Origin: a virus
Taxonomy: Duplodnaviria > Caudoviricetes
Strand: one strand, 5' to 3'
IMG/VR virus record: IMGVR_UViG_3300017739_002784
Location: 1 to 26,157 of that record
DNA: 26,157 nucleotides
The notes under the pieces are model-generated. The model was not told the DNA's origin and searched no databases. It saw nothing but the letters and a program-made list of their open reading frames with translations. Position 1 is the stretch's first letter. The number at the start of each line of letters is the position of its first letter. The translations under genes and the position numbers were made by a program. Of this stretch, positions 1 to 26,157 are shown one piece after another.

Positions 1-143
1 ATGAAGCAGATAGTTGCTGCCAACAGAGTTGGGATCATCAGTACGCCGAACCAACCGACATAGAGGCGGTTATTGGTAGAAGTTACCCACTCGCAGAAAT
101 TATCCCAAGTGGATGTTTGTTGTCTTGAAAGAGTTGAAGCCAT
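1..143 (-). CDS. psbA: Photosystem II D1 protein, N-terminal part (runs off the window)
   Basis: Manual translation [47 protein letters not shown] is the hallmark D1 N-terminus. Not in the ORF track. Confidence 0.98.
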
Positions 144-163
144 TTTGAAAAAGGGTTAGTTAT

Positions 164-265
164 GAGTGCGGGGAACACTAGGTAAAATATTCCAACTCTA
201 CCCTCCAGAGTTGGTATTAGAGACGTAATTTATACACCCTAAAGGTCTCGGTTTATGGGGTGTCA
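164..265 (-). ncRNA. Structured psbA 5' leader, PhotoRC-II-like RNA motif
   Basis: Stem ACACCC/GGGTGT (234-239/258-263) crossed by GAGAC/GTCTC (220-224/245-249) forms a pseudoknot. Hairpins CCAACTCT/AGAGTTGG (192-214) and AGTG/CACT (165-179). Position upstream of phage psbA fits PhotoRC-II. Confidence 0.75.
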
Positions 266-304
266 CAACAGTTAAGAAATGTAAACTTCTTTGTGCCGTT
301 GATA

Positions 305-338
305 TATTTATAATATACCAGATATGGTGTGCTGTCAA
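305..338 (-). promoter_or_regulatory. psbA promoter: sigma70-type (early) overlapping a T4-type late promoter
   Basis: Minus strand TTGACA (338-333), 17 nt, TATTAT (315-310). TATAAATA at 312-305. Confidence 0.8.
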
Positions 339-341
339 CCC

Positions 342-370
342 TTGACACCAGTTTAAAAAGTGGTTAGACT
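342..370 (+). promoter_or_regulatory. Divergent sigma70-type promoter
   Basis: TTGACA (342-347), 17 nt, TAGACT (365-370). Confidence 0.5.
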
Positions 371-426
371 TGGTTTGTGGTTCTTCAGGATACACTAATA
401 GATCTTTAATAAAATAGATATCTAAA

Positions 427-434
427 TATAAATA
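427..434 (+). promoter_or_regulatory. T4-type late promoter for the plus-strand operon
   Basis: Perfect TATAAATA 18 nt before ATG 453. Confidence 0.75.
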
Positions 435-452
435 CACACTTTGATCGATCTA

Positions 453-950
453 ATGAAAAAAGCATTATTTGCTTTAACTATGTTACTGATGACCACCACT
501 GCAGCAAATGCAGGTGGACTTGTTACTAAACATGCTTCAAGTGTTCAATTAACAGTGGATGCTGCAAGGTCAACTTCTACAAGAATTGGATCTTCATTTA
601 GCATTTCTGGATCTAATATAGATACTACTGATGGTTCTACCGCAGGAACTGTTTCTGCTGGGACTATCACTTCTGGTGTATATTCTCCAGGAACTATCGC
701 AGCAACTCAGGATACTGCAGGTGCAGCGTTTAGTTTTAGTCAGTCATATACTCAAGCTGATACAGTTCCAGCTGCTGCAGTTTCTATAGGTGCTGCTCCT
801 AACTTCTCAAGCGTTACTTCATATGCTGCTGGAGCAAAAGATAGCTTAGCAGGTACTGTAACCTCTGCTGGTATTCTTACGGTGACAGCTGGTGGGGCTG
901 GTACATCTGCTACCGGACAATTCGTGAGCGAGATCACTGTAATTGACTGA
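453..950 (+). CDS. Secreted Thr/Ser/Ala/Gly-rich beta protein, hypothetical
   Basis: Sec signal MKKALFALTMLLMTTTAANA. ATG 453 preferred over TTG 441. Confidence 0.85.
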   Translation: MKKALFALTMLLMTTTAANAGGLVTKHASSVQLTVDAARSTSTRIGSSFSISGSNIDTTDGSTAGTVSAGTITSGVYSPGTIAATQDTAGAAFSFSQSYTQADTVPAAAVSIGAAPNFSSVTSYAAGAKDSLAGTVTSAGILTVTAGGAGTSATGQFVSEITVID

Positions 951-964
951 TAACGGAGGTCGTA

Positions 965-1435
965 ATGACTTTTGGAAAGACGATACTTTGGTCTGTTCTA
1001 AGTGCGGTGGTTGCAAGTGTCATACCTGCAGCTGCCCTGGCGGTCCCCGTGGTCCCGAACTTCACACAGGGATCAATGACAAGCCACACAGAAACAACAT
1101 CGAAGGTGACTGAAACTATTAATTCTATTGATTATAATACAGGATGGCAATACTCAGTAACTGGTACAAACGTGAACAATGGTGGAGCAGCATTAAATCC
1201 ATCAAATGTGACCAACAATGTAATGGTAAATCCACTCGGAGGAATGGAGGGACAGGTTTCAACGACCAACACCTCAGCAAATCTAGGATCAGCGAATTTT
1301 ATAATAACGGATCCGAAAGAGGCATTTCAATTTACTCAAACGTATTCGGGTCCAGGAATGTCAAATCAAACAATTATTCAAAGAGTCACGGAAGTCCAAA
1401 GCGTAACAGATACCACAAGTGTTTTTACGCAATAA
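965..1435 (+). CDS. Secreted Thr/Asn-rich hypothetical protein
   Basis: RBS GGAGG at 955-959, signal peptide ending in ALA, and motif AFQFTQTY resembling AFSFSQSY of the previous gene. Confidence 0.85.
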   Translation: MTFGKTILWSVLSAVVASVIPAAALAVPVVPNFTQGSMTSHTETTSKVTETINSIDYNTGWQYSVTGTNVNNGGAALNPSNVTNNVMVNPLGGMEGQVSTTNTSANLGSANFIITDPKEAFQFTQTYSGPGMSNQTIIQRVTEVQSVTDTTSVFTQ

Positions 1436-2442
1436 TTGCATTGTTGGTTGCATCACCAGTAAGAGCGAACGTGGGTGGTGTATCAGCAACAGCAAACCCC
1501 ATCGCAAATAGTTCCGGCTCAGTGACCAATCAAGCCATTCAGGTTTTACAAGGTCCATATGTAACTAACAGTTATGGTGGTGGAATCTCCTGTCAAGGAC
1601 CAACCGCAAATATAACGCCATTTGTTACTCATAGTAGAAGTTATCAAGATCCTTTTGAAACTTACTACTTAGAACCTCAATATGATGGCAGAGATGTAAA
1701 AGGTCAAAAAGTAGAGATACAGCAACAAGTTAAAAACTATCCCTGGGAAGAATGGTATGACAATAGGGTCAGAACAGATCCTAATGATCCTCTTTATGAT
1801 GTTAATGAAGATGGAATAGCAGATAGATGGTTTGAAGATGGTGCTGATATGACCATCGTTGTTGAAGATATTCAACCAGACGGGATTCCAGATAAACCTG
1901 GAAAAGTTCTCTGGAACAAACCGGTAAGAACAGGACAGCAAGATAATATTAGTACCAATATTGGTCTATCAGCAACCTTGTCTTTTCCACTTGATGGTGG
2001 ATTGCAGGAGCGTTGTAAAGCAGCAGCAGACACTCAAACTGCATTGATGAGACAAACAGTTGCTAATAAAAGATTAGATTTTGAGATTGCTCGTCTTAAG
2101 AATTGTGGAGAATTAATGAAGGCTGGAATTCGCTTTCATAGAAGAAGTCCCTATTATGCAATTTGTGCTGATGTGGTAGTAGAAAATGTAACTACTATTC
2201 CCCAACACAAACACTCTATCCCTTCTTCTTCGGTTCCTTTAAGACAGGCAAACCCCGCTTCTCCCGGTACTGATTCGCAAGCACCTCTTGACGGGACAAT
2301 CTCCGGGGTTTCTTTCCCAATAAGGACTGGACCTTTGTCAGCGCCTTCTTCACAGCCGGTTTCACCACTCTTAACAAAAGATCAGCAAGAGGTTTTGCAA
2401 ATATTGCCGAAGACGTTGCCACAACAGCAATCGAAGCAGTAG
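1144..2442 (+). CDS. Exported Cys-containing hypothetical protein (start uncertain; overlaps the upstream gene in the -1 frame)
   Basis: Long ORF with an internal signal-like segment KRNRYHKCFYAIIALLVASPVRA, acidic DxNxDG-like loops and four Cys in the mature part. Confidence 0.75.
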   Translation: MAILSNWYKREQWWSSIKSIKCDQQCNGKSTRRNGGTGFNDQHLSKSRISEFYNNGSERGISIYSNVFGSRNVKSNNYSKSHGSPKRNRYHKCFYAIIALLVASPVRANVGGVSATANPIANSSGSVTNQAIQVLQGPYVTNSYGGGISCQGPTANITPFVTHSRSYQDPFETYYLEPQYDGRDVKGQKVEIQQQVKNYPWEEWYDNRVRTDPNDPLYDVNEDGIADRWFEDGADMTIVVEDIQPDGIPDKPGKVLWNKPVRTGQQDNISTNIGLSATLSFPLDGGLQERCKAAADTQTALMRQTVANKRLDFEIARLKNCGELMKAGIRFHRRSPYYAICADVVVENVTTIPQHKHSIPSSSVPLRQANPASPGTDSQAPLDGTISGVSFPIRTGPLSAPSSQPVSPLLTKDQQEVLQILPKTLPQQQSKQ

Positions 2443-3004
2443 CAGTCACCGCACCTGCTGATGGAATATTTCCTATGATTTGTGCAGTCACACCAATATC
2501 TTCTGTGACCTGAATACACTCCATACCAACTAATCGATATTCCGTAACTTTCTGATCACCTTTTATAAATCCAACAGGTTCTTTAAGTCCTTGTGCTTCT
2601 GTCGGACAATCAATACCTTGATTTGGTGTTTTAGGAACATCAGGTGTCTTTGCTTCTGGTGGTTTAGGTGCTTCTGGTTGTTCTGGTGATCTTACTGGAG
2701 GAACTTCCTGAGATCTTTTCTCTGTTTCATACTGCAATCTTCTAGCATCATAATTGATTGCATTGAAACTTGGCATCTGACCGTCACAAAATATCTTTAC
2801 CTGATCTGGATCATTGTTGGGTAAATTAGCATTCTTATTACTATCTTCATGCGACTCCACACAGCCAGGCATATTCACAATAGGAAGACCCACCTGTGAT
2901 GTTACAGGTGGGTAAATTGGAACAGCGATTGATGGTTCAATTGCCCACCGTGGAACTGTAGGAACACTTAAATCACGAATATTAATATAAGGTATATCCT
3001 GCAT
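2216..3004 (-). CDS. Pro-rich hypothetical membrane protein with a C-terminal anchor
   Basis: 262-aa ORF with four Cys, a Pro/Glu/Lys linker, hydrophobic ASIAVVATSSAIFA and a basic tail. TAATG-coupled to the upstream ORF. Confidence 0.8.
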   Translation of the reverse strand: MQDIPYINIRDLSVPTVPRWAIEPSIAVPIYPPVTSQVGLPIVNMPGCVESHEDSNKNANLPNNDPDQVKIFCDGQMPSFNAINYDARRLQYETEKRSQEVPPVRSPEQPEAPKPPEAKTPDVPKTPNQGIDCPTEAQGLKEPVGFIKGDQKVTEYRLVGMECIQVTEDIGVTAQIIGNIPSAGAVTATASIAVVATSSAIFAKPLADLLLRVVKPAVKKALTKVQSLLGKKPRRLSRQEVLANQYREKRGLPVLKEPKKKG

Positions 3005-3135
3005 TACAACAAAATAGCACCAATAATAATTCCCTTACCAAATGCAATCCATGACATTTGATAACCATTTAAATTAAACTTCTTTCTAATTGGACGATAT
3101 ACTTTTCTTCTGTGCCATTTAAACAAGCGTTCCAT
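3004..3135 (-). CDS. Small basic membrane protein (43 aa)
   Basis: MERLFKWHRRKVYRPIRKKFNLNGYQMSWIAFGKGIIIGAILL. Strong RBS AAGGAG; its stop overlaps the next ATG. Below the ORF-track cutoff. Confidence 0.75.
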   Translation of the reverse strand: MERLFKWHRRKVYRPIRKKFNLNGYQMSWIAFGKGIIIGAILL

Positions 3136-3577
3136 GTTCTCTCCTTATTTCTCTAAGTTCTTCAAAATCTTTCTGTTTAGTACCACCGTCATATGCCCAT
3201 GCATATCCTTCCTCAATCATTGCTTCGTTGAGGGACACTGCTGCATCCCCAAGGTATAACCACCCAAGAAGACGGCCATACTTCCCAACACCGCCGACAA
3301 GTTCAGTACGGATAACAAGATCATCGTCACCAGCCAACGCCCCTTCCAGTTTTTCTTTGAGCCAGTTGGTTGCGTCGATTCCAAGTGCTTTCTCCTCTAA
3401 GTCTCTAGTGCGTTTTTCTGGGGTGTCTACACCTGCTACACGGACTCTTTCTTTCTTAAATAAGTCAAATCCTAGATCAATAGTAACATCTATTGTATCG
3501 CCGTCTAAAACCCGATTGATTTCAACTACGCGGAAGTTGTAACAACTCTTCCGATTGGGGGGAACCATAGCGCCCAT
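3119..3577 (-). CDS. Thermonuclease (staphylococcal nuclease-like) family nuclease
   Basis: Motifs VLDGDTIDV, RVRVAGVDTPE, KYGRLLG and LNEAMIEEGYA. Confidence 0.88.
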   Translation of the reverse strand: MGAMVPPNRKSCYNFRVVEINRVLDGDTIDVTIDLGFDLFKKERVRVAGVDTPEKRTRDLEEKALGIDATNWLKEKLEGALAGDDDLVIRTELVGGVGKYGRLLGWLYLGDAAVSLNEAMIEEGYAWAYDGGTKQKDFEELREIRREHGTLV

Positions 3578-3788
3578 TCTCTACCTCCTTTGCATCTACT
3601 GCAGCAATAAAACCGATTAATGTAATGGCAGCAGTGATGACAGCGCCAGCACCCCAAACCCACCTTTCAAGTTTGCGAACACGGTCACGAAGTTCTTCAG
3701 ACACCTTTTCAGCATCTTCAATCCTGTGCTTCAGAAGAAATATCTCCTGATCCTGGTTCGCATCTTTCTGGTTGATTTGTTCCGCCAT
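3522..3788 (-). CDS. Coiled-coil plus single-TM protein (XhlA/holin-accessory-like architecture)
   Basis: Heptad-rich N-terminus followed by WVWGAGAVITAAITLIGFIAAV. Confidence 0.6.
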   Translation of the reverse strand: MAEQINQKDANQDQEIFLLKHRIEDAEKVSEELRDRVRKLERWVWGAGAVITAAITLIGFIAAVDAKEVENGRYGSPQSEELLQLPRS

Positions 3789-3924
3789 TTTCCAACTCCT
3801 GGAATGCCAGTTTCATAATAGTATATATGTAGTAAAAAGTTCCAATCAAAAGAATTATTATGCTTATGATGACACTCCAGACAGGATCGTTTAAGTTTTC
3901 ATGTGTTCTTAATAATAAATTCAT
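3718..3924 (-). CDS. Small single-TM hypothetical protein
   Basis: VWSVIISIIILLIGTFYYIYTI. Late-promoter-like TAAATA at 3937-3932. Confidence 0.65.
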   Translation of the reverse strand: MNLLLRTHENLNDPVWSVIISIIILLIGTFYYIYTIMKLAFQELENGGTNQPERCEPGSGDISSEAQD

Positions 3925-3934
3925 TAGCAATTAT

Positions 3935-4216
3935 TTAAGTAACTTTTTCTTTTTTCTCCTCTTCTTTTTTCTCTTCTCTTTTATCTTTTTTCGCTGGAAC
4001 AACCCCGAAAGTAGCTAAAGTTCCGGTGAACACGCTGGCTATAAAAGTCGGATCGATGTTTTTCTGAGGAACACCAGGAATAGTTACATAATTAAGTGTA
4101 AGAATTGCTGCGGACCACGAAAGAATAACAACACGCACCAAAGCGGACAATCCTTCGTCCGCCCAATCAAACTTATTCGACTGTTTTTCCTCTTTCTTCT
4201 TTGGAGCAGACTCCAT
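3935..4216 (-). CDS. Two-TM membrane protein with highly charged termini (holin-like topology)
   Basis: Two hydrophobic helices and a Lys/Glu-rich C-tail. ATAAATA late-promoter-like site at 4244-4238. Confidence 0.7.
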   Translation of the reverse strand: MESAPKKKEEKQSNKFDWADEGLSALVRVVILSWSAAILTLNYVTIPGVPQKNIDPTFIASVFTGTLATFGVVPAKKDKREEKKEEEKKEKVT

Positions 4217-4240
4217 ATTGAAAGAGCAAGGCAACTTTAT

Positions 4241-4915
4241 TTATTTGATATAATTATTTTCACGCAACCATTCCTCGGTCAATGGTGTTGGTTTATAAAC
4301 CTCCCACATCTTTCCAGTAGCACATGCATCAAGTGCTTTGGCGGTCATGCCTTCTGTATGTCCTGCCCAAAATGCTTCCTTCTCCCAAGGAATTGCACCT
4401 GGAGTCATTCTGTAAGTGTCTTTAGCAATCGCCTGCCACATCCTAGGAACATCTTCTTCATTATGAATAATAGCAATCAAACTGTTATCAATAGTTCCTG
4501 CCATACAATCCTGTGCAGCGTGCCACCCTTCATGCCTGGTCACTGCCATGAGTGTGCTTTGGCGATGCATAAAAGATTCATTCAAAAAGAAATTATTAGA
4601 AACCGTATGATAAACACCTCTGTGCCCAGGTGGAAAATATTTTTCATTCCCTAAAAAGACACCAACTCCGACCCTATCAAAAGAGGCGATGATGTCATCA
4701 AACTCAGAATCAATGCTACTAAAATCACGGTTGGGATAGTGATCCTTAATATCTTGAATACTTTTGATTCGTTTAACATCTTTAGCGCATTCCCTTAAAA
4801 TCATACAACCCATGGCATCCATGGTGTAATACCCCTTTGTAGGTTCTGCTTTCATAGGGACAGTTGTCCCATGAACCATACCCAGAAGAAGTCCAGTAAT
4901 AATATGCTTTATCAT
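4241..4915 (-). CDS. Putative exported zinc metallopeptidase
   Basis: HEGWH (HExxH) with a downstream EKEA third ligand, plus an N-terminal signal-like segment. Confidence 0.7.
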   Translation of the reverse strand: MIKHIITGLLLGMVHGTTVPMKAEPTKGYYTMDAMGCMILRECAKDVKRIKSIQDIKDHYPNRDFSSIDSEFDDIIASFDRVGVGVFLGNEKYFPPGHRGVYHTVSNNFFLNESFMHRQSTLMAVTRHEGWHAAQDCMAGTIDNSLIAIIHNEEDVPRMWQAIAKDTYRMTPGAIPWEKEAFWAGHTEGMTAKALDACATGKMWEVYKPTPLTEEWLRENNYIK

Positions 4916-5178
4916 GGAAGATCCACACCACCAGTCATCGAAGGTCCTGCCCCACCGAAGGGAATAGCACCTCCTGTAGCACCAGGAAGTTCTGGCATGG
5001 CAGAATCAATCATACCAGGAAGAGCACCTGCAATCGCTTCTGTTGCTGCTGTAGCAACTTTTTCTTTAACACTTGCAAGGATAGAATCCTTTTGCAAATA
5101 AACATAGGTGCCACCACCAATGATACCTGCAACACCAACAAATGATAAAACTGCTAATACGTTAATTACTTTTTGCAT
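4912..5178 (-). CDS. N-anchored membrane protein with a Pro/Gly tail
   Basis: TM VINVLAVLSFVGVAGIIGGGTYVYL; ATGA coupling to the next gene. Confidence 0.75.
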   Translation of the reverse strand: MQKVINVLAVLSFVGVAGIIGGGTYVYLQKDSILASVKEKVATAATEAIAGALPGMIDSAMPELPGATGGAIPFGGAGPSMTGGVDLP

Positions 5179-5380
5179 AATAAGCCTCGTAATATTTTAC
5201 AATCCCAAATGATGTTTTATGTCCTTGTGATATCCAATCATGGGCACATTCATAAATGGATTGTCCTGAATATTTAGGTTCACTATTAACAAGTTCTCCG
5301 CCGTACTTTGAAAGAAGAATCTTCAGAACTTCTCCCCTCAAATTCATACGATTATCATCATAACGCCAATCTTCATTCAT
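5162..5380 (-). CDS. Hypothetical protein
   Basis: ORF starting MNEDWRY that overlaps the stop of the upstream gene. Confidence 0.65.
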   Translation of the reverse strand: MNEDWRYDDNRMNLRGEVLKILLSKYGGELVNSEPKYSGQSIYECAHDWISQGHKTSFGIVKYYEAYYAKSN

Positions 5381-5771
5381 GGAAATTTTCTGATCCTCCC
5401 TGGAAGTTTTCAGATCCACCAACAGGATCTAATTGAAGCGTAGTTGCAGAACTTTTAGTTGCAATTTCATACATTAATTGATGAATATTATCAGGTTCTC
5501 CTTTACCAACTTCCTGTGCTTGCTGCTGCTTGATAAAAGTTTCTTGCTCAATATAATCAAGTTGTTTTTGGGAACGTGCAGGAGCAGGTCCAAACCAAGG
5601 ATCATCTTCAAGATAGACAGGTGCAGGAACGCCAGTGTAATAATTCAGAGCATCTTGTTTAAATGCTTCACCTTCGCATTCTACAATCTGCTCATCAATA
5701 GCACACTGTATTTGATCTTCAGTGATTTTTCTTTTTGGTTCTAATAGAGTCTTAATTGCTTTAATAATCAT
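5373..5771 (-). CDS. Hypothetical protein
   Basis: 132-aa ORF, ATGA-coupled to the hydrolase gene. Confidence 0.7.
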   Translation of the reverse strand: MIIKAIKTLLEPKRKITEDQIQCAIDEQIVECEGEAFKQDALNYYTGVPAPVYLEDDPWFGPAPARSQKQLDYIEQETFIKQQQAQEVGKGEPDNIHQLMYEIATKSSATTLQLDPVGGSENFQGGSENFHE

Positions 5772-6178
5772 TGCCAGTGATAATGGTAGAAATTTCCGTT
5801 TGAACTACACATAGGATCCTCCGATGGAACCCTGTGCCTAAGCATAGATTGTCCTTTAAAATCTGTTCTGTTTCCTATGATGCTATATGCTTTTAATATG
5901 TTTTTTCTTCCTTCTAGGGAGTTTAATTTGTTTACCAGCACCCAATCTGTTTTAGGATATTTGGAATCAAATCCTTGATACTGATGTTGACCTCTACTAC
6001 TCTTTGCATGAACAACTTCATGCACACTGTTAGGGAACACCTTAGAATTGACTCTATTAAGAACAGAGGCAGCGACACAATACTCGTCGAAGGTATTCCC
6101 AACTGCTTCTACGCGAATTACTTTAGCAAGATAGGTATAATCAAGTGGTGTTAAAGATAGTAGCAGTTCTAGAAACAT
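5768..6178 (-). CDS. SleB-like (Hydrolase_2) cell-wall hydrolase / lytic transglycosylase
   Basis: LAKVIRVEA (catalytic Glu), VAASVLNRV, FPNSVHEVV and QYQG match the SleB pattern. Confidence 0.8.
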   Translation of the reverse strand: MFLELLLSLTPLDYTYLAKVIRVEAVGNTFDEYCVAASVLNRVNSKVFPNSVHEVVHAKSSRGQHQYQGFDSKYPKTDWVLVNKLNSLEGRKNILKAYSIIGNRTDFKGQSMLRHRVPSEDPMCSSNGNFYHYHWQ

Positions 6179-6180
6179 AT

Positions 6181-6209
6181 AAAAAAAGAGGTCTTTTCTT
6201 AGACCTCTT
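6181..6209 (-). terminator. Rho-independent terminator of the hli cluster
   Basis: AAGAGGTCT/AGACCTCTT stem followed by a U-tract on the minus strand. Confidence 0.75.
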
Positions 6210-6239
6210 AATATAGTATACCTATTTAGTTTTTGTCAA
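6210..6239 (-). promoter_or_regulatory. Promoter for the envelope-gene block (sigma70-like plus late-like CTAAATA)
   Basis: TTGACA (6239-6234), 18 nt, TATATT. CTAAATA lies inside the spacer. Confidence 0.5.
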
Positions 6240-6364
6240 GAGGGTGATGGTGAATATACTGGTGTCATCATCCCTCCATCTGGACCGTCATCATCATCAA
6301 CATCATCACTCAATAGGGCAGCAAATATAAACCCTCCTAACATGGACGCTGCTATGAGTAACAT
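6236..6364 (-). CDS. Small membrane protein with acidic tail (42 aa)
   Basis: MLLIAASMLGGFIFAALLSDDVDDDDGPDGGMMTPVYSPSPS, read manually. Confidence 0.7.
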   Translation of the reverse strand: MLLIAASMLGGFIFAALLSDDVDDDDGPDGGMMTPVYSPSPS

Positions 6365-6369
6365 ATCGT

Positions 6370-6477
6370 TCACCAAATACCAGGGATAATCTGTCCTGTG
6401 ACTGCATATGCACCCATGGCGGCAATAACACCGATCATAGCTGCAATTCCATTAATACGTTCTGCGGTTTCGTTCAT
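6370..6477 (-). CDS. hli: High-light-inducible protein (35 aa)
   Basis: MNETAERINGIAAMIGVIAAMGAYAVTGQIIPGIW has the AExxNG..AM and TGQIIPGI motifs. The canonical Arg of NGR is Ile here. Confidence 0.93.
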   Translation of the reverse strand: MNETAERINGIAAMIGVIAAMGAYAVTGQIIPGIW

Positions 6478-6686
6478 GAGTTTAAAGTGAGATAAAATTT
6501 ACTTTGGTCTGAAGGTGAGTTTTCGTAGATAGAAGAATCACCGTATACTTTGTGGTCTTTGTATCCAACCATGCGACCCTTTGTGTTTTGAAGGGCAGGC
6601 ATGAAGGCAATGATAAAGAATACTGCAGGTGCTCCGATAATGAGACCACCAGCAATTACATAATAAGTTAGAAGTTCAAGCATCAT
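6474..6686 (-). CDS. Small membrane protein within the hli cluster
   Basis: Hydrophobic N-terminal half; lacks the ExxNGR chlorophyll-binding motif. Confidence 0.7.
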   Translation of the reverse strand: MMLELLTYYVIAGGLIIGAPAVFFIIAFMPALQNTKGRMVGYKDHKVYGDSSIYENSPSDQSKFYLTLNS

Positions 6687-6905
6687 TCAGAATCCGAAAA
6701 CACCAAAGAAAAATACACTACCAGTAGTAGCATAGCTGACAATAGCAGCAACAAATCCAAGCATAGCAGTGCGTCCATTTAATTTCTCCGCACGTTCTGC
6801 GTAGGTCTCGTAACCATAACGCTCAGCGTCAGACTTGGAGACATACATTTGTGGCTCTTTAGCGAACAAATTTTGTTGCCCTAATTCATTTGTCGTTACA
6901 GTCAT
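6687..6905 (-). CDS. hli: High-light-inducible protein
   Basis: AEKLNGRTAMLGF motif. Confidence 0.95.
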   Translation of the reverse strand: MTVTTNELGQQNLFAKEPQMYVSKSDAERYGYETYAERAEKLNGRTAMLGFVAAIVSYATTGSVFFFGVFGF

Positions 6906-6914
6906 TTACTTTAT

Positions 6915-6932
6915 GTTGCAAATCTTTACATA
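6915..6932. promoter_or_regulatory. HLR1 (RpaB-binding)-like direct repeat over the hli transcription start
   Basis: GTTGCAAA-TC-TTTACATA versus consensus (G/T)TTACA(T/A)(T/A)-N2-repeat; one mismatch. Confidence 0.65.
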
Positions 6933-6960
6933 GTATATAGTAAAAAAGCACCCCTGTCAA
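6932..6960 (-). promoter_or_regulatory. Sigma70-type promoter of the hli cluster
   Basis: TTGACA (6960-6955), 17 nt, TATACT (6937-6932). Confidence 0.85.
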
Positions 6961-6968
6961 GGGGTGCT
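6942..6968 (-). terminator. pstS terminator
   Basis: AGCACCCC/GGGGTGCT stem plus U-tract; the loop is the -35 hexamer. Confidence 0.85.
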
Positions 6969-6989
6969 GTGTAGTGATTTATACTTATA

Positions 6990-7955
6990 TCACTTAATAG
7001 TGTCAACAGCAGCAAGAGATTTCTGTCGAAGAGACTCTGGAAGAGGTACATATCCCAAAGAATCTGAAACCGCTTGCGACTTTTCACTCAGCATATAACG
7101 AAAAGTTTCCTTGACTCCAGGAGCGGACTCAGGATAGGCAAGGATCCATGTTAGAGATACGATTGGGTAAGCATTCGCACCTGCAGGGTTAGGATCTGCC
7201 CCACGAAGTTTATCGTCTAATACAATCTTGGCAAGTCCAGCAGCAGATGTTTTTGCATTTGCCTTTACAAAGTTGCCTGCCTTATTCTGAAGAGCAACCT
7301 GTTGGAACTTACCACCGTTCACATAACCATAGTTCAGATAACCGATAGCACCGACCTGGTTCTTGATAACACCGGCAACACCAGAGTTACCTTTACCACC
7401 AACACCAACAGGCCACTGGACAGACTTACCAGTTCCTACAGTCTTCTTCCACTCGGGAGAGAAAGCAGACAGGGAGTTGGTGAAACCTTTGGTAGTACCA
7501 GAACCATCAGAACGATGAACAGTTAAGATGTTCTTATCAGCACAACCAAAGGTGCTCCAGTTTGTAATCTTACCAAGGAAGACATCAGCAAGTTGCGTCT
7601 GAGTCATCTTTACATAACAATCAGGATAGTTGTAAGCAGGAACGATGGCACCACCAGTCATGGGGATGTGAACCATGGGTAGTTTCTGCTTAGCATCGCT
7701 TACGGCACCATCAGAAGCACCGAAGTCAACAGTCTTAGCAGTGTACTGACGAACACCAGCACCACTACCAACTGCTTGATAGTTAACTTTATTCCCAGTC
7801 TCCTTTGCAAAAGATACGAACCAAGAATTGTAAAGAGGAGCAGGGAATGTAGCACCTGCACCATTCAGTTTGAATGTATCTTTCTTTTCTTCAGCACCAC
7901 AAGCAATAAGAATAGGTGCAGTCAATGTAGCAATAAAAAATTCTTTGAGTTTCAT
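6990..7955 (-). CDS. pstS: Phosphate ABC transporter substrate-binding lipoprotein
   Basis: GAGATFPAPLY, GSGAG, DFGASD, RSDGSGTT and YPIVSLTW motifs. Lipobox LIAC follows ATG 7955. Confidence 0.96.
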   Translation of the reverse strand: MKLKEFFIATLTAPILIACGAEEKKDTFKLNGAGATFPAPLYNSWFVSFAKETGNKVNYQAVGSGAGVRQYTAKTVDFGASDGAVSDAKQKLPMVHIPMTGGAIVPAYNYPDCYVKMTQTQLADVFLGKITNWSTFGCADKNILTVHRSDGSGTTKGFTNSLSAFSPEWKKTVGTGKSVQWPVGVGGKGNSGVAGVIKNQVGAIGYLNYGYVNGGKFQQVALQNKAGNFVKANAKTSAAGLAKIVLDDKLRGADPNPAGANAYPIVSLTWILAYPESAPGVKETFRYMLSEKSQAVSDSLGYVPLPESLRQKSLAAVDTIK

Positions 7956-7990
7956 CTTTTTTGTTAGATAAACCTTGGTATATATTAGCA

Positions 7991-8009
7991 CTTAATTCAA
8001 ATTTAACCA
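7991..8009. promoter_or_regulatory. Pho box (PhoB/SphR site) upstream of pstS
   Basis: CTTAATTC and TTTAACCA at 11-bp spacing match the cyanobacterial PyTTAAPyPy(T/A) repeat. No TTGACA -35 is present. Confidence 0.65.
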
Positions 8010-8010
8010 T

Positions 8011-8035
8011 AAAAAAACCTCCCGTTAGGGAGGTT
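8011..8035 (-). terminator. Rho-independent terminator
   Basis: AACCTCCC/GGGAGGTT stem plus U-tract. Confidence 0.85.
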
Positions 8036-8071
8036 GTTAGGATATCGTAATGTGTGTTACGGCATGAACTA

Positions 8072-8449
8072 TCAGAAGGAGAAAGTTGCTCCCAGTTTGC
8101 CACCAACACCCAGATCATCCATTTCAAAAGAATCGGTAGCAGTGATTGCGGAAAGTTCGCCATAGACACCAAGACTATCAGTCAGATTAGCAGCAACACC
8201 AACCTTGCCAGAGTAACGGGTCTCGTTCTCAGCACCGTCAAGGGCAAGGATTGCAGGTCCTCCCTGAATATACCAGGATGCGTCTTCGCCAAGATCGCCA
8301 CCAAAACCAACGTGAATATCAGTAACTGCACCAACGTAGTCGTCTCCAGCCCAGGAAGCATTCGATTCCACGTTAACGTAGGGACCTGCAAGGGCAGGTG
8401 CTGCCATCAAAGGAGCAGCGGCAGCAAGTGCGATTGCGGATTTGAACAT
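8072..8449 (-). CDS. Small outer-membrane beta-barrel protein
   Basis: Sec signal ending in ALA, amphipathic beta strands, C-terminal GATFSF (terminal Phe), RBS GAGG and an upstream ATAAATA late site (8513-8507). Confidence 0.8.
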   Translation of the reverse strand: MFKSAIALAAAAPLMAAPALAGPYVNVESNASWAGDDYVGAVTDIHVGFGGDLGEDASWYIQGGPAILALDGAENETRYSGKVGVAANLTDSLGVYGELSAITATDSFEMDDLGVGGKLGATFSF

Positions 8450-8480
8450 TTGTTGTACCTCGTAAGTATGTGTTAAGTAA

Positions 8481-8503
8481 TGTCACAACTGTCACATGTG
8501 ACA
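8481..8503. repeat. TGTCACA direct/inverted repeat with a 14-bp palindrome
   Basis: TGTCACA-AC-TGTCACATGTGACA. Confidence 0.7.
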
Positions 8504-8536
8504 CTTTATTTATCCTAAAGGATCTTCAGGATTTTG

Positions 8537-9373
8537 TCAAGATGTCTGGTTTTCCGCATCTTGTTTTTGTTGGGCAGAACTTTCAACCGTTCGACCCAGG
8601 TAAGGATTATAGTCCATAAAGTTCTCAATTGTAAAGCTAGCACCTTGGGTTTGCCAAAAGTTCATAATTGCTTGGTGATTACCCTTATGAAAAGCATCAA
8701 CATGATCTGGATGAATACTAGAACCTAATTCAATTTTATACAGAAGGAATGGAATTGAATATGAATTGCCAGAATTATAAAGAAGATCATCTGCAACTGG
8801 ACGTGGACGAACACCGTTATCCAGTTTGTATTTGTCTCCACGACAATGAAGACGAATCATTTTTTCTGCATGATGTCTTGTAATTACATAACAAGCAGTA
8901 GAAAATTCATTCACAAACCTTTTGTGAATTTTAACATGAATATCTCCTGTACAAATAATCGCAAGTTGAAGTAAATCCCAATCATATGGAACTCTAGCAA
9001 TTGCATCATACCATGTAAAGTTCCAGTACTTAACTAAATCTAAGTTACAATCATCCTCCATTATGATTGCATAAGGACTATCTGATGTTTCTAACCAATG
9101 TTTGATTGCTTTCAGATGTGAAGTTACACATCCAACTTCACCAGAAGTCATTAGTTCTGGATATCTTCCCTTAATAATATCACTCAGATCATCTTCCCGA
9201 CCATCATATGCAGAGATACGTTCGTAATTAGTAAGTTCCCAATATTCAAACTGCTCCTCCATATACTTCCATCTCTCCGGTTGCCCATCAAGATTGATAC
9301 AGTAAATAGGACCAAACCCATTCAATTTGTATGCTGACTTATTCTTGTCCAGCGTTTCTTTAAGAGTAACCAT
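8537..9373 (-). CDS. Glycosyltransferase family 25
   Basis: YCINLD..ER, GEVGCVTSH, IMEDD and STACYVIT motifs. Confidence 0.88.
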   Translation of the reverse strand: MVTLKETLDKNKSAYKLNGFGPIYCINLDGQPERWKYMEEQFEYWELTNYERISAYDGREDDLSDIIKGRYPELMTSGEVGCVTSHLKAIKHWLETSDSPYAIIMEDDCNLDLVKYWNFTWYDAIARVPYDWDLLQLAIICTGDIHVKIHKRFVNEFSTACYVITRHHAEKMIRLHCRGDKYKLDNGVRPRPVADDLLYNSGNSYSIPFLLYKIELGSSIHPDHVDAFHKGNHQAIMNFWQTQGASFTIENFMDYNPYLGRTVESSAQQKQDAENQTS

Positions 9374-10310
9374 CGATAACTTTCTGTACGTTGGGTAGAT
9401 AATAATCTGTTAGTATTTTACACCATTCAAATTCTTTTGCATAGTCAAGAATTTCTTCTCTATGTTCAATTGAATAGTTTCTATTCTCAATAATTTTTTT
9501 CTCGATATATTCGGTATCATCAATTTTTTCTTCATCAATGACCGTGATAAATTTCTTATCTAGATCAAGATTAGCAGTTCCCCATTCACTAACAACCACA
9601 CCAAGTCCAGCAGCAAATGCTTCCATACAAACTAGAGGGTGTGCTTCACCATCTGAAAGCAATACTAAATTACCATACTCAGTTAGATTATCATATAAAA
9701 ATTCTTTTTGCCACTCACCAAGATAGTTTTTAGATTTATCAAATCTTTGATCTGCAATATTTCCAGCATACCAATGACTATCAATATTCTGAAATTTAAA
9801 TTGGCGTTTTCTATGATCTATCTTAGCAAGATAAATTGATCTATCAGAAAATTTAGGACTGTCAGTCTTCCTAAAGTTATCCAACATTACACCATTTGGA
9901 TTCAAAAATAATTTATGTCTTGGAATGTTTGCAAGAAGATTATAGACATCATTGATTCCACTAGAAAGACCAAATACGTTCGGTTGAACTCTCCAGAAAT
10001 TATCAAATATCCTTGGTTTATAATCGCCCATCATTTCAGGACGTTCAGTATAAGCAAAATGAGTTGTGACTGCACATGGATACTGAATATAATAATACAA
10101 AAGAATCCAATCATCATAATTGATATGAACAAAATCCGGACGGAATCTATTCAGCATCCTAATGATTTGAGCAGGATCGGATACATTTACAATCTGAATT
10201 TGATGTCCCATCTTTTCAAGAGATAATTTCATATCCCAAATCAAAGACTCAACAGCACCCCAACCTACAGGTGGGATTGGAAGTGCTGGACCAATAATAC
10301 TAATTCGCAT
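9360..10310 (-). CDS. GT-B (GT4-like) glycosyltransferase
   Basis: IPPVGWGAVE and EAHPLVCMEA (Ex7E) motifs; start MRISIIGP. Confidence 0.85.
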   Translation of the reverse strand: MRISIIGPALPIPPVGWGAVESLIWDMKLSLEKMGHQIQIVNVSDPAQIIRMLNRFRPDFVHINYDDWILLYYYIQYPCAVTTHFAYTERPEMMGDYKPRIFDNFWRVQPNVFGLSSGINDVYNLLANIPRHKLFLNPNGVMLDNFRKTDSPKFSDRSIYLAKIDHRKRQFKFQNIDSHWYAGNIADQRFDKSKNYLGEWQKEFLYDNLTEYGNLVLLSDGEAHPLVCMEAFAAGLGVVVSEWGTANLDLDKKFITVIDEEKIDDTEYIEKKIIENRNYSIEHREEILDYAKEFEWCKILTDYYLPNVQKVIDGYS

Positions 10311-11277
10311 TTGCTTCCATCTTTTCAATGTTTTCAGCATAAAGATTTACAAGACTTTCCCATGAGAAATTATCAATGCCAAACTGGCGGATTTCATCTC
10401 TCATACCAATTGATACTTCGCGATTTTCTTTGATTTTACTTTCGACATATGGAATGTCTGTAAGTCTGTCATCTGGAATTACGGTAACAAAGGGAAGATC
10501 GTCTGGCAAATCATGTGCAGCATACTTAGATATTACCACACCTAGTCCATTAATGATAGCTTCTTTAACTACCAAGGGTGTTCCGTTTTCACCATCTGAC
10601 AAAAGAACAAGACTTGCAAAGTCGGTAAAATGTTCCCTCTTATACTCATCAGTCCATTCCCCAAGATAGTTTTTACTTTGATCAAATGGTGTAGCACCAG
10701 TATCTTGTCCCACGTAGTCGATAGAATCGATTTCCTGATACAACCATTGCTTCTTACGATGATAGATCTGACCAAGATACAATGAACGATCTGGAAGAAC
10801 TGCTTCGCTGCGATAGGTAAATCGTTTATGGTTTGCACCATTCTCAGACAACAGCAATCTACTTTCATCTGCACCAGAATTCTTGAAAGTTTGATAATCT
10901 TTCTTAGAGATACAGAAAATATAATAACGTTTATTATTGATAATCCAATCAAACGTGCGATCGTAACCATCACGGCGATGCATATGTGGTTGGTCAATAT
11001 ATGGATAGTGACTACTAATTGCTAACTTAGGAATATTTGTTTCGTTTGCAATTCTATCCATGATTGGATGAAACACATCATAATGTAAATGTGCAAATTC
11101 ATATGAGTCTTCATTCAGATATTTGATAATCTCATCCCAGTCTGGAGTATTAACAATCGTTCCTTCATGACCCAGTTCATCAAGTTCAAGTGCATAGTCC
11201 CAAATAAGACTTTCAACGGCACCCCATCCCGTTGGTGGGATAGGCATAATGCCTGGTCCAATTAATGCAAGTTTCAT
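10300..11277 (-). CDS. GT-B (GT4-like) glycosyltransferase, paralog of the adjacent gene
   Basis: IPPTGWGAVESLIWD, KNYLGEW and LVLLSDGE are shared with 9360..10310. Confidence 0.85.
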   Translation of the reverse strand: MKLALIGPGIMPIPPTGWGAVESLIWDYALELDELGHEGTIVNTPDWDEIIKYLNEDSYEFAHLHYDVFHPIMDRIANETNIPKLAISSHYPYIDQPHMHRRDGYDRTFDWIINNKRYYIFCISKKDYQTFKNSGADESRLLLSENGANHKRFTYRSEAVLPDRSLYLGQIYHRKKQWLYQEIDSIDYVGQDTGATPFDQSKNYLGEWTDEYKREHFTDFASLVLLSDGENGTPLVVKEAIINGLGVVISKYAAHDLPDDLPFVTVIPDDRLTDIPYVESKIKENREVSIGMRDEIRQFGIDNFSWESLVNLYAENIEKMEANAN

Positions 11278-12005
11278 CAGTAAAGTTCCTTATATGCGTG
11301 TACAAGCGAGAAATCAGTTTCTCTAAAGTTAGGTGTCTTCCAAACTTCGGTAAGATTAGAATTAATTGAATAATCTTTTCCAAGAATAAAATATGCAATC
11401 TGCATATAAAGGTCCAACCATCCAAATCTATAATCAAGAAACTTCAAAATATAATCAAAGTCATAATCAATGAAATCATAAATCTTATGATAGTTGTCTA
11501 AGAAGGTTTCTATATTATAGATACTTCCCCCACCAGCACCATACCAGTCTACATTTGGAGTGGCACCATACTTTGCTTTGAGGTATTGAAGTAACTCTGG
11601 TGTAATTTTATTGCCAGGAACATCAAATCCCGCACACTCCCATTCCGGAGGAATCTTTACTTTACCTTGTGTAAGAACATCATCTTCCATCATAATCATA
11701 TGTGTACCACCATTGGAACGAACATAGCGTGCCGCCTCACGGAACATATGAATCCAATGTAGACTTTCATCCTTAGTAAATCCATAGATGCCAGATTCAT
11801 GACCACTATTCCTACGCCCAATTCTCATATATGAATGAACATAATTTACATTATACTTATCACAAAGATCAGAATAATCTACTCCACCATCACAACAAAT
11901 AGTATATGGGGCATCTGGATGATACTTTCTAAATTCTTTTAGAATAAATTCTGTTGCTTTTTTGTTCTCATAAACTGTATGAAAACATCCAAATTTTGCA
12001 GTCAT
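11277..12005 (-). CDS. Putative GT-A-fold glycosyltransferase
   Basis: ICCDGG and MMEDDV motifs plus operon context. Confidence 0.6.
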   Translation of the reverse strand: MTAKFGCFHTVYENKKATEFILKEFRKYHPDAPYTICCDGGVDYSDLCDKYNVNYVHSYMRIGRRNSGHESGIYGFTKDESLHWIHMFREAARYVRSNGGTHMIMMEDDVLTQGKVKIPPEWECAGFDVPGNKITPELLQYLKAKYGATPNVDWYGAGGGSIYNIETFLDNYHKIYDFIDYDFDYILKFLDYRFGWLDLYMQIAYFILGKDYSINSNLTEVWKTPNFRETDFSLVHAYKELY

Positions 12006-12766
12006 GATTCTTTCAAATAGTGTGGATGAATGTCGTCACGATACAACCAGAACCAGTGTGGTTCTCCTGGCGGCGTAGGTTGAACATCAGGAGTCATGTC
12101 CTTGAAATCGTAACTAAATGGTGGATTGTAGAAACTAGAAACAGATGGGTCTTTCATGCCCACCCATTTTTCAAAGTTCATTCTTTCAATCGGACCAAAG
12201 TCTTCTTTCTCTCTAACGAATGCATCTTCAGTAGGATGCTGTAGTGTTGAAATATAATCTGCTCTTGCCCACCAGAAATTACCACTCATATGTGGCCATG
12301 GGTCTAGACAATAATTTACTCCGGTAACTTGATATGTATCAAGTCGATCAAGATTTTCCTTCCATTTATCAATACACCCCCATTCCATGAGGTGTCTCCA
12401 ACTATTTATTGCCCGAACCTTACGGTCAGAATACTGATCACGAACGCCACACATGTGACTAATTCCTTTTGTATGAAAGTACATCACTTTAGTAGCACGT
12501 TCATTTACACAATCTTCGTAAAGATGCTTCAGTGTAAACCCTTCATATTCTTCGTCACTGTCCCTGCAACCAATGATATTGATCCAATCATACAAGGAAA
12601 CAAATTGCTTGATTCTGGACGCTTGTGGACCATTTATAGCACATTTCACAGTTGCTACTTCAGGAAGTCCAGAACGATATAGACGCTTGATCTGTTCGTC
12701 TACCATGATCTTCCAGAGGTCAGTATCTGCAGGAGACCAGATGTGATAATAAACTGTTGTCTTCAT
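12002..12766 (-). CDS. Uncharacterized glycan-related protein (possible glycosyltransferase)
   Basis: YEGFTL, YFHTKG and HMSGNFWWA motifs plus operon context. Confidence 0.55.
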   Translation of the reverse strand: MKTTVYYHIWSPADTDLWKIMVDEQIKRLYRSGLPEVATVKCAINGPQASRIKQFVSLYDWINIIGCRDSDEEYEGFTLKHLYEDCVNERATKVMYFHTKGISHMCGVRDQYSDRKVRAINSWRHLMEWGCIDKWKENLDRLDTYQVTGVNYCLDPWPHMSGNFWWARADYISTLQHPTEDAFVREKEDFGPIERMNFEKWVGMKDPSVSSFYNPPFSYDFKDMTPDVQPTPPGEPHWFWLYRDDIHPHYLKES

Positions 12767-12767
12767 T

Positions 12768-13499
12768 TTACCATTGATTATTGTCTAGTGCTTTATTGTC
12801 TTTTGCCAGATGCATCATAATATTATCAAATTCACAATATTTTGCAAACATCTCAGGATATGCATATGAAGGTGGAAGTGTATTTGTATCATCCTTATGT
12901 GTAAGGAACCACTTATTCATATAACTTTCTTCAAAGAATCTTGCTGAAACATTTTTCTTAAGATCATCTTTAGTCCACTCATCAATCTGTTTCATCAGAT
13001 CAAAGATATGAGAAACTTTTCCTCCCCACAGACATCCTTGATAATAGACAGACATATCCATAATGTCTTCCGTAATGCAGGCGTTCGATAGTGGATTCAC
13101 GTCGTAAGAACCTGGTTCCTTATTATGTGGTTGGAATCCCACTGCATGGCATGGATGATGCACTGCAAGATATTTTTTATCCTCAGCAAAAAAATCTTCA
13201 TACTCAACAGTTTGTTGAATATAAAGATCTGCATCAACAGAAACCAACCAATCATAATCTACAACTTCTTTTTCAAGTCGCAACATTTCCTCAAATGTTT
13301 TATGATAAGTTGTAGGAAATCCATAGTGTGGTATTTCCATCTTAGTAATATTATCTGGACAACCTTCAAGGTCTCCGTCAGTAAATACAAAATATTGTTT
13401 TTCTACTCCAGGTACAAAATACTTTTCAAGTCTTTCATACCATTCCGGAAGAAACTCAATGTATTTTTGAGTTCCCCAAAATGTAATAGCAATTTTCAT
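12768..13499 (-). CDS. Glycosyltransferase family 6 (ABO/alpha-1,3-Gal(NAc)T-like)
   Basis: YFVFTD, DAD, HP, YYQGCLWGG and EESYMNK align to the GT6 motifs. Confidence 0.85.
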   Translation of the reverse strand: MKIAITFWGTQKYIEFLPEWYERLEKYFVPGVEKQYFVFTDGDLEGCPDNITKMEIPHYGFPTTYHKTFEEMLRLEKEVVDYDWLVSVDADLYIQQTVEYEDFFAEDKKYLAVHHPCHAVGFQPHNKEPGSYDVNPLSNACITEDIMDMSVYYQGCLWGGKVSHIFDLMKQIDEWTKDDLKKNVSARFFEESYMNKWFLTHKDDTNTLPPSYAYPEMFAKYCEFDNIMMHLAKDNKALDNNQW

Positions 13500-14281
13500 T
13501 CTAGAAGATGTTTAGGTTCCCAATCAAAAGTTTTTCTAACCCTAAAATTTTCAATATGCAAAAATGTTTTTTCTGCTTTCTGGTTGATTCTAAGATTTAG
13601 CGATCCACGTCTTGATACTATATCTATTATATCACAAAGACAGATACTTTGTCTTCCTACCAAGAAAAGTTCATGCTGACCAACTAAATCACTATCAATG
13701 ACTTTATTCAGCAAATCAACAAAATCATCAAGGTGAACTAAGTCAACTCTAGTTTTTAGGTTAGCAAATATTTCTACTACTTGATCGGTATCTAAAACAC
13801 TTATCAACTTATCTACCAATCCATTAATTCTGTTAGCAGAAACATTTGCACCCCAAATATTCGATGTCCTCAGAACAACCGTTTTGCATGGAAGTTCTTT
13901 CAACATATTTTCTACATGAATCTTACATTCACCATATAAAGAATGTGGTGAGGGTTCGTTACCTTCTAGAACTGTTCTTTGATGACCTAGATGCAAATCA
14001 CCAGCAGAAGAAATAAAGATTATCTTTCCGTTTGGATTTTTGTTTACGTAATATTCAAACAACTTCTTTGTGTTATAGACATCATGTTGCATGACATCTT
14101 CAATATCATCATATGTATTTCTAGTGGTTGATGACCAAGCAAGATGAACTAAGCAAGATTTTTCATGGGATTCAAAAACATCAGGGACTTCATTCCTATA
14201 AGAAATAGGAACTACTTCCTTATCAGTTAGTTCTAAAAATCTAGAACCAACCAATCCACCAGCACCGGTAACATAAATCAT
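13496..14281 (-). CDS. NAD-dependent epimerase/dehydratase (SDR)
   Basis: TGAGGLVG, HLAW, FISSAG and YGECK (YxxxK). Confidence 0.88.
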   Translation of the reverse strand: MIYVTGAGGLVGSRFLELTDKEVVPISYRNEVPDVFESHEKSCLVHLAWSSTTRNTYDDIEDVMQHDVYNTKKLFEYYVNKNPNGKIIFISSAGDLHLGHQRTVLEGNEPSPHSLYGECKIHVENMLKELPCKTVVLRTSNIWGANVSANRINGLVDKLISVLDTDQVVEIFANLKTRVDLVHLDDFVDLLNKVIDSDLVGQHELFLVGRQSICLCDIIDIVSRRGSLNLRINQKAEKTFLHIENFRVRKTFDWEPKHLLE

Positions 14282-15099
14282 TTTACAACTACCCAGTCTT
14301 CTGGAATTATATCACTTGTATCCAAATGTGCATTATTTGGACCAAACCAAATCTCAGGATCTGGAGTATATACTGTCTTATTCATGCTCTTTGATAACCA
14401 TGCACCCCACCAAGAAAAAGTAGAGTTGGCAATAATAAAATCAGTACAGAGACTCATCAGACACAGATCTGTGTAACTATCGTTTCCTTCTGCAACAAGG
14501 AATCTATCATCTTCAAATAAATCTTGTTCTTTACACCAATCAGGATCATCAGAAAAAATAATCACCGTTCGATCACCCTCAAATTTATTCAGACATTTCG
14601 CATAATAATCCAAACCAAGATTAGTGTGATTGTGTGAATTTCTTAGAAAGTCTCCACGACGAATATGTAATGCAATCGGTCTATCAACTTCACTCATATT
14701 GTGCTTACACAATAAAGATATTTCATTCTTGAATGTGAAGTCTTCACGGATTTCATCTTCAATATCTTTGAAATATTTTTCAGTTTGAAAATATCCTTGA
14801 AGCGATACCCAGTCTGGACATTCATCAAATAATTTTTGATCGAATCCAAATCCACTTTCTTTGACAATTGGTCTATCTTGATCAATCAACTGTATATTCA
14901 AGTTGTTGACATTAGTCATTACAAACGGATCAAACAATTCAATCCGCAGTTTATTCCCAATACCATCATCAAATACTTCACGATGATATGGAATACAAAA
15001 GTTAAATCCACGATTCTTTGCAATACCACGAAGGGAAGCATATTCAAACATCTGGTTTCCCAGTTGTCCCATTTTACCAAGAAAATTAAATCCAATCAT
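14278..15099 (-). CDS. Glycosyltransferase family 11 (alpha-1,2-fucosyltransferase-like)
   Basis: GQLGNQMF, GYFQ, HIRRGD, FSDD and NSTFSWW motifs. Confidence 0.92.
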   Translation of the reverse strand: MIGFNFLGKMGQLGNQMFEYASLRGIAKNRGFNFCIPYHREVFDDGIGNKLRIELFDPFVMTNVNNLNIQLIDQDRPIVKESGFGFDQKLFDECPDWVSLQGYFQTEKYFKDIEDEIREDFTFKNEISLLCKHNMSEVDRPIALHIRRGDFLRNSHNHTNLGLDYYAKCLNKFEGDRTVIIFSDDPDWCKEQDLFEDDRFLVAEGNDSYTDLCLMSLCTDFIIANSTFSWWGAWLSKSMNKTVYTPDPEIWFGPNNAHLDTSDIIPEDWVVVK

Positions 15100-15686
15100 T
15101 TCACTTTAATAACAAACATCAAATCGTCATATCGAGTTTCGCCATAGACATTAACCATTTCCCTAAGATCAATTTTTTCTAAAACGTAGGAACAAGTATC
15201 TAGTTCTTTTATTACTGTTGCAGCAGTTGATTCCAAATCATCAAACCAAGTAAAATCCTGAATATCTTCTATAACAAAGATACCACCAGGATTTACTTTA
15301 GGAAGATATAATTTGATAGCTTCTATCATACTATCTAAAGTATGTGGACCGTCATCAATAAAAATATCAATATCACTTATTCTATCACAGATCTCTCTTG
15401 AATAAGCATCTCCAAAATAATATGTTGAGTTTTCAACTTCTTTATACTGATCCCATATAGATTCTTGGTTTAACTCAATTCCAATAATTGATCTTGCATT
15501 AGAAAAATACTCAGACCAAAGTTTAACTGATCCTCCCATCCATACACCAATTTCAACCAAATTTACTTCAGCATCTTTGTATGGTTCAAAATATTTTTCG
15601 TAAAAACCTTTTACATAATTGTGAAGGGTATTTTTGTCTGTGGCAATATCAAGATTGTTCTTTTCTATAATATCAACTAAACTCAC
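15096..15686 (-). CDS. Class I SAM-dependent (sugar O-)methyltransferase
   Basis: TDK..H.Y, EIGVWMGGS, IDDGPH and PGGIFVIED motifs. Confidence 0.85.
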   Translation of the reverse strand: MSLVDIIEKNNLDIATDKNTLHNYVKGFYEKYFEPYKDAEVNLVEIGVWMGGSVKLWSEYFSNARSIIGIELNQESIWDQYKEVENSTYYFGDAYSREICDRISDIDIFIDDGPHTLDSMIEAIKLYLPKVNPGGIFVIEDIQDFTWFDDLESTAATVIKELDTCSYVLEKIDLREMVNVYGETRYDDLMFVIKVK

Positions 15687-16624
15687 TATCTTGCCCCCGC
15701 ATTAATTTTTTCAACAATTTTAAGTAAACCCTTACACCTATTGATGTATGTATGATCCCGTTTGACCACTTCCATTTGATGAAGAATTAATTCTTTATTG
15801 TCTTTATTTGCCATCCCAAGATCAAATATTTCTTGTGCATCTTCAGAAACTAAAAGACTACCATCAATAAAATCTTGGAGATAAGTTGCATCAGAAACAG
15901 TCAGACATCCATAACTAATTGCTTTCATAACCCTACAAGGAACATACCAGTTATCTTTCTGTTCCTGTGGACGGAAGTCTGGAACAAAAATAGATCTTTG
16001 CATTAAACGAATATTTTCATTCTCCTCAGTCTTTCCTTTCTGTGGATCATAATGATTAAATTCTATACCTTTATTTTTTACAATCTCAATAAAATCTTGA
16101 TGAAGTGGTGGTGCATTAGGACGTGGACAGTGAACCGTTCCTACAAAATTATATTCATTATGTCTTTCATTATTAACATCATCTAGATCAATTTCTTCAG
16201 GAAGAATATTAGTTGCCCAAGCAAGATGAATTACATCATAAGGTTCTGGTGATTGTGTATCAAACATCACACCCTTTTCTATCTCAAAATATCTTTCATC
16301 ATCTTTGAAAACTTGCTTGTATTCTGCAACCCTAAAATTGATGAGACTTTTAACCCTACCAAGATACTTATTATCCTTAAATTCGTCGTATGAAAAATAG
16401 ATGCAGTCATCTCTTACAGGGCAATTCCTATCAGTAAGTCCCTGATTATCGACGATAAAAACAGAATTACTATAGTCAAAATCAGCAGAACTTGGATGAC
16501 TTTGGTCGCTGAACCAATATACTTCTTGACCCAGTTTTTCAAAAGCACGTTCAAGCGCCCAGTAAATGTACGAATGTGTATTCTGTCCATGAAGAGGACC
16601 CCAAAGAATAATTTTGCTTTTCAT
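15686..16624 (-). CDS. Putative GT-B glycosyltransferase
   Basis: C-terminal VPCRVMKAISYG...HTYINR pattern plus operon context. Confidence 0.6.
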   Translation of the reverse strand: MKSKIILWGPLHGQNTHSYIYWALERAFEKLGQEVYWFSDQSHPSSADFDYSNSVFIVDNQGLTDRNCPVRDDCIYFSYDEFKDNKYLGRVKSLINFRVAEYKQVFKDDERYFEIEKGVMFDTQSPEPYDVIHLAWATNILPEEIDLDDVNNERHNEYNFVGTVHCPRPNAPPLHQDFIEIVKNKGIEFNHYDPQKGKTEENENIRLMQRSIFVPDFRPQEQKDNWYVPCRVMKAISYGCLTVSDATYLQDFIDGSLLVSEDAQEIFDLGMANKDNKELILHQMEVVKRDHTYINRCKGLLKIVEKINAGAR

Positions 16625-17364
16625 TAATAATGTACCTGAAAATCTACTGGACTGATTCTGATTTTATTATTTTGGATATGATGCTTCAGAAGAAGTTCAT
16701 TGCACCAATATCCATCCATTTCATTAGATTGACGTATTAATTGACCGATATGATTATAGACTCCACAGAACACATTCATTGTGTTTGTAGTTCCCATACC
16801 AAACCAATCGCTAATCATTCCATCTGGTTGTTTTAGATCTTGATAGACAAGAACATCATCATCCAGTTTGACTTTGCTTAAGTCTAATACAACATGGGGG
16901 GAATAGTCAATCCTATTTCTAATTACCAAATCATACTCTACTCCGGTCTCTACGGAGTATTGTTCTTTTAACTGATTTGCCATCATCATACTATAGAACA
17001 TACTATGCGTAGTGTCACTGATATATTCTTTCGCTACATCTAGTCCACCCTGAACTTCTAAAGCCCAAGTCCAAGCATTTGTAAAGCACTTGTCAGTAAA
17101 TCCATAATCACGTTTCCATTTCTTTGGTTTCTCAACCAAAATTTTTTTGGGATTGTAATACTTTTCAAGTTTATTAATTGCCAAGGAATCTAATGTATGA
17201 TTCTCTCTTCCAGGTATGACAGAGTTTGTACTTAAATTATCAGAATCAAACCAAGTATGAATGAAAATATCAACATCATTTCCGTCAAGAATAGATTGTT
17301 TAATTTTATGAAATCCAGTATCAACAACTCTAGGTTGACCAGACAAGCACAATGCTACCTTCAT
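16624..17364 (-). CDS. Uncharacterized polysaccharide-associated protein (CLSGQPR family, possible transferase)
   Basis: KVALCLSGQPR, DIFIHTW, YDLVIRNRID and SDWFGMG motifs. Confidence 0.55.
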   Translation of the reverse strand: MKVALCLSGQPRVVDTGFHKIKQSILDGNDVDIFIHTWFDSDNLSTNSVIPGRENHTLDSLAINKLEKYYNPKKILVEKPKKWKRDYGFTDKCFTNAWTWALEVQGGLDVAKEYISDTTHSMFYSMMMANQLKEQYSVETGVEYDLVIRNRIDYSPHVVLDLSKVKLDDDVLVYQDLKQPDGMISDWFGMGTTNTMNVFCGVYNHIGQLIRQSNEMDGYWCNELLLKHHIQNNKIRISPVDFQVHY

Positions 17365-17987
17365 AGATCTACCTCGTTGACAAATACAACGTCACTTACA
17401 TCACTACCATTATCAGTATCATGAAAGTAGAATACTTCAAAGTTAATTGATTGAAAGTATTCGATACACTTTTCTTTAACAACTTCACCCTCAAGTCTTG
17501 GTTTAGTCATCGGACATTCTACTGCAATATACTTAATCCTATTAAGCACATCTTTCCGTAGTGACTTAACAATATGAAGATCTTTTCCCTCTGCATCAAT
17601 CTTTAAAAAATGAATCGTTCCTTCCGGAATATTATCTTCAATGATGTCATTTAGATTTAAAACTTGAACTTTGATTGGTTCTCTAAATGCATTCTTTTTA
17701 TCTTTCGCAGGGACACAAAGAGAACTTGCCTGATCGTCGATGGCATTCATATAGAAATCCATCTCAACAGGTTCTTTTACATCATCAATACATGCTTGAT
17801 AGAATTTATCATAATGATCTTTCACACCATGATCAAAAGGATCAATGCCAACAGCATAAACATCTCCAAGATCAAAATATTTTTCTAATTCTACAAGAAA
17901 AGATGCTCTCGCAGCACCAACATCAATAACATTAATTTTATCATACTTCTTCAGTTCACCAAATGATGGTGCAATAGTTGATGTCAT
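17361..17987 (-). CDS. FkbM-family methyltransferase
   Basis: IDVGA, IDP and LKIDAEG motifs. Confidence 0.82.
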   Translation of the reverse strand: MTSTIAPSFGELKKYDKINVIDVGAARASFLVELEKYFDLGDVYAVGIDPFDHGVKDHYDKFYQACIDDVKEPVEMDFYMNAIDDQASSLCVPAKDKKNAFREPIKVQVLNLNDIIEDNIPEGTIHFLKIDAEGKDLHIVKSLRKDVLNRIKYIAVECPMTKPRLEGEVVKEKCIEYFQSINFEVFYFHDTDNGSDVSDVVFVNEVDL

Positions 17988-18457
17988 TTCATCTCCCCAA
18001 CATAATCACTACAAATACCATAACAATTATATGCTTTCATATCAGAAAACTCAGTTTTAAACTCAGGAAATACTTTCATATTTTCTGGCATGACCATTAC
18101 AGACTTAGGTGTATATGGTTGACCAGGATACGTCCAGATATAATTCTTACTTGTTAATGTATATTTATCCGTGTCATGCCAGAAGTAATTATATCCACCT
18201 GTGTTAGCAAATTTATGCAAGGCATCAATGTTCTTACAGTGAATCCATAATTTATCAACGTGTTTTGCTAACCAAAACCAAGAGACTAGGTATTGTGGTT
18301 TGTCATGCCCAAGATAAAGTTGATCTGCTTGTGGCAAATACCAAATGTCGATTTCAGCATCAAAACCTTTTTCTATTGCTCTTTCAATATACTCTAATTG
18401 GTTTTCCTCTTCAAAGTTGGGTCCATCAATATTACCCCGATGTGCAATAAATTTCAT
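17984..18457 (-). CDS. Short glycerophosphodiester-phosphodiesterase-like protein
   Basis: IAHRGN, EN, EIDIW, GHD, IHCK and GICSDY motifs. Confidence 0.75.
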   Translation of the reverse strand: MKFIAHRGNIDGPNFEEENQLEYIERAIEKGFDAEIDIWYLPQADQLYLGHDKPQYLVSWFWLAKHVDKLWIHCKNIDALHKFANTGGYNYFWHDTDKYTLTSKNYIWTYPGQPYTPKSVMVMPENMKVFPEFKTEFSDMKAYNCYGICSDYVGEMK

Positions 18458-18774
18458 ACCAAATACTTATCCGAAGGAATAGATGGCCATCTTACTATAA
18501 TAAGTTCCGAATCTGCAAGAAACTCAACATCAGAAACTTCATTCGGTTCGTATATCCACATATCACCTTCACTCATAATCTTGCCATTAACTTTCAATTC
18601 ACCACTGACAATATAGTTCAGTTCATTAGTGACCTTATGTGTATGTGGAAATGTTTCACATCCTTTTTTGTGCTTATGATGTGCTACTTCAAAGAATGGA
18701 TTTTTAAAGATAGATGGTTCAAAGTCTCCCACAAACCATCCTGCTTTGAAGTCAGCAATATTTGCTTGTTTCAC
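18454..18774 (-). CDS. Cupin-domain protein
   Basis: HTH...ELNYIVSGEL motif; N-terminal GWFVGDF. Confidence 0.8.
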   Translation of the reverse strand: MKQANIADFKAGWFVGDFEPSIFKNPFFEVAHHKHKKGCETFPHTHKVTNELNYIVSGELKVNGKIMSEGDMWIYEPNEVSDVEFLADSELIIVRWPSIPSDKYLV

Positions 18775-19928
18775 TTTTCCAACTCCTGAATACGAATCTG
18801 GTGACGACCACCATCAAATGTATGATTTGCACAGAGATAAAGATACTTATCTAATGTTGCATAATCAATTCCCCTAGAGGGAATGGCAAAGAAGTTTGCA
18901 CAGTTGTGGCGGATGGCCATCTGCATTGAAAATGTATCGTAAATTAATGCTGAACGAATGCCTTTGTATTTGTTAGCACAGATATTGACTCCTTGACCTG
19001 TGCGGCAGAACCCAAAACCATAATCACAATCACGTTCACCAATAGACTTCACTGCTTGTGCAATGTAATCTCTATAGTCACAATCTTTATTAAGAATAGT
19101 GCCAAAGTCGATATATTCGTATCCGTTATCTTCTAAGACTTTTTTGAAGGTTTCTTTCGCATCAAACCCAGAATGATCAGAACAAATGGCAATAGGTTTA
19201 TCACCCAAACGACGAGTAACGTTGTCTTTGTAAAAGTGAAACTCATCAGGCGTACCAAAAACATGCATCTTATCCACATCTTCAGTGCGGATCTTTTTAC
19301 CATCTTCAATAAGAAGATTGTACAATGGTGAGATATAGAACTCATTATTAGTTCTAAGATCACGTTTGATCATATTGCGAGCATATTTGCAAAAGTCTGA
19401 ACCCTTTTTAAACCCGTAGATACCCACACAAGCATCATTACTAATTGCTTTCTTCTCGGCGGTCTGGGTCACAAACCCATTCTTATCAACCTTAGCATAA
19501 CTATAGTTTGATGAATTTGATTTAAAAGTAAGAAGAAGTCCATCTCCATTCAATTTATTCATTAGATGGGGATCAAACTTAGGTTCAAATTCAATATCCA
19601 AGGTATGGATAATCAAAGGTGCATCGTTATCAATATACTCTTCCGCAAATAGACAACTACAAACTGACCCTTCAGTAAGTTTATCAAGGATTACAACTTT
19701 AATGTCATCGCCAAACTTCTTGCGGAGAAGTTCATCCATATGAAAGTTATAGACAGTTTCATCCCTAACAACAAAAATAAGATTACATCCCTCATAATCT
19801 AAACAGTCTAGAGAGATATCAATCAGATGTTTGTCTTTGATATTAATTAATTGCTTGGGAACTTTGAACCCTTCTTTAATGAAGCGGCTCCCAAGTCCTG
19901 CCATCGGGACAAGGATATTTGGTTTCAT
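18771..19928 (-). CDS. Sugar-phosphate nucleotidyltransferase fused to an RpiB/LacAB sugar-phosphate isomerase
   Basis: N-terminal PMAGLGSRF..PK, EK, GIYGF and GTPDE. C-terminal SDHSG, CRTGQG, ANK..GIR, RHNCAN and GGRH..RI. Confidence 0.9.
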   Translation of the reverse strand: MKPNILVPMAGLGSRFIKEGFKVPKQLINIKDKHLIDISLDCLDYEGCNLIFVVRDETVYNFHMDELLRKKFGDDIKVVILDKLTEGSVCSCLFAEEYIDNDAPLIIHTLDIEFEPKFDPHLMNKLNGDGLLLTFKSNSSNYSYAKVDKNGFVTQTAEKKAISNDACVGIYGFKKGSDFCKYARNMIKRDLRTNNEFYISPLYNLLIEDGKKIRTEDVDKMHVFGTPDEFHFYKDNVTRRLGDKPIAICSDHSGFDAKETFKKVLEDNGYEYIDFGTILNKDCDYRDYIAQAVKSIGERDCDYGFGFCRTGQGVNICANKYKGIRSALIYDTFSMQMAIRHNCANFFAIPSRGIDYATLDKYLYLCANHTFDGGRHQIRIQELEK

Positions 19929-20596
19929 ATAGAATTCCTAATAATTTCAGTCGTCTTTAAATGTGAAAATTCAATCCAGTCGCGGATATTACCTACATTC
20001 TTTAATAATTTATGCAAGAAGCAGGAGGCAAATGTATCACCTGCACCAAGAACATTTACATCTGTAAGCATCAATTCGTCAGGCATTTTATAGAAGAATT
20101 CTTCCTGACCATTGGTCACTATACTACCAGATGAACTATGAAGGATTACCCAACCTTTGGTTGCTTCTGCATACTCAGAAAGATCGCCATCAATGTCTTC
20201 ATCAGAGATGAAAAGATAATCAACATACTGAAGAAGATCTTTCTTGACAGATTTTCCTGGGCAGATATCAGCAGTGATAATTCCATCCAGTGCAGGAATG
20301 AAATCATGACGGGTCATTTCATTAAGGTAGATAAGATGATGAATCTTTGACTCAATGATCTTTGCCTTATGTTGAACCAAACTTAGATTGACTTTTGAAT
20401 ATCTTTGTGCGGCAGGTTTATCAACATAGATAAGTGCTTGACCTACATCAATTGGCGATAAACCAATATCAAGTGATGCATCAACTTCGAGAAGTGCCTT
20501 CCATACATTTGCCATTGAACCTAATGTCTTTCTCTCACCATCCCCATCAAGAATAGTATCGATTGTCAAATGCCCATAAAGTGAAATATCTTTCAT
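19925..20596 (-). CDS. PfkB/ribokinase-family sugar kinase (short form)
   Basis: G.LTID, GSMAN and C-terminal VLGAGDTF motifs. Confidence 0.8.
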   Translation of the reverse strand: MKDISLYGHLTIDTILDGDGERKTLGSMANVWKALLEVDASLDIGLSPIDVGQALIYVDKPAAQRYSKVNLSLVQHKAKIIESKIHHLIYLNEMTRHDFIPALDGIITADICPGKSVKKDLLQYVDYLFISDEDIDGDLSEYAEATKGWVILHSSSGSIVTNGQEEFFYKMPDELMLTDVNVLGAGDTFASCFLHKLLKNVGNIRDWIEFSHLKTTEIIRNSI

Positions 20597-21132
20597 TAAA
20601 ACTTTTCCTTCAAATCAAGTTCGTAAATTTTATCGATAACTTCATCATATGGGACAAAGGGAATAAGTCCTTTCAGTTCAAGTGTATCAAAGAGATGCAT
20701 GATAAGATTGTTGCCGCCTTCTGCAGATAAAATGTTTGATTTTTCTCTTACCACTCTGGGGGCATTTCTTGGACAATATGAATACTTGATCCTCTCCATG
20801 ATACCAATATCAAAAAGATCATCACCAACATAAGCAGTTTCTTTCACACTACAATTATACTGCTCAAGTATTTCATCAAGATAATTTTTCTTATCACTGT
20901 GGAAACCAGATCCACGATTTGCAATCACATGAAGATTTCTATTTTCTAAGATACTTACATTGTAAGGATCACCTGTAAGAAATACAATATCTACACCGAT
21001 GGCACGAAATCTTTTAATTGCTGTCCAATCCTTATCACAAAAAGTTTTAAGTTTTACTGTTCCTTCCCTATCATAGTATTTGACCCCATCGGTCATAACA
21101 CCATCTACATCAAGAATTACTAATTTGATCAT
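20596..21132 (-). CDS. KdsC-like HAD phosphatase
   Basis: LDVDGVMTDG, LTG, K, YVGDDLFD and GG.G-like motifs. Start MIKLVI at 21132. Confidence 0.88.
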   Translation of the reverse strand: MIKLVILDVDGVMTDGVKYYDREGTVKLKTFCDKDWTAIKRFRAIGVDIVFLTGDPYNVSILENRNLHVIANRGSGFHSDKKNYLDEILEQYNCSVKETAYVGDDLFDIGIMERIKYSYCPRNAPRVVREKSNILSAEGGNNLIMHLFDTLELKGLIPFVPYDEVIDKIYELDLKEKF

Positions 21133-22165
21133 TAATCCACTTGTAAGTTTTACTGATACCCTCTTCAAGGGTTGTGAAATAATCCCATCCAAGTTCTTCG
21201 CGAATAAGGTCATTGTTAGAGTTGCGACCACGAACTCCAGTCGGACCATCAATGTTTATTTTATGAACAGTCTTACCAGATACTTTAGCAACAGTATCAA
21301 CTAATTCATTGATCGTAACCATTTCTTCGGAACCAATATTAACAGGACCAATAAAGTCACTATCCATCAACCGTCGAGTTGCTTCAATGCATTCGTCAAT
21401 GAACAAGAAGGAACGAGTCTGTAAGCCATCTCCCCACACCTCGATTGCTCCACCCTGCTCCGGGAGGTAAGAGACCTTACGGCAGATTGCAGCTGGCGCT
21501 TTCTCTCTTCCACCTTCCCAGGTTCCTTCTGGACCAAAAATGTTGTGATAGCGAGCAATACGAACAGGAATACTGTGATTCCTGTTATAAGAAAGGTAAA
21601 GTCTTTCGCTAAAGAGTTTTTCCCATCCATATTCGGAGTCTGGGTTTGCTGGGTATGCTGATTCTTCACGACAGTCTGGATTATTGGGATCAAGTTGATT
21701 GTGCTCTGGGTATATACAAGCAGAACTGGAATAGAAAATCTTGGTATTATTTACATCCTTCTCATCATTCATATTACGCTGACATTCTAGCACGTTTAGA
21801 TTAATGGCAGCAGAATTATGCATGATCTCTGCATCATTATCACCCGTGAAAACAAAACCTGCACCACCCATATCAGCAGCAAACTGATAAATCTCATCAA
21901 AAGGTCTTATGTATTCTTCGGGTACAGATGCGTAAAAGTTTCCTACGTATCCTTTAAATTTAAGGACACGACGTACAAAATCTACATCACGAAGATCTCC
22001 CGTTACAAATTCATTTGCTTCTGTGGGTGAAAATTCAGTATCTTTAAGATCTACTCCACGCACCCAGTATCCTTCTTCACGAAGTCTTTTTACCATGTGA
22101 CTTCCAATAAATCCACCAGCACCTAAAACTAATGCTGTTTTAACCTCCATAGGAAATTCATTCAT
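21110..22165 (-). CDS. NAD-dependent epimerase, GDP-mannose 3,5-epimerase-like (WcaG family)
   Basis: GAGGFIG, FAADMGG.GF, SSACIYP, YGWEK, GGREKAPAA and GVRGRNS. Start moved to ATG 22165, downstream of the promoter. Confidence 0.9.
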   Translation of the reverse strand: MNEFPMEVKTALVLGAGGFIGSHMVKRLREEGYWVRGVDLKDTEFSPTEANEFVTGDLRDVDFVRRVLKFKGYVGNFYASVPEEYIRPFDEIYQFAADMGGAGFVFTGDNDAEIMHNSAAINLNVLECQRNMNDEKDVNNTKIFYSSSACIYPEHNQLDPNNPDCREESAYPANPDSEYGWEKLFSERLYLSYNRNHSIPVRIARYHNIFGPEGTWEGGREKAPAAICRKVSYLPEQGGAIEVWGDGLQTRSFLFIDECIEATRRLMDSDFIGPVNIGSEEMVTINELVDTVAKVSGKTVHKINIDGPTGVRGRNSNNDLIREELGWDYFTTLEEGISKTYKWINDQISNS

Positions 22166-22187
22166 AAAATTATTGTGTATAGTATGT

Positions 22188-22216
22188 ATTATACAAAAAA
22201 AGGACGGTTTATGCAA
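22188..22216 (-). promoter_or_regulatory. Sigma70-type promoter of the glycan operon
   Basis: TTGCAT (22216-22211), 17 nt, TATAAT (22193-22188). Confidence 0.7.
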
Positions 22217-22223
22217 CCATCCT
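22195..22223 (-). terminator. Rho-independent terminator after the wcaG-type RNA
   Basis: AGGATGGTT/AACCGTCCT stem plus U-tract. Confidence 0.8.
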
Positions 22224-22234
22224 CAAAGGTCTTT

Positions 22235-22329
22235 CATGCACGCCACTTGCTTTTTAACCTGAAGCAAGAAACAGGGCGGGAGTGTTACCTCCATCCGCAC
22301 CACTTGCTTTTGGGATAAAGCAAGAAACC
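22235..22329 (-). ncRNA. wcaG-type RNA motif
   Basis: Two copies of GTTTCTTGCTT...AAGCAAG-TGGYG flanking a GCGG-GGAG/CTCC-CGC hairpin, located upstream of a WcaG-family gene in a cyanophage. Family assignment is from memory. Confidence 0.75.
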
Positions 22330-22533
22330 TCAAAAATCCATTTGCTTACTAAGTCTGCCAATGAGATCATCAACTTTTGCTTCTAAAGCAGCAAGACGAG
22401 CAGTGTCTCCACCGCCATCACATTTTGAATGTGCTTGTGCTTCAAGTGCTTTAAGTCTTCCCTCAACTTCAACATCGTATTTGGACATAGCTGCGCCAGA
22501 TGCTGATTTTGCTGCAGTTCCTTTAGTTGCCAT
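22330..22533 (-). CDS. Small coiled-coil hypothetical protein
   Basis: Repeated RLKALE/RLAALE; late-like CTAAATA at 22568-22562. Confidence 0.75.
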   Translation of the reverse strand: MATKGTAAKSASGAAMSKYDVEVEGRLKALEAQAHSKCDGGGDTARLAALEAKVDDLIGRLSKQMDF

Positions 22534-22574
22534 GGTATCAATCCATTTAGTATTTTGTATGTATTTAGTTTTAA

Positions 22575-22619
22575 GGGGTCTTATGACTCCACCAGTACTG
22601 TTTTAGTCCATCCGTGACT
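22575..22619 (-). ncRNA. Structured RNA module B (possibly manA/wcaG-related)
   Basis: AGTC-ACGGATG-GACT-AAAACAGTAC-TGGTGG-AGTCATAAGACCCC. Confidence 0.45.
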
Positions 22620-22827
22620 GAAGGTCTTCAATGTCCTTCTGAAGTTGGCGCAATACACCTTCACGGGTATATGCTCCTGTTTCTTCAGTTCGTCTCTGCA
22701 TTTCCTCTTCCACCTTTTGAGTGATAGATTCATGGCGACGATATTCACCAGGAGAACTCATCATCTTCTTTGTTTGACTCATGCAAAATTGAAGTTGCAT
22801 GAGTTCCATGTCATCAAAATTAATCAT
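22603..22827 (-). CDS. Hypothetical helical protein
   Basis: ATG 22827 (MINFDD); the longer GTG start runs through an RNA module. Confidence 0.65.
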   Translation of the reverse strand: MINFDDMELMQLQFCMSQTKKMMSSPGEYRRHESITQKVEEEMQRRTEETGAYTREGVLRQLQKDIEDLQSRMD

Positions 22828-22839
22828 AGTAATTAGATA

Positions 22840-22894
22840 AGGGGTCCCGACCAGGGCAGGTTTATAGTCACTCCGGGACTGCTTCACCTTCCAT
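22840..22894 (-). ncRNA. Structured RNA module A (possibly manA/wcaG-related)
   Basis: AGTC-CCGGAGT-GACT-ATAAACCTGCCC-TGGTCGGGACCCC, a GC-rich intergenic sequence similar to module B. Confidence 0.45.
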
Positions 22895-23472
22895 TAGAAG
22901 TTCATCTCACGCCTTTCTTCATCAGATATTAAAGTATGATAAGAATACCATCCAGTAAGAATATATTTGTATTGTGTATTAGATACAATACCATAATGAC
23001 TGTGTGTCCAACCAGCAGGCCAAATTAAAAGATCACCCTTTCTGGCAGATTTTTTAAATTTCTGCTGAGGCCAGTATGTTTCTCCACCGTCATTGACATC
23101 ATTTAGATAAACCATCCACCCAAGAACTCTAAGACAACTTAATTCATCATTTCCATGCTCCATGTGCTCAGCATTATATGATTGTCCTGGTTTATACTTT
23201 TGCAAATTAAAAGTACTTTCCATTCCCCACCCACAATACATTTTCTGTAGAAAAGGATGGCATTCATCCCGATAGGTTATAAAATTTTTATGAACAATAT
23301 CTAAAATAAATCGAAATTGAGTATCCTGAATGTGATGCGTATATCCAATGTAAAATCCACTTGGATTAGTCCATAGTGGATTATTATCAAGCCAATCAAT
23401 AGCAATATCACAGAATGAACTATCAACAGCTTTTTCTTTTACATAGATATGATCTTTATTTTGATACGACAT
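22894..23472 (-). CDS. 2OG-Fe(II) oxygenase (prolyl-4-hydroxylase-like)
   Basis: QKY.PG, HxE, VYLNDV..GGET, WPAGWTHSH and KYILTGW motifs. Confidence 0.9.
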   Translation of the reverse strand: MSYQNKDHIYVKEKAVDSSFCDIAIDWLDNNPLWTNPSGFYIGYTHHIQDTQFRFILDIVHKNFITYRDECHPFLQKMYCGWGMESTFNLQKYKPGQSYNAEHMEHGNDELSCLRVLGWMVYLNDVNDGGETYWPQQKFKKSARKGDLLIWPAGWTHSHYGIVSNTQYKYILTGWYSYHTLISDEERREMNF

Positions 23473-23710
23473 CTTTTACATAACAAGGAACACCATCTGG
23501 ATCTAACCAACAGGTATAATCATGATCTTCCATAGCAGTTAGTAACTGCATTTCATTATCACAAAGATACATATCCTTATAATGACCCGTATAAGAATCC
23601 GCCTTTTGAATGCGACAGTCTGGCATACCGTTGATTTCCAGTTTGCCAACTTGAATATAACGATAGGGAAACCGCTCAAGAAGAACGGTTGGTTTTTTTA
23701 CAACATTCAT
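23456..23710 (-). CDS. Hypothetical cyanophage protein
   Basis: 84-aa ORF with ATGA coupling. Confidence 0.75.
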   Translation of the reverse strand: MNVVKKPTVLLERFPYRYIQVGKLEINGMPDCRIQKADSYTGHYKDMYLCDNEMQLLTAMEDHDYTCWLDPDGVPCYVKDVVSK

Positions 23711-23925
23711 GAACTTACTTCAACTGTTTCAAGATCATTATAAAGATATTCCATCAAAATTTCATAATCATCAAGAGGATCACCAGAGAATACTACACCT
23801 TCATTTTCATAATAACGACGAACCTTTTTGAAAAGTTTCGGATTCTTTACATCAAGGAACAGTTCACCATTTGCTGCACCACGAAGGGTTTGAATGTCTT
23901 TCTTGAATTTGTCTGTAAGTGTCAT
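23707..23925 (-). CDS. Hypothetical cyanophage protein
   Basis: ATG 23925 (MTLTDKF), downstream of a strong promoter. Confidence 0.75.
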   Translation of the reverse strand: MTLTDKFKKDIQTLRGAANGELFLDVKNPKLFKKVRRYYENEGVVFSGDPLDDYEILMEYLYNDLETVEVSS

Positions 23926-23947
23926 TGTTTTGAATGTTGACCTTAGT

Positions 23948-23976
23948 ATTATAAGGGAATGACGGCGGACCGTCAA
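23948..23976 (-). promoter_or_regulatory. Sigma70-type early promoter with hairpin
   Basis: TTGACG, 17 nt, TATAAT. The TGACGG/CCGTCA hairpin overlaps the -35. Confidence 0.8.
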
Positions 23977-23977
23977 G

Positions 23978-24050
23978 TGCAGGTTGTGAGGATCGAACTC
24001 ACCTTAGGCAAATTATGAGTTTGCTGCATTCACCAGATTGCTAAACCTGC
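23978..24050 (-). tRNA. tRNA with CAT anticodon (elongator Met or Ile2)
   Basis: Acceptor GCAGGTT/AACCTGC, anticodon arm GCAAA-CTCATAA-TTTGC, T-loop TTCGATC. No encoded CCA. Confidence 0.9.
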
Positions 24051-24125
24051 TGGTAGGACTGCTGGGAGTTGAACCCAGTTCACACCGTTATAAGCAGTGG
24101 GCCTTAACCGATAGGCGACAATCCC
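24051..24125 (-). tRNA. tRNA-Ile(TAT)
   Basis: Acceptor GGGATTG/CAGTCCT, anticodon arm CACTG-CTTATAA-CGGTG, T-loop TTCAACT and encoded ACCA. Confidence 0.9.
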
Positions 24126-24293
24126 TCAGGAACCTTCTTCGTGGTCTCTGTACATGCGTATGAGTTCATCATCCGCAGGCATCATTATAGCAGTATTTTT
24201 TCCGTTTGTCACACCAATATGTTCTCCCTTCTCAACTCTTTCCATCAGTTCTTCCCAGTTCTCTTGCCACTGTTCCACGGTGTAAATTTCCAT
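24126..24293 (-). CDS. Phd/YefM antitoxin-like small protein (55 aa)
   Basis: MEIYTVEQWQENWEELMERVEKGEHIGVTNGKNTAIMMPADDELIRMYRDHEEGS follows the Phd N-terminal pattern. Read manually. Confidence 0.65.
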   Translation of the reverse strand: MEIYTVEQWQENWEELMERVEKGEHIGVTNGKNTAIMMPADDELIRMYRDHEEGS

Positions 24294-24310
24294 CTTTGTA
24301 GTATGTATAA

Positions 24311-25003
24311 TTAAACGAATCGACGTTGCAATGAGTTCAATATCTTTTGATATGCTGGAACAATATCACCTTCATCATTCCTAAACAAGTCTTTATCAAA
24401 TCTATCTCGATTGACTTTATCCCACAATCTCATTGAGTCTGGTGAAATTTCATCAGCTAGAAATAAATCACCATGATTATCAATACCAAACTCAATCTTA
24501 AAATCTACAAGATCATATCCCATCATGTTAAAGATGTTCAAAAGATATTCGTTTATCATTGATGCCTGTTCTACAAGAGGAGTAGGATCAATACCCATCA
24601 GTCTTACCCTATCCCTGGTAAGAAGAGGATCATGCTTTGAATCATCTTTCAAGAAAAACTCAACAATTGCAGGAATAATTGGTTGACCTTCAATGATAGT
24701 TGTAGTCCTAACAATGGAACCTGCTGCTCTATTTCTACAGATTACTTCCAAAGGGATAATATCAACTTTTTTACATAACATTTTATTAGGACCAATCTGC
24801 CTAATGTAGTGATTGCGAACACCAAGTTCCTGCAACTTTTCAAATAAAATTGATGCTATCTGGCAACATAAAGATCCTTTACCTACAGGATAGTCTTCTT
24901 TCTCACCATTTCCTGCAGTGACTTTATCGTGATATTCAATCAATACCTGATCAGCACTTTCTGTAGAATAAACAGTCTTTACTTTTCCTTCAATCAGTTT
25001 CAT
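24311..25003 (-). CDS. purC: SAICAR synthetase
   Basis: EGKVK, D.VTAGNG, IPLEVICRN.AAGS, KDDSKHDP, LVDFKIEFG, LADEISPDSMRLWD and DKDLFR motifs. Confidence 0.96.
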   Translation of the reverse strand: MKLIEGKVKTVYSTESADQVLIEYHDKVTAGNGEKEDYPVGKGSLCCQIASILFEKLQELGVRNHYIRQIGPNKMLCKKVDIIPLEVICRNRAAGSIVRTTTIIEGQPIIPAIVEFFLKDDSKHDPLLTRDRVRLMGIDPTPLVEQASMINEYLLNIFNMMGYDLVDFKIEFGIDNHGDLFLADEISPDSMRLWDKVNRDRFDKDLFRNDEGDIVPAYQKILNSLQRRFV

Positions 25004-25023
25004 ATCAATTAAATTAAATTGAA

Positions 25024-25097
25024 TCGGGGAGACAGGATTTGAACCTGCGACCTATGCTTCCCAAAAGCACCGCGCTACCAAACTGCGCTACACCCCG
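25024..25097 (-). tRNA. tRNA-Pro(TGG)
   Basis: CGGGGTGTAGCGCAGTTTGGTAGCGC...GTGCT-TTTGGGA-AGCAT...GGTTCAAATCC...TCCCCGA. Confidence 0.95.
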
Positions 25098-25100
25098 AAG

Positions 25101-25180
25101 TGGTAGTTCCTATCGCCGCTAACCCTGAACTACCAAGGGGGTCACCGCAGTTGAGAAGGGTGGGTGGTGTTCTTCTCAAC
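25101..25180 (-). ncRNA. Unassigned structured RNA (hairpin plus pseudoknot) 5' of tRNA-Pro
   Basis: GTTGAGAAG/CTTCTCAAC 9-bp stem, then a TGGTAGTTC/GAACTACCA 9-bp stem whose loop GGGTTA can pair with upstream TGACCC. Confidence 0.55.
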
Positions 25181-25186
25181 TTTCAA

Positions 25187-25215
25187 AGTATAGCACTATT
25201 TGTGGTGTTTGGCAA
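25187..25215 (-). promoter_or_regulatory. Sigma70-type promoter with extended -10
   Basis: TTGCCA, 17 nt, TATACT with TGn before the -10. Confidence 0.75.
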
Positions 25216-25357
25216 ATGGTTCCCAATGTTCCCATCCATATTTGTGAACTGCCCACATTCCAAGAATTGGAACAAATACCAGTGACCATCCCATAATTGC
25301 CATTGTCCACCAGGTGTTCAATACCCATGCAGAAAAGTGTGCTGCTGAATGAATCAT
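25196..25357 (-). CDS. Small Trp/His-rich membrane protein (53 aa)
   Basis: MIHSAAHFSAWVLNTWWTMAIMGWSLVFVPILGMWAVHKYGWEHWEPFAKHHK; ATGA coupling. Confidence 0.7.
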   Translation of the reverse strand: MIHSAAHFSAWVLNTWWTMAIMGWSLVFVPILGMWAVHKYGWEHWEPFAKHHK

Positions 25358-25437
25358 CCTCTATACCTCCCTGGCCATGTAAGTTGCATTCCTGCCATCA
25401 ATAATGTCATAAAAACAAATATGAATAATAAACTCAT
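25354..25437 (-). CDS. Very small membrane peptide (27 aa)
   Basis: MSLLFIFVFMTLLMAGMQLTWPGRYRG; ATGA-coupled on both sides. Confidence 0.6.
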   Translation of the reverse strand: MSLLFIFVFMTLLMAGMQLTWPGRYRG

Positions 25438-25568
25438 TGTTCCTCCAATTCACGAAGATATTCTATCCACCAATCAGGATCATGTTTCATTTTCCATTGA
25501 GGAACTGGTTGACCCTTCTCATCATAATATTCTTGAATTGCATTATCGATAATCTGTGCGATCTCCAT
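25434..25568 (-). CDS. Small hypothetical protein (44 aa)
   Basis: MEIAQIIDNAIQEYY..., preceded by a GGAG-rich RBS. Confidence 0.6.
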   Translation of the reverse strand: MEIAQIIDNAIQEYYDEKGQPVPQWKMKHDPDWWIEYLRELEEQ

Positions 25569-25749
25569 ACTCCTCTTCCTCCTCATCAACGTCTGCATAT
25601 GCATTCTCCACGAAGGGTCCTCTTTTTCTGGAAGGTTCTTTTCTGACATAACTTGATTCGGTGTTTACGGCAGATAACCACACAGCAAATTTCATTACTA
25701 TGTAGATAATGACTAGTGGAGACAGACATAACAATAGCGTAAAATTCAT
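25543..25749 (-). CDS. Small N-anchored membrane protein with acidic tail
   Basis: RBS AGGAG and a hydrophobic N-terminus. Confidence 0.7.
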   Translation of the reverse strand: MNFTLLLCLSPLVIIYIVMKFAVWLSAVNTESSYVRKEPSRKRGPFVENAYADVDEEEEEYGDRTDYR

Positions 25750-25904
25750 ATGTTTTCTCCTATGAATTGATCGGGTTCCTCATCATCATCATTCCACTCA
25801 GGTTCATATAAAGAACATGGTTCTTCAAACAAATGCTCCATTCTGAGTTGTTTGATACGCTCTCGAAGTCCTTTGTAGAACTCTCTCTTTTCGTCTGGTT
25901 TCAT
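25746..25904 (-). CDS. Small hypothetical protein (52 aa)
   Basis: MKPDEKREFYKGLRERIKQLRMEHLFEEPC...; ATGA coupling at both ends. Confidence 0.65.
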   Translation of the reverse strand: MKPDEKREFYKGLRERIKQLRMEHLFEEPCSLYEPEWNDDDEEPDQFIGENI

Positions 25905-26080
25905 TTAACGTTTTCTTGGAAGTACTCTGGTAGTGGGCATCCTTTGAAATCATTAATTTCGTCAACTGCCAAAACAAACATAGTTACAAACCCAAGGCAA
26001 AATGCAAATAACATTTGTGGGAAATTGTAATTACCCATGTTTGCAGTTGGATCAGGAGGATCATCATGAGGATGAATCAT
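25901..26080 (-). CDS. Small single-TM hypothetical protein (start may lie beyond the window)
   Basis: MIHPHDDPPDPTANMGNYNFPQMLFAFCLGFVTMFVLAVDE...; the frame is open to the window edge. Confidence 0.55.
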   Translation of the reverse strand: MIHPHDDPPDPTANMGNYNFPQMLFAFCLGFVTMFVLAVDEINDFKGCPLPEYFQENVK

Positions 26081-26157
26081 CTTTTCGATCTCTAATTGCC
26101 GCTTCGACTTGGCGTCTAACTCGGTCTCTTGCTTCTGGGTCTTCTGTTTCTTTTCTG

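Follow-up and report, generated by a model that had tools for sequence, protein, structure and literature searches.

Several described systems resemble the gene arrangement that we analyse here. Among small phages, overprinting is represented by phiX174, with gene B lying within A and gene E within D, as well as by K. The Rz/Rz1 spanin pairs of lambda, P2, and T7 come in embedded and overlapped architectures, and the lysis genes of T7 sit near the place between the tail-fibre and small-terminase genes. On the side of protein export, autotransporters and two-partner secretion proteins carry the ESPR, a conserved motif of about 25 residues, while programmed -1 frameshifting is known from genes such as lambda G/GT and dnaX.

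The locus in question lies in a window of 26,157 nt (the whole stretch of DNA analysed, a tailed-phage record of IMG/VR), to which all coordinates refer; the phage is an ocean cyanophage. Gene 1 (453..950, plus strand) encodes a Ser/Thr/Gly/Ala-rich protein of phrog_564 with a signal-peptide-like N-terminus, named 'OMP1 protein' in some GenBank records. The TATAAATA motif found 19 nt 5' of its ATG (427..434, plus strand), which resembles the T4-type late promoter, is given for context only and is not significant by itself, because the window contains 2 matches against 2.15 expected by chance. Gene 2 (965..1435, plus strand) codes for 156 aa, matches DUF6322 (PF19847, E 1.1e-34) and phrog_650, and possesses its own GGAGG Shine-Dalgarno sequence together with a signal-peptide-like N-terminus. 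The mature part of the gene-3 protein, of the Gp165 family (phrog_848), is encoded with its stop codon at 1468..2442 (plus strand) and begins with the conserved N-terminus VGGVSATANPIANSSG. A Pfam scan of the full 432-aa ORF of gene 3 returned only a sub-threshold match to DUF6802, a profile search against PDB sequences gave no match at E up to 1, and the ESM Atlas offered only virus-only clusters labelled 'putative Gp165' or hypothetical, none of them with a model. The same conserved module includes a convergent gene on the minus strand (2216..3004; phrog_570, 262 aa), to which the 3' tail of gene 3 is antisense over 227 nt (2216..2442); this second overlap has an open-frame probability of 0.002 and is longer than zero in 45 of 46 representatives.

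How does the gene 2-gene 3 pair compare with the known systems? With phiX174 it shares an out-of-frame internal start, a selected overlap, and an overprinted reading that is compositionally odd and likely disordered; however, only an N-terminal leader would be overprinted here, the functional part of gene 3 lying outside gene 2, and the genomes are large (170-250 kb in relatives), with no obvious size pressure and with a start that shifts between lineages. The likeness to Rz/Rz1 consists of envelope-targeted proteins, overlapping same-strand genes, and an export signal of the second protein that lies within or astride the first gene, and in T7-like cyanophages the pair lies between the tail-fibre and small-terminase genes. 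Yet Rz1 is small, is read in the +1 frame and starts directly with its lipoprotein signal, whereas gene 3 is in the -1 frame and encodes some 320 aa of mature protein behind a long leader, and no lipobox Cys follows its hydrophobic core in the window or in relatives, so that the lipoprotein feature of spanins is absent. As with the ESPR, an N-terminal extension precedes a classical n-h-c signal peptide, but the gene-3 leader varies from 5 to 113 residues and is unconserved, and the Pfam scan found no ESPR motif in the 432-aa ORF. Finally, gene 3 resembles the downstream part of lambda G/GT and dnaX in being -1 to the upstream gene with no nearby start codon, though it differs from them in lacking a conserved heptamer or stimulatory structure and in having a conserved ATG at the head of its open frame.

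The open frame and its probable start codon

A sequence-only reading of this DNA had proposed a selected dual-coding overlap of about 290 nt, with a signal peptide for gene 3 but no start codon near it, and had offered three mechanisms. The first of these, a true overlapping N-extension of about 95 aa from position 1144, is the one that fits the evidence: we consider it probable (roughly 0.8), from sequence comparison, that translation of gene 3 begins at ATG 1144 and crosses the terminal 292 nt of gene 2 in the -1 frame.

Four stops in the gene-3 frame, at 1111 (TGA), 1120 (TAA), 1129 (TGA), and 1135 (TAA), are indeed packed within an AT-rich stretch (1111..1137, plus strand) directly 5' of this ATG, and thereafter the frame is open from 1138 to 2442, with none over the rest of gene 2. 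The inferred start codon (1144..1146, plus strand) is made of the last base of GGA (Gly60) and the first two of TGG (Trp61), and the overlap, measured from it through the end of the gene-2 stop, amounts to 292 nt (1144..1435, plus strand) in which frame 0 belongs to gene 2 and frame -1 to gene 3. Gene-2 junctions at which a synonymous T-ending codon would create a -1 stop, hereafter risky junctions, number exactly 17 within the overlap, as had been counted, and include ACG|GAT, CCG|AAA, GCG|AAT, and ACG|GAA; none uses T, although T-ending codons are common in the neighbouring genes (their share, by amino acid, is 0.27-0.81 over 26 long ORFs of the window). These same ORFs show a background of 768 stops in the -1 frame per 6007 junctions (0.128). 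The probability of meeting no stop over the 96 junctions of the overlap is 0.0012 when the codons of gene 2 itself are permuted, and under the codon usage of the window it was never met in 20,000 samples (5.5e-6 analytically), so the frame is open far beyond what codon usage predicts.

In the -1 frame, an ATG, GTG, or TTG is possible only at a TGN codon of gene 2 (Cys or Trp), and mature gene 2 of the window has a single such codon. The earlier statement that no in-frame start lies between 1144 and 1441 is borne out: past 1144, which is itself an ATG although this had not been spelled out, none occurs up to the gene-2 stop (1433-1435), and the next candidates are TTG 1441, TTG 1444, and GTG 1471.

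The same arrangement recurs among relatives, for which we drew on the best 80 each of an estimated 2,200 T4-like and 2,700 T7-like IMG/VR stretches. Of 85 records in the T4-like set 83 were analysable, two (L026 and L010) being dropped with gene 2 or gene 3 off the contig. Gene 3 lies in the -1 frame of gene 2, and this frame stays open, in 83/83 T4-like loci and in 80/80 loci of the T7-like cyanopodovirus type. The open frame of every T4-like locus has as its first start an ATG that takes its TG from a TGG codon of gene 2 (NNA|TGG), the frame opening a median of 21 nt (range 6-75) ahead of it and the overlap measuring 166-319 nt; only four of the 83 have another start between this ATG and the gene-2 stop. 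The first start of the T7-like loci also falls on a TGG codon throughout (79 ATG and one TTG). Named phages extend the range, with overlaps of 64 nt in S-H38, 67 nt in P-SSP3, 112 nt in P-SSP7, P-GSP1, and P-RSP2 (GTG from CCG|TGG) as well as in SS120-1 (ATG), then 166-172, 193, and 364 nt (NATL1A-7). In P-SCSP1m an ATG lies in the +1 frame, 56 nt within gene 2, and is followed by an ordinary N-terminal signal peptide.

The most telling comparison is between two classes of start among 54 representatives with gene-2 DNA identity below 90%: class 1, to which the window belongs, has its ATG at the TGW motif, and class 2 about 125 nt further downstream. S-RIM12 and Bellamy are phages of class 1, S-RSM4 and Syn1 of class 2. 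T occurs at risky junctions of class 1 in 82/214 cases upstream, 0/240 in the middle segment, and 0/272 at the end; the values for class 2 are 34/174, 64/141, and 0/234. In the same aligned middle segment, therefore, T is absent from the risky junctions of class 1 (0/240) and frequent in those of class 2 (64/141): stop avoidance starts at the ATG and shifts with it between lineages. The base completing the ATG behaves likewise. The Gly codon providing it is GGA in 29/29 class-1 representatives, whereas in class 2, which does not use it as a start, it is GGA in 10, GGT in 9, and GGG in 6; class 2 in turn has NNA|TGG at its own start in 25/25, after four different amino acids. The A is thus invariant only in the class that has this ATG at the head of its open frame. 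Because of their common descent, the loci cannot be counted as separate events; what does provide independent evidence is that the start has shifted, occupying at least seven positions.

The openness of the frame, its conservation, and the start at its 5' edge strongly support a putative overprinted gene pair on the same strand, and the central claim of a selected overlap finds strong support in the combination of stop avoidance with conservation among relatives. Contigs of relatives from RNA libraries bridge 1094-1545 and 1375-1543 without gaps (four runs; best word share 0.27), which, as assembled contigs, bear on the indel-free sequence and not on transcript start, strand, expression, or translation.

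Ribosomes would initiate at ATG 1144 on an AT-rich and weakly structured site devoid of a Shine-Dalgarno sequence. No usable one is present (an AGG abuts the ATG; anti-SD duplex energy +0.6), and the folding energy of the site, -2.6 kcal/mol, resembles that of the gene-1 start (-2.5), which has no Shine-Dalgarno sequence either. Compared with its aligned counterpart in the class that starts elsewhere, an initiation site in use is more AT-rich and less structured, with mean MFE values of -4.1 vs -7.8 kcal/mol for the class-1 site and -5.5 vs -10.3 kcal/mol for the class-2 site, these structure and AT contrasts being modest (z +0.8 and +0.4). Two more specific signals were considered and set aside. 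A GGAG placed 10 nt 5' of the class-2 ATG is not specific, because class 1, which does not start there, is equally complementary at the aligned site (-5.97 vs -5.58 kcal/mol). A leaderless transcript was suggested by a sigma-70-like match at 1110-1138, its TATAAT ending 6 nt before ATG 1144; the match is not conserved, the TATAAT arising from the codons GAT TAT AAT where relatives have GATTATGCA.

From such a start, reading would proceed in the -1 frame over the last 292 nt of gene 2 into the signal peptide and the mature domain. The product would be a precursor with a basic, unfolded leader of 92 residues followed by a Sec-type signal peptide, and cleavage after VRA would set free the conserved mature part. 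The internal start may be occluded by ribosomes passing along gene 2, and the output of gene 3 may thereby be held under that of gene 2.

The predicted leader and signal peptide

The signal peptide that had been noticed astride the gene-2 stop is recovered at residues 86-109 of the 1144 ORF as KRNRYHK-CFYAIIALLVASPVRA|N. Hydropathy and inspection divide it into the parts KRNRYHK / CFYAIIALLVASP / VRA|N, that is, a charged n-region, a hydrophobic core, and small residues before the mature N-terminus, as expected for the Sec type. The hydrophobic core and likely cleavage region, CFYAIIALLVASPVRA (1420..1467, plus strand; residues 93-108), span the gene-2 stop at 1433-1435. An 11-residue core averages 1.45-2.87 on the KD scale over the 54 representatives, and the predicted cleavage region of the window is VRA|N, relatives having VNA|ET or SYA|ET in its place. 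The peptide is not N-terminal in the window, its n-region starting at residue 86, but it is so in the homologues of P-SCSP1m, P-SSP3, and S-H38. An unusual feature, which counts against this reading, is the late onset of the putative export signal, after 86-93 residues of a strongly basic precursor. The sequence-only reading had set against its overlap the case of homologues with -1 stops throughout and a normal ATG just before the signal peptide; such an ATG does occur in P-SSP3, S-H38, and P-SCSP1m, which are distant relatives, but every locus of the window's own class keeps the overlap.

What, then, is the leader (1144..1419, plus strand; residues 1-92)? It is rich in Ser, Arg, Asn, and Lys, with a net charge of about +12 in the window and of +3 to +20 overall. 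Sampling synonymous codons under the stop-free condition gives the same charge (mean z 0.23), and selection for a basic leader is rejected on this ground. In a charge-hydropathy plot, a crude calculation, 54/54 leaders fall on the unfolded side and the mature products of genes 1-3 on the folded side; the leader is likely unfolded and dispensable. The suppression of synonymous variation that had been anticipated turned out to be weak: 4-fold divergence is lower within the overlap than outside by 7% in class 1 (0.267 vs 0.288) and by 27% in class 2 (0.246 vs 0.339). Judging from the aligned sequences, the frame is kept open while the leader sequence is barely constrained. The 92 residues are best read as a tolerated by-product of the possible start positions, not as a functional domain, because -1 starts need a TGN codon of gene 2 and because the shortest homologues, in a family with leaders of 5-113 residues, have an ordinary N-terminal signal peptide.

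A leader that is functional while the upstream ATG is used, for example as a cytoplasmic basic tail turning the signal peptide into an anchor or delaying export, seems to us unlikely, even if it would account for the fact that most T4-like lineages and many T7-like ones retain 51-113 leader residues. It could also invoke the larger drop in divergence of class 2 and the third positions of gene 2 within the overlap, which show an excess of A and a deficit of T even at junctions that carry no risk (T in 192/823 of these in the class-1 middle segment vs 274/623 in that of class 2). Against these points stand the wide spread of lengths, with three lineages having no leader, a net charge that matches the neutral expectation, the mere 7% of class 1, and the lack of any conserved leader motif beyond that forced by the conserved C-terminus of gene 2.

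One further reading, opposed to that of a by-product, deserves mention, even if we hold it to be rather unlikely: the leader could be a tunable device, in which moving the start among the Trp codons of gene 2 sets both the occlusion of gene-3 initiation and the length of unfolded basic tail to be handled before Sec engagement, so timing or dosing the late delivery of an envelope-acting protein.

Less likely alternatives: starts near the signal peptide and frameshifting

The other two mechanisms of the sequence-only reading fared poorly. A start in the vicinity of the signal peptide, either at one of the codons TTG 1441 and TTG 1444 or at a non-canonical one such as ATA 1432 or ATT 1435, overlapping the gene-2 stop, perhaps by termination-reinitiation, would render the open frame upstream irrelevant. 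Both TTG codons are in the gene-3 frame, the GenBank record of Bellamy begins gene 3 at the equivalent TTG, and in four loci that were inspected TAAT(T/C) at the gene-2 stop places ATT or ATC in frame. Nevertheless, a start at 1435-1444 leaves M-(A)-L-L-V-A-S-P-V-R-A, without charged n-region and with a truncated hydrophobic core, and an ATG, GTG, or TTG within 20 nt past the gene-2 stop is present in only 14/83 loci, the window included. Such a start would explain neither the stop avoidance reaching back to 1144 (T at 0/512 risky junctions of class 1 and 0/234 of class 2 downstream of the ATG) nor the fixed A of that ATG, and we regard it as very unlikely; some additional downstream initiation may nevertheless occur.

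Programmed slippage by -1 within the overlap, for instance at GTT TTT ACG (1421-1429), which would produce a gene 2-gene 3 fusion in the manner of the tail-chaperone G/GT, is most improbable: gene 3 does lie -1 to gene 2 in all 83 and 80 loci, and the run of five T at 1422-1426 would let tRNA-Phe re-pair, but the run is not conserved (ATCTTT, GTCTTT, or ATTTTC in relatives), no X_XXY_YYZ heptamer exists in the overlap of 46/54 representatives (the commonest occurring in 6), RNAalifold, run on 29 class-1 sequences, predicts 0 conserved pairs near the junction, the fold of the window itself is unexceptional (z -1.62, 13 of 200 shuffles being as good), slippage requires neither a stop-free zone beginning at an ATG nor a fixed base completing it, and in P-SCSP1m gene 3 occupies the +1 frame and has an ATG of its own. 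Frameshifting is unlikely, in short, because no conserved slippery site or RNA structure was found.

Annotation and biological meaning

The gene pair belongs to a module carried by over 400 sequenced cyanophages, whose types are T4-like, T7-like, and S-SKS1-like, and public annotation treats it in disparate ways. The overlap is called in S-RIM12, S-CAM22, S-CAM1, P-GSP1, and P-SSP3; gene 2 is omitted in S-SM2, NATL1A-7, and P-SSP10, and gene 3 in S-RSM4; and gene 3 is cut short, without its export signal, in P-SSP7, S-SBP1, S-TIP37, SS120-1, P-RSP2, S-H38, Bellamy, P-SSM2, P-SSM4, and Syn1. We found no published description of the overlap among the papers listed on cyanophage overlapping genes, overprinting, DUF6322, or gp165; passages of PMC2816706 concern T7 and general annotation. 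Annotating gene 3 from its proper start would recover the signal peptide and hence also a probable place in the cell for this core protein of cyanophages.

In evolutionary terms, the locus amounts to a natural experiment, in which a start tied to an upstream Trp codon has moved among at least seven positions, every move carrying the stop-free zone along and imposing on gene 2 a Trp preceded by an A-ending codon. The pair illustrates how constraint on the sequence, instead of any function of the overlapping peptide, can fix an overlap in place.

Gene content and the open frame in the window

At its very start (3-143, minus strand) the window encodes the N-terminus of psbA, and its DNA matches cyanophages only, with at least 400 records of the phage collection, all of Synechococcus, Prochlorococcus or marine phages; it therefore belongs to a T4-like cyanomyovirus. 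Three consecutive genes follow on the plus strand: gene 1 (453-950, phrog_564), gene 2 (965-1435, phrog_650; Pfam DUF6322, E = 1.1e-34) and gene 3 (phrog_848, E = 6.7e-121), the last within an ORF of 432 aa at 1144-2442. The TATAAATA motif at 427-434 of the plus strand, which precedes the gene-1 ATG by 19 nt, resembles a T4-type late promoter; motifs of this type have 2 matches in the window versus 2.15 expected by chance.

Gene 3 also overlaps its downstream neighbor, since its Pro/Ser-rich tail extends 227 nt (2216-2442) antisense into the convergent phrog_570 gene (minus strand, 2216-3004). The gene-3 frame is open in just 0.2% of synonymous permutations of that gene, and the two overlap in 45 of 46 representatives, with two modes at ~92-116 and ~215-251 nt. 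In the P-SSM4 record (L086, 1948-2748) the convergent-gene homologue (T4-GC 234) is annotated on the gene-3 strand, beginning at the end of gene 3, unlike the other records, in which it lies on the opposite strand.

The sequence-only reading had described the overlap with gene 2 (1144-1435) as selected dual coding, and its observations hold. The four gene-3-frame stops at 1111, 1120, 1129 and 1135 are present, no further stop occurs up to 2440, and after 1144 there is no in-frame ATG, GTG or TTG until TTG 1441. An exact recount agrees on 17 gene-2 junctions in the overlap at which a synonymous T-ending codon would make a -1 stop, T being used at 0/17, and T-ending codons are frequent outside the overlap across the 26 long ORFs of the window, where the -1-stop background is 768/6007 junctions. 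Permuting gene 2's own codons leaves all 96 overlap junctions free of stops with a probability of 0.0012; with codons sampled from window usage the value is ~5.5e-6. The ATG at 1144 is formed by the gene-2 codons GGA|TGG. Because of the frame geometry, any ATG, GTG or TTG in the -1 frame needs a gene-2 TG at codon positions 1-2, as found in codons for Cys or Trp (or in a stop); the mature gene-2 sequence of the window includes a single Trp and no Cys, leaving 1144 as the one conventional start that can exist ahead of the gene-2 stop.

Two probable start positions among T4-like relatives

We compared the window with four GenBank relatives and the best 80 IMG/VR loci (85 records), of which 83 contain both genes, L026 and L010 being cut off and left out. 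Gene 3 lies in the -1 frame in 83/83 loci, and in every one the open frame has as its earliest start an ATG taking its TG from a gene-2 TGG codon, with overlaps of 166-319 nt and an additional start ahead of the gene-2 stop in just 4/83. The median distance from frame opening to ATG, 21 nt, is about what background stop density predicts if there is no selection upstream of the ATG.

The 54 representatives with <90% gene-2 DNA identity split into two classes by the position of this ATG. In class 1 (n = 29, including the window) it lies at a conserved TGW(Q/E)Y motif; in class 2 (n = 25) Tyr occupies that site or the frame closes beyond it, the ATG lying ~125 nt further downstream, on another Trp. 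At risky junctions, those at which a synonymous T-ending codon would close the -1 frame, class 1 has T at 82/214 upstream of the first site, 0/240 between the sites and 0/272 downstream of the second; the class 2 values are 34/174, 64/141 and 0/234. The homologous stretch between the sites is thus stop-free only where it is downstream of the ATG, and chance as the cause of the open frame is ruled out by this contrast together with the codon statistics of the window. The Gly codon completing the class-1 ATG is GGA in 29/29 class 1 representatives, versus GGA in 10, GGT in 9 and GGG in 6 of class 2; the four class 2 representatives with Trp at the class-1 site have GGG, GGG, GGT and GGA. The start used in class 2 is NNA|TGG in 25/25, the preceding residue being Ser, Thr, Gln or Lys. 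The overlap constrains gene 2 as well. The start-supplying Trp is invariant within its own class (alignment columns 75 and 126, window codon 61); in the class not starting there, its column holds Tyr or varies strongly. As for the suppression of synonymous variation suggested as a check, gene-2 4-fold divergence in moderately diverged pairs is slightly lower in the overlap than in the rest, but the effect is weak (0.267 vs 0.288 in class 1; 0.246 vs 0.339 in class 2).

Initiation and the leader

How does translation reach the signal peptide that straddles the gene-2 stop (1433-1435)? A programmed -1 frameshift within the overlap, one of the mechanisms originally offered, is disfavored: a canonical slippery heptamer is missing from the overlap in 46/54 representatives, the T run of the window is unconserved in relatives, no conserved structure was found at the junction (window alone, z = -1.62), and the model gives no reason for an ATG-bounded stop-free zone. 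A start at TTG 1441, or at some near-cognate codon, is disfavored too: it would truncate the signal peptide, leaves the stop avoidance unaccounted for, and lacks a counterpart in most relatives, just 14/83 T4-like loci having any start within 20 nt after the gene-2 stop.

Gene 3 is most likely translated from ATG 1144, its precursor probably being cleaved after VRA and the product exported. This ATG has no Shine-Dalgarno and is AT-rich and weakly structured (-2.6 kcal/mol over -30..+20), comparable to the gene-1 start (-2.5 kcal/mol), gene 2 having GGAGG instead. At the site it uses, each class has less structure than the other class has at the equivalent aligned position (-4.1 vs -7.8 and -5.5 vs -10.3 kcal/mol) and more AT (68% vs 61% and 64% vs 49%), a modest but reciprocal contrast. 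RNA-library contigs from relatives, which cannot show transcript ends or translation, span the ATG and the junction without indels. A sigma-70-like match (CTGAAA-17-TATAAT, 1110-1138), 6 nt before ATG 1144, would imply a nearly leaderless gene-3 transcript; it was rejected, its TATAAT deriving from the codons Asp-Tyr-Asn and being unconserved in relatives.

Across homologues, 5 to 113 residues precede the hydrophobic core. The leader (residues 1-92 in the window, 1144-1419) is basic and rich in Ser, Arg, Asn and Lys, with a net charge of +3 to +20 (median +11) that equals the expectation from exact synonymous gene-2 sampling conditioned on no -1 stop (mean z 0.23, 28/54 above). On a charge-hydropathy plot, a crude test, 54/54 leaders fall on the unfolded side, unlike mature genes 1-3. 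The leader has the look of a passenger; what is selected is a frame kept open between a usable start and the signal peptide.

Deeper relatives and significance

The gene pair is also present in T7-like cyanopodoviruses, S-SKS1 and the divergent myovirus S-H38. Among named phages the earliest gene-3 start lies on a gene-2 Trp codon, except in P-SSP10 and P-SCSP1m. It is an ATG with overlaps of 64 nt in S-H38, 67 nt in P-SSP3, 112 nt in SS120-1, 166-172 nt in P-SSM4, Syn1, S-RSM4, S-CAM1, ACG-2014g and S-SKS1, 193 nt in S-SBP1, S-RIP2 and S-TIP37, and 364 nt in NATL1A-7; in P-SSM2 the ATG is at -310 from the gene-2 stop, and in P-SSP7, P-GSP1 and P-RSP2 (112 nt) the start is GTG from CCG|TGG. 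In P-SSP10 the earliest start is a TTG formed on Cys codons, and ATGs lie at -361 and -205. Gene 3 of P-SCSP1m is in the +1 frame and begins at an ATG located 56 nt inside gene 2, which gives it a normal signal peptide at the N-terminus (MTRSTLLALSLLCLSLVSNKARA). A second IMG/VR scan with podovirus-type gene 2 as query gave, in the best 80 loci, a -1 frame and an earliest start on a TGG codon in 80/80, with ATG in 79/80 and position -190 in 74/80.

In P-SSP7 (L096, 199-1698) and other podovirus loci the pair is preceded by two small genes whose products have predicted transmembrane segments, and in T7-like cyanophages this group is flanked by the tail-fibre and small-terminase genes, with no gene 1 of the myovirus type. 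In ACG-2014g (L090) the gene-3 frame from the usual ATG runs over 1023-1394 and then ends, and the GenBank annotation is limited to a piece further downstream (1496-1933); the cause may be a frameshift, gene decay to a pseudogene or an error in sequencing.

Among the papers listed by our full-text literature search, none described the gene 2/gene 3 overlap. Some GenBank records carry overlapping CDS, as gene-finder calls; others leave out one gene of the pair or carry gene 3 in truncated form. The overlap at the gene-3 start is real, selected and widely conserved. It belongs with the overprinted phage genes, a kind already known, and is unusual in that the start is tethered to Trp codons of gene 2 and has shifted from one to another, the outcome being a probably dispensable leader of variable length ahead of the signal peptide. 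This Trp-tethered, shifting start is the instructive property of the overlap.
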